From NCBI GenBank assembly GCA_049320585.1, contig JBMOQB010000005.1, forward strand, positions 80,295 through 144,294: a stretch of DNA of 64,000 nucleotides, in the 5' to 3' direction. This DNA comes from Pseudomonadota bacterium (lineage in GTDB: Bacteria; Pseudomonadota; Gammaproteobacteria; Burkholderiales; Gallionellaceae). The notes below the pieces were generated by a model that was given only the letters and a program-made list of their open reading frames with translations, was not told where the DNA came from and did no database searches. This document shows, piece by piece, positions 1 through 64,000 of this stretch; the stretch's first letter is position 1; each line of letters begins with the position of its first letter. The position numbers and the translations under genes are program-made.

Positions 1-980
1 GTTGCCGAGCCGCTGGGCAGGTTCTCGCAACTCGGAATCACGCCGACCACGTTGAGCTTCAAACCCATCTCGGCAACGGCCTGCATCGTGCCGAGCACGC
101 TGGCAGCGCCGCACATGTCATATTTCATTTCATCCATCTCTGCACCCGGCTTGAGCGAGATTCCGCCGGAATCAAAGGTGATGCCCTTACCGACCAGCAC
201 GATGGGCTTCTGTTTTTTGTCCGTGCCATAGTATTCCATCGTGATGAGTTTGGCCGGTTGCTCACTGCCGCGTGTGACCGAAAGGAAAGAACCCATGCCC
301 AGCTTACGCATGTCTTTTTCTTCCAGCACGGTGGTCTTGATGGATTTGTGCGCCTTCCCAAGCGCCTTAGCTTGCGAAGCGAGATAGGTCGGTGTACAGA
401 CGTTGCCGGGCAGGTTGCCAAGTGTCTTGGCGAGGTCCATCCCATGCGCGGTTGCGGTGGCATATTCGAGCACGGATTTCAAAGCCGCGGCGGGCTTGCC
501 TACTGTGGCCAAAGTGATGTTCTTCAGCGGCGGCGCCTTGGCAGGTTTGCTCTTCAGGCCGTCTGCGCGGAAAGCCTGTTCGGCGGCGACAAACACCGTT
601 TGCCTGATGATCCATGAAGCATCCTTGCCCAAGTCTTCATCGATCAGATACAGCGCGGCATCTTTTGCGGGTGTGTCATTCAATTTGCTGAAGATCGCGC
701 GCAAGATTTCAACGCTGGTCTTGTTATCCATTTCGCTTGCCTTGCCCAACCCAACCAGCAGCACGCGCTCTGCGGCAATGCCCGGAAGTTTGTGCAACAG
801 CAGCGTGGAAGCGGACTTGCCGTTCATGTCGCCGCGTGAGATAAGTTCGCTAAGCGCATGTTTGCTGGCCTTGTTCAGCAACTGCGCTGCAGCGGTCAGT
901 TTTCCGCCTTCATAGACGCCAACTACCAGGCAACCACTGCGCTGCCGCTCCGGAAGGCTTTGTTTTATGCTAAATTCCAC
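1..980 (-). CDS. pepA: Leucyl aminopeptidase PepA, N-terminal ~326 codons (3' end off window)
   Basis: The minus-strand frame is open to the window edge and is not in the ORF track. The reverse complement gives VEFSIKQSLPERQRSGCLVVGVYEGG at the start and MDEMKYDMCGAASVLGTMQAV in the same frame. AAGGAG lies 6 nt upstream of the GTG at 980. The gene is divergent from lptFG, as in E. coli. Confidence 0.85.
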   Translation of the reverse strand, partial: MEFSIKQSLPERQRSGCLVVGVYEGGKLTAAAQLLNKASKHALSELISRGDMNGKSASTLLLHKLPGIAAERVLLVGLGKASEMDNKTSVEILRAIFSKLNDTPAKDAALYLIDEDLGKDASWIIRQTVFVAAEQAFRADGLKSKPAKAPPLKNITLATVGKPAAALKSVLEYATATAHGMDLAKTLGNLPGNVCTPTYLASQAKALGKAHKSIKTTVLEEKDMRKLGMGSFLSVTRGSEQPAKLITMEYYGTDKKQKPIVLVGKGITFDSGGISLKPGAEMDEMKYDMCGAASVLGTMQAVAEMGLKLNVVGVIPSCENLPSGSA

Positions 981-1014
981 GTGTTGCTCCTTATCGAAAT
1001 AATCTCTTCCTAAG

Positions 1015-2229
1015 ATGCACGATTATCCGCAAACCAGACGTATAAAGTCAAAGCCGTTCCGAAAAAGCATTTTTCAGCGGGCTTTGGTGGGCGAGTTTGC
1101 CAGCAATGGATTGCTGGTGTTTGCAGTGTTGCTCGGCATAGTGGTAGTCAGCCAATTGATACGATTGTTGGGCGACGCGGTCAGCGGCAGAATCGCCGTG
1201 GATGGGGTGCTGGCACTGCTCGGCTTCAGCGCGATGAATTATCTGCCGGTATTGCTTTCCGTCAGTCTGTTCATCTCCATCTTGCTGACTTTGTCGCGGT
1301 GTTACAGGGACAGCGAGATGGTGGTGTGGTTCTGTTCCGGCATTGGCCTGACACGCTGGATAGGCCCGGTGCTAGGGTATGCCGTGCCGGTAGTGGCGGT
1401 GATTGCCCTGCTCAGCATGGTGTTGACTCCCTGGGCGTTGCTAAAGGCTGACCAGTTCAAGAATAAACTGGAAAGTCGCGATGACGTGACTGCCGCCACC
1501 CCGGGCATGTTCCGAGAATCCAGCCAGGCTGATCGGGTGTATTTCATAGAGAACGTGGATGCGGGTTCGAATCGCATCGGTAATGTTTTTGTCCAGTCGG
1601 AACAGAACGGCAAAATGGGAACGATGGTGGCACGGCAGGGTTTGCAGGAAACGCTGCCGAACGGGGATCGTTTTCTGGTATTGCTCAATGGTACGCGCTA
1701 TGAAGGGAAAACCGGACAGAGCGACTACAGCATAATAGAGTTCGAGCGCTATGCGATACGTATCGACAGCGTGCCAGTCAAGCAACCGCGCATTTGGGTG
1801 CGTACCATGTCTACGCCGGAATTGTGGCGCAATCCTACGCCATGGAATCATGCGGAGCTGGATTGGCGGTTGGGCTTGCCGATCAGCGCAGCGCTTCTTG
1901 CATTGATGGCTATCCCTTTAAGTTATGTCAATCCGCGAGCCGGTCGTTCGCTTAATCTGATTTTGGCGCTGGTTCTGTATATGCTCTACAACAACATGAT
2001 CAGTGTCACCAATTCCTGGGTTGGGCAGGAAAAATTGCCCCCGGCAATCGGACTGTGGGGGGTACATGCGGTGATGCTGGTGATTACCGTACTGATGTTT
2101 TATCGGCGCATGAATCTGCGTTCCATGCGCAGGATGCTGGTTAACAGACGCCCGCATCCGGATACTGACCCGCCTGCAGAGTCGGGATCGAATGCATCAT
2201 TTCCGCTGGACAAAAAAGAAACGAGGTGA
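1015..2229 (+). CDS. lptF: LPS export ABC permease LptF (YjgP family)
   Basis: 404-aa multi-TM ORF. It contains IFQRALVGEF, which matches the usual LptF N-terminus, so the true start may lie ~18 codons inside. It is paired with lptG and divergent from pepA. Confidence 0.8.
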   Translation: MHDYPQTRRIKSKPFRKSIFQRALVGEFASNGLLVFAVLLGIVVVSQLIRLLGDAVSGRIAVDGVLALLGFSAMNYLPVLLSVSLFISILLTLSRCYRDSEMVVWFCSGIGLTRWIGPVLGYAVPVVAVIALLSMVLTPWALLKADQFKNKLESRDDVTAATPGMFRESSQADRVYFIENVDAGSNRIGNVFVQSEQNGKMGTMVARQGLQETLPNGDRFLVLLNGTRYEGKTGQSDYSIIEFERYAIRIDSVPVKQPRIWVRTMSTPELWRNPTPWNHAELDWRLGLPISAALLALMAIPLSYVNPRAGRSLNLILALVLYMLYNNMISVTNSWVGQEKLPPAIGLWGVHAVMLVITVLMFYRRMNLRSMRRMLVNRRPHPDTDPPAESGSNASFPLDKKETR

Positions 2230-3310
2230 GGCCATTAATCTGCTGACGCGCTATCTGGGTCGCGAAATATATGTCAGTGTTGCGCTGGTGTTTGCCGCAT
2301 TGTTGATGTTGTTTGCGTTCCTGGACTTTATCCGCGAACTGAGCTCAATCGGAGAAGGGCAATATCACCTGGGCTATGTGTTGCTGTTCGTGCTGCTGAC
2401 TATACCAGGTCACATTTATGAACTGTTTCCGGTCGTGGTGCTGGTGGGGACCATTTTTGCGCTGGTGCAGATGGCCGCTAATTCGGAGATGACAGTTTAC
2501 CGGGCCTCAGGTGCATCGCTTGGTCAAATGATCGGAGCACTGTTAAAAATTGCCTTGCCTTTGGTGGTATTGAGTTTCGTTTGTGGAGAATTGCTCGCGC
2601 CGCCAAGCGAGCGTATGGCGCAGAAATTGAGGTTGAAGGCGCAGAATGCCCAGGTTTCCCTGAAAGAATTCCGCTCCGGAGTGTGGGTCAAGGATGAGCA
2701 CAGCTTCGTGAATGTGAAGAACGTGATGCCGGACACCAGCCTGTCGAATATCGACATCTACCGATTCGATGAAACCTACCATCTGCGCGAGATTATCAAT
2801 GCCAAGCGGGCAAGTTTTGTCGAGCAAGGGGTCTGGAAACTCGATGAGGTGCTTGAGACCAGTTTTGGCGAAGCGAGTGTGACTGTTGCCAACCGGCCCA
2901 GTCAGGAATGGCGTTCGGCATTGAACCCGGAAATTTTCAGCGTGTTGCTGGTCGTGCCTGAACAGATGTCGTTATGGCATCTATACCAATATACCGGACA
3001 TTTGCGTGACAACCGCCAAAAGAGCGGGCGCTATGAAATTGCAATGTGGAACAAGCTGGTTTATCCGCTTGCGATCATGGTGATGATGATACTGGCGCTG
3101 CCGTTCGCGAGCTACCACCGGCGTGCAGGGGGGGTAAGCGCGATAGTGTTCATGGGCATCGTACTTGGCTTGTCATTTCATTTTTTCGGGCGACTGGTAG
3201 GCAGCCTGGGAGCGCTCAACGACTGGCAGCCATTTGTCAGTGCAGCGGCGATGACAGGGGTATTCATGTGGTTAGGATTGACGATGCTGTGGTTGACGGA
3301 GCGACGCTAA
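2192..3310 (+). CDS. lptG: LPS export ABC permease LptG (YjgQ family)
   Basis: 372-aa multi-TM ORF. The NLLTRYLGREI motif is typical of the LptG N-terminus. The start is uncertain: ATG 2192 overlaps lptF by 38 nt. Confidence 0.8.
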   Translation: MHHFRWTKKKRGEAINLLTRYLGREIYVSVALVFAALLMLFAFLDFIRELSSIGEGQYHLGYVLLFVLLTIPGHIYELFPVVVLVGTIFALVQMAANSEMTVYRASGASLGQMIGALLKIALPLVVLSFVCGELLAPPSERMAQKLRLKAQNAQVSLKEFRSGVWVKDEHSFVNVKNVMPDTSLSNIDIYRFDETYHLREIINAKRASFVEQGVWKLDEVLETSFGEASVTVANRPSQEWRSALNPEIFSVLLVVPEQMSLWHLYQYTGHLRDNRQKSGRYEIAMWNKLVYPLAIMVMMILALPFASYHRRAGGVSAIVFMGIVLGLSFHFFGRLVGSLGALNDWQPFVSAAAMTGVFMWLGLTMLWLTERR

Positions 3311-3360
3311 TTCAGAAAGGTCGAAAATGTAGCGCGCAATAATTAAGTTGGGTGATCGCT

Positions 3361-3780
3361 TTATTGCTTGGCAGTATCGGAAGCCGCATTATCAGTTTGT
3401 TGGACCTTTTGCTGCTGTTCTTGTTTGATCATCTGCTTTACCTCCTCGCGCTTTTCCGCAGGCACTTTTTTGAAGGCCTGATACTTTTCCCGTGCAGCCT
3501 CGCGTTGTTCGGGGGTAAGTTTGCTCCAAACCGTCAAGCGCTCCTGAAAGCGCTGTTTTTGTTCTTGTGATAGTCGTGAATAACGTTTGGCGGTTTTGAG
3601 CAGGCGGTGTTGCTGGGTCTCTGACAGGCTGTCCCACTGTTGTGCCAACGGGGCGAGCGCTTCCTGTTGCGATTTGGAAAGAGATTGCCAAGACTCTGGT
3701 GCAGCGCTAACCGGTGTGCTGATCAGCAACAGCAGCAAAAATAAACCTCTTAAGAGTGGTCTCGTAAACACAATAATCAT
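3361..3780 (-). CDS. Secreted DUF3106-like repeat protein, third gene of the ECF sigma module
   Basis: Signal peptide LLLLISTPVSAAP. About five repeats of an LSxxQQxxL...W-type helical unit follow (WQSLSKSQQEAL, WDSLSETQQHRL, SRLSQEQKQRF, SKLTPEQREAA, VPAEKREEV). Confidence 0.6.
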   Translation of the reverse strand: MIIVFTRPLLRGLFLLLLLISTPVSAAPESWQSLSKSQQEALAPLAQQWDSLSETQQHRLLKTAKRYSRLSQEQKQRFQERLTVWSKLTPEQREAAREKYQAFKKVPAEKREEVKQMIKQEQQQKVQQTDNAASDTAKQ

Positions 3781-3804
3781 CCTATAAGGATAAAAAGTTA
3801 TGGA

Positions 3805-4137
3805 TCAATCGACAAAAACTTCTATCGGCAATTCGTCGGTAAGGATGGCGACATCAAGCTCGCTTATCTGCTGCTCCTGGGCGTGCTGCCAATAGCCGGC
3901 CGCGAACATCAGAATAGCCACAAGTAACCCGGTGACCAGCCATTGCTGCCCCGAGCGGGGCACCAGCTGATGTGACCAGCGACCTGTGCTAAGCGCGACT
4001 GCAGGCGCACGAACCCTGTGCCTTTTGAGTGCGTTCTGGCGCGCGTCAGCCAGTGCGGACAACGTGCTTGTATCCAGTTGCCGTGAGCTTTGTGTCAGCA
4101 ATTGTGCGACCTTCCCCGGATCCAATTTGGCGGTCAT
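3805..4137 (-). CDS. DUF3619-like single-pass membrane protein (possible anti-sigma partner)
   Basis: 110 aa with one TM segment (WLVTGLLVAILMFAAGYW). It overlaps the sigma gene stop by 4 nt (4134..4137), which suggests translational coupling. Confidence 0.55.
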   Translation of the reverse strand: MTAKLDPGKVAQLLTQSSRQLDTSTLSALADARQNALKRHRVRAPAVALSTGRWSHQLVPRSGQQWLVTGLLVAILMFAAGYWQHAQEQQISELDVAILTDELPIEVFVD

Positions 4138-4703
4138 GGTAGTTCGACTCCTTTCGTTTTAAGAGCGGCGGCGAGTGCATGGGTCGCCCGTGAACAGTGG
4201 GTTTTTACACTTCCCTCGGTGCAGCCCATCGCTGCGGCTGTTTCAATAGTATCCAGTCCTTCCCAATAACGCAGCAGGAATGCTTCACGTTGACGAGCCG
4301 GAAGTTCGCTCAGTGCCTTTTCAATCAATGCAATGAGTTGCTGCTGCTGCAGGGAGGCGTCCGGCGCGGCAGGGGCTGACTGGTTTTCGCTGTCCTCAAG
4401 AATATCCAGCGGATCGAATTCTTCTTCCTCATGCTTCGATTGCATGCCGGAAAACAGGGTAACCCAGGCGTTTCGGACCTTTTGCCTGCGGTAATGATCG
4501 CGGATGGTGTTTTGCAGTATGCGCTGGAATAACAGCGGCAGTTCTTCGGCCGGCTTATCGCCGTATTTTTCCGCGAGCTTGAGCATCGCATCCTGAACGA
4601 TGTCCAACGCAACCTGGGCATCGCGCACAGCAAAGACTGCATGCTTGTATGCCCTGCGTTCGACACTGCTGAGGAATTGGCTTAATTCGGCGGAAGTACT
4701 CAG
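4134..4703 (-). CDS. ECF-type RNA polymerase sigma-70 family factor (start probably CTG 4703; conservative GTG 4628)
   Basis: Region 2 and region 4 motifs are present (DIVQDAMLKLAEKY, LPARQREAFLLRYWEGL, TIETAAAMGCTEGSVKTHCSRA). Coding-like sequence AELSQFLSSVERRAYKHAVFAV continues upstream of GTG 4628 with no ATG, GTG or TTG. GAGGTG lies 5-6 nt upstream of CTG 4703. Confidence 0.75.
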   Translation of the reverse strand: MSTSAELSQFLSSVERRAYKHAVFAVRDAQVALDIVQDAMLKLAEKYGDKPAEELPLLFQRILQNTIRDHYRRQKVRNAWVTLFSGMQSKHEEEEFDPLDILEDSENQSAPAAPDASLQQQQLIALIEKALSELPARQREAFLLRYWEGLDTIETAAAMGCTEGSVKTHCSRATHALAAALKTKGVELP

Positions 4704-4861
4704 TTTTTCACCTCATGCATGTGTGAGCATGTTAGCAAATTGTCATTGTTGTCGCTTGAAACCATACCGATAGCACGACATAGGTTGACCAAAGCGCCGC
4801 TAACCATTATCTTACACGGTCTTTTTTGGCTTAAATCCAAGGTGTTCGTAATGGGGTATTC

Positions 4862-6573
4862 GTGATGGAGTTGACCGGCGCGGAAATCGCGATCCGCTGT
4901 TTGCAGGAAGAAGGTGTTGAATACATATTCGGCTACCCGGGCGGCGCGGTACTGCATATATATGACTCACTGTTTCAGCAGGACAAGGTCAAGCATATAT
5001 TAGTTCGCCATGAGCAGGCGGCGGTACATGCTGCCGATGGCTATGCGCGTTCTTCGGAGAAAGTGGGCGTGGCCTTGGTCACTTCCGGCCCGGGGATCAC
5101 CAATGCGGTTACGGGCATAGCCACTGCATACATGGACTCCATCCCATTGGTTATCATCAGCGGTCAGGTTCCCAGTTATGCCATCGGAGAAGACGCATTT
5201 CAGGAGGTCGACGCGGTAGGCATTACCCGGCCCTGCGTAAAACACAATTTTTTGATCAAGGACGTGAAGGATATTGCCCCGACCATCAAGAAGGCATTCT
5301 ATCTGGCCAAGACAGGACGCCCTGGCCCGGTGCTGGTTGATATTCCGAAAGACATATCCAATCACAAGACCGAATTTTCTTATCCGAACAGCGTAACTAT
5401 CCGCTCCTACAATCCGGTCGGCAAGGGTGATCCTGAGCAGGTCAAGCGCGCAGCACAATTATTGCTGGGAGCCAAACGTCCGGTGATATACAGCGGCGGC
5501 GGTGTAGTACTGTCTGGCGGATCGCCACAGTTGACCGATCTGGTGCGCCTGCTCGGTTTTCCCTGCACCAATACCCTGATGGGTTTGGGCGGTTATCCGG
5601 CCACCGATAAACAGTTCCTCGGGATGCCGGGGATGCATGGTACCTATGAGGCGTGCATGGCAATGCAACATTGTGATGTGTTGATCGCAGTCGGTGCGCG
5701 CTTTGACGACCGCGTGGTCGGCAACGTCGAACATTTCGCCCAGGTTCCGCGCAAGATCATTCATCTCGATATCGATCCATCCTCCATCGCCAAACGGGTC
5801 AAGGTGGACGTGCCGGTGGTCGGCGATCTGAAACTGGTGCTGGATCAATTGCTGGGAGAATTGCGCAACAGCAAGCGCAAGCCTGATGCGAAAGATCTGG
5901 CTGCATGGTGGAAGCAGATAGATGAATGGCGCGTCAAGGGCGGAGGGCTGCGCTATAAAAATTCCAGCGAAATCATCAAGCCTCAATTCGTGATCGAGAA
6001 GCTCTACGAGATCACCAGAGGGGATGCGTTCGTCACTTCGGATGTCGGCCAGCATCAAATGTGGGCAGCGCAGTATTACAAGTTCAACAAGCCGCGCCGC
6101 TGGATCAACTCTGGCGGCCTCGGCACGATGGGATTTGGTTTGCCTGCCGCAATGGGCGTGCAACTGATCAATCCGGGTGCAACAGTGGCATGTGTCACCG
6201 GCGAGGGCAGCATACAGATGAACATACAGGAGCTATCCACCTGCAAGCAGTTCCATTTGCCGATCAAGCTGGTGTCGCTCAACAACCGTTATCTGGGCAT
6301 GGTGCGGCAATGGCAGGAATTCTTCCACGGTAACCGCTATTCGGAATCCTACATGGATGCCTTGCCGGATTTCGTGAAACTGGCCGAGGCATACGGGCAT
6401 ATCGGAGTGCGCATTGACAAGCCTTCCGATGTCGAACCGGCATTGAAAGAGGCCTTTTCACGGAAAAGCGATCTGGTGTTCATGGACTTCCAGACCGACC
6501 CGACGGAAAACGTGTTTCCGATGGTGCCGGGTGGCAAGGGCCTGTCGGAAGTGATTTTGTCGGAGGATCTGTA

Positions 6574-6574
<1 letters not shown>
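4862..6574 (+). CDS. ilvI: Acetolactate synthase large subunit
   Basis: 570 aa with a ThDP-enzyme N-terminus (GYPGGAVLHIYD) and ThDP motif GGLGTMGFGLPAAMG. The stop overlaps the ilvH start (TAATG). Confidence 0.95.
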
Positions 6575-8101
<1,527 letters not shown>

Positions 8102-8188
8102 TGAGAGGTGAAAAGTGGAAGGTGAAATGTTATTGCGTTTCATCTTTCATCGATTTTTCATTTCACATTTTGCGTTTCACCTTCCACT

Positions 8189-8830
8189 ATGAATCAATAT
8201 CCCCACCCGATCATTGCCCGCGAGGGCTGGCCGTTTCTGGCCGCTACGATAATTCTTTCGGCTGCTGCCACGTTTTGGTGCGCTGCATGGTCCATCCCTC
8301 TGTGGATCATCACCGTGTTCGTGTTGCAATTCTTCCGCGATCCTCCGCGAGAAATTCCCTTGGGAGCAGGTGCGGTGCTGTCGCCGGCGGACGGACGCAT
8401 CGTCGCGGTGGAGCGCGTCAACGATCCCTACGTGCAGCGCGAGGCGATCAAGGTCAGCGTGTTCATGAACGTGTTCAACGTGCATTCCAACCGCAGCCCG
8501 GTGGACGGCACGGTGCAGCAGGTCTGGTATTACCCGGGCAAGTTCGTGAATGCCGATTTGGACAAGGCCTCGACCGAAAACGAGCGTAACGCGGTATGGC
8601 TCAAAACAGCCAACGGTACCGACATAACCTCGGTGCAAGTGGCTGGCCTTATCGCGCGGCGTATCCTTTGCTACGTCAAGGCGGGTGATGTACTGACGCG
8701 CGGACAACGCTATGGCTTTATCCGCTTCGGTTCGCGCGTGGATGTATATGTTCCGTTGAGTGCCAATGTCAAGGTCAGCATTGGCGACAAGGTGTCGGCA
8801 ACTACAACCATCTTGGCAGTGCTTGCGTAA
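8189..8830 (+). CDS. psd: Phosphatidylserine decarboxylase proenzyme (short form)
   Basis: 213 aa with the LSPADGRI motif and an FGSRVD self-cleavage-type motif. It is adjacent to pssA. Confidence 0.85.
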
Positions 8831-8848
8831 AACGGTTATTCTTGCCGC

Positions 8849-9598
8849 ATGGACGAATTCAATACTCGCAAACCGATGAATCTGCGCCGGCGCGGCATTT
8901 ATTTGTTGCCCAACCTGTTCACGACTGGCGCGTTGTTCGCGGGCTTCTATGCCATTGTGCAGGCGATGAACAGCCGTTTCGAATTTGCCGCCGTGGCGAT
9001 TTTTATTGCCATGGTGCTGGACGGGCTGGACGGGCGCGTGGCCAGGCTGACGCATACCCAAAGCGAATTCGGCGCCGAATACGACAGTCTTTCTGATATG
9101 GTTTCGTTTGGTGTTGCGCCTTCTCTGGTGGTTTACGAATGGGCATTAAAAGGGCTGGGGAAATGGGGCTGGTTTGCGGCTTTTATCTATTGTGCAGCCA
9201 CCGCGTTGCGTCTGGCGCGCTTCAATACCAATATCGACGTGGTGGACAAACGTTTTTTCCAGGGTTTGCCCAGTCCGGCCGCGGCGGCGCTGATAGCCGG
9301 ATTTGTCTGGGTGATGCACGACTACGAAATCAGCGGCGAATCAGTGCATTGGTATGCGGCAGCACTAGCCGTATTTGCCGGATTGAGCATGGTCAGCAAT
9401 CTGCCTTTCTACAGCTTCAAAGACCTGAACATGCGTAAGAGTGTGCCGTTCGTGGCGATTTTTCTGGCTGCATTGTTCTTGATTTTTATTTCCAGCTACC
9501 CGCCCGGGGTGTTGTTCGGCCTGTTCATGTGCTATGCGCTATCAGGCTATGTAATGTGGGTGTGGCGGAAACGCCACAAGCAGCCACCCATTGCGTGA
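8849..9598 (+). CDS. pssA: CDP-diacylglycerol--serine O-phosphatidyltransferase
   Basis: 249 aa and multi-TM. It carries the CDP-alcohol phosphatidyltransferase motif DGLDGRVARLTHTQSEFGAEYDSLSDMVSFG. Confidence 0.9.
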   Translation: MDEFNTRKPMNLRRRGIYLLPNLFTTGALFAGFYAIVQAMNSRFEFAAVAIFIAMVLDGLDGRVARLTHTQSEFGAEYDSLSDMVSFGVAPSLVVYEWALKGLGKWGWFAAFIYCAATALRLARFNTNIDVVDKRFFQGLPSPAAAALIAGFVWVMHDYEISGESVHWYAAALAVFAGLSMVSNLPFYSFKDLNMRKSVPFVAIFLAALFLIFISSYPPGVLFGLFMCYALSGYVMWVWRKRHKQPPIA

Positions 9599-9625
9599 GA
9601 CGTTAAAACTGGTTATATTGCATTC

Positions 9626-9706
9626 ATGCATTTTTCTACCCACATCGCAATACTCCATTCTACGTTCAGCCTGCTGGCTGCGCTGCTTCTGCGCGGCGCG
9701 CGCTAA
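9626..9706 (+). promoter_or_regulatory. Candidate Leu-rich leader peptide ORF upstream of leuA (26 codons plus stop)
   Basis: ATG 9626 to TAA 9704-9706 encodes MHFSTHIAILHSTFSLLAALLLRGAR. Five of its six Leu codons fall in the 7-codon window LLAALLL. GC-rich self-complementary segments overlap and follow the stop. It lies 78 nt upstream of the leuA ATG. Confidence 0.45.
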
Positions 9707-9784
9707 CCCATACCTAACAGTTTGAAATAAGCGCGGTCACCGTAGCGGTTCCGCAGGTTAGATCTATTTGCAGTGGAGATAAGC

Positions 9785-11320
9785 ATGACAGGAAAATTGA
9801 TAATTTTTGACACGACCTTGCGTGATGGCGAGCAAAGTCCCGGTGCGGCCATGACCATGGACAAGAAGATCCGTATCGCCCGTCAATTGGAAAAGCTGGG
9901 TGTGGACATCATCGAGGCCGGCTTCGCCGCAGCCAGTCCGGGCGATTTCGAGGCGGTGCGAGCCGTGGCCGAATCCGTCAAGGATTCCACGGTGTGTTCG
10001 CTGGCGCGGGCGATAGAGAATGACATTCGCCGTGCCGGCGAAGCCATCCGGCCAGCCAGTTCCGGGCGCATCCATACCTTTATTGCCACCAGCCCCATCC
10101 ACATGCAGCACAAGTTGCGCATGACACCCGATCAGGTAGTCGAGCATGCAGTCAGGGCGGTGAAGTGGGCATTGGAATACACCGACGATGTGGAATTTTC
10201 CGCCGAGGATGCGGTACGCTCCGACCTGGATTTTCTGGTGCGCGTATTCGATGCGGCGATCAAGGCCGGTGCCAAAACGTTGAATGTTCCGGACACGGTG
10301 GGTTACTCCATTCCGGGATTGTGGGGCGAGCGCATCAAGCAATTGATAAAGCGCGTGCCCCATTCCGACACCGTGGTCTGGTCCACCCATTGCCACAACG
10401 ATCTGGGTTTGGCGGTGGCCAACTCGTTGGCTGCGGTGATGAATGGCGTGCGCCAGGTTGAATGCACTATCAACGGGCTGGGTGAGCGTGCCGGGAATGC
10501 ATCATTGGAGGAGATCGTAATGGCGGTGAGAACCCGCCGCGATGTTTTCAACCTGGATACACGCATCGACACGAGACAAATCGTACCCACCTCAAAGCTG
10601 GTTTCCAGCATAACTGGTTATCCGGTGCAGCCGAACAAGGCGATCGTCGGAGCGAACGCGTTCGCCCACGAATCCGGCATTCATCAGGACGGCGTTATCA
10701 AGCACAGGGAGACATACGAGATCATGCGTGCCGAGGATGTGGGCTGGAATGCCAACAAGTTGTCTCTGGGCAAGCTTTCCGGCCGCAATGCATTGCGCCA
10801 ACGCTTTGCAGCATTGAACATCGAGTTTGCTTCTGAAGAACTCTTCAATGCGGCGTTCGAGCGTTTCAAGGAATTGGCTGATCGCAAGCACGAGATTTTC
10901 GATGAGGATTTGCAGGCGCTGGTCAGCTATGAGGCGGTGGCTCAGGTAAGCGAGCATTATCGCCTGGTGGCAATGGGCGCGCATTCAGAGACCGGTGTGT
11001 TGCCGGTGGCGCGTGTAGTGATGAGCATGGATGGTGTCGAGCACCAGGCTGATGCGCAGGGTGGCGGACCCGTGGATGCGACTTTCAAGGCAATCGAGAA
11101 GATCGTCAGGAGTGGCACCAAGTTGCAACTGTATTCGGTCAATAACATCACCAGCGGAACCGATGCCCAGGGCGAGGTGACGGTGCGGCTGTCCAAGGAT
11201 GGTCGTATCGTGAACGGGCAGGGTGCGGATACAGACATCGTGGTGGCCTCTGCCAAGGCTTACCTGAATGCGCTGAACAAGCTGCACGGCAAGCAGGAGC
11301 GGGCCCATCCGCAGGTGTGA
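9785..11320 (+). CDS. leuA: 2-isopropylmalate synthase
   Basis: Motifs LRDGEQSPG and [14 protein letters not shown] are present, with a C-terminal regulatory domain. ATG 9785 has GGAG 7 nt upstream; the track start at 9773 is 4 codons earlier. Confidence 0.95.
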
Positions 11321-11470
11321 GCCGGATGCCATTGTTTGGCCGCTTGACTCACCCGGGTGTGCCGTTCGTCGGTTGGTCGGTGGACACTACAACTACTGTA
11401 AGCTAAGCTGATTTTGGTTCATCTATAGTTACGTTTGAAATGATCTGAAAACCACAGAAAGGCTATCGTC

Positions 11471-12184
11471 ATGAAAAAGAGCTTGTTGTTATGTGTGCTG
11501 GGCTGTTTTGTCCAACCTGTATTGGCTGCGAACATCAATAACCTGGGCGGTCTGGGCCAGGCAGAATTCAAGTTGTTTTCGGAAGATCTTGGATCTGCTC
11601 TTAGTTACAAGGGCGTCATACCGGCAGAACCACTGGGTGTTACCGGGTTCGATCTGGGACTGGAAGTGACTGCTACGGAAATGAAGAATTCAGCGCTTTG
11701 GACGACAGCGACAAGTGGCGGAAGTGCGCTGAGTACTTTGGTTGTGCCGAAGTTGCATGCCCATAAAGGCCTGCCACTTAACATCGATGTAGGATTGTTT
11801 TATTCCAGTGTGCCGACTACCAATATCAAACTGTACGGCGGGGAACTGCGCTACGCGATCCTCGAAGGTGGCACGGCCACCCCTGCAGTTGCGATTCGCG
11901 GTTCGTTCAGCAAGTTGACCGGGGTGGACCAGCTCTCCTTCGGCACCAAGGGTCTGGACGTTTCCATCTCCAAGGGCTTTGCGATGTTCACGCCATACGC
12001 GGGGGTGGGTAACGTCTGGGTAGACAGCACTCCTAACGGGGTAGGTTTAGCCAAAGAGTCGTTCACACAATCCAAATTTTTTGTTGGCGGGAATCTTAAT
12101 TTCGGGCTTACCAACCTTGCTCTGGAATACGACAAAACCGGCTCGGCACAATCCTACACTGTCAAACTCGGCTTCCGTTTCTAG
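11471..12184 (+). CDS. Putative outer-membrane beta-barrel protein, function unknown
   Basis: Signal peptide ends at VLA-ANI. Amphipathic strands alternate through the protein, and it ends with the beta-signal YTVKLGFRF. Confidence 0.5.
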   Translation: MKKSLLLCVLGCFVQPVLAANINNLGGLGQAEFKLFSEDLGSALSYKGVIPAEPLGVTGFDLGLEVTATEMKNSALWTTATSGGSALSTLVVPKLHAHKGLPLNIDVGLFYSSVPTTNIKLYGGELRYAILEGGTATPAVAIRGSFSKLTGVDQLSFGTKGLDVSISKGFAMFTPYAGVGNVWVDSTPNGVGLAKESFTQSKFFVGGNLNFGLTNLALEYDKTGSAQSYTVKLGFRF

Positions 12185-12207
12185 CCGGTCGCAATCCATA
12201 AAAAAGC

Positions 12208-12248
12208 CACACTCCACTCGCCCATCGACACAGGGAGAGCGGAGTGTG
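12208..12248. terminator. Hairpin between convergent genes (probable terminator)
   Basis: CACACTCCACTC (12208-12219) pairs with GAGCGGAGTGTG (12237-12248) at 11 of 12 positions. The A-run at 12200-12205 supplies a U-tract for the minus-strand transcript. Confidence 0.5.
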
Positions 12249-12353
12249 CCGAATATTTCTTCAATCCTGGTTATTTCCCTGTCATTCGCAAGGCAAGCAC
12301 AATAATACCTGCTTCTGAGCCAGATACAGGTTACCGGAGAACCGGGAGTTGCA

Positions 12354-13064
12354 TTACGAGCTATTGTTTGGCGGCCGCGCCATCTCAACCAGAGCTGTCC
12401 TTGCCTGTTGGGCATCAGTCACTGGTTGCGCAAAATCAAACCGCAGCACCTGGCCATCGGCGCGCACATCGAAACCGTCGATATCTATGCCCAGCATTGC
12501 CACATCCAGCACCGTGCATTGGCGGAAGTGGCTGCAGTAGTTGCGCATAGTGTCCAGATGATCAGAGTTCATGTGCGCGATCACGTCTGATTCCTGTTCG
12601 ATCAATGGGTAGCGCTGTACCGCGTAATTTTCCATGTCTACCCAGTGAATCCGGCCAAATCCGCCGATATAGCGGATCGCCATAGGGCGGATCCGATAGA
12701 AGGAAAAGTCATGCATCGCGAAGTAACTTCCGGCTTCCGGGAAGTAGCGCAAATAGCGCTGGCCGGCCCGCTCGCGATCAGCTTCCGGTTCGGCTTTTCC
12801 AAGCACTGTGACGCGTCCCTGGGTCTGGATATGCGGGTCGCGCTGGTCATGAGTAATCATGCTGACGCGAGGATCATGCAGGATATTCTTGGTATGTTCG
12901 GCGAGCGTGCTGATCAGGATCAGCAGGCTGCCGTCGTGATCCACCAGATAGGGTGTGATCGAGCCGAACGGATATCCGTCGAATTTTTTTGAGATGGTGC
13001 TGAGCACACCATAGCGATGGGCGCGCAACATCAGTCTTGCTTCCCGTGCGTTGTTCATGAACAC
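12354..13064 (-). CDS. Pyridoxamine-5'-phosphate-oxidase-like FMN-binding / HugZ-DUF2470 family protein
   Basis: 236 aa. The N-terminal split-barrel-type sequence is ARLMLRAHRYGVLSTISKKFDGYPFGSITPY. The C-terminal part (DVIAHMNSDHLDTM) is DUF2470-like. Confidence 0.6.
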   Translation of the reverse strand: MFMNNAREARLMLRAHRYGVLSTISKKFDGYPFGSITPYLVDHDGSLLILISTLAEHTKNILHDPRVSMITHDQRDPHIQTQGRVTVLGKAEPEADRERAGQRYLRYFPEAGSYFAMHDFSFYRIRPMAIRYIGGFGRIHWVDMENYAVQRYPLIEQESDVIAHMNSDHLDTMRNYCSHFRQCTVLDVAMLGIDIDGFDVRADGQVLRFDFAQPVTDAQQARTALVEMARPPNNSS

Positions 13065-13065
13065 C

Positions 13066-13671
<606 letters not shown>

Positions 13672-13696
13672 CTAATTATAGGGAAACTGTCAGGCT

Positions 13697-14902
13697 ATGC
13701 TGAAGAATTTGAAAGATCTCCGGACTCTGATCCGCTTCATCGCGGTGCGCTTCGGCCAGGATAGATGTAGCCAAACCGCCGCGAGTCTGACATTTACTAC
13801 ACTGTTATCACTGGTCCCATTGATGACCATTGCCTTGACAATGTTCTCTGCATTTCCGGTATTCGAGAATTTTTCTGCTCAGTTCAAGGCATATCTGCTG
13901 GATAACTTGATGCCGGAGACCGCCGGAGTGGTTATTACACGGTATATGCAGCAATTTACCGAAAGTGCGGCCCGCCTTACCACGGTAGGGATAGGTTTTT
14001 TGGTGCTTACGGCCTTGTCGATGATGATGACCATAGACCGCGCATTCAATATCATTTGGCGCGTGGCAAGACCCCGGCCGCTGGCCAGGCGCTTGGTGGT
14101 CTACTGGGCGGTGCTTACCCTTGCGCCTTTGTTGCTCGGGGCAAGCCTGTCGCTGACCTCATGGCTGATCGGTTTGTCCATGGGTTACGCCAAACATATT
14201 CCGCAATTTGGCATCGGCGTGCTGAAAATATTGCCGGTAGTGTTCGCGACGCTGGCATTCGCATTGTTGTTCCGGCTCGTGCCGAACCGTTATGTGCCTC
14301 GCAGTCATGCACTGATCGGCGCTCTGATAGCCGCTGTACTGTTTGAGACCATGAACCGGATATTCGGCTACTACGTCAGTCATTTCAATACCTACAAACT
14401 GGTGTATGGCGCATTTGCCAGTGTGCCGATCTTCCTGATGTGGATATACCTGTCCTGGCTGACTATCCTGTTGGGAGCGGTAATCGCGGCATCACTTTCG
14501 CATTGGCGTACCCCAGCTGAGCAACAGGAGTCGGCCACCACCCAGTTGCTGGACGCACTGCGGGTATTACAGATCATGGTGGAAGGTTTTCAGCTGGGAA
14601 AAGTGAACACGTTTCCGGCGATGTCGAAGTTGCTGCGTATTGGCTATGACAATCTTGAAAAGATACTCGAAAAGCTGGCCAGCGCCAACATCGTGCGCAA
14701 AGCTGAAGGGCAAGGCTGGCTGTTGATGCGCGATGCAAGAAGTATTCGTGCCAGCGAATTGCTGCACTTGTTCGTGCTGGAGCGGGTAGCGTCTACCGAT
14801 GAGCAAAGTGACGATCCTTTGCGCAAATGGTTTCTTTCCTGTGTGGCACAGCTCAGAAAAAATACGGATATCAGTTTGCAGGAACTTATTGCGCGCACCT
14901 AA
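13697..14902 (+). CDS. YihY/BrkB family inner-membrane protein with a ~110-aa C-terminal soluble extension
   Basis: The N-terminus has FIAVRFGQDRCSQTAASLTFTTLLSLVPL followed by six predicted TM segments. The C-terminal tail looks winged-helix-like by eye. Confidence 0.75.
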   Translation: MLKNLKDLRTLIRFIAVRFGQDRCSQTAASLTFTTLLSLVPLMTIALTMFSAFPVFENFSAQFKAYLLDNLMPETAGVVITRYMQQFTESAARLTTVGIGFLVLTALSMMMTIDRAFNIIWRVARPRPLARRLVVYWAVLTLAPLLLGASLSLTSWLIGLSMGYAKHIPQFGIGVLKILPVVFATLAFALLFRLVPNRYVPRSHALIGALIAAVLFETMNRIFGYYVSHFNTYKLVYGAFASVPIFLMWIYLSWLTILLGAVIAASLSHWRTPAEQQESATTQLLDALRVLQIMVEGFQLGKVNTFPAMSKLLRIGYDNLEKILEKLASANIVRKAEGQGWLLMRDARSIRASELLHLFVLERVASTDEQSDDPLRKWFLSCVAQLRKNTDISLQELIART

Positions 14903-15067
14903 GAAACGTTGCTGGCAGATTTGCTGGGCAAACTGTTGCCATTCCGAAGATGTGGCCGTGTTTCGCTGGCGCATCAGTGGGTGAGTTTTGCGGGTGAAAT
15001 TTTATCCGTGCTTGCCCATGGTTTATAATTACACCTTGTACTCGTCGATATTAATTAGGAGCCCAGC

Positions 15068-15646
15068 GTGAATTTTCTTGAAAAGTTGTTTGAAGGAACA
15101 TTGTGGAACAGCCGTTTTGTGATCATTGCTGCGGTGGTGGGCAGTTTGCTTGCTGGATTCGCGATTTTCTACATGGCCACTGTGGATGTGGTTTATCTGT
15201 TTGAACACGCATTGCATTATGCCGATTCAAGTCTCACCGAGGAGGCCCGAAAGTCGCTGCATGACAGTACTGTCTCGCATATCGTGGAAGTGGTGGACGG
15301 CTATCTGCTGGCTATAGTGATGCTGATCTTTTCACTGGGTTTGTATGAGTTGTTCATCAGCGATATCGATCAAGCCCATGGCAGCAAGTCTTCCAGCAAG
15401 ATTCTGGTCATCAATAACCTGGATGATCTGAAGTCGCGCTTGGCAAAAGTCATTTTGATGATCCTGATCGTCACGCTGTTCGAGGAAGCGTTGAACATGA
15501 AACTGAGCACTCCTCTGGATCTGGTTTACCTCGGTGCGAGCATCGCCCTGATTTCGCTTGCGCTGTATTTGACCCATGCATCCGAACATGGCGTCAGTCT
15601 CGAACCCGCGGATGAGGAGAGGACAACTGAAAAAAGTACCCATTAG
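15068..15646 (+). CDS. YqhA/UPF0114 family membrane protein
   Basis: GTG start with AGGAG 7 nt upstream. The N-terminus is NFLEKLFEGTLWNSRFVIIAAVVGSLLAG. Confidence 0.7.
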   Translation: MNFLEKLFEGTLWNSRFVIIAAVVGSLLAGFAIFYMATVDVVYLFEHALHYADSSLTEEARKSLHDSTVSHIVEVVDGYLLAIVMLIFSLGLYELFISDIDQAHGSKSSSKILVINNLDDLKSRLAKVILMILIVTLFEEALNMKLSTPLDLVYLGASIALISLALYLTHASEHGVSLEPADEERTTEKSTH

Positions 15647-15692
15647 CCCCGCGGCTCTTCAAGTCTTGGGACCGTCCTTGCTGGGACTATAT

Positions 15693-16145
15693 ATGATGCT
15701 CGCGCTATTGTTGCTGGCATGCTTGCCTATCAGCTACGCAGCCGACTTCGTACTGGAAGATATTCAAGGCAGGACACATCGCCTGGCGGATTACCGCGGC
15801 AAATGGGTGTTGGTGAACTTCTGGGCGACTTGGTGCTCCCCTTGCCTGAACGAAATTCCCGAATTGAGCAGTTTGCACAATGCCCACAAGGACACGGATT
15901 TGCTGGTGATCGGGATAGCCTTGCAATCGGGGACGCGCAAAAAAGTGGCCGATTTTGCCAAGGCTCATGACATAAGTTATCCGGTGGTGCTGGGTGACTT
16001 CAAAATATCCAGGCAAATCGGCGCAGTGGATGTATTGCCGTCCAGCTATCTGTACAACACTAAGGGCGAACAGGTGGGTTATCAGGCAGGTGTGGTGACG
16101 CGCGCCGGCATCGAGGCTTACATCAATAACAAAAAACTCAACTAG
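15693..16145 (+). CDS. Periplasmic thiol:disulfide oxidoreductase, TlpA/ResA/DsbE-like redoxin
   Basis: Contains the WATWCSPC thioredoxin motif. I chose the internal start MMLALLLLACLPISYA (signal peptide or lipobox). The track start at 15576 would overlap yqhA by 71 nt. Confidence 0.8.
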   Translation: MMLALLLLACLPISYAADFVLEDIQGRTHRLADYRGKWVLVNFWATWCSPCLNEIPELSSLHNAHKDTDLLVIGIALQSGTRKKVADFAKAHDISYPVVLGDFKISRQIGAVDVLPSSYLYNTKGEQVGYQAGVVTRAGIEAYINNKKLN

Positions 16146-16788
16146 TCGGGTCTAGGCGGCTGCTAACGGTGGGTTTGGGCAATGACCAATGGTTGCGCCA
16201 GGCGGCATGTACCAGGTTAGGGTATCCCGGTTTGCCCAGACTGCCGTTGTAGCGACCCAGCGCACGGTACAGGTTGCCCTTCTCGATATCCAGGTAGTGA
16301 CGCAGAATGGTGCAACCGTAGCGCAAATTGATACGTGGATTGAACAGGTTGTGGTCAGCCGTGCCGATTTGTTTTACCCAGAATGGCATCACTTGCATAT
16401 ACCCGCGCGCACCCGCACGCGACACCGCATATTTCTTGAAACCGCTTTCCACTTCGATCAAACCCAGCACCAGTTGTGGGTCAAGCCCGGCCCGGCTGGC
16501 TTCGTAATGCACGGTCTTTAGAAAGTCCATGCGGAACTCCGCATCCGGCAGGCGATCCTTCAAACGCCGCGACATATCCATCAGCCAAACATCTGCTTCA
16601 TACTGCGAGGAGAAAGCGAGTTTCGGCTCGTTCAGATCCGACACGCTGTGATGCAGAACTGCACGGACGCTAGCGGAAAGCGGCGTGTAGACTTGCGCGC
16701 CAGCATGAGCGCTGGAAGCGAACAGCATGCCAACCAGACAAGCACGCAAGGCCGGATAGTGTGAACATGAAAGTATTTTCAGTTGCAT
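16138..16788 (-). CDS. Lytic transglycosylase (SLT domain)
   Basis: Signal peptide, then the catalytic motif [24 protein letters not shown]. Confidence 0.85.
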
Positions 16789-18494
16789 GTTCTGGATTTT
16801 AAGAATTCTTGCGCGTTTTGCAAGGGGATGGATTGTGCAGCAGTGTCCTGTCTGCCCTGGTATTCCACCATTCCCCGCTTAAGGCTGCGTTCACCGATGA
16901 CCACGCGGTGCGGGATACCAATCAACTCCATATCGGCAAACATCACCCCGGGACGCTCGTCACGGTCATCCAGCAAAACCTCGATGTCGGCGGATTGCAA
17001 CTCCGCATACAGATGTTCCACAGCTTTGCGCACGGCATCACTTTTGCCGATACCGATCGGAACCAAGGCAATCTGGAAAGGTGCCATCGCAATCGGCAAT
17101 ACAATACCGCGTTCGTCGAAGTTCTGTTCGATGGCGGCTGCGACGATGCGCGATACGCCGATACCGTAGCAACCCATTTCGACGATTTGCGTTTTGCCAT
17201 GCGCATCCAGAAAAGTTGCCTTGAGAGCTTCGGCATATTTGGTGCGCAACTGGAAGATATGGCCGACTTCGATGCCCCTGCATATCTCCAATGTGCCCTT
17301 GCCGTCCGGAGACGGGTCACCTTCGACCACATTGCGGATATCTGCGATCATGTCTGGCTCTGGCAGGTCGCGATTCCAGTTCACTCCGGCAGTGTGGAAC
17401 TTTGGGCGGTTTGCCCCCACCACGAAGTCACTCATGGCAGCCACGGTGCGATCCGCGATAACCCGGATCTTCGTTCTGTCGATGCCCACCGGACCAAGGA
17501 AGCCGGGCGGACAGTTGAAACTGGCGCGGATCTCTTCATCCGATGCGAAGCGAAAATCGGCGAGGCCGGGCAGCTTGCTTGCCTTGACTTCGTTCAGGCT
17601 GTGGTCGCCGCGCAACAGCAGGATGTGCAGTTTGCCGGCCGAGATGACTGCAATAAGCTTCACCGTGCGTTGCAATGGTATTCCAAGCAATTCCGCCACT
17701 TGTTCGCATGTGGTCTGTCTCGGTGTTTCGACATCACGCATCGATTCGGTTGCTGCGGTACGTGAAATCGCCGGGGCTACGGCTTCCGCAAGTTCCACAT
17801 TGGCGGCGTAATTGGAAGATGGACAGTAAGCCAGCGCGTCTTCGCCCGCATCTGCCAACACATGAAACTCATGCGAGCCGCTACCGCCGATCGCGCCGGT
17901 ATCGGCCGCGACCGCGCGGAACTTCAGCCCCAATCTGGTGAAGATGCGGCTGTATGTGTCATGCATTACGCGGTAGGTCTGTTCCAGGCTGGCAAAGTCG
18001 GCGTGAAATGAATAGGCATCCTTCATCAGGAATTCGCGCGCGCGCATCACCCCGAATCGCGGACGCACTTCGTCGCGGAACTTGGTCTGGATCTGGTAGA
18101 AATTGACCGGCAACTGGCGATAACTGCGGATTTCGCGGCGAGCAATGTCGGTGATCACTTCCTCGTGGGTCGGGCCGAAGCAGAACTGATTGTCGTGCCG
18201 GTCTCTTATTTTTAGCATCTGCGGACCGAATACATCCCAGCGTCCGGTTTCCTGCCAAAGCTCTGCGGGTTGTACTGCGGGCATCAACAATTCGATCCCT
18301 CCGTTCCTGTCCATCTCCTCGCGTATCACGCTTTCAACCTTGCGCAACACACGCAGCCCGAGCGGCATCCAGGTATACAAGCCGCTGGCCAGCTTCTTGA
18401 TGTAACCGGCACGCAGCATCAGTTTGTGGCTGGGAAGCTCCGCTTCGGAAGGGGCTTCCTTGAGTGTGGAGATGAAAAATTGAGAAACGCGCAT
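16779..18494 (-). CDS. proS: Prolyl-tRNA synthetase
   Basis: Starts [15 protein letters not shown]. Class II motifs are present ([25 protein letters not shown]). The track start at 18530 adds 12 unlikely codons. Confidence 0.95.
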
Positions 18495-18695
18495 GGTAAA
18501 CACTGCCCGGTAATATGATTGATGCAGCAATTTTACAGGGAATGCATGCTTTTAGTCTTGTTCATCCTGAAGCAACTGGCAAGGCCATCGCAGATGATGC
18601 GTTCGAAGGGTTGGGCAAAAGCATTGGATTGTCTTTTCATTGCCGATGAAATGTGAAAGAATCAAAACATTAATATTTAACGAATAGAGTAGCAA

Positions 18696-19208
18696 ATGAT
18701 AGACCGAGACGGCTACCGCCCGAATGTCGGCATCATAATCACGAATGACTTGAATCAGGTGTTCTGGGGAAAACGGGTACGCCAGCATGCATGGCAATTT
18801 CCCCAAGGCGGCATACAGCATGGCGAGACACCCGAGCAGGCGATGTACCGCGAGTTGCACGAAGAAGTCGGCTTGTTGCCGGAGCATGTGAAGATACTCG
18901 GACGCACCCGCGACTGGATGCGTTATGAGGTTCCGCAAAGCTGGAGCAAACGGGAATCCCGCGGCGGGTATCGCGGCCAGAAACAGATCTGGTATCTGTT
19001 GCGTTTGATAGGTCGTGATTGTGATGTGTGTCTTCGCGCAAGTTCACATCCTGAGTTTGATGCATGGCGCTGGAATGATTACTGGCTTGATATAAATGCA
19101 GTTATAGAGTTCAAGCGCGAAGTGTATACGATGGCACTTAACGAACTGGTTCGTTATCTTCCTTCGCCTATTCACAATACCCCGCATCTCCATAAAGCTC
19201 AGAAGTAA
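18696..19208 (+). CDS. rppH: RNA pyrophosphohydrolase (Nudix)
   Basis: Starts [15 protein letters not shown], with Nudix box [23 protein letters not shown]. Confidence 0.9.
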
Positions 19209-19358
19209 TTTTCGAGTTTCGTGAGGGTTTAAGGCGTATAAGACCACCGTTATATTAAAAGCCTTATTGCAGAGATCGGGTTTGGGCCGATTTATCTATG
19301 GCAACAAAATGGTTCAAGTGATGATGGTTCACTTGAAATTTCACTTTGGGCAAAATTC

Positions 19359-20399
19359 ATGTTTAAACTGCCACATCAAGTCGCACTTATCGGGTTGTTG
19401 CTTGGTGTTGCCGGCTGCTCTACCGTCAGGGATGAGGCGAATCCGGACGCGGGTTGGTTCGGGAGCGACAGCACGTTGCATACAATTTCCAGGCAGAAAT
19501 TGGCCGGTGACAAGGTGCAAACACCGATCAGGTATGCCGCCACCCTGCAAATCAGCAGATATACGGATCAGCGCAAACAGGTTAATCCACGTTTGCTCGG
19601 AATCAGCACTGAGCTTGTTCGCGGGATAAGTGGCAGCCAGCTGCTGATCGACCAGGATGTCGCGGACCTGGTAACGTCGGCGATCAAAACACAATTCGAA
19701 GCAGAAGGTTTCCGAATGCTGGAACAGGGAGGTGCCGGAGCAGCCATGTTCGAAGTGTCCGGGACGATCAAAGCATTAAGCCTGAACGTCAAATACCGTG
19801 ACGAGATCAACATCGCCATCGAGACTACCGTGAAGGATTTGCGCAACGGGGCGCTGGTCTGGTCCGGCTTGGTGACGGAGAAGCACGATCGCTTTGCCGG
19901 TGTTTCCGGAAACAACAAGGACGACGTGGTCGACTACCTGAGTAAGGAACTGAACATCGCAAGCAACAAAACCGTTGCGGCAGTCAGCACTGCATTGATG
20001 TCTGCTTATCCGCATTTGTTCAGTCTGACCGGCGGTATGCAGGCAATTCCAGGAGTATCGATTTATGCCGTTCCGGCTGCAGCCGAGCCTGCACCGGGGA
20101 TTCCCGCCGACACCATACCCCCCGCCGAAACTCAGACTGGCAGTGTTGCGCCCCTCTCCAAAAAGACGCCCGTCAGTACGGGTTTGCTGGTGGTGAATAC
20201 CAGTCCGTCACGCGCCAGGGTGTACGTTGACGGGGTGTACTATGGCTTGTCTCCGCTGCGGGTGGAAATGGAGCCGGGCATACATGCTGTCGAAGTGAAG
20301 CAACAAAAATACAAAACGATGAGCGAAAAAGTATCGGTGCGTAGGGGCGATACTACCGAGATGGAATTGAGTCTGGATCGCCGACTTCAGCCGGAATGA
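19359..20399 (+). CDS. Lipoprotein with a C-terminal PEGA domain, function unknown
   Basis: Lipobox LLGVAGC. The C-terminus has a PEGA-like fold signature (LLVVNTSPSRARVYVDGVYYGLSPLRVEMEPGIHAVEV). Confidence 0.6.
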   Translation: MFKLPHQVALIGLLLGVAGCSTVRDEANPDAGWFGSDSTLHTISRQKLAGDKVQTPIRYAATLQISRYTDQRKQVNPRLLGISTELVRGISGSQLLIDQDVADLVTSAIKTQFEAEGFRMLEQGGAGAAMFEVSGTIKALSLNVKYRDEINIAIETTVKDLRNGALVWSGLVTEKHDRFAGVSGNNKDDVVDYLSKELNIASNKTVAAVSTALMSAYPHLFSLTGGMQAIPGVSIYAVPAAAEPAPGIPADTIPPAETQTGSVAPLSKKTPVSTGLLVVNTSPSRARVYVDGVYYGLSPLRVEMEPGIHAVEVKQQKYKTMSEKVSVRRGDTTEMELSLDRRLQPE

Positions 20400-20424
20400 A
20401 GGAGCGCCCGCACTGCCGACATTG

Positions 20425-20898
20425 TCAATGTTTGCCGGTGCTACCGAATCCGCCACTACCGCGTGCACTCAACGGAAAATCTTCCACTATGTTGAATCGA
20501 GCCTGCATCACCGGCACTATGATCAGTTGAGCCATACGTTCCATCGGCATCAGCGTGAACGGGATTTGGCTGCGGTTCCACAACGAAACGAAGATCTGTC
20601 CCTGATAGTCCGAGTCAATCAGACCAACCAGGTTGCCGAGTACGATGCCGTGCTTGTGTCCCAGACCGGAGCGAGGCAGTATCATTGCGGCATAGCCGGG
20701 ATTGCTCAGGTGTATGGCGATCCCGCTTGGTATGAGTTCGCACTGCTTGGGTTGTATGACCATGTTGCGGTCTATGCACGCGCGCAGGTCTATCCCCGCC
20801 GAGCCCGCTGTCGCATATCCGGGGAGATTGTCATGCAGCCGGTGGTCAAGAACTTTTACATCTATGGAGACTTGATCTGTTGGGGTGATTTGTTTCAT
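20425..20898 (-). CDS. dut: dUTP diphosphatase
   Basis: Motifs [24 protein letters not shown] and the C-terminal [11 protein letters not shown] are present. It overlaps the coaBC stop by 4 nt. Confidence 0.95.
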
Positions 20899-22127
20899 TT
20901 GCCTGCCTCTTTATAACGTTGTGCAATATGCTGCATCAATTGTCTTGCCAGCGTCAGTTTGTTGGCGTGCGGAAGAATATGGCTGCCGCTGTCATCAAAT
21001 AACGCCAGTTCGCTGTCGTCGTTGCCTATGGCCTGCTGCGCGAGATTGCCCACTAGCAACGGCAGTTTTTTCAAGAGGCGCTTCTGCTCGGCATGTTCGG
21101 CGAGCTTCTCTGTTTCGGCGGCGAACCCCACGCAGAACGGCGGATTCGGCAGGTTTGCGACATATCCCAGAATGTCCGGGTTAGGCACAAGCTCCAACAT
21201 GAGATTGTTCGCGCCCCTCTTTATTTTTTGAACACTGGGTTGTGCGACACGGTAATCGGCAACCGCCGCCACGCCGATGAAAATGTCGCAATCGGCCACA
21301 TGATGTTTCACCGCTTGGAACATTTCTTCGGCACTCTGCACATCGACGCATTGCGCATCCTGCGGCTTGGCAAGCGCAGACGGTCCTGACACCAGCACAA
21401 CCTCGGCACCCTGTTCCAGGGCGGCACGCGCGATGGCGTAACCCATTTTCCCGGAGCTTAGATTGGTGATGCCGCGCACCGCGTCGATAGCCTCATAAGT
21501 CGGTCCGGCGGTGATCAGAATTCTTTTTCCGGAAAACTGCCCGGGCTGAAAAAAAACCGAAATTTCTTGAACCAGTTGTGCCGCCTCCAGCATTCGCCCC
21601 ATCCCCTCCTCGCCGCAAGCTTGTTCACCGCTATCCGGTCCAAGCACCTGCACGCCATCGGCAATGAGCTGCCTGATGTTGCGTTGCGTGGCGGCATTCA
21701 GCCACATTTCGCGGTTCATCGCAGGTGCCACGATCAGCGGGCAATTGCGGGCCAGACACAAGGCGGACAGCAGATCATCCGCCAGGCCATGCGCCAGCTT
21801 GGCGATAAAATCCGCACTGGCGGGCGCAATCATGATCACGTCAGCGGCACGGCCAAGATTGATGTGTGCCATGCTGTTCGGGACATCCGCATCCCACTGG
21901 TCGGTGAACACCGGCTTGCCGGACAGACCTTGCATCGTGGTCGGTGTGATGAAATGGCAAGCTGCCTCGGTCATGACGACCTGCACTTCGATATTTTGCT
22001 TGATCAGCAGACGTACCAACTCCGCGGCTTTGTATGCCGCGATACCACCGGTGATACCGAGGATTATGCGATTCTCCTGAATTTTGTGGCTCTCTGACAC
22101 GGTGCGCTTTGCGAGTTCTTGTTCCAT
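20895..22127 (-). CDS. coaBC: Bifunctional phosphopantothenoylcysteine decarboxylase / synthetase
   Basis: 410 aa with a flavoprotein N-terminus ([13 protein letters not shown]) and a CoaB C-terminal half. Confidence 0.95.
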
Positions 22128-22177
22128 AATGCTGCGTATCTTAACAAGAAATAGCCCGTCTGGGCTGGGAGGGGTTC

Positions 22178-22852
22178 ATGGCAATCACAGATTGGCCTGA
22201 AGGCGAACGTCCGCGCGAAAAGCTCCTGCTGCGCGGCGCGTCATCTCTTTCCGATGCCGAGCTGTTAGCTATTTTTCTGCGCACAGGAGTGACCGGTAAA
22301 AGTGCGGTAGATCTGGCGCGCGAGTTGATCTCGCATTTCGGCAACCTCACGCAACTGTTTGCTTGCAGCGAGCGGGAATTCTGCGCCATACACGGCATGG
22401 GGCAAGCCAAGTTTGTACAGCTGCAAGCGGTGCTGGAAATGTCGCGGCGCGCATTGCAGGAAGAATTTCAGCGCGGCGACGCGCTGAATTCTCCGCGTGC
22501 TGTGCGTGACTATTTGCAGCTATTGCTGGGCGGGCGGCAGCAGGAGGTTTTTCTGGTGCTGTTCCTCGATACCCAGCATCGCGTGATTGCCTCGGAAGAA
22601 TTGTTCCACGGCACGCTCAGCCAAACCAGCGTATATCCGCGCGAAGTGGTCAAGCGCGCACTGGCTCACAACGCGGCTGCAGTGATACTTGCGCACAACC
22701 ATCCCTCCGGTGTCGCCGAACCCAGCCAGGCTGATCAATTGTTAACCGATGCGCTTAAACAGGCCTTAGGACTGGTGGACGTGCGCGTGCTGGATCATTT
22801 CGTGGTGGCGGTGGGGAAAACCCTATCATTCGCTGAAAGGGGATTGTTATGA
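22178..22852 (+). CDS. radC: RadC-family JAB/MPN domain protein
   Basis: 224 aa with the HNHPSG JAMM motif and an [15 protein letters not shown]-terminal HhH region. Confidence 0.9.
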
Positions 22853-23195
22853 CTTCCGAGCTTGTTTTAAAATGTACCTAGTTTCTTAAAATTACTCATT
22901 TAATCAATGAGAAAATTGATTGATGCTGCATTCAGGTTTGGACTCCAGCATCCGTTATGCCACTCATCCAGTATTTCAACCACTCATCGGCAAGACTTTG
23001 ACTAGAGTACCTGTTTGCCAATAATCTACGCTCACTTGGCAAACTTACCGAAAGGTAAGGACGCAAAGTCACCGGCCTAACGGAATCTATGGTAGCGGGA
23101 CTGCGATACGGAATTTCGTCCGTGTCTCCATACCGTCATTCATAAACCATATTTCTCCTTAAGTGCCCTTGAAATTCGGGTAGAGGAGTATTCAA

Positions 23196-24782
23196 ATGCG
23201 TGCGGATAATGCAAAACCAATAAAGAGGGCGCTGCTTCTGGTTTCGCTATTATTGACTGCGTGTGGAGGTGGCGCTAAAACAACTTGCACCTCCGCCCCT
23301 GCCCCTGCCCCTGCTCCTGTACCCGTTGTCACATCATCGGGTACAGATTTCTTCCTGACGCTGCCCAACCATCTTTGTGCCAGCTCTCCTTCTTCATGCA
23401 ATATCCAGAATACCTCTGTTTCTAACAAGCTAATCGTGACTGCAGCTACAGCTACCACAGGTGAAGCAACATTTTACGGCGTGGTTACTCCATTTTCCGT
23501 ACCAGCTGGCGGAGAAGTTGTGATTACGCTTAACCCGGTTTTTGATTCCATAATGAATAAATGGGTTGATGCAGTTCTCACAAATAATGAGGTGGTCGAA
23601 GCTAAGGGGATACATGTTACGGCATTATCGCCGGTATCCGTTCATGTGGTTTCTGAAACACCCTATACTGCCGATGGTTACCTGGCTCTGCCAACTGCAG
23701 GTCTCGGAACCAGTTATTACGTGATGTCATATGCCAGCACCGGCCAAATCGGATCGGAATTCGCTGTGGTGGCCACTCAGGACAATACATCCGTCACCAT
23801 CACCCCCAAGGCAGCGGGCTCGACTAATCCGGCCAACGTACCGTTTACGGTCGTACTTAACATCGGGCAAACCTATCAATTTGAAAATCCGGCATACGAT
23901 GACGTTACGGGAACACTCGTGACCGCTGATAAGCCTATTGCGGTGTTCAGTGGCCACCGATTTGCCAATTTGCCGTCCAGCTTTGGTTACGGTGACTATC
24001 TCGTCGAGCAACTCCCGGATGTGTCGATCTGGGGCAAGACTCACCACACGTCGCTGTTTAATGGCCGTTCAAGCTACACGGTGCGCGTCTTGGCGTCCCA
24101 GAACAATACCACCTTCACTTCCACAATACCGGCAGGCAATGCAGCCGCGATCGGAACCTTGAATGCCGGAGAGTTTAGGGATGTTGTTATGAGTGGTGTC
24201 GGCGAATTCATTTCCGATAAGCCGGTGCTTGTGGCTCAGTTCATGCACGGTTTTGCGGAGGATAATACCAAAGGTGATCCTAGCATGGTCATTGTTACCC
24301 CGGCGGAGCAAGGCATGATCGATTCCACTTTCGGGGTTCACGGTCTTGCAGGAACGACAGGGGCATTTATGAACGTGGTAACTAAAACAGCGGAACTTGC
24401 AAACCTGAAACTGGACAATGTAGCTGTAGACCTTGCACTTACACCATTCACAAAGGTTGGCGGAACAATCGACTATTCGACGGGCATGATACCGGTCACG
24501 CCCGGAGCGCACACCCTGCAAGGATCCGGTCCTTATAGCGCATTAGTCTATGACTATGGCATTGGGGGTAATGCGGTTTCCTATGCTTACCCTGTTGGGG
24601 CAAATCTCTCTGCGCCTGTAACCCAGACTGCTACACCTGCCAACTCATCTCCGGCGGTGTGCGTGAATAGTCAGGTCGCTGTGAGCAATCTATCAGACGA
24701 TGATTCTGAACATGAAGAGCACGCCAGCATCGATCACCATGAAAATCATGAGCATGACGATGCTCATGATTTAGACGCGTAG
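23196..24782 (+). CDS. Lipoprotein with an IgGFc-binding-like (PF17517-type) beta-helix domain and an acidic His-rich C-terminal tail
   Basis: GAGGAG lies 8 nt upstream of the ATG. Lipobox LLLTAC is followed by a GGG plus (AP)n linker. Motifs GTDFFLTLPNH and DKPIAVFSGHRFANLP...GDYLVEQLPDVSIWGK resemble the IgGFc_binding N-terminal domain; this is from memory, with no search run. The tail is DDDSEHEEHASIDHHENHEHDDAHDLDA. Confidence 0.55.
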   Translation: MRADNAKPIKRALLLVSLLLTACGGGAKTTCTSAPAPAPAPVPVVTSSGTDFFLTLPNHLCASSPSSCNIQNTSVSNKLIVTAATATTGEATFYGVVTPFSVPAGGEVVITLNPVFDSIMNKWVDAVLTNNEVVEAKGIHVTALSPVSVHVVSETPYTADGYLALPTAGLGTSYYVMSYASTGQIGSEFAVVATQDNTSVTITPKAAGSTNPANVPFTVVLNIGQTYQFENPAYDDVTGTLVTADKPIAVFSGHRFANLPSSFGYGDYLVEQLPDVSIWGKTHHTSLFNGRSSYTVRVLASQNNTTFTSTIPAGNAAAIGTLNAGEFRDVVMSGVGEFISDKPVLVAQFMHGFAEDNTKGDPSMVIVTPAEQGMIDSTFGVHGLAGTTGAFMNVVTKTAELANLKLDNVAVDLALTPFTKVGGTIDYSTGMIPVTPGAHTLQGSGPYSALVYDYGIGGNAVSYAYPVGANLSAPVTQTATPANSSPAVCVNSQVAVSNLSDDDSEHEEHASIDHHENHEHDDAHDLDA

Positions 24783-24793
24783 TTGACAATTTC

Positions 24794-26272
24794 ATGTATA
24801 TTATCTTGATGAAACTGATAAACCTAGCAATCACTTCGATCTGGATATTATTCGGTTTGCTGACGGTTACATGTGGGGCGGCATATGCACAGGAAACCGG
24901 GCAAAAAGCGCGTCAGCGCTCCGGACTCTTGCCAGTGGGTCAGAAGGAGATTGATTCCTATGAGAAACTACTCCGCGAAGCCGATGCCTTGATCAGAAGC
25001 GGAAAGCCCGTAGATGCCTATGCTTTATTGGAACCGCTGGAATTCGAACATGCCGGCGAAGTGCGTTTTGACCATATGATTGGTATCGCAGCTCTGGATA
25101 GCGGCAAGCCGGACAAGGCAACGCTGGCCTTTGAGCGAATTTTGGCCGTCGATCCTGATTTTCCCGCTGCGCGGTTTGATATGGGAAAATCCTATTATCA
25201 AATGGGCGATTTGTCACGTGCCAAGATCGAGTTTGTAATTGCCTTGAAACAAAACCCTTCTGAAAAAGCGCGTGCCAGCATCGATAAATATCTGAATGAT
25301 ATTGCTTCCCGGGAAGCCGGTGCTAATACAGTCATTACCGGATTTGCAGCAGGAACAGTTGGGCATGATAGCAACGTCAATAGCTCCACCAGTCAGTCGC
25401 AAATCTTTGTTGATTTACCAGCGACTATTATCACGCTTGATCCAACCAACGTAAAAGTATCAGACAATTACTATGGGGTGGCCGCAGGTGCAGAAATCAC
25501 TCACATGCAGAATGCAAATTTAGGTTTCTCTGCAGGAGCAGATCTGATAGAGCGCGGCAATATCACACAAAAGAGTTTTAACACACTCGGCCTGGATGCT
25601 CGAGCTGGAATGATAGTTGGTGCAAAAACCAATCGAATTCGCTTAGAGATGTTGGCCGGGAGGCGCACATTGGGCGGCTTGAAAAATTACGATACCACTG
25701 GCTTAAAAGCGGATTGGCGCCGTATGTTCAGTCCGAGCAATCAATTGAATGTGTTTGCCCAATATGTGCAATATCGCTATGCCGATCCGTATATGAAGCC
25801 GAATGATATTGACCAGCAGGCTGTAGGACTAGGCTGGCTACATGTGTTGGCTGACAGCAGGTCCTCACTGTCCGGCAGCATACATTACGGCACCGAGAAT
25901 GATGTTTCGCCAATCATCAATGTCAATGTACCCGTATTCGGAACTATTATTGTTAATCCAGGCGGCGGGCGTAACGATGGCGCCAAACGTTTCAGCGGGA
26001 TTCGTGCCGGCGGCTTAGTGTTCATCAACAAGACAACGGCACTGTTTTCCAGCGTAGGAATACAGGTGGGCGATTATGACAAAGTCAATTACTACTTTCT
26101 GCGCCAACGTCACGATCGTTTCTATGACCTGAAGTTCGGAGCTGATTGGCGTTGGGAAAAACTGTGGGCGCTGCGCCCTCAGTTAAGCTTTTTCAGGAAC
26201 GTTTCAAATATTCCTGTCTACGCCTATGACCGAATGGATTTTTCACTGACTGTTCGCCGGGATTTTCGGTAA
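24794..26272 (+). CDS. TPR-repeat plus C-terminal beta-barrel outer-membrane protein, Slam/DUF560 (type XI secretion)-like architecture
   Basis: 492 aa. The signal peptide ends AYA-QE, followed by ~150 aa of TPR-like repeats (FERILAVDPDFPAARFDMGKSYYQMGDLSRAKIEF). About 300 aa of alternating amphipathic strands then begin at GHDSNVNSS. Size and order match Slam proteins. It starts 12 nt after the lipoprotein gene. Confidence 0.5.
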   Translation: MYIILMKLINLAITSIWILFGLLTVTCGAAYAQETGQKARQRSGLLPVGQKEIDSYEKLLREADALIRSGKPVDAYALLEPLEFEHAGEVRFDHMIGIAALDSGKPDKATLAFERILAVDPDFPAARFDMGKSYYQMGDLSRAKIEFVIALKQNPSEKARASIDKYLNDIASREAGANTVITGFAAGTVGHDSNVNSSTSQSQIFVDLPATIITLDPTNVKVSDNYYGVAAGAEITHMQNANLGFSAGADLIERGNITQKSFNTLGLDARAGMIVGAKTNRIRLEMLAGRRTLGGLKNYDTTGLKADWRRMFSPSNQLNVFAQYVQYRYADPYMKPNDIDQQAVGLGWLHVLADSRSSLSGSIHYGTENDVSPIINVNVPVFGTIIVNPGGGRNDGAKRFSGIRAGGLVFINKTTALFSSVGIQVGDYDKVNYYFLRQRHDRFYDLKFGADWRWEKLWALRPQLSFFRNVSNIPVYAYDRMDFSLTVRRDFR

Positions 26273-26295
26273 TTCAACTGAGTGGAGGTGCGATC

Positions 26296-27120
26296 ATGAA
26301 CACCACAAAACTTTTCACCGCTTATATTAATATTATTTTAGCAGCTTGCCTGACATTGTTGTTCCAGGCCGCTTACGCAGGTGTTGCCGGGCATGTCCAG
26401 TTTGTGAATGGACAGGTCCAGATCACCAGCACGTCAGGGCAGGTCCGTTCACTGAAGAAAGCGGATGCAGTGAACGAGAGCGATACCCTGACCACGGCGA
26501 AGGATGGTTCCGCGCAAATCAAGATGCTGGACGGAGGTCTTGTTGCAGTAAGGCCGGATTCCAAACTTAAATTCGACAGCTTCGTGTTTTCCGGTGAAGC
26601 GGACGGCAATGAGAGGAGCTTCTTCTCTTTGTTAAGAGGCGGATTTCGTGCGATCACCGGCGTGGTCGGACATAAGAACAAGGCAAATTATCGTATTACC
26701 ACAGCCGGAGCGACGATTGGTGTTCGCGGCACCGATCATGAAACTTTCGTGGTTGTGCCGGGTAGCGAGATGGCGGCAATTGCGCCTGTTGGTACTTATA
26801 ACAAGGTGAATGTCGGCGAGACCGTGATGACGACTGGTAAAGGCACTATTAACATTCTGCCCAACCAGATGGGTTTTACCTCTGCTGCCGACCAATTGCC
26901 GCAGTTGCAACCTATCAATCTCAACATATTTGCCCCTGTGTCGTCTCCAGCACTTCAAGGCAACGGAGGAAAAACAACAGGAGCGGTAAGTCAAAGTGCG
27001 GTCGTCGATAGCATAATTCAGGAGCAGAATGCAGCAACCGGGAATGCTGTGCCGAACAATACCATTTTGCGTCCGATCATAGACGATCACGGTGGTGCTG
27101 CACCACCGAGCGTTTACTAA
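26296..27120 (+). CDS. Secreted FecR-domain protein
   Basis: The signal peptide ends AYA-GV. A FecR-like segment follows (GQVQITSTSGQVRSLKKADAVNESDTLTTAKDGSAQIKMLDGGLVAVRPDSKLKFD ... TIGVRGTDH). The C-terminal third is low complexity. Confidence 0.6.
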   Translation: MNTTKLFTAYINIILAACLTLLFQAAYAGVAGHVQFVNGQVQITSTSGQVRSLKKADAVNESDTLTTAKDGSAQIKMLDGGLVAVRPDSKLKFDSFVFSGEADGNERSFFSLLRGGFRAITGVVGHKNKANYRITTAGATIGVRGTDHETFVVVPGSEMAAIAPVGTYNKVNVGETVMTTGKGTINILPNQMGFTSAADQLPQLQPINLNIFAPVSSPALQGNGGKTTGAVSQSAVVDSIIQEQNAATGNAVPNNTILRPIIDDHGGAAPPSVY

Positions 27121-27179
27121 AGCAATTCAATTTAATTTCTGACAACCTTTTATGCTGAAGTGGTTGGTTGCCGATTCTT

Positions 27180-28583
<1,404 letters not shown>

Positions 28584-28592
28584 TTACGCGAA

Positions 28593-29678
28593 TCAGGCTA
28601 GCCCTTGTTCTATGATTGCGCCGCCCAGGCATATTTCGCCATCGTAGACCACCACCGACTGTCCGGGCGTGACCGCCCATTGCGTCTCGTCAAACGCGAT
28701 CTCGCAATGACTATCGGCGAGTTGGGTGAGATGGCAGGGCGCATCGGCCTGGCGATAGCGTGTCTTGGCAGCGTAAGGATGACTTAGCTGCGGGGCGTTG
28801 CCGCTGATCCAGTGACTGTCCAGCGCGGTCAGGCGCGGTGTGCGCAATGCAGGATGGTCATGCCCCTGCACCACGATCAAACGGTTGTTCGCCATATCCT
28901 TGCCTGCCACGAACCACGGCTCGCCGGACGCCTCTTTCGCCCCTCCTATGCCCAGCCCTTGTCGTTGTCCCAAGGTATAGAACGACAGCCCGATATGCCG
29001 GCCGACCACATTACCTTCCGGCGTACGCATTTCTCCCGGTTGGGTGGGCAGATAGCGATTCAGGAATTCGCGGAATGGACGCTCGCCGATGAAGCAGATG
29101 CCGGTGCTGTCGCGCTTGGCATGGTTCGGCAAACTATGCTGCTCGGCAATTGAGCGCACCTGTTTTTTTAGCAGTTTGCCGAGCGGGAACGTCGCGTGAC
29201 TCAGTTGTGCCTGATTCAGGCGATGCAGAAAATAGCTTTGGTCCTTGCTGTCGTCGCTGGCTTTTAACAACTGGTACAGCCCATCAGCTTCGCGTATTTG
29301 CGCGTAATGTCCGGTGGCAATGGTATCCGCGCCGAGCCGTATCGCGTGGTCGAGAAACGCCTTGAACTTGATTTCCGAATTGCACAGGATGTCCGGATTG
29401 GGCGTGCGGCCGGCCTGGTATTCGCTCAGAAAATAGCTGAATACCCGCTCCTTGTATTCCCTGGCGAAATTGACCGCTTCAATCGGGATACCGATGGTGT
29501 CAGCCACCGAAACCGCGTCCAGCAGGTCCTGGCGTGACGAGCAGTACTCATCGTTGTCATCGTCTTCCCAGTTTTTCATGAACAGGCCGATTACGTCATA
29601 GCCTTGCTGCTTGAGCAGCAAGGCGGTGACGGAAGAATCCACCCCGCCGGACATGCCGACTACGACCGTCTTACTCAT
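28593..29678 (-). CDS. mnmA: tRNA 2-thiouridine(34) synthase
   Basis: Contains the PP-loop [13 protein letters not shown]. Size and synteny with purB and the nudix gene match E. coli. Confidence 0.95.
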
Positions 29679-30132
29679 AATGCACCAGTTGGTCGAGTGG
29701 ATAGCGCTTCCCCGTCAAATAATCTTCCACACAGCGCAAGATCAGCGGGCTGCGATGGCGCTTTTGCGTGGCGCGAATTTCATCGGGCGTCAGCCATATG
29801 GCTTGCAGGATGCCGGCGTCGAGCTGACGATCAGTCTCGTGGCCGGTGATCTTGCCGGTAAAGGCGAAGCGCAGATAGGTGGTGTCCGATTCCAAGGAAT
29901 GCCAGCGATAGATACCGAGCAGATGTTGCGGGACAAAATGATACGCCGACTCTTCCAGCACTTCGCGCGCCACGCCCTCCAGCAACGATTCACCGGCTTC
30001 TAGATGGCCAGCGGGCTGATTGAAGCGTAAACCTTGTGAGGTTTCTTCTTCCACAAGCAAAAATTTTCCATCGCGCTCAATGATGCCGGCGACGGTGACG
30101 TTAGGTTTCCAGATCATGCTGTGCCAGTTCAA
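29671..30132 (-). CDS. Nudix hydrolase (NudJ-like)
   Basis: Nudix box [22 protein letters not shown]. It overlaps the mnmA start by 8 nt. Confidence 0.8.
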
Positions 30133-30180
30133 ATTATCTGCATAGTTTAAATGGAAAATCGAGAGAAATGAAAAAGGCAG

Positions 30181-30204
30181 GGTTGTCCCTGCCTTTTCCG
30201 AATC
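30181..30204 (-). terminator. Rho-independent terminator after psiF
   Basis: GGCAGGG (30187-93) pairs with CCCTGCC (30198-204) across loop ttgt. A T5 run follows on the minus strand (30182-86). Confidence 0.75.
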
Positions 30205-30250
30205 GCCCGAAACTACTGGGTTACAACAATTATTGTGCGGACGGGATAGA

Positions 30251-30502
30251 CTAAGACTTTTTCAAGCAAGATTTCATGAATTCTTTCCGTTCGGCTTTCT
30301 TAAGGCCTTTTTCTTTTGCATCCTTATTGCAGAGCTTCATTTTTGCTTGCTGTGGATTCGACTTTTTCTGTGCAGCAGAGGCAGACTTGGTAGCCGGTGT
30401 GCCTGCCGGCTTGGCAGGAGCCGCAGCCTCTTCAGCAGCAACAGCGGAGTAAGTGACAACAGTGAATACAGCTGCGATCAGTGCAGATAACAGTTTGCTC
30501 AT
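30251..30502 (-). CDS. psiF: PsiF-family phosphate-starvation-inducible protein
   Basis: Signal peptide, then the PsiF repeat signature QAKMKLCNKDAKEKGLKKAERKEFMKSCLKK. The start at 30502 has GGAG 7 nt upstream. Confidence 0.7.
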   Translation of the reverse strand: MSKLLSALIAAVFTVVTYSAVAAEEAAAPAKPAGTPATKSASAAQKKSNPQQAKMKLCNKDAKEKGLKKAERKEFMKSCLKKS

Positions 30503-30611
30503 ATTGGACTCCATTATTTAGTAAGCAGATTAATAAATGGTATATAGGACACTCAACGTGTCGATGCCCATAACGCTTGGCGTATTTGTTCGGTTGACAC
30601 TGCTGAATAAT

Positions 30612-30698
30612 TGGTGCCGGGGGGGGGACTCGAACCCCCACGTTCTCTCGAACACCGGATTTTGAGTCCGGCACGTCTACCAGTTCCATCACCCCGGC
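30612..30698 (-). tRNA. tRNA-Leu (anticodon CAA)
   Basis: The reverse complement folds as a cloverleaf. The acceptor stem is GCCGGGG/CCCCGGC. The anticodon stem is CCGGA/TCCGG with loop CTCAAAA. There is a long variable arm, a T-arm GGGGGTTCGAGTCCCCC and an encoded CCA. Confidence 0.9.
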
Positions 30699-30776
30699 GA
30701 AGCGGGGCGCATTATCCATGAAGCACAGGCCAACATCAACTACAATTCCGCCTTTGCAACATTTCCGATCGTGCTC

Positions 30777-32899
<2,123 letters not shown>

Positions 32900-32956
32900 G
32901 TACCCGCGGCTTCGTGTTAGAATGCCCGCCTTTTGTAATTTCCTGGAGAAAAGCCA

Positions 32957-33283
32957 ATGTTTATCAGTAACGCATATGCTGAAGGCGCCGCAGCCGCGCA
33001 GGGAGGCGGCATCATGGATTTTTTGCCGTTGATCGCGCTGATTGCGGTGTTCTATTTTCTCGTATTGCGACCGCAAAGCAAGCGTGCCAAGGAGCAGAAA
33101 GCCATGATCGAGGCGCTGCAACGCGGTGATGAGGTGGTGACGGTGGGCGGCGAAGTGGGGAGTATCAGCAAGGTATTCGATCAATATGTCGGGGTGGAGA
33201 TCGCCGAGAATATTGTGGTGACGGTGCAAAAGAACGCGATTCAAAGCGTGCTGCCCAAGGGTACGATCAAGTCCATCAAATGA
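32957..33283 (+). CDS. yajC: Preprotein translocase subunit YajC
   Basis: 108 aa with a single TM segment and the motif FYFLVLRPQSKRAKEQKAM. Confidence 0.9.
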   Translation: MFISNAYAEGAAAAQGGGIMDFLPLIALIAVFYFLVLRPQSKRAKEQKAMIEALQRGDEVVTVGGEVGSISKVFDQYVGVEIAENIVVTVQKNAIQSVLPKGTIKSIK

Positions 33284-33385
33284 GATTGCCAAGGTCGGGG
33301 ACTGGGAAAGGCCAGCATTGCGAACCTGATTTCCTGGCCCGATGATCTAGGTTCCCTCATCAAGCGCATTAATCTAGAGGTCGTT

Positions 33386-35197
33386 ATGAATCAATATCCT
33401 GTGTGGAAGTATCTGCTGATTCTGGTCGTGTTGCTGGCCGGCTTGATTTACACCTTGCCGAATTTTTATGGCGAGTCACCGGCCGTGCAGGTATCTCCGT
33501 TGCGCGCCAACCTGAAAGCAGATGCCGCATTGCTGGAGCGCGTGGGAAATATCCTGAAGGCAGCCAGCCTTGCCCCGGAACTGACCGAACTGGATGGTAA
33601 TAGCGTCAAAGCGCGTTTTGCCGATACCGACATGCAGCTGAAGGCCAAGGATGTGTTGCAAAACCAACTGGGAGAAGACTATGTGGCTGCGCTCAATTTG
33701 CTGTCGCGTTCACCGCACTGGCTGAGCAGGCTCAATGCGCTGCCGATGTACCTTGGCCTGGACTTGCGCGGCGGCGTGCATTTCCTGATGCAGGTGGATA
33801 TGAATGCCGCGCTGAGCAAGGCTCTGGAAGCGGCAACCGGCGATATCCGCGGCGCGATGCGCGAGCAGAACATTCCCTATTCCGGTGTCAGCCGTGACGG
33901 GAGGGTGCTGACGGTGAAGTTCAGGGATGCCGAGGCGCGCAGCGTGGGAGAAGCCGAGATCAAGCAGCGGTTTACCGATTATGTGCTCAATGACCTCGAA
34001 GAAGCCGGTGAATACAAACTGCGCATCACCTTGAAGCCGGAAGCAGAAAAGAGGATACAGGATTCGGCCGTGCAGCAGAATCTGGTCACGCTGCGCAATC
34101 GGGTCAATGAACTGGGCGTGGCCGAACCGGTGATACAACAGCAGGGCTCGGACCGGGTGGTGGTGCAATTGCCGGGTGTCCAGGACACGGCCCGCGCCAA
34201 GGATATATTGGGCCGTACCGCCACGCTTGAAGTGCGTCTGGTGGACGATACGAGTCAGGCCATTCCGGGCGTGGCGCCGCCGTTTGGCACCGAGACGTTC
34301 AAAGACCGCGCAGGAGAAATGCTGCTGGTAAAGAAACAAGTGATACTGACCGGCGAACGCATCAACGATGCGCAGCCCGGATTCGACAATCGCACCAGTG
34401 AAGCTGCGGTACACATCAATCTGGACGGCGTAGGGGCACGGTTGTTCAAGGAGGCAACACGCGAAAACGTCGGCAAGCGCATGGCTATCATCCTGTTTGA
34501 AAAGGGCAGGGGCGAGATCGTCACCGCACCGGTGATACGCGAGGAAATCGGCGGTGGACGCGTGCAGATCACCGGCCAGATGGACACGGTAGAAGCGCAA
34601 AACATCGCATTGCTGCTGCGAGCCGGCGCGCTGGCGGCACCCATGGAGATCATCGAGGAGCGCACTGTCGGCCCCAGCCTGGGTGCTGACAATATTACCC
34701 GCGGTTTCAATTCCACCAAGATCGGTTTCATCATGGTTGCCTTGTTCATGATCGTGTACTACCTGCTGTTCGGCACGATCTCTGTACTGGCACTCGGTGC
34801 GAATTTGCTGCTGTTGGTGGCATTGTTGTCCATGCTTCAGGCGACGCTGACATTGCCGGGTATGGCCGGTATCGCGCTGACGCTTGGCATGGCGATCGAT
34901 GCAAACGTGCTGATCAACGAGCGTATCCGCGAGGAGCTGCGCAACGGCGTCACGCCGCAGGCTGCGATCAATGCCGGATATGACCGGGCATTCGGCACGA
35001 TCATCGATTCCAACGTGACTACCCTGATTGCCGGGATCGCGCTGTTCATGTTCGGTTCGGGTCCGATCAAGGGATTCGCGGTGGTGTTGTGTCTGGGTAT
35101 CCTGACCTCGATGTTCAGTGCGGTGATGGTATCGCGGGCGATGGTCAATATAATTTACGGTCGCAAGGCGCGACTCGCTAAAGTAGCGATAGGCTGA
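33386..35197 (+). CDS. secD: Protein translocase subunit SecD
   Basis: 603 aa with motifs LGLDLRGGVHF and GMAIDANVLINERIREE. Confidence 0.95.
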   Translation: MNQYPVWKYLLILVVLLAGLIYTLPNFYGESPAVQVSPLRANLKADAALLERVGNILKAASLAPELTELDGNSVKARFADTDMQLKAKDVLQNQLGEDYVAALNLLSRSPHWLSRLNALPMYLGLDLRGGVHFLMQVDMNAALSKALEAATGDIRGAMREQNIPYSGVSRDGRVLTVKFRDAEARSVGEAEIKQRFTDYVLNDLEEAGEYKLRITLKPEAEKRIQDSAVQQNLVTLRNRVNELGVAEPVIQQQGSDRVVVQLPGVQDTARAKDILGRTATLEVRLVDDTSQAIPGVAPPFGTETFKDRAGEMLLVKKQVILTGERINDAQPGFDNRTSEAAVHINLDGVGARLFKEATRENVGKRMAIILFEKGRGEIVTAPVIREEIGGGRVQITGQMDTVEAQNIALLLRAGALAAPMEIIEERTVGPSLGADNITRGFNSTKIGFIMVALFMIVYYLLFGTISVLALGANLLLLVALLSMLQATLTLPGMAGIALTLGMAIDANVLINERIREELRNGVTPQAAINAGYDRAFGTIIDSNVTTLIAGIALFMFGSGPIKGFAVVLCLGILTSMFSAVMVSRAMVNIIYGRKARLAKVAIG

Positions 35198-35204
35198 TAA
35201 AAAC

Positions 35205-36236
35205 ATGGAATTCTTCAAGATCAAAAATGACATCCCGTTCATGAGTTACGGGCGTTATACAACTGCCATTTCACTGGTGACATTCCTGTTTGCAGTATTT
35301 TTTCTCGCCACAAAAGGTTTGAATTTTGGCGTGGATTTTACCGGGGGAACAGTACTGGAAGTGCATTACGGGCAGTCTGCCGATCTGCCCAAAGTGCGCG
35401 ATCAGCTTGCCACGATGGGTTTGCCGGATGCGCAGGTGCAGAATTTCGGCTCCAGTCACGATGTGCTGATCCAGGTGCCGCTCCGACACGGTGGGACGGA
35501 GTCCTCTGGTGCGGGAGGAGCGGCGGGGCAGTTGCTCCCGCAAGCGGCTGACTCCGCCAATAACGTGCCGCAACTGCCGCTCAAACAGAATCTTGCCGGC
35601 GCCAAGTTGAGCGAGCAGGTACTGGAAACCCTGCGCAAGCAGGATGCCAGTGTGGAAATGCGCCGGGTCGAATTCGTCGGGCCCCAAGTCGGCAAGGATC
35701 TGGTAGCGAACGGCGCGCTGGCCCTGCTGTTGGTATCGATGGGAATCGTCGGCTATTTGTGGCTGCGCTTCGAGTGGAAATTCGGGCTTTCCGCCATCAT
35801 TGCCAACCTGCACGACGTGGTGATCATCCTGGGCTTCTTCGCTTTTTTCCAGTGGGAATTCTCGCTGTCGGTACTGGCGGCGGTGCTGGCGGTACTGGGC
35901 TATTCGGTGAACGAATCGGTGGTGGTGTTTGACCGTATCCGCGAGAACTTCCGCAAGATGCGCAAGGCGGGGGTGGCCGAGATCATCGATAACGCCATTA
36001 CGCGCACCATGTCGCGCACCATCATCACCCACGGATCGACACAGATCATGGTCGGCGCTATGCTGTTCCTCGGCGGTGAGACGCTGCACTATTTCGCGAT
36101 GGCTCTTACCATCGGAATCCTGTTCAGTATCTACTCCTCGGTGCTGGTCGCCAGCCCTCTGTTGATGTTGCTCGGCGTGTCGCGTGCCGATTTTATCAAA
36201 CCGGAAAAGACCGAAGCCGAAGAAGTGCTGCCTTAA
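35205..36236 (+). CDS. secF: Protein translocase subunit SecF
   Basis: 343 aa with motifs GVDFTGGT and GYSVNESVVVFDRIREN. Confidence 0.95.
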   Translation: MEFFKIKNDIPFMSYGRYTTAISLVTFLFAVFFLATKGLNFGVDFTGGTVLEVHYGQSADLPKVRDQLATMGLPDAQVQNFGSSHDVLIQVPLRHGGTESSGAGGAAGQLLPQAADSANNVPQLPLKQNLAGAKLSEQVLETLRKQDASVEMRRVEFVGPQVGKDLVANGALALLLVSMGIVGYLWLRFEWKFGLSAIIANLHDVVIILGFFAFFQWEFSLSVLAAVLAVLGYSVNESVVVFDRIRENFRKMRKAGVAEIIDNAITRTMSRTIITHGSTQIMVGAMLFLGGETLHYFAMALTIGILFSIYSSVLVASPLLMLLGVSRADFIKPEKTEAEEVLP

Positions 36237-36877
36237 TGGATTTGCTTGCCGCATTCATAGACCTTGTGCTGCATCTGGACACACACTTGCTGGCGCTCAC
36301 CCAGCAATACGGCGTGTGGGTTTACGCCATCCTGTTCATGATCATCTATTGCGAGACGGGGCTGGTTATCACTCCGTTCCTGCCAGGCGATTCGCTGCTG
36401 TTCGTGGCGGGTGCGCTGTGCGGGATGGGCGCGCTGCAGCTGGAATTGCTTGTGCCGTTGCTGGTGCTGGCGGCATTCAGCGGCGACAATACCAATTACT
36501 GGATAGGCCGGCTGGTCGGGGTGCGCCTGCTCAGCCGGGAGAGCGGCAGGCTGATCAAGCGCGAGCACCTTGACAAGACCCATGCCTTCTACGAAAAGCA
36601 CGGCGGCAAGACCATCATCTTCGCACGCTTTTTGCCCATCATCCGCACCTTCGCGCCGTTTGTCGCGGGCATCGGGTTGATGCGCTATCGGCTGTTCGTG
36701 TTATTCAGCGCGCTGGGAAGTGTGGCATGGATAACCAGCCTTGCCGTGGCAGGCTATTTTTTTGGCAATATCCCAATAGTGAAAAACAATCTCACGCTGA
36801 TCATCATAGGCATCATAGTAGTCACGCTGCTTCCGGCATTGCGCGAGTTGATCCGTCATCGCAAGCAGGCTGCTTAA
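36236..36877 (+). CDS. DedA/SNARE-associated family membrane protein
   Basis: 213 aa with the FLPGDSLLFVAG motif. The start overlaps the secF stop (TAATG). Confidence 0.85.
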   Translation: MDLLAAFIDLVLHLDTHLLALTQQYGVWVYAILFMIIYCETGLVITPFLPGDSLLFVAGALCGMGALQLELLVPLLVLAAFSGDNTNYWIGRLVGVRLLSRESGRLIKREHLDKTHAFYEKHGGKTIIFARFLPIIRTFAPFVAGIGLMRYRLFVLFSALGSVAWITSLAVAGYFFGNIPIVKNNLTLIIIGIIVVTLLPALRELIRHRKQAA

Positions 36878-37009
36878 GGGGTATTTGGGCGTCCGCTTTC
36901 GCGGGAATTGATGTTGCCGGTTGCCGGTATTCCGATTATTTGAACGAGCCGGCGAATATTGAGTCTTATTTCTGTTCTGTAAATTCAGTGGATATTGAGG
37001 AGCGAGAAA

Positions 37010-37492
37010 ATGAAGAAAATATTATTCGTATTCAGCATGATTTCCTTGAGCGGCATCGTTTGCGCGGCGGACATGGTCGATACCGCGCAAGTGATTTCCA
37101 GCACCCCGATCTATGAACGTGTGACCGAGCCGCGTCGCGAATGCACGACTGAAACCGTTCCGGTCACGCCCGAACATTCCGTTGGCGGCGCAGTGGTGGG
37201 CGGCGTGGCGGGCGCGGCTATCGGCAGCCAGATCGGCCAAGGTACCGGCAAGAAAGCCGCGACAGTAGCGGGCGGCATTGCCGGTGCGGTGATAGGAGAT
37301 CGTGTCGCTACCCGCGATGAACCCCGCACCCAACAGATCGAGCGCTGCCGGGAGCTGGAGATCGGCCGCGAGGTGATCACAGGATACAAGGTCATTTACC
37401 GGTACAACGGGCAGGATATCACCACCACCTTGCCCTACCAGCCGGGATCAACGATCCGTGTCAGAGTGAATGTCATCGAGGAACCCCGTTGA
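37010..37492 (+). CDS. Glycine-zipper (2TM-type) outer-membrane protein
   Basis: Signal peptide MKKILFVFSMISLSGIVCA. Glycine zipper GGAVVGGVAGAAIGSQIGQGTGKKAATVAGGIAGAVIG follows. Confidence 0.65.
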   Translation: MKKILFVFSMISLSGIVCAADMVDTAQVISSTPIYERVTEPRRECTTETVPVTPEHSVGGAVVGGVAGAAIGSQIGQGTGKKAATVAGGIAGAVIGDRVATRDEPRTQQIERCRELEIGREVITGYKVIYRYNGQDITTTLPYQPGSTIRVRVNVIEEPR

Positions 37493-37744
37493 GTATTCGT
37501 GCCGGGCATGTTCTCCGCAGTACCTTAGGAATTGCAAACTGATGCCGCCAGGTAACGACTCGGTATTTGCCCGTTTACCGAGCTTCTGAAGCCGGATTAA
37601 ACCGTGCAGGCCAAGCCGCAGCATTCCAATACTGATATGCGACCCGGTCAATCCGGTCTAAGGTTCACATCTGGCTGTTGATAGGGTAATCTTCCCCCAT
37701 GCGGATGAATTATTATTTTGATATTGCTTGGGGGCTATGAATCA

Positions 37745-39061
37745 ATGAAGCATTTGTTCGGTTTGATATTACTTCTGGGATTTTGTAGCTTCAGCGCCGG
37801 AGCAGACGAGGTTCCCGCCAGTCCGGTTGAAGGTTCGGGATCAAAAGTTACTTCGTCCGATTACGGCGACACTCTGTTTGGGGATTGGGGCGAAAAACGC
37901 GGAGCCATGAGCGAGAACGGCTATGACTGGGAGATTGTCTACAAACTCGATTTATTCAGCAAGGTAACCTCATCAAATCAAACCGGTTGCATAGGTCATA
38001 CACCCTTCCGCTGCTTTAAAAATTACGGTCTTGATAACCTGGACATCAAACTTTCCCTGGACGGTGAAAAGATCGCCGGGATCAAGGGCAGCAGTGCGCT
38101 GTTGTATATCCTGAGCAATCACGGCGGCAAACCGGTAGTGCAAGGCGATCATACAGCCGGTCTGGACAATATTGAAACACCCGAGGGTGCCAATACCATC
38201 AAGCTTTACCAGGCATGGATACAGCAGACATTCCTGGATGAGCGGTTGTCGATACTGGCCGGATTGTACGATCTGAACTCAGAGTTTTATGCAACCGAGT
38301 CATCTTCGATGTTCATCCAACCGGTTTACGGTATTGGTGCAGAAATGGCTGGCACCGGGCAAAACGGCCCCTCGGTTTTCCCCACCGCCTCTTTTGGGAT
38401 ACGCGCCAAGGCAGAATTCTCCGGCTACTACTTGCAAGCGGTTGTTCTGGACGGCGTGCCAGGTGATCCCAATAATCCCCATGGCACTCATGTGCAATTC
38501 AACAAGGGGGACGGGGCGCTGGATGTGATAGAAGGTGCGATACCGTTGAGCGATGCGGAAAATGCGCATGACAACAAACTGGCGCTGGGCGTTTGGCAAT
38601 ATACCGCCAGCTTCGACGATTTGGTCGATTTAGATATCAGCAGCAATCCGGTCAAGCGCATCAACCATGGCTACTACGCCTTGATAGAAAAAGTGCTGCG
38701 CTACAAACCCGGCGGCAACGAGGGAAGCATCAACGGCTTCGTGCGTGCCGGAAGGGCTGACGGTAACACTACACAATTCGATTTGGCTTGGAGCACCGGC
38801 TTGGTATTTTCAGGCCCGTTTGCCGGACGCGAACAGGATCAGCTGGGTATCGCCTATGCACAGGAGCGCAATGGGGATAAATGGCGTATTTACTCCGGCA
38901 ACCCGATAGTTTTCGAAAAATCCATGGAATTGACCTATCGATATCAGGCGACGCCAGGGCTGGTGTTGCAGCCGTTGGCCCAGTACCTGATCAATCACAG
39001 CAGCGACCCTGCCCAGGATAAGAACTGGTGGCTGGCCATGCGCTTCGAAGCTACGTTTTAA
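37745..39061 (+). CDS. OprB-family (carbohydrate-selective type) porin
   Basis: Signal peptide MKHLFGLILLLGFCSFSAGA. An LAGLYDLNSEFY region is present, and the protein ends with the beta-signal WWLAMRFEATF. Confidence 0.55.
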   Translation: MKHLFGLILLLGFCSFSAGADEVPASPVEGSGSKVTSSDYGDTLFGDWGEKRGAMSENGYDWEIVYKLDLFSKVTSSNQTGCIGHTPFRCFKNYGLDNLDIKLSLDGEKIAGIKGSSALLYILSNHGGKPVVQGDHTAGLDNIETPEGANTIKLYQAWIQQTFLDERLSILAGLYDLNSEFYATESSSMFIQPVYGIGAEMAGTGQNGPSVFPTASFGIRAKAEFSGYYLQAVVLDGVPGDPNNPHGTHVQFNKGDGALDVIEGAIPLSDAENAHDNKLALGVWQYTASFDDLVDLDISSNPVKRINHGYYALIEKVLRYKPGGNEGSINGFVRAGRADGNTTQFDLAWSTGLVFSGPFAGREQDQLGIAYAQERNGDKWRIYSGNPIVFEKSMELTYRYQATPGLVLQPLAQYLINHSSDPAQDKNWWLAMRFEATF

Positions 39062-39144
39062 CCTAGCGCTTTTTTCCATCCATGATTGCAGGGAATGGCC
39101 AGTTAAAGGTCCGAGATTTTCATCTCGCTTGGCGACTGGCCTGA

Positions 39145-39924
39145 TCAGCCAAACCTGCCGGTTATGTAATCTTCAGTTTCCTTGCGCTTCGGATTGGTGA
39201 ACACGGTGCTGGTGTCGCCGAACTCGATCAGGTCGCCCAAGTACATATAGGCGGTGAAATCGGAGACGCGCGCCGCTTGCTGCATGTTGTGCGTGACGAT
39301 GACGATGGTGAAGTCTTCCTTAAGTTCGTCGATCAACAATTCGATGTGTGCCGTCGAAATAGGGTCGAGAGCCGAGGTTGGTTCGTCCAGCAGCAGCACT
39401 TGCGGTTTGACGGCGATGGCGCGCGCGATGCACAGCCTTTGCTGCTGACCACCAGACAAACTGGTGCCGCTTTGCTTGAGCTTGTCCTTGGCTTCTGTCC
39501 ACAGTGCAGCCTTGCGCAGCGCCCATTCGACGCGTTCGTCCATGTCATTCTTGTTGAGGTTCTCGTAAAGTTTCACGCCGAAGGCGATGTTGTCATGGAT
39601 CGACATCGGGAAAGGGGTGGGCTTCTGGAACACCATGCCGATCTTTGCGCGCAGCATGTTCAGGTCCTGTTTCTTGTCCAGAATGTCGGCGCCATCCAGC
39701 AGGATTTCTCCGGTGGCCTTTTGTTTTGGATAGAGCTGATACATGCGGTTGAATGTGCGCAGCAGCGTGGATTTTCCGCAGCCTGAGGGGCCGATGAAAG
39801 CAGTCACCATTTTTTCAGCGATGCTCAGGTTGATGTCCTTGAGAGCGCGGTAATTGCCGTAATAAAAATTCAAGTCTTTGACGATGATTTTTTCTTTGGC
39901 AGTAGTTTCGGCGGTCATTTTCAA
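39145..39924 (-). CDS. pstB: Phosphate ABC transporter ATP-binding protein
   Basis: Walker [10 protein letters not shown], signature LSGGQQQRL and Walker [12 protein letters not shown] are present. Confidence 0.95.
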
Positions 39925-39943
39925 ACCTTATATATGGCCATTG

Positions 39944-40798
39944 TTAATGGGTTGTGGCACTTTGCCGGAACAGCACCCGCGCCAGGATGTTGAGTGTCAG
40001 CACACTGAAAGTGATCAGCAGCGCGCCCGCCCAGGCCAGTTTTTGCCAGTCCTCGTAGGGGCTCATCGCGAACTGGAAGATCACCACCGGCAAATTGGCC
40101 AGAGGCTTGTCCATGTTGCTGCTCCAGAACTGATTGTTGAGTGCGGTGAATAACAGCGGCGCGGTTTCGCCGCTGATCCGGGCCACGGCCAGCAACACGC
40201 CGGTGATGATGCCTGCGCGAGCGGCACGCAGGGTGACGAAGTTGATGATTTTCCATTGCGGGGCACCGAGCGCGGCAGCCGCTTCGCGTAGTGTCGTCGG
40301 AACCAGCCGCAACATGTTTTCAGTAGTGCGAATGACAATGGGGATGACGATGATGGATAAGGCAAGTGCTCCCGCCCAGCCGGAGAAGTGCTTGACGTGA
40401 ACTACATATACTTCATATACGAACAGACCGATGACGATGGAAGGCGCGGATAACAATACATCGTTGATGAAGCGTGTGATAGGCGCAAGCCAACCGCGCT
40501 GGCCGAATTCGCCCAGATAGGTTCCGGCCAGAATTCCGATAGGCGTTCCGATCAGCGTGCCGACCAGCGTCATCATCAGACTACCTGCAATGGCGTTAAG
40601 CAGTCCGCCCGAACTGCCCGGGGGCGGTGTCATGTGTGTGAACACCATAGGCGCGAGAGCGGGCAGCCCGCTATCAAGCAGCGTCAATAATATCCAGCAT
40701 AGCCAGAACAGTCCGAACAGCATGGCCAACACCGAGACTGAGAGTCCCAATGCGTTGATGATGCGACGGCGTGTGTATAGATTCAGCATGACACTCAT
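39944..40798 (-). CDS. pstA: Phosphate ABC transporter permease PstA
   Basis: 284 aa and multi-TM. It sits in pstSCAB order and overlaps pstC by 4 nt. Confidence 0.9.
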
Positions 40799-41760
40799 GA
40801 GGCTTTTCCTTCACGCTGTCCCAGCTTGAAAAGCATATAGCGGGCGATGGAAAGAACCACGAAAGTGATAAAAAACAGGATCAGGCCGAGTTCGATCAAA
40901 GAGGCGGTGTAGAGATCGCCTACAGCTTCGGTGAATTCGTTGGCGAGAGCGGAAGAAATGCTGTTGCCGGGCATCAATAGCGACTTGCTCAGCTCATGGG
41001 CATTGCCGATTACAAAGGTGACGGCCATGGTCTCGCCGAGTGCGCGCCCCAGCCCGAGCATGATTCCGCCGGCTACACCAACCTTGGTGTAGGGCAATAC
41101 GACATTCCACACCACTTCCCACGTTGTCGCTCCCACGGCGTATGCGGATTCCTTGAGCAGGGTGGGTACCACGTCGAACACATCGCGCATCACCGATGCT
41201 ATGAAAGGGATGACCATGATCGCGAGAATGATGCCCGCAGTCAGCATGCCGATACCCATCGGCGGGCCGGAAAAGTAGGAGCCGATGTATGGCATCGCGC
41301 CGATATGCTTGTTGATCCATGGCTCGATATGGTCGGCAAATAGTGGCGCAAACACGAACAGCCCCCACATGCCGTAGATGATGCTGGGTATGCCCGCCAG
41401 CAGTTCGATAGCGATGCCGAGAGGGCGGCGCATGATTCGTGGGGAAAGTTCGGTGAGGAAAAGCGCGATACCGAAACTTACCGGAATGGCGATGAACAGG
41501 GCGATGCCGGAGGTAACCAGCGTGCCGATGATAGGAATCAGCGCACCAAACCGATCGTTGACCGGGTCCCATTCTGAACTGGTCAGGAAGCCGAAGCCGA
41601 AGGCATGGATGGCGGGCATGCTGCCCAGCACCAGCGAACCTATGATGGCAGCCAATAGCGCTAACACGCCAAATGCCGAGACGCGTGTCAGATTGCGGAA
41701 CAGCAAATCGAACAATGCTTGCCGCTTGTGGCTTGCTTCGCGTAAAAACGTCGTCGGCAT
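40795..41760 (-). CDS. pstC: Phosphate ABC transporter permease PstC
   Basis: 321 aa and multi-TM, with an ABC permease EAA-like region ([20 protein letters not shown]). Confidence 0.9.
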
Positions 41761-41792
41761 GGTTGTTAGTTCATCAGGGGCAAAATATATAA

Positions 41793-41811
41793 CGGGGGCT
41801 GTTAACCCCCG
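41793..41811 (-). terminator. Intercistronic hairpin between pstS and pstC (possible attenuating terminator)
   Basis: On the minus strand, CGGGGG-ttaacag-CCCCCG is followed by the T-rich run ttatatatttt. Confidence 0.4.
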
Positions 41812-41856
41812 CGATTATAGCTCAAGGATGCGCTGTGTCAGCCAAGCCCCATCAGC

Positions 41857-42906
41857 TTATTTCCAGATTGCCTTTCCGGTTGCGTCCTTGATTTGTGATT
41901 TCCATGCGTTGCGGATCATTGTCACTACGTTGGAGGGTAATGGCACATAATCCAGATCGGAAGCCAGCTTGTCGCCGTTTGCGTAGGCCCAGTCGAAGAA
42001 CTTCAAAACTTCTTTGGCAGCATCAGCCTTTTCTGGAGACTTATAAACCAGTATGAAAGTAGCGCCTGTGATTGGCCAGCTATCCTTGCCCGGCTCGTTG
42101 GTCAAAATTTCATAAAAACCCTTATCAGCATCCCATTTCGCGTTAGCAGCGGCAGCCTTGAAATTGTCTGCTTCCGCCTTGACGAACTTTCCATCGCGAT
42201 TCTTCAATTGGACGTGGTTCATCTTGTTCTGCAGCGCGTAAGCGTATTCCACGTAGCCGATGGAATTCTTGATGCGCTGCACATAGGATGCAACGCCTTC
42301 GTTACCCTTGCCACCGGTACCTGCTGGCCAGGACACGGCCTTGTCGGCGCCCACGCTTCTTTTCCAATCCGGGCTGACTTGCGACAGGTAAGTTGTAAAG
42401 ATGAAGGTGGTACCGGAACCATCGGCACGATGGACGACGGTAATTGCCTCATCGGGTAGGGCCAGGCCAGCATTGTCAGCAGCGATGCGTGGGTCATTCC
42501 ATTTGGTGATCTTGCCCATGTAGATGTCAGCGAGAGCCTGGCCGTCCAGCTTCAGTGTGCCTGGGGCCACACCGTCGATGTTGACGACTGGTACTACGCC
42601 GCCGACCACGGTCGGGAACTGTGTCAAACCGCCGAGCTGTAGTTCATTCGGATTTAACGGGGCATCAGTCGCGCCGAAGTCCACGGTTTTGGCCTGTATT
42701 TGTTTGATGCCGCCGCCCGAGCCGATGGACTGGTAATTCATCTCAACGCCGGTTTGGTTCTTGTATGCTTCTGCCCATTTGGCATATACGGGGTATGGGA
42801 AAGTGGCGCCCGCGCCTGTAATGTTGGTTGCCTGGCTTGCGCCGGCGTAAGCAACCGCTGCGGTAACAGCGATGCCGATGATGAGTTGCTTCAGTTTGCT
42901 ATTCAT
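41857..42906 (-). CDS. pstS: Phosphate-binding protein PstS
   Basis: The start MNSKLKQLIIG has GGAGA 4 nt upstream. The signal peptide ends ASQA. The GAGATFPYPVYAKWA motif is present. Confidence 0.95.
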   Translation of the reverse strand: MNSKLKQLIIGIAVTAAVAYAGASQATNITGAGATFPYPVYAKWAEAYKNQTGVEMNYQSIGSGGGIKQIQAKTVDFGATDAPLNPNELQLGGLTQFPTVVGGVVPVVNIDGVAPGTLKLDGQALADIYMGKITKWNDPRIAADNAGLALPDEAITVVHRADGSGTTFIFTTYLSQVSPDWKRSVGADKAVSWPAGTGGKGNEGVASYVQRIKNSIGYVEYAYALQNKMNHVQLKNRDGKFVKAEADNFKAAAANAKWDADKGFYEILTNEPGKDSWPITGATFILVYKSPEKADAAKEVLKFFDWAYANGDKLASDLDYVPLPSNVVTMIRNAWKSQIKDATGKAIWK

Positions 42907-43003
42907 AATGTCTCCATTGGGTTGAGTGTGCTGCTTGCAGCTATTCCTGATTTCCAATTAAACCAACAACGCTTTATTGCGGAGTGCATGTTATGGCAGT
43001 TTT

Positions 43004-43021
43004 GTTACAGGATTATTACAG
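43004..43021 (-). promoter_or_regulatory. Pho box (PhoB site) upstream of pstS
   Basis: The minus strand reads CTGTAAT-AATC-CTGTAAC. The E. coli consensus is CTGTCAT-A(A/T)A(T/A)-CTGTCA(C/T). It lies ~100 nt upstream of the pstS ATG. Confidence 0.7.
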
Positions 43022-43173
43022 TTATTTTTATGTTTGATGTGTGGTTTATAGTGTGGATTTGTACCCAATCACGGTGGATTCACATTGCAACCGCACCACG
43101 TATTGCCTGCCCGCCAAATTGGTGTTTTAATTGCACCACTATTTTAATAGTTGTTTAACAATGGAAATATAAA

Positions 43174-43491
43174 ATGATGAAACCGGCTCAAGTGGTAAAA
43201 GCATTATCGGCGCTGGCGCAACCTACGCGCTTGGCAATTTATCGCTTGCTGGTGGCGCGTGGGCCGGAGGGAATGGCAGCAGGACAGGTTGCCGAGAAGT
43301 TGAAGGTTTCACCGGCTACCCTGTCGTTTCATTTCAGGATGTTGAGCCATGCCGGGTTGCTGGAGAGCAGGCCGGACGGGCGCTTTGTATTTTATGCCGC
43401 AAATTTTAAAGTGATGAACGACATGCTGGCATATTTGACTGAAAACTGTTGCGGAGGCAATCCCGAGGCCTGCAAGCCGACCAACAATTAA
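43174..43491 (+). CDS. arsR: ArsR/SmtB-family arsenic-responsive repressor with a C-terminal Cys triad
   Basis: wHTH region (LSALAQPTRLAIYRLL ... SFHFRMLSHAGL). There is no CVC motif in helix 3. The C-terminal NCCGGNPEAC places Cys at 92, 93 and 100. Confidence 0.85.
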   Translation: MMKPAQVVKALSALAQPTRLAIYRLLVARGPEGMAAGQVAEKLKVSPATLSFHFRMLSHAGLLESRPDGRFVFYAANFKVMNDMLAYLTENCCGGNPEACKPTNN

Positions 43492-43512
43492 TTTATTTAC
43501 TAGGGGCTTATC

Positions 43513-44013
43513 TTGCAAGAAAAACAATACAACGTGCTGGTGTTATGTACTGGAAATTCCGCACGCAGCATACTTGGCGAGGTGCTGTTCAATGTGCTGG
43601 GAAAAGGGCGGTTCATCGCCTACAGCGCGGGCAGCAACCCTGCCGGTCGGGTCAACCCGTTCGCGCTGGAATTGTTGCAACAGCAGGGGTTCAGCACAGA
43701 AGGTCTGCGCAGCAAGAGCTGGAACGAATTTGCCGCTCCCAGCGCGCCGGAAATCGATTTCATTTTCACCGTGTGCGACAACGCAGCGGGTGAAACTTGC
43801 CCGATCTGGCCGGGCAGACCCGCCACCGCGCATTGGGGCATACCCGATCCGGCGCATGTCGAGGGTGGCGATGAAGCGAAGCGCGCGGCATTCAGAAAGG
43901 CCTATGAGCAGTTGGCACGTCGTATCCAGTTGTTCATGAGTTTGCCGATCGGGAAATTGGACAAGCTCACGCTGAAAGAAGAACTCGCCGAAATCGGCCG
44001 CTTGAAGGATTAA
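43513..44013 (+). CDS. arsC: Arsenate reductase, LMW-PTPase / thioredoxin-coupled type
   Basis: TTG start. The P-loop CTGNSARS is present, with downstream Cys pair VCDNAAGETCP. Confidence 0.9.
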   Translation: MQEKQYNVLVLCTGNSARSILGEVLFNVLGKGRFIAYSAGSNPAGRVNPFALELLQQQGFSTEGLRSKSWNEFAAPSAPEIDFIFTVCDNAAGETCPIWPGRPATAHWGIPDPAHVEGGDEAKRAAFRKAYEQLARRIQLFMSLPIGKLDKLTLKEELAEIGRLKD

Positions 44014-44018
44014 TTGAG

Positions 44019-45059
44019 ATGAACCTGTTCGAGCGTTATCTGACCGTTTGGGTCGGTCTGTGCATCATCGCCGGCGTGCTGCTCGGACAATTCCTGCCCG
44101 GCGTATTCCATGCCATCGCCAGCATGGAGATTGCCAGGGTCAATATTCCGGTCGGTGTGCTGGTATGGGTAATGATCATTCCGATGCTGCTGAAAATCGA
44201 CTTTGGCGCGCTGCATCAGATCAGGGTGCATGGCCGCGGTATCGCTGTCACGCTGTTCATCAACTGGGGTGTGAAACCTTTCTCGATGGCTTTTCTCGGC
44301 TGGTTGTTCATACGCCATGTGTTTGCCGCTTATCTGCCGGCGGAACAAATCGACAGTTATATCGCCGGGCTGATTTTGCTGGCGGCCGCGCCATGCACCG
44401 CGATGGTATTCGTGTGGAGCAATCTGGTGAAAGGTGATCCGTATTTTACGCTGTCGCAAGTGGCGCTCAACGACACCATCATGATCTTCGCCTTCGCCCC
44501 GCTAGTGGCTTTGTTGCTCGGCATCGCCAGCATCACCGTGCCATGGGATACGCTGATCGTCTCGGTAGTGTTTTACATCGTGATCCCGGTGATCATTGCG
44601 CAATTTCTGCGCAGCCGTCTGCTGGCGGAAGGCGAAGCGCTGTTCAAACAGGCGCTGGAGCGCATCTCGCCATTCTCGATGGGTGCGTTGCTGGTGACGC
44701 TGGTGTTGCTGTTTGCCTTGCAGGGCAATGCCATCGTCGCGCAACCGCTGGTGATTGCGATGCTGGCCGTGCCGATCCTGATTCAGGTATTGTTCAACGC
44801 CGGATTGGCGTATTGGTTAAATCGTCGCATGAGTGTAGTGCACTGTGTTGCCGCGCCGTCGGCGCTGATCGGTGCGAGCAATTTCTTTGAACTGGCGGTG
44901 GCCACCGCCATCAGTTTGTTCGGCTTCCAGTCCGGCGCGGCGCTTGCGACTGTAGTCGGTGTACTGGTCGAAGTGCCGGTGATGTTGCTGGTGGTAAAAA
45001 TCGCCAATGCCACGCAACACTGGTATGAACTTGGCAAGCGGGGCACAACAATTCCCTGA
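44019..45059 (+). CDS. acr3: Arsenite efflux transporter, ACR3 family
   Basis: 346 aa with ~10 TM segments. The N-terminus is MNLFERYLTVWVGLCI and an AAAPCTAMV motif is present. Confidence 0.9.
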   Translation: MNLFERYLTVWVGLCIIAGVLLGQFLPGVFHAIASMEIARVNIPVGVLVWVMIIPMLLKIDFGALHQIRVHGRGIAVTLFINWGVKPFSMAFLGWLFIRHVFAAYLPAEQIDSYIAGLILLAAAPCTAMVFVWSNLVKGDPYFTLSQVALNDTIMIFAFAPLVALLLGIASITVPWDTLIVSVVFYIVIPVIIAQFLRSRLLAEGEALFKQALERISPFSMGALLVTLVLLFALQGNAIVAQPLVIAMLAVPILIQVLFNAGLAYWLNRRMSVVHCVAAPSALIGASNFFELAVATAISLFGFQSGAALATVVGVLVEVPVMLLVVKIANATQHWYELGKRGTTIP

Positions 45060-45110
45060 ACTGCGCGGTTTGGCAAATTGGCAAAGCCGGGGATCTATTA
45101 CCTGGCAACA

Positions 45111-45146
45111 AAAAACGGGCATCATCAAAGATGCCCGCCAGTTTTT
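45111..45146. terminator. Bidirectional terminator between acr3 and the porin gene
   Basis: GGGCATC (45117-23) pairs with GATGCCC (45130-36). An A-run lies upstream and a T5 run downstream. Confidence 0.65.
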
Positions 45147-45275
45147 GCGCAGGTTGCGCTGAACTCACCCTGCGATTGCTTGCGTCGGATTATAACCAGT
45201 GACTTGTCCAGCGTCTTTATGCTGGGTTAGTCAGATGGCTAGTAGTCTTAATCAGTCGTTTCACCAGTAGTTCTA

Positions 45276-46442
45276 TCAGAAAGAATGCTGCACACCTAGG
45301 GACAGCGCGGAAGGCGATGTGCCGAAGCCCGAAGAGGTGGTGGCCGCACCAGAGTTCTGCGAGAAGCCGTAGTTGATGCCCTTGCCGTTGGTAATCTTGC
45401 TGTACACGGCATACAGCTTGGTACGCTTGCTCAGGCCATGATCGTAACCCACGGAGATTTGGCTTGCGCCGCTATCCACAACCTGAGCTGCGCCCGTACC
45501 CAGTACCCCAGCCTTGCCATAGGCCAGCTTCACAGCATCGTTGCCGATGTTGTACTTGCCGCCTACATAGAACGCGCTGTGGCCAAGCGAATTGACTTGT
45601 GCTGCGCCTAGATTGTCAGTGGTCTTTTCATACACGACATTCACTTCAAAAGCCTCGGGCTTGAAACCGAAACCCAAGCGGGTGGCAGATTCTTTCGCAC
45701 CTGCCGCCACAGTTTCCAGCTTGTGCGACTCATAAGCCGCTGAACCGTAAAACGGAGCGGCGTCATACATCACCGCCAGGCTCAGTGCACTGTTTGCAAG
45801 ATGTGCGTTGTTGTAATTTTGTTCTGTCAGATTGACAGTCGCCACTGCCGCGGTCACGCCGGAAAATGCCGGGCTGATGTATGCCAGCACGTTGTTAGGG
45901 CGAAGTTCGAAGCCCTGGTTTGAAGCACCGGCAAATGCTGCAGCTCCTGCGGTCGCTGTTGGGGCAACTGCTGTAACGGCTTTCGGCGCTCCAAGCAAAG
46001 CACGGTTGTCGGCAATATTGTCACCGAACACGTCCAGTTTGCGAGTCGCAATCTTGTAGGGTGTGTCGTGGATACCGAACAACAAGGTACCGATGCTTTC
46101 ACTCTTCAGACCGGCGAAAGTATTGCGGCTGGCGAAGGTGTTCTTTGCTGCATCGTCGATGTTGATCTGTTGCTCGACCTGCCAGATAGCCGAAAGTCCG
46201 TCACCCAGATCCTCGGCGCCCTTGAAGCCGAACTTGGATACGTTGCTTGACACAACGCGCTTGGTTACGCCGGTAACCGCGGTGGCGCCGTTAGCGGTAG
46301 TTGTTCCGTCGCCGGTGTTGACCATGTCATAAGACACGTCGGCTTTGCCGTAGAACGTGAAATTGCCATTGTCGGCCAAGGCCGCCAGTGGTGTAACCAA
46401 TCCCGCGGCCAACGCGAGCGCAAATACTTTCTTCTGCAACAT
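45276..46442 (-). CDS. General trimeric porin (Gram-negative porin family)
   Basis: The signal peptide ends ALA-DN. FTFYGKADVSYD is the first strand, and the protein ends LGVQHSF. Confidence 0.85.
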   Translation of the reverse strand: MLQKKVFALALAAGLVTPLAALADNGNFTFYGKADVSYDMVNTGDGTTTANGATAVTGVTKRVVSSNVSKFGFKGAEDLGDGLSAIWQVEQQINIDDAAKNTFASRNTFAGLKSESIGTLLFGIHDTPYKIATRKLDVFGDNIADNRALLGAPKAVTAVAPTATAGAAAFAGASNQGFELRPNNVLAYISPAFSGVTAAVATVNLTEQNYNNAHLANSALSLAVMYDAAPFYGSAAYESHKLETVAAGAKESATRLGFGFKPEAFEVNVVYEKTTDNLGAAQVNSLGHSAFYVGGKYNIGNDAVKLAYGKAGVLGTGAAQVVDSGASQISVGYDHGLSKRTKLYAVYSKITNGKGINYGFSQNSGAATTSSGFGTSPSALSLGVQHSF

Positions 46443-46594
46443 TATGATGACTCCTTTAGTAGATATGAAAAGCCGCCCTGTGCGACTCGGGTAGATTAAT
46501 CAGGGAGTATTAAGGATTGATGAACAACAGGTGACAGATTTGTTACGGAAGGTGGGCGTGACGTTGGCATGCTGGCAGCACAATATGTGCAGGA

Positions 46595-47371
46595 TTATTT
46601 CATTTTGAGAAAGTACTCTGATGTTTCGAGAAAGTGTTTCGCATAACGGCTGCTCATGCGCGACATTGGCAACAGGATGAACAGATCGGCGGTATTGAAG
46701 TCCGGATCCCATGAAGGTTCTCCGCAAATATAAGCGCCCAGCCGCAAATAGCCTTTGAGCAACGGCGGGATCGGTGCATCGAGATATTGATTCAACGCGT
46801 GCAGCGGCAGCGGGCAACGCGGGAATACGCTGTATTCAGCAGGCGCGGAATAGATGCGGTGCAATTTGCGATAGACGCTCGCCGCGACATGACCTCCGTC
46901 CGCCATGCTGATGCTGGCGCAGCCGATCAGGTATTCATGGCGGTGTTGCTGCATGTATTGGGCAAGGCCTTTCCACAATTGGGTGATGGTTGAACCATCG
47001 CGATAATCCCAGTGCACGCAGGAACGTCCGACCTCTACCATCCGGTCGCTAAGGTGCAACAGCCTGGTCAAATCGAATTCGGCTTGGGAATAATAGCCGC
47101 CGATTTTTTCCGCCTGATCGGGTGAAAGGATACGATAAGTTCCCACGACTTTATTCTCGGTACTCTCGCGTACCAATAAATGCTCGCAGTATTTGTCGAA
47201 AATGTCGCGGTCGATACCTTCTTTTGCGCTGGGCAGACTGGCACCCATTTCTTCGGCGAATACTTTATAGCGCAGGCGTTGTGCTTCCAGTATTTCCGCT
47301 TCGCTGTGTGCGATGGAAGTGGTCAGGCGCGGGTGGCTGGCAGGTTGGGTTTGTCGGTTCAGTTCCAGCAT
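46595..47371 (-). CDS. olsB: GNAT-like N-acyltransferase, OlsB-type (ornithine lipid synthesis)
   Basis: 258 aa. Motifs EAQRLRYKVFAEEMGA and VVGTYRILSP are typical of the OlsB / hemolysin-like acyltransferase family. It is adjacent to an acyltransferase gene. Confidence 0.65.
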   Translation of the reverse strand: MLELNRQTQPASHPRLTTSIAHSEAEILEAQRLRYKVFAEEMGASLPSAKEGIDRDIFDKYCEHLLVRESTENKVVGTYRILSPDQAEKIGGYYSQAEFDLTRLLHLSDRMVEVGRSCVHWDYRDGSTITQLWKGLAQYMQQHRHEYLIGCASISMADGGHVAASVYRKLHRIYSAPAEYSVFPRCPLPLHALNQYLDAPIPPLLKGYLRLGAYICGEPSWDPDFNTADLFILLPMSRMSSRYAKHFLETSEYFLKMK

Positions 47372-47462
47372 GACATTTCCTTGGCAAGGTTTGAAGATGC
47401 ATGCAGGTTACGGATGCCATGTTGCAGTGCGATGACGGAAAAATGAAGAAAGTATGAATTTG

Positions 47463-48365
47463 CTACTTGTTGAGTTGTTGCAACAACGGGTCGATCAGCA
47501 GCGCATAAGACGATTGTGACGCAAGCAAGGTTCGCGGAAATGCAGTACGTGCTGGCTGCTTGTCGGTATGTCTTGAGGAATTGATGGTTTGTAACACTTG
47601 CGCAATAGCATCCTGGGCAGTTCGCGCCAAGATGCGACGATTGGTATTCTTGGCCAGAAGCGCGGGAGTGAACACAACAAGGGCGTTGAGCTGCCGGCAG
47701 CGCAGGATTTTCCAGATGGATCGAACCAGTGTGGTATCACCGGTGAAAGCAGCAGTGCTGCATAACTCCCCCTCTTTATTCTGATAACGCAGTGCGATTG
47801 GGCATAGCTTTACGCCAGCGTCGATCACCGGTTGGATGAGCGCCGAGTGAAAATGGCCGACTTGCCTGCCGACCGTGGTGGTGCCTCCCGGGAAAAATCC
47901 CACACAATCACCTTGTTTGAGCAGTGCGCTGACGCGCAGATTCACCGCTGTTGCATCCCGGCGCATGGCTCGCTCGATGAATATCGTGCCATTGCGCCGG
48001 CTTAGCCAGCCGACGACGGGCCAGCCGCGCACATCCGATTTGGCGATGAAGCGCGTTGGTTGGGTCGCGTTCAGCACAAACATGTCCAGCCATGAAACAT
48101 GATTGGCCACCAACAGGCAACCGCCTTTGCCGTGCGCGGGTTGTTGCCCCTCGATCTGGACGCCGATGTTGAGGCTGTCCAGCAGTTGCCTGCTCCAGGA
48201 TTTCAGGATGAGACATTGCCGGGTTTGGTTGAGGTGCGGGTAAATGATTGCCAGCAGCATCCCATAACAAAGGTGCAGCACGAGGCGGGTGCCACGGATT
48301 GAGCTGGTCAGTATATCCGCCGGCATGTCGTTATATTCCGGCGCGTCTGAAGAGTGCTTATCCAT
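47463..48365 (-). CDS. olsA: Lysophospholipid/lyso-ornithine-lipid acyltransferase (PlsC family, OlsA-like)
   Basis: The HX4D motif NHVSWLD and FPGGTT are present. The MDKHS start at 48365 overlaps the upstream stop by 8 nt (ATGGATAA). The track start is at 48380. Confidence 0.65.
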   Translation of the reverse strand: MDKHSSDAPEYNDMPADILTSSIRGTRLVLHLCYGMLLAIIYPHLNQTRQCLILKSWSRQLLDSLNIGVQIEGQQPAHGKGGCLLVANHVSWLDMFVLNATQPTRFIAKSDVRGWPVVGWLSRRNGTIFIERAMRRDATAVNLRVSALLKQGDCVGFFPGGTTTVGRQVGHFHSALIQPVIDAGVKLCPIALRYQNKEGELCSTAAFTGDTTLVRSIWKILRCRQLNALVVFTPALLAKNTNRRILARTAQDAIAQVLQTINSSRHTDKQPARTAFPRTLLASQSSYALLIDPLLQQLNK

Positions 48366-49401
48366 AATGAGCCTCTGCACCCTGGCGATGCGCTTCAGCC
48401 ACCACGAGCGGGGGCAGGTGGCGCCGTTCGATGAACATGCTGTTGCCGGATTTTTCCTGTGCCTTTTTCTTGGCGGTCATGGCTGCCTCCGCTACCTCAT
48501 GGTGCGAACCGAATAACTCAGGGATGACCCAGACCGCACCGATCGAGAGCGTAGGCAGCGAGTGGTGGACGATGCGGCCTAGGCGATCGCTGCTCAGATA
48601 ACCGCCGATCGAGCGATGATCTTTGTCAAACAGTGATGAAGATGTGTGCGCAAAAACGGAGAGCGCTCGGTTGCACCGTTGTTCCCAATCATCACTTTGC
48701 ATGACCAGGATAAAATCGTCGCCGCCGAGATGGCCGATAAAATCATGTGCAGGATCGCAGATATTGCCGAGCAGCCGTGCGGTGAATTGGATCAACTCAT
48801 CTCCTTTGTGATAGCCGCACACTTTGTTGAACGGCTTAAAATTGTCGAGGTCGCCATAACAGACGGCGAATGATTTTCCGGAGTGCAGCAAATATTCGAT
48901 GTGCTCGTTGATGGGGACGTAGCCGGGCAACAAGGTCAGCGGGCTGGCATAACGTGTAGCTTCGATCTGCGCCTTGGTGATTTCGCGCAGCAGATCCTGC
49001 ACGGTGCCTATCCCTATGTAGCGGCTTTGCTCGGTGATGATGAAGCCGTCGGTAAAATGACGGATCTCGGATTCGCTCAAAAATCCACTCAACTCCTGGA
49101 TAGGAGTGGATTTTTCCACCAGCAATGGCGCTTCATCCATCAAGTCTTCGCAAGATTTATTTCCAGGATGCTCACTACTGCTTGGCTGGGCAAAGCTATC
49201 CACAAGTTCATAACGGCTGATCAAACCAACCGGTCGTCCATCATTGACGACAGGAATGGCTCGCAAGCTTTTGTTTTCAGAAAAGCAGGCAAATACCATT
49301 TCTAACCCGGTTTCCGGCTTCAGCGGCTCAACATAATGCAAGATCGTCTCTACTGTGACATTGCGGGTGTTGCAATATGGTTGTTTATCTGGCGTCTTCA
49401 T
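48358..49401 (-). CDS. CBS-pair plus GGDEF-type domain protein (signature reads GGDDF)
   Basis: CBS-like region (AIPVVNDGRPVGLISRYELV). A GGDEF-like core follows (YGDLDNFKPFNKVCGYHKGDELI ... GHLGGDDFILV). The start at MKTPDKQ is preferred. Confidence 0.6.
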   Translation of the reverse strand: MKTPDKQPYCNTRNVTVETILHYVEPLKPETGLEMVFACFSENKSLRAIPVVNDGRPVGLISRYELVDSFAQPSSSEHPGNKSCEDLMDEAPLLVEKSTPIQELSGFLSESEIRHFTDGFIITEQSRYIGIGTVQDLLREITKAQIEATRYASPLTLLPGYVPINEHIEYLLHSGKSFAVCYGDLDNFKPFNKVCGYHKGDELIQFTARLLGNICDPAHDFIGHLGGDDFILVMQSDDWEQRCNRALSVFAHTSSSLFDKDHRSIGGYLSSDRLGRIVHHSLPTLSIGAVWVIPELFGSHHEVAEAAMTAKKKAQEKSGNSMFIERRHLPPLVVAEAHRQGAEAHYG

Positions 49402-49596
49402 CGCAAATATCCTGTGAGTGGCAGGGTACGAAGGATAATTGCCGAATGTTTCAGCAGTGTTAAGACGGTGTTGCAAGCAGGTTGCATGATATGAAACCGC
49501 AGTACACCCGGAGCAAACGAATGATTACCGGTGCATCGATTTTCAACATATTGCCCGTGTATTCCTCAGCATAAGCCGTCACCGGATTTAACGATT

Positions 49597-49614
49597 CTGC
49601 AACATAACATTCAC
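49597..49614 (+). promoter_or_regulatory. Weak candidate Pho box upstream of the phospholipase C gene
   Basis: CTGCAAC-ATAA-CATTCAC. Each heptamer has one mismatch to the degenerate pattern of the other local boxes. It ends 36 nt before the ATG. Confidence 0.25.
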
Positions 49615-49649
49615 GGAATCTTCGCATTCGCCGTGTAGGGTGCGCGGAC

Positions 49650-50507
49650 ATGAACAAGTTCCGGCATCTGGCGTGGCTCATCCCGCTGTTGTTTTACAGC
49701 AGCGATGCGCTGGCATGGGGTTTGTATACACATGTTTATTTTGCCCAGCAACTGGTGTGGGCCATTCCGCTTGCCGACACACGATTTCGCCGTGCCGTGT
49801 ATGCATTCCCGGGTTGGGTGATGGCGGGCGCGTGTCTGCCGGATCTGTCACTCACCGGGCAGCATGCCGGAACGCATGATTTCAAGCAGACCCACCAGTG
49901 GGATACCGCGCGCAGATTACTGGAACAGGCATCCTGCGATGAAGAACGCGCCATCGCACTGGGCTTTGCCAGTCACTTGCTGGTGGACATCATTGCGCAC
50001 AATCACTTCGTGCCGGCACATGAAAAATTGTGGGTGAATGTGCCGATACTGACCCATGCGTCCAGCGAATGGGCGATGGATGCGCATGTCAAACACCATA
50101 TTTTCAACTCGCCTGCCAAATTGCTTAGGCAGAATCAGAACGTGCTGGCGAATTTTGCTTCATCGCACTTCCAGTGCGATCCGGGAAAGGCCCTCAACGC
50201 GGTCATGCTGCTGGCGCACGGCGATGCGCTGCTGCGCAGCAGCCGATTGGCCGAAGGGCTGTATCACACCGGCAAGGTGCTGGACCGCAATCTGAAACGC
50301 CGCTTCAATTACTACCTGCGCGAGACTTCACGACGCCTGGTTCAGATCAACCGGGTGATTGAAGGCCGCCGTCCGGTCTGGCATCCCGAGCCGCCGCTGC
50401 CGCATCTGGCGCATGACCGTGTCAGGGCGTACACCCTGCGGCAGATCAACTACCACTTGCCGCTTCCACTGGATTTGTTCCTGGAAGCTGAACAGTTAGA
50501 AGCTTAA
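49650..50507 (+). CDS. Zinc-dependent phospholipase C family protein
   Basis: The signal peptide ends DALA, then WGLYTHVYFA (the mature N-terminal Trp is typical of Zn-PLC/P1 nuclease folds). The His-rich motif HLLVDIIAHNH is present. Confidence 0.6.
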   Translation: MNKFRHLAWLIPLLFYSSDALAWGLYTHVYFAQQLVWAIPLADTRFRRAVYAFPGWVMAGACLPDLSLTGQHAGTHDFKQTHQWDTARRLLEQASCDEERAIALGFASHLLVDIIAHNHFVPAHEKLWVNVPILTHASSEWAMDAHVKHHIFNSPAKLLRQNQNVLANFASSHFQCDPGKALNAVMLLAHGDALLRSSRLAEGLYHTGKVLDRNLKRRFNYYLRETSRRLVQINRVIEGRRPVWHPEPPLPHLAHDRVRAYTLRQINYHLPLPLDLFLEAEQLEA

Positions 50508-51026
50508 AGACAGGCCGGAGATGGTTGCACCAATCACTATTCCGGCCAGCACATCGCTGGGATAGTGCAATCCAAGCACCAGACGCGAAACGGCAACCAG
50601 TGCGGTGAACGGCAGCAGCAGCCAGGCGAGGGCCGGATAGTAGGCCAATGCCACGACGCTGAAGGCCACCGCATGCAGCGTGTGGCCGGAAGGAAAACTG
50701 AATTGGTCCAGCGGTGCGATGCCGCAGTTGATACTCTGATCCTTGTTATAGGGGCGAGGGCGATGAGTCTTGTGCTTCAGCCATTTGTACAGGACGGTAC
50801 AAACCAGCCCTGCAGCAGCCATGTGAAACACCGGCAACAGCGCGGCAGCCCGGTATTCCACCAGCAGCCACAACATCAAGCAGTACCAGAAAACACCGTC
50901 GCCCAGCCGGCTTATGAGGCGAAATACCTGGCGTAGCGATGGACTGATGCTTGCGCGGTTAAAGCGCAAACACCATGTTTCATCCCAGGTTTGGATCCGT
51001 TGCAGGTTGTAGATTCGATGTGACAT
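50496..51026 (-). CDS. PAP2-family lipid phosphatase
   Basis: The three PAP2 motifs are present: KHKTHRPRP, PSGHT and SRLVLGLHYPSDV. The start is uncertain: 51026 or 51077 overlaps the upstream GT gene by 47 or 98 nt. Confidence 0.8.
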   Translation of the reverse strand: MSHRIYNLQRIQTWDETWCLRFNRASISPSLRQVFRLISRLGDGVFWYCLMLWLLVEYRAAALLPVFHMAAAGLVCTVLYKWLKHKTHRPRPYNKDQSINCGIAPLDQFSFPSGHTLHAVAFSVVALAYYPALAWLLLPFTALVAVSRLVLGLHYPSDVLAGIVIGATISGLSLSF

Positions 51027-52182
51027 GGCGCACCTCCGGTTTGACGGCGAGTTGTGCAAGGGCTTGCTCGAATTCATCCACGATGTTTTGCCAATCGAGT
51101 TTCAGCATGGTCTGGTGCGCTTGCCAGCGCAATCTTTCGACGCGTCCAGCTTCGCTGGCCAATCCGCATGACTGTTTTATGAATTCTTCTTCGTTGCCAT
51201 ACTCGGCATGCAAACCGTTCTCTCCATGTTTGATGTGCTCAGCCGCTGCCGCATAACGGTAGGCCACGACGGCAAGCCCGCTGGCCATTGCTTCCACGGT
51301 CACGTTGCCGTAGGTTTCCGTTATGCTCGGGAACAGGAAGATATCTCCCGACGCGTAGTGCGCCGCAAGGTCTTCGCCGGTTCTCATCCCGGCAAAAATA
51401 TATTCCGGGTTTTGTCGCTGCAACTCTGCGCGTACCGGACCATCGCCGACCAGTACCAGTTTCAATTTCGGATTCATTGCTTGCATGGCCCCAAAGGCGC
51501 GCAACACCAGCGGCATATTCTTTTCTGCCGAGATGCGCCCGACGTAGATGACCGCCAGTTCGTCATCGGCAACGACACCCCATTGCAGACGCAATTTTTC
51601 ACTGCGCTTGCTTGGATGGAACAATGTGGTGTCCACCCCGCGTGCGACGACCTGCAGATTTTGATAACCCTCATGAGCAAGCGTGTCGCGCAGCTCCTGG
51701 GTTGGAACAAGCGTGGTATCGGTGCGGTTGTGCAAATTGCGCAGATAAGCGGCAACAGTCTTTTGCAGCCAGCCAAAACCGTAATGCCGGCTGTAGCTGT
51801 GGAAGTTGGTGTGGAAATCGCTGCTGACCGGGATACCGAGTTTGCGTGCGGCAGACAAGGCAGATGAGCCCAGCGGACCTTCGGTGACCAGATGAACCAC
51901 ATCGGGACGCTGCGCGGTCCAGAGCTTGATCAGCCGTTGCTTAGCCGGCAGACCCAGCTTCAAGCCGGGATAGCGGGGAATCGGGAAGCCGCGCACCAGC
52001 ACTTCCTGCAAGGTGAGCTCGTGTTTCGCGCTGTCCTGATCATTCTGGCGCGGACGTACCAATTCAACCACGTGGCGTTGACGCAGGCCTTCCACCATGC
52101 GGCTGATGGTCATCGCCACACCGTTGATTTCCGGCGGGTAAGTCTCAGTCACAACAGCGATACGCAGCATGCGGTTTGCCAT
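50980..52182 (-). CDS. Family 1 (GT4-type) glycosyltransferase, possible glycolipid synthase
   Basis: The start MANRMLRIAVVTETYPPEINGV has GGGAGA upstream. The EX7E region is FPSITETYGNVTVEAMASG. Confidence 0.75.
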   Translation of the reverse strand: MANRMLRIAVVTETYPPEINGVAMTISRMVEGLRQRHVVELVRPRQNDQDSAKHELTLQEVLVRGFPIPRYPGLKLGLPAKQRLIKLWTAQRPDVVHLVTEGPLGSSALSAARKLGIPVSSDFHTNFHSYSRHYGFGWLQKTVAAYLRNLHNRTDTTLVPTQELRDTLAHEGYQNLQVVARGVDTTLFHPSKRSEKLRLQWGVVADDELAVIYVGRISAEKNMPLVLRAFGAMQAMNPKLKLVLVGDGPVRAELQRQNPEYIFAGMRTGEDLAAHYASGDIFLFPSITETYGNVTVEAMASGLAVVAYRYAAAAEHIKHGENGLHAEYGNEEEFIKQSCGLASEAGRVERLRWQAHQTMLKLDWQNIVDEFEQALAQLAVKPEVRHVTSNLQPATDPNLG

Positions 52183-52232
52183 GTTTTCTCCCTGGTTTTG
52201 GATAGTCATGACGCACACTTTCTCATCCGAAT

Positions 52233-52272
52233 AAGAAAGTTTGATGAAGGATTTATGAGGGTTTTGTGACAG
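52233..52272 (-). promoter_or_regulatory. Array of four phased Pho-box-like heptamers upstream of the GT4-PAP2 genes
   Basis: The minus strand reads CTGTCAC-AAAA-CCCTCAT-AAAT-CCTTCAT-CAAA-CTTTCTT, with exact 11-nt phasing. It ends 50 nt upstream of ATG 52182. Confidence 0.6.
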
Positions 52273-52313
52273 CGTGTATTAGGTTCCGATGACTGGAACT
52301 TCCGGGGATTCTG

Positions 52314-52703
52314 CTAATTGAACAGGATCAGCAGCCAAACCGAAACGACATTCAGCAAACTCAACAGCACCGCCGCACTGCCGATGTCCTTGGCGCGTTT
52401 GGCCAGTTGGTGATGATCCAGTGAGGTATGATCCACGGCGGCTTCCACTGCTGAATTGAGCAGTTCGACGATCAGTACCAGCAACACACTGGCGATCATC
52501 AGCGCCTTGCCGATCGCACTGGCGGGCAAAAACAACGCGGTCGGAATAAGGATGCACGCCAGCAATACTTCCTGGCGGAAGGCATCCTCATGGCGGATCG
52601 CTGCGCGCAAACCGGCGAGCGAGTAAAAAAATGCGCTCCAGACGCGCTTCAACCCGGTCTTGCCTTTGTAGGGGCTTTCCATCTTTATCCTGAGAATGTT
52701 CAT
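52314..52703 (-). CDS. dgkA: Diacylglycerol kinase
   Basis: Contains the KGKTGLKRVWSAFFYSLAGLRAAIRHEDAFRQE motif and three TM segments. The start may instead be at 52682. Confidence 0.9.
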   Translation of the reverse strand: MNILRIKMESPYKGKTGLKRVWSAFFYSLAGLRAAIRHEDAFRQEVLLACILIPTALFLPASAIGKALMIASVLLVLIVELLNSAVEAAVDHTSLDHHQLAKRAKDIGSAAVLLSLLNVVSVWLLILFN

Positions 52704-52810
52704 TGTGGGTACCCTTGGTATGGGCAGGCGGATAGCATAAGCAGTGGATGTTTCAGTTTTGTTAAGGTATCGGCGGCGGGGTGTTTTGGTGGTATAGCCA
52801 AAAATTCAGG

Positions 52811-52839
52811 TTGAACATTCCCGATTCCTTCGGTAGAAT
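52811..52839 (+). promoter_or_regulatory. Sigma-70-type promoter for rpmBG
   Basis: TTGAAC (52811-16), a 17-nt spacer, then TAGAAT (52834-39). It lies 34 nt upstream of the rpmB ATG. Confidence 0.6.
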
Positions 52840-52872
52840 CCGCGCTCTTTTGAAATCGGTTGGAGTAGTGCC

Positions 52873-53109
52873 ATGGCACGTGTATGTCAAGTAACGGGAA
52901 AAGTCCCGATGACCGGGAACAATATTTCCCATGCGAACAACAAAACCAAACGGCGTTTTTTGCCTAATCTGCAACGCCGCCGCTTCTGGGTCGAGAGCGA
53001 GAACCGCTGGGTCAGCCTGCGCCTGAGCAATGCTGCGCTGCGCACCATCGACAAGAATGGTATCGATGCGGTGCTGGCAGAGATGCGCGCCCGCGGCGAA
53101 AAAATCTAA
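52873..53109 (+). CDS. rpmB: 50S ribosomal protein L28
   Basis: 78 aa, starting [34 protein letters not shown]. Confidence 0.97.
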
Positions 53110-53121
53110 GGAGCCTGGAAA

Positions 53122-53277
53122 ATGCGTGAAAAGATCAAACTTGAATCCAGTGCCGGTACCGGCCATTTCTACACCACGACCAAGAACAAGCGCACCATGC
53201 CTGAAAAGATCGAAATGAAGAAGTTCGATCCGGTGGCCCGCAAGCACGTCATGTACAAGGAAACCAAGCTGAAGTAA
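53122..53277 (+). CDS. rpmG: 50S ribosomal protein L33 (not in the ORF track)
   Basis: ATG 53122 to TAA 53275-77 encodes [55 protein letters not shown] lies upstream. Confidence 0.95.
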
Positions 53278-53302
53278 TCCAAGCTGGCTTCATCGTGCAA
53301 AG

Positions 53303-53330
53303 AAAAACCCGCTCAGGCGGGTTTTTTGTT
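53303..53330 (+). terminator. Rho-independent terminator after rpmG
   Basis: ACCCGC-tcag-GCGGGT followed by TTTTTGTTT. Confidence 0.85.
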
Positions 53331-53463
53331 TGGCGGAAGATCCGCAGGGGCGTATCGCCGTAATTCGAAATTATTCTGGGAAACCGCAAGCGTTCCGCCC
53401 AACGCGGGCTGAAGACTGACTAATCAGCCGGTGTCGAGCGCCAGCACGGAATGGTTCATGCAA

Positions 53464-53492
53464 GTATCACTTATCCTTCATCTGCTTGTAAT
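53464..53492 (+). promoter_or_regulatory. Low-confidence Pho-box-like phased heptamers upstream of the PhoX-like gene
   Basis: GTATCAC-TTAT-CCTTCAT-CTGC-TTGTAAT, with 11-nt phasing. CCTTCAT is identical to one heptamer of the 52233..52272 array. It lies ~180 nt upstream of the ATG. Confidence 0.3.
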
Positions 53493-53671
53493 ACTTGATG
53501 TGCAAACTTCATTACGCAGGCCGGCAAAGCCTGCATCCGTCGCGAGGCGGTGCTTGGTATACCTGAGGAACTGCCGTTTATATCCCACGGAAGGTGGGCA
53601 ACCGGGCTGCGCCTAAAGACGCTTGTTCAAGAAACCGCCACTCAAATCACCATTCAGAACAGGAGAAATTT

Positions 53672-55309
53672 ATGTTTACGAAAAAACGCATTGCAATAGT
53701 AGTCGGCAGCGCTCTGGCCATCATGGCCATGGGTGCACAGGCCGCCCAGGGTCCGAGCAGTTCCCAAGCCCCCTACCTGAACGCCATCGCTCCCGGCGTT
53801 GAGTTCGCCTCCATCCTGACCGCCGGCGATGTCGCACGCAACGGCTACCGCATGGCCGGCATTCCCGATGGTTTGGGCGCATATGACAATGGCGACGGCA
53901 CCATCACCGTGCTGATGAACCACGAGATCGACAATCTTAACGGCGTTCCCCGCGCCCACGGCGCCAAGGGTGCATTCGTTTCCGAATGGGTCATCAACAA
54001 GCGCACCTTGCGCGTGGTCTCCGGCAGCGACCTGATCAAGAACGTATACGGCTGGAACGCAGCTACCCAGCAGTCCGACGACGTGACCAGCATCGTCACT
54101 TTCAACCGTTTCTGTTCGGCCGATCTGGCTGGCCAAAGAGCGTTCTTCAATCCCCGCAGCGGCTTGGGCAGCCATGCCCGCATCTTCCTGAACGGCGATG
54201 AGGGCGGTGCGAACGGTTACGCTATGGCACACGTCGCCACCGGCAGCAGCAAGGGCAGCAGCTATATCCTTGGCAAATTCAACACCAAAACCAACGGTTC
54301 TGGCGGCATTGACGTGGGCGGCTGGGAAAATTTGCTGGCCAGCCCATTTCCACAGAACCAGACCGTGGTCATCGGCACCAACGACGGCGGCACCGGCATC
54401 ATGGACAGCTCGGTGCTGGTTTATGTGGGCACCAAGACCAGTTCCGGCAGCGAAGTTGACAAGGCCGGGCTGACCAATGGCGTGGTCAAATTCGTCAGCA
54501 TTGACGGTATCGCCAAGGAAATCAGTGATGCTGCGACCCGCGCCACTGGCATCGTCTCCGGTATGCGCTTTAGCCTGAGCGACACCGTCTCCACCGCCTT
54601 CTCCCGTCCCGAAGATGGTGCCTGGAATCCGCGCAATCCCAACGAGTTCTACTTCGTCACCACCGACCAGCTCGACAAGACCGATCTGACCGGCGGAACG
54701 CAGAAAGGCGGCACCCGTCTGTGGCGCCTGACCTTTGACGACATCAAGAATGTCGATGCCGGCGGCAAGATCGACATCCTGCTCGATTCGGCCGCCCTGG
54801 CCGGCGGTGTGGGCGTGGACAAGCCCGATATGTTTGACAACATCTCGGTGAACGTCGACGGCACCATCACGCTGCAAGAGGATGTGGGCGGCAATGCGCA
54901 CAACGGCAAAATGTGGCAGTTCGAACCGGACAACGGCAGCTTCACGCTGCTCTCCAAGTTCGATCCGGCGCTGTTCGGTGATATCGTCGGCGGCAGCTTG
55001 GTTGCCGGCACGCATACCAACGACGAAGAATCCTCGGGTGTGATCGACATCACCCGGCTACTGGGCCGCCATGATGGCAAGAAGTACGAACTGCTCGTTG
55101 CGCAGGATCATGCCAAAGCCGCCAGTCTGCAAGCCATCGGCGCCATGAATGCCGAGGCCGACCCGGTTGCCATGTATCAGGGCGGTCAACTGATCCTGAT
55201 GTCGGCTCCGCTGGCGCATGACGATGATGGCGACCATGAAGACGAGCACGCCGACGAAAAGGAATCTGATGTGCGTCATCTGGAAAGAATGAATCCCTTC
55301 TCTCGATAA
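53672..55309 (+). CDS. Secreted beta-propeller protein, PhoX/DUF839-like (putative phosphatase) with an acidic His-rich tail
   Basis: AGGAG lies upstream of ATG 53672. The Sec signal ends AQA-AQG. Motifs GYRMAGIPDGLGAY, VLMNHE and SRPEDGAWNPRNPNEFYFVTTD resemble the DUF839/PhoX family; this is from memory, with no search run. The tail is HDDDGDHEDEHADEKESD. Confidence 0.45.
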   Translation: MFTKKRIAIVVGSALAIMAMGAQAAQGPSSSQAPYLNAIAPGVEFASILTAGDVARNGYRMAGIPDGLGAYDNGDGTITVLMNHEIDNLNGVPRAHGAKGAFVSEWVINKRTLRVVSGSDLIKNVYGWNAATQQSDDVTSIVTFNRFCSADLAGQRAFFNPRSGLGSHARIFLNGDEGGANGYAMAHVATGSSKGSSYILGKFNTKTNGSGGIDVGGWENLLASPFPQNQTVVIGTNDGGTGIMDSSVLVYVGTKTSSGSEVDKAGLTNGVVKFVSIDGIAKEISDAATRATGIVSGMRFSLSDTVSTAFSRPEDGAWNPRNPNEFYFVTTDQLDKTDLTGGTQKGGTRLWRLTFDDIKNVDAGGKIDILLDSAALAGGVGVDKPDMFDNISVNVDGTITLQEDVGGNAHNGKMWQFEPDNGSFTLLSKFDPALFGDIVGGSLVAGTHTNDEESSGVIDITRLLGRHDGKKYELLVAQDHAKAASLQAIGAMNAEADPVAMYQGGQLILMSAPLAHDDDGDHEDEHADEKESDVRHLERMNPFSR

Positions 55310-55418
55310 TGCGCAAACATGATCAAGTTTGAGCCGCAACAGGAAAGCCCCGACAAGATTGTTCCTGCGGTGCGTCTTCGCAAGAGCAGGTAAGTCTAAG
55401 CTGCCTGTGTAACTGAAA

Positions 55419-55449
55419 GGGCCGCAGCATGTGCTGCGGCCCATTTTTT
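55419..55449 (+). terminator. Rho-independent terminator after the PhoX-like gene
   Basis: GGGCCGCAGCA pairs with TGCTGCGGCCC, followed by ATTTTTT. Confidence 0.85.
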
Positions 55450-55806
55450 GAGATCTCATTCGATGAGCATTATTCAACTACAACGCTTCGAACTCCTGTT
55501 CCATTCACCCCTGCTGCATCCCGCGTAAGCCGGATGGAATAGGACAAAGACTGATGGATTATTCCAAGATTGTCTTATGGATAAATTATCAATGCGCCGA
55601 TATACCTGTCACGAGAATATGGTCAAAATGTCCGCCCATAGACTACTGTCTCCATTAAATATTCAGGAACAAGGGAGGTCGAGGATGTTGGAACATATTC
55701 GTTCATTAGTAGTGAAGCAACGTGAGTTTGAGCAGCATATTTCGTGCAGAGGAAATTCCTCAGGACTTGGATTGTTAAGTCATGATCACAGAAGAGGAGA
55801 AATAAA

Positions 55807-56424
55807 ATGAACAACAAGAAAATATTGGCAATAATGAGCGTGCTGGCGTTTTCGGCACCGTTGGCGTCGGTTGCCGATACTGGGTGGTATGCGGGCGCTG
55901 GCGTCGGCAGGACAAACTTCAGCGGCAGTGAATTGGATCTTGAACCTACCAGACTGGCAACTGAAACCTACACTTTGAACAGCCTGGATAAAAGCAGTAC
56001 GGGGTGGAAGCTTTTTGCCGGGAAACAGCTCAATGAGAACTGGGCGGTCGAGCTTGCCTTCACCAAATTGGGGAAATTCTACTTTAACGCAACCATCACC
56101 AGCGCTGGCAATGCTATCGAAACTGGAGAAGCCAAACCTGATTGCTGGAGCCTGTCAGGGGTAGGCACACTTCCTTTGGGTAATAATTTCTCGTTGCTGG
56201 GTAAAGCCGGTATCTGCCACTGGGCAGACCATCCGTTTGCCCAGGAAGCAGGAGTTCCATACATTCTGGAATCCACAGGGGACAGCCTGACCTACGGTGT
56301 CGGCGCCAAGTATGACTTCACCGATAACCTGGGCGTACGGGCCGAGTGGGAGCGTTTCGAAAAGGTGGTACATAATCGAGCCAGCGCGGATCTGCTTTCG
56401 ATCAGTCTCCAGTACGGCTTCTAG
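55807..56424 (+). CDS. Small outer-membrane beta-barrel protein (OmpA-barrel / Opa-like family)
   Basis: The signal peptide ends SVA-DT. GWYAGAGVGRTNF is the first strand, and the protein ends LSISLQYGF. Confidence 0.7.
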   Translation: MNNKKILAIMSVLAFSAPLASVADTGWYAGAGVGRTNFSGSELDLEPTRLATETYTLNSLDKSSTGWKLFAGKQLNENWAVELAFTKLGKFYFNATITSAGNAIETGEAKPDCWSLSGVGTLPLGNNFSLLGKAGICHWADHPFAQEAGVPYILESTGDSLTYGVGAKYDFTDNLGVRAEWERFEKVVHNRASADLLSISLQYGF

Positions 56425-56445
56425 GTGACGAAGAGTTCAGCCATG

Positions 56446-56475
56446 CAGGCCGGGATTTTCCCGGCCTGTTTTCTT
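56446..56475 (+). terminator. Rho-independent terminator
   Basis: CAGGCCGGG-atttt-CCCGGCCTG followed by TTTTCTT. Confidence 0.8.
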
Positions 56476-56622
56476 CGCTACTGCTCAAAGTGACGCAACT
56501 GCCGGCCGCAGAATTTTCATTTTAATTCTGCCTCGTAAGCCGGCATACGGAAGTGCGGGGGGCTGAGATAGAAAGCATCAGCGTTATCCGCTATTGCCGT
56601 GCGAAGCTTGTTACCTGCGGCC

Positions 56623-57186
56623 TTAATGCGCCGGGGATATATTCACGTCCGCAACAGGTTTTCCGGGTTTTTCGGCGATGACGTTGAGACTGATCGCGAC
56701 ATCCTTGAACTTCATGTTGCTGGTGTCATTAAACAGGCCAAACCCCGATACTTTTTTAATATTGATGTACCCGGCCGTTTTAAGAAACACTCTGAGAAAA
56801 TCTTCATTCAACCCGACCACATGATAATCATATTTATCGATATGTCCGCCGAAGATCATTCTCATTACGAAGAAACGTTCATCAATCGTGTATTTGTCTT
56901 TTTTTAGAACAAGGCTTGCCAGGACATCGAGATCGGGAACACTGACATATATTTTTCCGCCCGGCTCCATGACTCTCCACCATTCCTTGAGGGTGGCGAC
57001 CAGTTCATTGTTGTAATCGAAGTGCTCGACTACATGTGAAGCGTAGATTTCAGAAAATGTGCCATCGGCGAATCGGGATAAATCGGTGGCATTGCAGACA
57101 TGATCAACATAAGGGGCAGGGTTTGCATTCAAGACCTCCCACCCGTTTGCCCGCTGCTGGCCGCCTATATGCAGTTTTCTTTTCAT
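56623..57186 (-). CDS. Probable class I SAM-dependent methyltransferase
   Basis: 187 aa. The LHIGGQQRANGWEVLN and FSEIYASHVVEHF motifs resemble the Methyltransf_11 type. Substrate is unknown. Confidence 0.45.
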   Translation of the reverse strand: MKRKLHIGGQQRANGWEVLNANPAPYVDHVCNATDLSRFADGTFSEIYASHVVEHFDYNNELVATLKEWWRVMEPGGKIYVSVPDLDVLASLVLKKDKYTIDERFFVMRMIFGGHIDKYDYHVVGLNEDFLRVFLKTAGYINIKKVSGFGLFNDTSNMKFKDVAISLNVIAEKPGKPVADVNISPAH

Positions 57187-57265
57187 TGAGACACCGTATC
57201 ATCTAATGCCAATAAATCCTGGAATATATCGCCGCCACATCATCTGCAAACCTGCCAGGCCTATT

Positions 57266-57613
57266 TCAAGCCTGAGCCCAGTTTTGCGCTTCGGTGTAAT
57301 CGGTGAACACGCGGATGTCGGCATCAACGAATATCCTCGATAGCCAGGCCTGCCAGGTGATCCACTGGTCGTCGGTAACCACGGCAATCTTGCTGAAATC
57401 GTGATTGTGTTCGCGGCTGAAGAATTTGAGTTCTTCCCAAGCCACATCCAGCGTGTAGCCGACCATTGCGCGCAGGTCGAACAGCAGGTTCACCGTGCCG
57501 GGCGATTTCAGTTTGTAGAGGGATTGTTCTTCGAATGTCTTGAAGTCGGCCAGGGTGAATTCCCCGAGCACGGCTACGTTGACGAGGTTGTCGGTTTGTT
57601 CGATGGTGATCAT
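57266..57613 (-). CDS. STAS/SpoIIAA-like (DUF3478-type) small protein
   Basis: 115 aa. The pattern VAVLGEFTLADFKTFE ... KIAVVTDDQW resembles that family. Confidence 0.45.
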   Translation of the reverse strand: MITIEQTDNLVNVAVLGEFTLADFKTFEEQSLYKLKSPGTVNLLFDLRAMVGYTLDVAWEELKFFSREHNHDFSKIAVVTDDQWITWQAWLSRIFVDADIRVFTDYTEAQNWAQA

Positions 57614-57647
57614 CTAATTTTTCCTTATTATCCTAAAAATTTTGATT

Positions 57648-57741
57648 GTCCACGAAAAACACGAAAAGCACGAAAGGGGTAAGCAGGCTTTACCACAGCA
57701 GCGTATTGGTTTGTTTCGTGACTTTCGTGTTTTTCGTGGAC
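57648..57741. repeat. Long hairpin: 28-bp inverted arms built from three CACGAAA heptads
   Basis: Arm 1 is GTCCACGAAAAACACGAAAAGCACGAAA (57648-75). Arm 2 is TTTCGTGACTTTCGTGTTTTTCGTGGAC (57714-41). They are complementary at 26 of 28 positions, with a 38-nt loop. It lies 18 nt after the DMT gene stop. Confidence 0.85.
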
Positions 57742-57758
57742 AACTGTTTTTCCCAGAT

Positions 57759-58613
57759 TTAGTGCTTTGGACTCAGGCGCAAGCTTAGCACACCGCTGGC
57801 GATGATGAACGCCATGCCCAGCCAGCCGCTCAGCGGCAGCACTTCATCCCACAGCACTATGCCAAACAGGCTGGAGAACACAATGGTGCTGTACGCCAAG
57901 CTGCTGACCACCAGCGTGTTGCCGACCCGGTGGGCGTAGGTCATCGCGATCTGCGCAAGCGTGGCAGTGCAGCCCAGGCCCAACAGTATCGCAAAGCTTT
58001 GCAGGGTGATCGCATGCACCTGATCGAACAGCATCCATATGCCGCTGCCGATGGAGGCGATCAGACTGAAGTAGAACACCACGCGTACTGCCGGTTCGCC
58101 GATGATTCCGAGCTGCTTGACGTTGAGATAGGCAATGCCGGCGAGGAAGCCGGAGATCAGCCCGAGCAGGCCGGGCAGCAGTTGGTCGCGTTCCAGGGTC
58201 GGGTGCAACAGCAGCACCACGCCGCAAAAACCCACCGCGATGGCGATGGTCAGCGGCAGATGGAACTTGTCCTTGTACACCAGCATCGTGAAGACGGTGA
58301 GAAACATCGGCGCGGTGTAGTTGAGCGTGACGGCGGTGGCGAGCGGCAGCACGGTGATGCAGTAGAAGAACAGCGCGAGCGCAACTCCACCGGAAATGCC
58401 GCGCCAGAAGTGGGGGAGCCAGTGCTTTGTGGCAAGGCCGACGCGTTGCCGGCGCATGATGATGCACACCAGCAACATACCCAGGAATGAGCGGTAGAAC
58501 ACCAGCTCGATGTACGTGAAGTAGGGTGCACCGAGCTTGACGAATACACTCATGCAGCCGAACAGCAGACCGGCGACCAGCATCCAGAGGGAGCCGGTGT
58601 TTTTTTGCGTCAT
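57759..58613 (-). CDS. EamA/DMT-superfamily transporter
   Basis: 10 TM segments with two EamA-like halves. The start MTQKNTGSLWML at 58613 is preferred. The track start at 58685 reads through the REP-like element. Confidence 0.8.
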   Translation of the reverse strand: MTQKNTGSLWMLVAGLLFGCMSVFVKLGAPYFTYIELVFYRSFLGMLLVCIIMRRQRVGLATKHWLPHFWRGISGGVALALFFYCITVLPLATAVTLNYTAPMFLTVFTMLVYKDKFHLPLTIAIAVGFCGVVLLLHPTLERDQLLPGLLGLISGFLAGIAYLNVKQLGIIGEPAVRVVFYFSLIASIGSGIWMLFDQVHAITLQSFAILLGLGCTATLAQIAMTYAHRVGNTLVVSSLAYSTIVFSSLFGIVLWDEVLPLSGWLGMAFIIASGVLSLRLSPKH

Positions 58614-58663
58614 GACGGTTGAGGTTTCCGTTTTAATCCCAGATTGTCCATTAACCAAAAACC

Positions 58664-58764
58664 CCTCCCAGCCTCCCCAACCCACCCCAGCCCTCCCTTG
58701 TCAGGGAGGGAGCGGGGGAGGAGCGGGTTCGGTTCTCCCCCTGACAAGGGGGAGCTATAACCAG
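58664..58764. repeat. GC-rich REP-like double palindrome
   Basis: CCCTCCC-ttgtca-GGGAGGG (58701-20) and CTCCCCC-tgacaa-GGGGGAG (58745-64) are near reverse complements of each other. A C-rich tract precedes them. Confidence 0.7.
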
Positions 58765-58871
58765 CGACTTTGCTGTCGTTTTGTGACAGCTTAGTCGAAT
58801 GGCTAGTTGTTCCATCAGAGGGGGTTTAGGGCACATCCGCCTAATGGAAAACAAGCGGCGGGAATGCAATT

Positions 58872-59969
58872 TTAGATATGCGAAGCAAGGTTGCGGCGCA
58901 GGTATTCGTGGAAATGCAGCATGCCGTCTTCGGTGGGCGACTGGTACGGGCCTTGCTCCTCGATGCCGCGCTGGTACAGCGACTTGCGTCCCTGGTTCAT
59001 GCGCAGGCAGATGATGTCGTCCTCGATGGCCGTTTCGTTATATGCTTTTTGTTCCGCTTCCACGTAATCGCGCTCGAACAGCACAATATCCTCGAGGTAA
59101 TAGAACTCAACGATGTTGGTGCAGGCTTCCGGGCCGCGCGGCACGAGGGTGCTGACGACCAAAGTGCCCGGATACCACTCGACCATGATGTTCGGGTAGT
59201 AGGTCAACCAGATCGCACCGTATTTCGGCAATTTGTCGCCGTAATAGCTCAGCACCTGTTCATGCCACTTGCCGTATGCCTCGCTGCCGACTTTGCGCAG
59301 CCGGTTACGGATGCCGACGGTCTGCACGCTGTACTGTTCGCCGAATTCCCACTTGAGGTCGTCGCAATCCACGAAATTGCCCAAGCCGGGATGGAATGGC
59401 ACGACATGGTAGTCCTCCAGATACACCTCGATGAAGGTCTTCCAGTTGAACGCGTATTCGTCCACCTGCACGCGATCCAGCATGTAGCCGGAAAAATCGA
59501 TCACCTGCATCACGCCGACATTGGCCAAGTCTGTTGCGACATCGCGCGATCCCGAGAACAGCAGGCCGTTCCAGTTTTGCAGCGGCGATTTGTTCAGGTG
59601 CAGGCACGGGTTCTGCGGGAAGTGCGGCGCGCCAAGCAATTTGCCATCGGTCTGATAGGTCCAGCGGTGGATCGGGCAGACGATGTGCAGCGCATTGCCG
59701 CGACCTTGCAGCATGGTGGCCTGGCGATGACGGCAGATGTTGCTGAGCAGCTCCACGCCATTCTGGTTGCGCACCAGCATTTGCGCATCTCCATCCAGCA
59801 CATGGTAGTCGCCCGGATTGGGCACCATCAGTTCATGGCCGGCGTAGTTCGGGCCTTGCTCGAACAGCAGGTGTTGTTCGGTTTCCAGCACCTTTGGGTC
59901 GAAATACCAGCTTAACGGTGGTTGCTTTGGAACGGTAATGAGGTGATCCAGTTTTGCAATTTCAGACAT
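58872..59969 (-). CDS. Rieske [2Fe-2S] non-haem iron oxygenase, alpha-subunit-like
   Basis: Rieske motif CRHRQATMLQGRGNALHIVCPIHRW, with a C-terminal catalytic domain. ATG 59969 is preferred over TTG 60035. Confidence 0.75.
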   Translation of the reverse strand: MSEIAKLDHLITVPKQPPLSWYFDPKVLETEQHLLFEQGPNYAGHELMVPNPGDYHVLDGDAQMLVRNQNGVELLSNICRHRQATMLQGRGNALHIVCPIHRWTYQTDGKLLGAPHFPQNPCLHLNKSPLQNWNGLLFSGSRDVATDLANVGVMQVIDFSGYMLDRVQVDEYAFNWKTFIEVYLEDYHVVPFHPGLGNFVDCDDLKWEFGEQYSVQTVGIRNRLRKVGSEAYGKWHEQVLSYYGDKLPKYGAIWLTYYPNIMVEWYPGTLVVSTLVPRGPEACTNIVEFYYLEDIVLFERDYVEAEQKAYNETAIEDDIICLRMNQGRKSLYQRGIEEQGPYQSPTEDGMLHFHEYLRRNLASHI

Positions 59970-60111
59970 ACCCACATCCCTTTCAAGAAAGGTGAATACG
60001 ATTTCATAGGGGGTGGGATTGTCCCTGAAATTCAAGGGTAGGGCAATAATAATTGGCTCAGACGGGGTGGGTTGGGTAAAATGGCGGTCTTTCTAAAAAT
60101 TAGGGGCTGTT

Positions 60112-60369
60112 ATGTCCGGCCAAATTAAAAAGACAGGGGCGCAAAAAGCTGTTGGTTTCGAGACGGCAATGGCCGAACTCGAAAAAATCGTCGCCGACAT
60201 GGAGGCGGGCAAGCTGTCGCTGGAAGATTCGCTGACTGCCTATAAACGCGGCGCGGAATTACTGTCATTCTGCCGTGCCAGGCTCGAAGACGCGCAGCAG
60301 CAAGTGCGCGTGCTGGAGGACGGCGTGCTGAAGGATTTTTCCGCTAGCGGAGAGCCCGATAAAAATTGA
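60112..60369 (+). CDS. xseB: Exodeoxyribonuclease VII small subunit
   Basis: 85 aa with the motif FETAMAELEKIVADMEAGKLSLEDSLTAYKRG. Confidence 0.9.
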   Translation: MSGQIKKTGAQKAVGFETAMAELEKIVADMEAGKLSLEDSLTAYKRGAELLSFCRARLEDAQQQVRVLEDGVLKDFSASGEPDKN

Positions 60370-61292
60370 CCCGGGAAGAATTGATGGCCGCTGATTTTCA
60401 GAGCTGGGTCGCCTTGCAGCAATCGCGCTTCGAGGATTTGTTGAAGGAGTTATTGCCGCGTCCCGATGTTGCCCCGCAGCGGCTGCACGATGCGATGCGT
60501 TACGCAGTGCTGGACGGTGGCAAGCGTGTGCGCCCTTTGCTGGCATTTGCCGCGGGCGAATTGACGGGCGCGGATGTGGCCAGAGTGAGTGTCGCTGCCG
60601 CTGCCGTCGAGCTCATTCATGCCTATTCCCTGGTGCATGACGATATGCCATGCATGGACGATGACGTGTTGCGCCGGGGCAAGCCGACTTGTCATGTGCA
60701 ATATGACGAGGCGACGGCGTTGCTGGTCGGCGACAGTCTGCAATCGCTGGCGTTCCAACTGCTCGCGGAACATCCTTTGAGTGATGATGCAACTCGCCAA
60801 CTGGAAATGATCAGGCTGCTGGCGGCGGCGTCCGGTTCACGCGGCATGGCGGGCGGCCAGGCGGTCGATCTTGCCAGTGTGGGCAAAGCGCTCACGCTTC
60901 CCGAACTGGAGTTCATGCACATCCGCAAGACCGGCGCGCTGATCCGTGCGGCGATCCTGCTCGGTGCGCAATGTCGGTCAAATAAGTGCGGCAATCAACT
61001 TGATGCCGCCCAGATAGACAGGCTGGATCATTTCGGCAAGCTGGTCGGTCTTGCCTTTCAGGTGGTGGACGATGTGCTGGACTGCGAAGCCGATACCGCC
61101 ACGCTGGGCAAGACCGCGGGCAAGGATGCGGACAATGACAAGCCGACTTATGTCAGCCTGCTGGGCATGCATGGTGCGCGCAATATGGCGCAGCAACTGC
61201 ATCGCGAGGCATTGGAAACTTTGGCAGAGTTCGGCGATGCGGCAAGGCGTTTGAGGGAGTTGGCTGATTTTATCGTTCTGCGAAAGTTCTGA
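60366..61292 (+). CDS. ispA: Farnesyl diphosphate synthase
   Basis: FARM motif [12 protein letters not shown] and SARM motif QVVDDVLD are present. The start is TTG 60366 or ATG 60384. Confidence 0.9.
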
Positions 61293-63160
61293 TGTATTCC
61301 CTACTTGATACCATCAATACCCCCGGCGATCTGCGTCAGCTTGATCGCGCGAAATTGCCCGAGTTGGCAAAGGAGTTGCGCGAGTTTTTGATCGAGTCGG
61401 TCAGCAAGACCGGCGGACATTTGTCTTCCAACCTCGGCACCATAGAGCTGACCATAGCGCTGCATTACGTCTATGACACACCTGAAGACCGGCTGGTCTG
61501 GGATGTGGGGCACCAGACCTATGCGCACAAGATCCTTACCGGGCGGCGTGAGGGCATGAGCAGACTGCGCATGGCGGGCGGCCTAGCCGGTTTTCCCAAG
61601 CGCGATGAAAGCCCTTACGACACATTCGGCACCGGCCATTCCAGCACCTCGATCAGCGCCGCGCTGGGCATGGCGGTGGCCGCAAAGTTGCAAGGCTCCG
61701 AACGGCGTGTAGTGGCGGTCATCGGTGATGGCGCGATGACCGGCGGCATGGCCTTCGAAGCGCTCAATAATGCCGGTGCGATGGATGCGAACCTGCTGGT
61801 CATCCTCAACGACAACGATATGTCCATTTCGCATCCGGTCGGCGCACTGAACAATTATCTGGCCAAGCTGATATCCGGGAGCTTTTATGCAGCGATGCGG
61901 CGGGGCAGCGAGAAGGTGCTCAAGGTCATGCCGCCGGTGCTCGAGTTTGCCAAACGCGCCGAAGAGCATTTCAAGGGCATGGTAGTGCCGGGAACATTAT
62001 TCGAGGAATTCGGTTTCAACTACATCGGGCCTATCGATGGGCACGACACGGATGTGTTGCTGGATACCTTGGGCAACCTCCGCAAACTGACTGGTCCGCA
62101 GTTCCTGCATATCGTCACGCAAAAGGGCAAAGGCTATGCGTTGGCCGAAGAGGATTGCCTGCTGTATCACGGTGTCAGCAAATTCGACCGGACCAGCGGC
62201 ATCATTCCCAAACCAACACCGGTCAATGCCGGGGGGCAGGCGCCCAGGCTTAGCTATACCCAGGTGTTCGGGCAGTGGCTGTGCGACATGGCCGGACAGG
62301 ACGAACGGCTGGTGGGCATCACGCCGGCGATGTGCGAGGGCTCCGGGCTGACCGAATTCTCGCAATCCTATCCTGAGCGCTACTTCGATGTCGGCATCGC
62401 AGAACAGCATGCCCTGACGTTTGCCGCGGGACTGGCCTGTGACGGCTACAAGCCGGTGGTCGCGATTTATTCGACCTTCCTGCAGCGCGCCTATGACCAG
62501 TTGATCCACGATATCGCGATACAGAATCTGCCGGTGATGTTGGCTATCGACCGCGGCGGGCTGGTCGGCGCGGACGGCGCCACGCACGCGGGCAGCTTCG
62601 ATCTTTCCTACTTGCGCTGCATCCCGAACATGACGGTGATGGCTCCGGCCGACGAGAACGAATGCCGCCAGATGCTGTATACCGCCTACCAGTTGAATAC
62701 GCCGGCTGCGGTGCGCTATCCGCGCGGCACCGGACCCGGCGTAGCGACCAACCCCGAGATGCGCGCTCTGGCGATCGGCAAGGGCGAGTTGCGGCGCGCG
62801 GGCAAGCGTGTCGCCATCCTGTCGTTCGGCGTCATGCTGGCACCCGCGCTTGCGGCTGCGGAACGCCTTGATGCAACGGTAGTGAACATGCGCTTCGTCA
62901 AGCCGCTGGATGAGGAATTGGTGCTGCGCCTGGCACGCGAGCATGAGCTGCTGGTGACAGTCGAAGAAAACACCGTGCAGGGCGGAGCCGGCAGTGCGGT
63001 GGCGGAATGTCTGCTGCAGCATGGAATCGCTGTCCCGCTGCTGCAACTCGGTTTGCCGGATCACTTCATCGAGCAGGGCGAGCATGCGCAGTTGCTGGCG
63101 GGTTGCGGCCTGGATGCTAACGGATTGTTCGTCAGCATCAAGCGAAAATTGACCGACTGA
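61292..63160 (+). CDS. dxs: 1-deoxy-D-xylulose-5-phosphate synthase
   Basis: 622 aa with motifs [14 protein letters not shown] and [15 protein letters not shown]. Confidence 0.97.
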
Positions 63161-63215
63161 ATTTGTCGGGATTGGGTATAATACGGCGTTCTTGCAACTC
63201 GACAGGACATATACC

Positions 63216-64000
63216 ATGAATTCTCCCGCTCCTCATCATATCGCCGACGTGCAAAGCTCCGCCGATACACGCCACCTGGCGATCAACCGTGTCGGCATCA
63301 AAGGGATACGCCACCCGGTCAGGGTCAAGGACAAGAGTGTCGGTGTGCAGCACACGATTGCCACTTTCAACATGTATGTGCATCTGCCGCACAACTTCAA
63401 GGGCACGCACATGTCGCGCTTTGTCGAGATACTCAACCAGCATGAGCGCGAGATTTCCGTGGAATCGTTCGACAACATGCTGCACGACATGGTGGCGCGT
63501 CTGGAAGCCAAATCCGGTTTTATCGAGATGAATTTCCCGTATTTCGTGAACAAAACTGCCCCGGTGTCCGGTGTGCAAAGCCTGCTCGATTACGATGTGA
63601 CCTTCATCGGGGAGATCGTCAATGGGAAGTCGCATTTCACGATGAAAGTGCAGGTTCCGGTGACCAGTCTGTGCCCGTGTTCCAAAAAGATTTCCGAGCG
63701 CGGCGCGCACAACCAGCGTTCCCACGTCACGCTCACTTTGCGCACCAACAGTTTCGTCTGGGTCGAAGATGTGGTGCGTATCGCCGAAGAGCAGGCCTCG
63801 TGCGAGCTTTATGGTCTGCTGAAGCGTCCCGACGAAAAATTCGTCACCGAACATGCCTATGACAACCCGAAATTCGTCGAGGACATGGTGCGCGATGTGG
63901 CTGCGGTGTTGAATGCCGATGAGCGTATCGACGCGTACATCGTCGAGTCGGAAAACTTCGAGTCCATCCATAATCATTCGGCCTATGCGCTGATCGAAAG
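63216..64000 (+). CDS. folE2: GTP cyclohydrolase FolE2 (type IB), 3' end off window
   Basis: The frame is open from ATG 63216 to the window end and is not in the track. Motifs [25 protein letters not shown] and [21 protein letters not shown] are present. Confidence 0.9.

Follow-up and report, generated by a model that had tools for sequence, protein, structure and literature searches.

A putative c-di-GMP riboswitch-controlled operon of Gallionellaceae encodes a Slam/DUF560-family barrel, a FecR-module protein and a lipoprotein

Results

Three genes, here called A, B and C, lie on the forward strand of the window (the whole 64-kb stretch of DNA that was analysed) between radC (22178..22852) and purB (27180..28553, convergent to A-B-C). 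They are separated by gaps of 11 nt (A-B) and 23 nt (B-C), and a leader of 343 nt lies between radC and gene A; coordinates, gaps and leader length were exactly as given in a preliminary description of the locus. Its impression, gained by eye, of an AT-rich segment was borne out by computation, since GC is 0.48 to 0.51 in the trio and 0.42 in the leader compared to 0.54 to 0.58 in the flanks, and GC3 is 0.49 to 0.53 in the trio compared to 0.62 to 0.69. We read the riboswitch described below and the three genes as a single operon.

The best sigma-70-type match in the region is a promoter-like site in the leader (TTGACT, 16 nt, AATAAT; 22998..23025, + strand; 10/12). Sigma-70-type sites are no more numerous in the region than in shuffled sequences, and the site is supported by its position and conservation, not by the scan; the TTTGAC of the −35 element is invariant in 12 orthologous leaders. 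It is followed by a c-di-GMP-I (GEMM-I) riboswitch aptamer (23028..23108, + strand; RF01051, 70.5 bits against a gathering score of 35, E = 8e-13) that spans model positions 1 to 87 of 87, the full length, and is the sole riboswitch within the window. The preliminary description had missed it. Of the loci tested, all 11 that contain A have the aptamer immediately before it, compared to 0/11 of those lacking A; judged by its core pattern, it precedes A in 23/23 A-containing loci and is absent from the A-less ones. At locus L015, where a B′-C′ pair precedes the trio, the riboswitch is still found directly before A. The c-di-GMP-I riboswitch would be the real regulatory input of the predicted operon.

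The leader alignment and RNAalifold revealed a conserved hairpin 3′ of the aptamer (23109..23195, + strand), the presumed expression platform, in which CUCCUU (23155..23160) faces the Shine-Dalgarno sequence GAGGAG (23183..23188). The stretch from the aptamer to the start codon of A is free of terminator-like sites. In RNA modelling, the Shine-Dalgarno sequence was predicted to be paired with CUCCUU in every modelled state, and no switching mechanism was revealed. Binding of intracellular c-di-GMP to the leader RNA would change the expression of the operon, probably at the level of translation initiation via the CUCCUU/GAGGAG pairing, to which the modelling assigns no direction.

Gene A (23196..24782, + strand; 528 aa) encodes a predicted outer-membrane lipoprotein that is 100% identical to MFZ5522644.1. 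Its lipobox (L-T-A-C23, with Gly at +2) and a GGG/(AP)n tether extending to about residue 46, both noticed before, are evident in the sequence itself and recur across the alignment. The body (residues 47 to 455) is all-beta in the model and includes the IgGFc_binding domain (PF17517, 221 bits, residues 160 to 452), in line with the IgGFc-binding-like domain proposed earlier; as to the label "beta-helix," the all-beta model resembled no solved structure (TM ≤ 0.16). After residue ~455 follow only a second Pro/Ala linker, an invariant cysteine (Cys489) and a His/Asp/Glu-rich tail (residues 490 to 528) that is disordered in the model and variable and of low complexity in the alignment. The apparent lack of a TbpB-like C-terminal 8-strand barrel held true by HMM as well as in the predicted model, and the view of A as a lipoprotein without the canonical cargo barrel is supported.

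Gene B (24794..26272, + strand; 492 aa) encodes a DUF560/Slam-family outer-membrane protein with a signal peptide (cleavage between AYA and Q) that is conserved in the alignment, TPR helices (residues 51 to 174; 24944..25315) and a 14-strand barrel (residues 178 to 491; 25325..26266). Pfam matched TPR families and PF04575 (SlipAM), the latter at 28.2 bits (cut-off, 22 bits) and over profile positions 9 to 288 of 288, and 25 of 35 diverse relatives match PF04575 as well (best, 6e-15). The AlphaFold model is confident (pLDDT 84) and has three TPR repeats; its long strands, whose periplasmic turns are short, number 14 as in Slam and not 16 as in PgaA/BcsC. The NCBI pipeline names the protein "surface lipoprotein assembly modifier." Sequence and model together support the membership of B in the DUF560/Slam (T11SS) barrel family, as had been supposed, and the three profiles at issue, PF17517, PF04575 and PF04773, were found in A, B and C, respectively.

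Gene C (26296..27120, + strand; 274 aa) encodes a secreted, stand-alone FecR/retention-module protein that consists of a signal peptide (residues 1 to 28, cleavage between AYA and G, conserved in the alignment), a conserved module (residues 29 to 215; 26380..26940) and a low-complexity tail (residues 216 to 274) ending in PPxV[FY]. Residues 63 to 148 match PF04773 (FecR, 41.7 bits, Pfam). The LapA retention module NF033682 (NCBIfam retention_LapA) was matched at 31 bits, below the cut-off of 50, and residues 32 to 100 gave a profile match to PDB 5ix9 (E = 8.7e-5), the N-terminal domain of MpIBP and the template for the LapA retention module that is held under a TolC-like pore (bioRxiv 10.1101/198937). 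In the tail, no LapG-type site ([T/A/P]AA[G/V]) stood out in an unsystematic reading by eye. C is not an anti-sigma regulator: neither an anti-sigma domain (DUF4880 and DUF4974 were unmatched in Pfam) nor a transmembrane segment was found in C, nor an ECF sigma factor or TonB-dependent transducer gene next to it.

The radC-purB slot holds the trio across Gallionellaceae, with the same position and order in many species and proteins that are about 50 to 70% identical. Since radC-A-B-C-purB occurs also in relatives whose B is 50 to 69% identical and 18/20 of these relatives show the GC3 offset, as do A-less loci, the trio is neither the "orphan" nor the "insert" suggested by the preliminary description. 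Integrase, transposase and tRNA genes were not found at its borders. The trio genes co-occur far beyond chance. Their expected co-conservation applies across the family to B and C only: C follows B directly in 68/79 testable copies, which come from 76 species-level loci, and a FecR-module gene adjoins in 4/4 of the distant loci examined, where the B homologues are 28 to 35% identical and the contexts unrelated. A is immediately upstream of B in 23/23 cases within its own clade and accompanies just 23 of the 72 barrels of B's family in Gallionellaceae, and is therefore not needed by the barrel family in general. Hence, by gene linkage, it is the FecR-domain protein C, rather than A, that is the constant partner of the barrel.

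Residues 11 to 219 of C share 64% identity with the N-terminus of a Ferrigenium straubiae protein of 882 aa, and the module is better conserved than the barrel (47%). In sister loci, the C-type module forms the N-terminus of non-lipidated proteins that can reach about 2,000 aa, have repeated modules of ~190 aa and end in GVAAFHR. Two of these modules match most of the profile NF041636, "Slam-dependent surface lipoprotein" (6.5e-7 and 7.4e-6; 2/12 sequences, with every match to a Slam-cargo model below the curated cut-off), one matches PF01298 (TbpB_B_D, 7e-4), and the best PDB match of the module-family profile is TbpB (5kkx, E = 0.04). This suggests that the terminal domains of the giant proteins are TbpB-like and resemble Slam cargo.

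Discussion

The best explanation of these data is that the operon encodes a divergent outer-membrane system of type 11 (Slam/DUF560), one that belongs to the environmental and uncharacterised part of the family. A published DUF560 network lists proteins of Gallionellales and Sideroxydans with PF04575 plus TPR, candidate orthologues of B, apparently in cluster 2, and according to the same paper, clusters other than cluster 1 hold no characterised protein. We propose a c-di-GMP-controlled variant of type 11 secretion in which B would be the pore, C a periplasmic anchor or plug of B and A a clade-specific lipoprotein, probably the cargo; to the scheme as a whole we give an even chance. All three proteins would leave the cytoplasm via Sec, A would be lipidated and reach the outer membrane, and B would form a 14-strand barrel there, its TPR domain facing the periplasm. 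The folded FecR-like module of C may remain on the periplasmic side, at the mouth of B, like a LapA-type retention module under its pore, and the flexible tail of ~60 residues may enter or cross the pore of B. In the sister loci, the barrel would export a fibre that is tethered by its N-terminal plug and ends in TbpB-like barrels; in the clade of the window, C would have lost its passenger part, and lipoprotein A would have been added as a separate protein under riboswitch control. Most likely, A would be moved to the surface by B, its beta-rich body and metal-binding-type tail facing the environment, and a role of the system in attachment or in contact with metals or minerals is conceivable. 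The lipobox with Gly at +2, the long tether and the constant place immediately upstream of B within the clade make A a plausible cargo; apart from the C-terminal 8-strand barrel, which A does not have, no feature is so far known to steer cargo to T11SS pores (PMC12282271).

The system shares with Slam1/Slam2 of Neisseria (cargo TbpB, LbpB, fHbp and HpuA; DUF560 cluster 1) the periplasmic N-terminal TPRs followed by a 14-strand PF04575 barrel, the adjoining gene for a lipoprotein with a long N-terminal tether and, in its relatives, TbpB-like terminal modules. However, the lipoprotein of the window is without the 8-strand barrel, a secreted FecR-module protein forms a constant second or third component, control would be exerted by a c-di-GMP riboswitch with neither a nearby TonB-dependent receptor nor iron regulation, and the host is a free-living, iron-oxidiser-type bacterium of the Gallionellaceae type. 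The giant FecR-module proteins resemble the cargo of the HrpB-HrpC, hemophilin and HphA secretors, T11SS for soluble cargo, in being non-lipidated, Sec-exported, probably equipped with a C-terminal barrel and encoded beside a DUF560 pore; hemophilin-type cargo is small and released, whereas these proteins, with lengths of up to about 2,000 aa, contain several copies of the barrel-like module and have a plug-like start that suggests continued attachment. The giant LapA/MpIBP adhesins, whose retention domain is matched by the N-terminal ~70 residues of C, follow the logic proposed here: a plug that is folded in the periplasm is followed by a flexible segment and a surface part, and c-di-GMP is the governing signal. 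Their pore is the TolC-like LapE, and release is by LapG under LapD/c-di-GMP control. LapA is secreted by the type 1 pathway, carries RTX repeats and lacks a signal peptide; the proteins described here, by contrast, have Sec signal peptides and a DUF560 beta-barrel pore, and c-di-GMP would act on RNA instead of through LapD/LapG.

Alternatively, although we consider this unlikely, the barrel works with the FecR-module protein alone, and A is not cargo but a periplasm-facing accessory lipoprotein of the pore, as PelC is of PelB and LptE of LptD, or else a metal-binding protein of the periplasm; the tail of C would then be the sole membrane-crossing element. Periplasmic lipoproteins, too, can carry long disordered tethers, B and C are the conserved pair and A is clade specific, A has no cargo barrel, and PelB, a TPR-plus-barrel protein (PDB 9h80, among the top fold matches of B), needs a lipoprotein partner. 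However, A is large (about 400 folded residues) and has a domain whose family is known elsewhere from secreted adhesive proteins, its variable low-complexity tail is as expected of an exposed region, and it is A, not B or C, that is tracked by the riboswitch. In addition, Slam genes typically adjoin the gene of their lipoprotein cargo (PMC5449769).

That B is instead a polysaccharide secretin akin to PelB, BcsC and PgaA, and that lipoprotein A binds or processes glycans and C serves as a periplasmic adaptor in the c-di-GMP-dependent export or organisation of an exopolysaccharide, appears improbable. Polysaccharide secretin systems are typically under c-di-GMP control, share the TPR-plus-barrel layout and, in the case of Pel, include a lipoprotein partner, and BcsC (1.9e-11) and PelB (2.2e-10) gave the best Foldseek E-values of the B model in a comparison in which no solved Slam barrel came up. 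PgaA-type barrels are also known to cross-match PF04575 (PMC8406197). On the other hand, the barrels of PelB, BcsC and PgaA have 16 strands and not 14, their TPR arrays are much longer and they belong to synthase operons, whereas no synthase, glycosyltransferase or processing enzyme was found in the operon, the window or the distant loci. The TM-scores to BcsC and PelB are only 0.33 to 0.41, the best target-normalised scores lead to 14-strand barrels, and the sister loci pair the barrel with proteins bearing TbpB-like modules.

Even less probable is a FecR-type sensor function of C, by which signals from the envelope or from metals would be detected at the barrel and passed inward, akin to the sensing or signalling add-on that the preliminary description had in mind. 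C carries PF04773 as FecR/PupR do, and FecR regulators have been reported to lie near some hemophilin-type T11SS loci (bioRxiv 10.1101/2023.03.15.532718). But C has a cleaved signal peptide where a membrane anchor would be expected, and the cytoplasmic anti-sigma domain, the TM helix, the transducer-contacting C-terminal domain and the neighbouring sigma factor and transducer genes of FecR/PupR systems are all missing; moreover, C accompanies the barrel throughout the family and matches the retention module of LapA/MpIBP, and in relatives the module heads large structural proteins fused to Slam-cargo-like modules. A recently acquired foreign island is scarcely credible: the low GC and GC3, the variability of the radC-purB slot across the family and a partial radC copy beside the module in relative L008, possibly a recombination scar, would fit, but the borders are free of mobility genes and tRNAs, the GC3 offset is shared by most relatives, and position and order persist among proteins of merely 50 to 70% identity.

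If the proposed type 11 secretion variant is correct, the operon points to an undescribed way for Slam-like pores to display or anchor surface proteins. A literature search retrieved no report of a c-di-GMP-I riboswitch before a DUF560/T11SS operon or in Gallionellaceae. In Vibrio, Geobacter and Clostridioides, for example, c-di-GMP-I riboswitches precede genes for adhesins, pili and motility, and the leader described here is like these in having a full-length GEMM-I aptamer 5′ of an envelope or surface-protein operon.

Locus organization and conservation

The conserved unit in the window is a c-di-GMP riboswitch followed by three genes on the forward strand: A, coding for a lipoprotein (23196..24782; 528 aa), B, coding for an outer-membrane barrel of the DUF560/Slam family (24794..26272; 492 aa), and C, coding for a secreted FecR-domain protein (26296..27120; 274 aa). 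The genes are separated by 11 nt (A-B) and 23 nt (B-C), radC (22178..22852) lies 343 nt upstream of A, and purB (27180..28553) is convergent with the trio; positions, strand, gaps, and flanking genes agree exactly with the preliminary description, which had been made from the sequence alone. The conserved methionine in the alignment of B homologues is Met6 of the open reading frame; without the first five codons (24794..24808), the true start may be at 24809, with an A-B gap of 26 nt. Pfam found the three families that had been expected, PF17517 in A, PF04575 in B, and PF04773 in C. Since the NCBI pipeline already names the proteins (MFZ5522644-46) "IgGFc-binding protein," "surface lipoprotein assembly modifier," and "FecR family protein," the gene-level calls are not new.

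The AT-richness noticed by eye is real: the GC content of the trio region is 0.48-0.51 versus 0.54-0.58 in the flanks, and GC3 is 0.49-0.53 versus 0.62-0.69. The preliminary description had called the trio an orphan and had taken its AT-richness to suggest an insert. We collected 76 loci, all from Gallionellaceae, by homologue look-ups on long contigs and by a one-genome-per-species scan with the alignment of B homologues (A1), and scanned their ORFs with HMMs from the A, B, and C alignments together with radC, purB, coaBC, and mnmA. The order radC-A-B-C-purB is found again in species with no more than 50-69% identity in B, and the GC3 offset recurs in 18 of 20 relatives, also in loci where the barrel has no A-type lipoprotein (A-less loci), which makes it a stable property of these genes and not a sign of recent transfer. 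The trio is thus neither an orphan nor an insert, and with order and position conserved and the offset recurrent, its reading as a recently acquired island has little support.

The 76 loci contain 83 barrel copies. A FecR-domain ORF lies directly downstream of the barrel in 68 of the 79 copies with enough downstream sequence, and a FecR-module gene also adjoins the barrel in all four distant loci examined, in which the B homologues are 28-35% identical and the surroundings differ. An A-type lipoprotein is found directly upstream in 23 of the 72 copies with enough upstream sequence, and these barrels are the ones most similar to B of the window. The pairing with FecR thus reaches well past this family; B and C form the conserved core, to which A was added in one clade.

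The content of the radC-purB slot varies over the Gallionellaceae, which marks it as a hot spot for modules of this kind. The trio occupies it by itself or together with a second barrel-FecR pair, which may stand on either side (L003, L008, L012, L015, L016, L017, and L024); elsewhere, the slot contains no more than such a pair, a barrel accompanied by a giant FecR-module gene, or a solitary barrel (L044, L047, L048, L052, L058, and L060). In L008, a partial radC-like ORF (8270-8755; 181 bits versus 423 for the full copy) separates the trio from the second barrel and may be a recombination scar of cassette insertion.

The barrel protein B

PF04575 (SlipAM) matched B with 28.2 bits (gathering cut-off, 22) over profile positions 9-288 of 288, along with several TPR families of Pfam. 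Among 35 diverse relatives of B, 25 matched PF04575 (best E value, 6e-15), and it was the only barrel family matched by most of them; the Slam-specific TPR model PF24575 gave 13 bits on B and matched 4 of the 35. In an AlphaFold model made with 48 homologues (mean pLDDT 84; barrel mostly >90), the signal peptide leads via a short disordered segment to seven TPR helices (residues 51-174) and a barrel of 14 long strands (residues 178-491). The strands are connected by short turns on one face and by longer loops on the opposite one, and both ends are predicted to be periplasmic. The Slam-like character proposed from the size and layout of the gene is borne out as far as the model can tell, with a TPR domain, 14 predicted strands, and a PF04575 match above the cut-off.

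TPR-plus-barrel proteins also occur among the synthase-dependent exopolysaccharide secretins (PgaA/BcsC/PelB), and in a Foldseek search with B, the best E values were indeed those of BcsC and PelB, both of this build, with low TM-scores. 14-strand barrels, CymA and OmpG among them, had the best target-normalised scores, and no solved Slam barrel was among the matches; a PDB search with the sequence gave TPR proteins only. Slam barrels are predicted to have 14 strands and the PgaA/BcsC class 16, which is why Grossman et al. dropped PgaA-like PF04575 matches from their network (PMC8406197). With 14 predicted strands instead of 16 and neither a synthase nor a glycosyltransferase gene nearby, the secretin reading of B has little support.

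The family of B is large, as an exhaustive profile search retrieved 1,094 representative clusters at E <= 1e-30. Proteins of Gallionellales and of Sideroxydans ES-1 (Slit_2212) with PF04575 and TPR appear in Table S1 of Grossman et al. 2021 (PMC8406197), apparently in cluster 2, and may be orthologues of B. The nine DUF560 clusters besides cluster 1 contain no characterised protein (PMC8406197).

The FecR-domain protein C and its giant relatives

The sole Pfam match of C is PF04773 (41.7 bits, residues 63-148). According to the alignment of its homologues (A3), the signal peptide of C is cleavable (AYA|G) and leads into a strongly conserved module (residues ~29-215), in which G-x-R-G-T-D-H-E is invariant; the last 60 residues form a low-complexity tail that closes with PPxV[FY]. 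The FecR domain had been taken as a hint at a sensing or signalling component. However, neither an anti-sigma domain nor a transmembrane segment was found in C (Pfam, sequence), and its neighbours are housekeeping genes, with no ECF sigma factor or TonB-dependent transducer nearby. The cleavable signal peptide, the missing domains, and the missing partner genes rule out a FecR-type anti-sigma regulator, and the signalling reading has little support.

A different role is suggested by the only significant relative of C among solved structures, PDB 5ix9, the N-terminal domain of MpIBP (profile E value, 8.7e-5; residues 32-100), which served as the template for the LapA "retention module," a folded periplasmic plug that tethers LapA in a TolC-like pore (bioRxiv 10.1101/198937). 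NF033682 (retention_LapA) also matched C with 31.3 bits, significant by E value (2e-7) but below its curated cut-off of 50. LapA is an RTX adhesin that leaves the cell by type 1 secretion and has a LapG cleavage site, whereas C has a Sec signal peptide, no match to an RTX repeat family in Pfam, and no LapG-type cleavage site apparent on reading the sequence. C may therefore work like a retention module, though it is not a member of the LapA family.

In A-less loci, the FecR-domain ORF varies from about 280 to >2,000 residues. The giant proteins (850 to >2,000 aa) are encoded at L062 (Ferrigenium straubiae KS; 7350-10004), L063, L076, L078-L080, and L086 (6344-8947) and have TbpB-like modules ending GVAAF[HK]R. 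Their order is signal peptide, FecR module, charged linker, Ala/Thr-rich region, and repeated modules of ~190 residues, the last of which ends with GVAAFHR at the C terminus; Pfam matches only the N-terminal FecR domain of the long proteins. The FecR module of the F. straubiae giant is 64% identical to C of the window (residues 11-219). Two divergent modules matched NF041636 ("Slam-dependent surface lipoprotein") over most of the profile (6.5e-7 and 7.4e-6), and one matched TbpB_B_D of Pfam (7e-4), all below the curated cut-offs. A 14-sequence profile of these modules had TbpB (5kkx) as its best PDB match (E value, 0.04), and PDB searches with the first alignment of these modules or with a single module gave no match; the more divergent modules of L082 and L086 did not match a Slam-cargo model on their own. 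Every signal points in the same direction and none elsewhere; the modules, whose motifs resemble those of TbpB, may be TbpB-type barrels. The same architecture also adjoins distant barrels (L086, 867 aa; L082, 482 aa). With FecR module and cargo-like modules in single proteins next to barrels, the FecR module, Slam-type cargo domains, and the B family are tied by gene fusion, and C of the window appears to be the plug-only form of the giant proteins. L037 has a FecR-module ORF (1434-2486) upstream of its barrel that ends in a run of GKGI repeats. At L082, the FecR-barrel pair has a neighbour on the opposite strand (3170-3790, reverse strand) whose product weakly matches a guanylate/adenylate cyclase domain.

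The lipoprotein A

A carries an SPII lipobox (L-T-A-C23) followed by GGG and an (AP)n tether, and Ala22 and Cys23 are at least 90% conserved in the alignment of its homologues (A2). Downstream of the Gly/Pro-Ala tether, the conserved layout continues with a beta domain with two conserved cysteines, the IgGFc_binding domain (PF17517; 221 bits, residues 160-452), a second Pro/Ala linker, an invariant cysteine, and a variable His/Asp/Glu-rich tail. In the structural model (pLDDT 70, pTM 0.71), residues 48 to 453 are all-beta, and tether and tail are disordered. The domain had been described as a beta-helix; the model is all-beta, and no solved structure resembles A (Foldseek of the model; PDB sequence search). 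The model has no terminal barrel, the C terminus being linker and disordered tail, A has no match to NF041636 or PF01298 (NCBIfam, Pfam), and a TbpB-like module was matched by neither A, C, nor any other ORF of the window. Alignment, HMMs, and model thus uphold the earlier impression of an anchored lipoprotein without a C-terminal 8-strand barrel. The tail (residues 466-528, window 24591..24779) varies in length and ends H-E-C-[DH] in many relatives; together with the invariant cysteine just before it, its composition suggests metal binding.

The c-di-GMP riboswitch leader

The intergenic stretch between radC and A contains a c-di-GMP-I riboswitch (RF01051) on the forward strand (23028..23108; 70.5 bits versus a gathering score of 35; E value, 8e-13; model positions 1-87 of 87), the only riboswitch in the 64-kb window. 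Its aptamer and the A start codon are 87 nt apart, and the best promoter-like site (22998..23025, forward strand) is located just before it. Eleven orthologous leaders scored 61.8-72.8 bits. In covariance-model scans, all 11 A-containing loci had the riboswitch directly before A, and 0 of 11 A-less loci had it; by core-sequence pattern, it is present in all 23 A-containing loci and in none of the A-less ones. In L015, too, it is found immediately before A, although a barrel-FecR pair lies ahead of the trio there. Downstream of the aptamer, the leader has a conserved hairpin and a CUCCUU element that faces the GAGGAG Shine-Dalgarno sequence, and no terminator was seen, which suggests translational control. 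When 12 leaders were folded with the aptamer either enforced or disrupted, the accessibility of the Shine-Dalgarno sequence did not change consistently. We propose c-di-GMP as the candidate regulatory input of the operon, with ligand binding and control as predictions.

Model and implications

We infer from the sequence, at every mechanistic step, that the unit is a c-di-GMP-controlled variant of type 11 secretion (T11SS), in which B would be the pore, C would bind to it as a periplasmic plug or anchor whose tail has the length needed to reach into the pore, and A would be the lipoprotein, most likely displayed on the surface. Like known T11SS pores (DUF560/Slam/SlipAM), B has PF04575, a TPR domain, and 14 predicted strands. 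However, the adjacent cargo with a C-terminal 8-strand barrel (TbpB_B_D or lipoprotein C) is missing from the window, and the FecR-module proteins of sister loci match such models only below curated cut-offs. In the main rival explanation, B and C work as proposed, and A, which has the lipobox and anchor of a Slam-dependent surface lipoprotein and lacks its C-terminal barrel, is a periplasmic accessory and not cargo.

A broader form of our model is possible but doubtful: in environmental DUF560/T11SS branches, a FecR-like retention module would serve as the periplasmic plug by which very large, non-lipidated surface proteins stay tethered in the barrel, and in the clade of the window this arrangement would be split into the plug-only C and the lipoprotein cargo A, which lacks the canonical barrel signal, under direct control of the c-di-GMP riboswitch. 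It would be a Sec-dependent, beta-barrel counterpart to the tethering of LapA by LapE in type 1 secretion. If true, T11SS pores recognise cargo by means other than the 8-strand barrel, possibly via a FecR-module partner.

The components are of known kinds, and their combination is not described in the literature as searched: a DUF560 barrel with a constant FecR/retention partner, giants that fuse this module to TbpB-like domains, a barrel-less lipoprotein in one clade, and a c-di-GMP riboswitch in front. Literature searches for c-di-GMP riboswitches in Gallionellaceae, for the IgGFc_binding domain (PF17517) in bacteria, for Gallionellaceae with IgGFc or FecR, and for Slit_2211-2213 gave nothing relevant. 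Gallionellaceae form structures of iron oxide and have to cope with mineral surfaces that they touch. A surface protein switched by c-di-GMP and ending in a tail rich in His, Asp, and Glu is therefore a plausible candidate for a role in attachment or in metal contact. Only the animal-associated cluster 1 of T11SS is characterised, and cargo and targeting signals of the other clusters are unknown (PMC8406197; PMC12282271). For one such branch, the locus and its relatives supply the FecR/retention module as a candidate partner, a series of candidate cargo from giant proteins with TbpB-like ends to a barrel-less lipoprotein, and a defined regulatory input, c-di-GMP; the question of what environmental T11SS pores do is thereby turned into simple reconstitution experiments.

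Two further patches of low GC content lie in the window. One (18250..19500; 0.45-0.51) coincides in part with a NUDIX gene and with the beginning of a gene for a PEGA-domain protein of 346 aa (19359..20399), which is kept at this position in relatives (L001). The other (30000..30750; 0.47-0.49) surrounds a tRNA gene (30615..30698, reverse strand) that follows mnmA and the NUDIX gene and is likewise kept in relatives.
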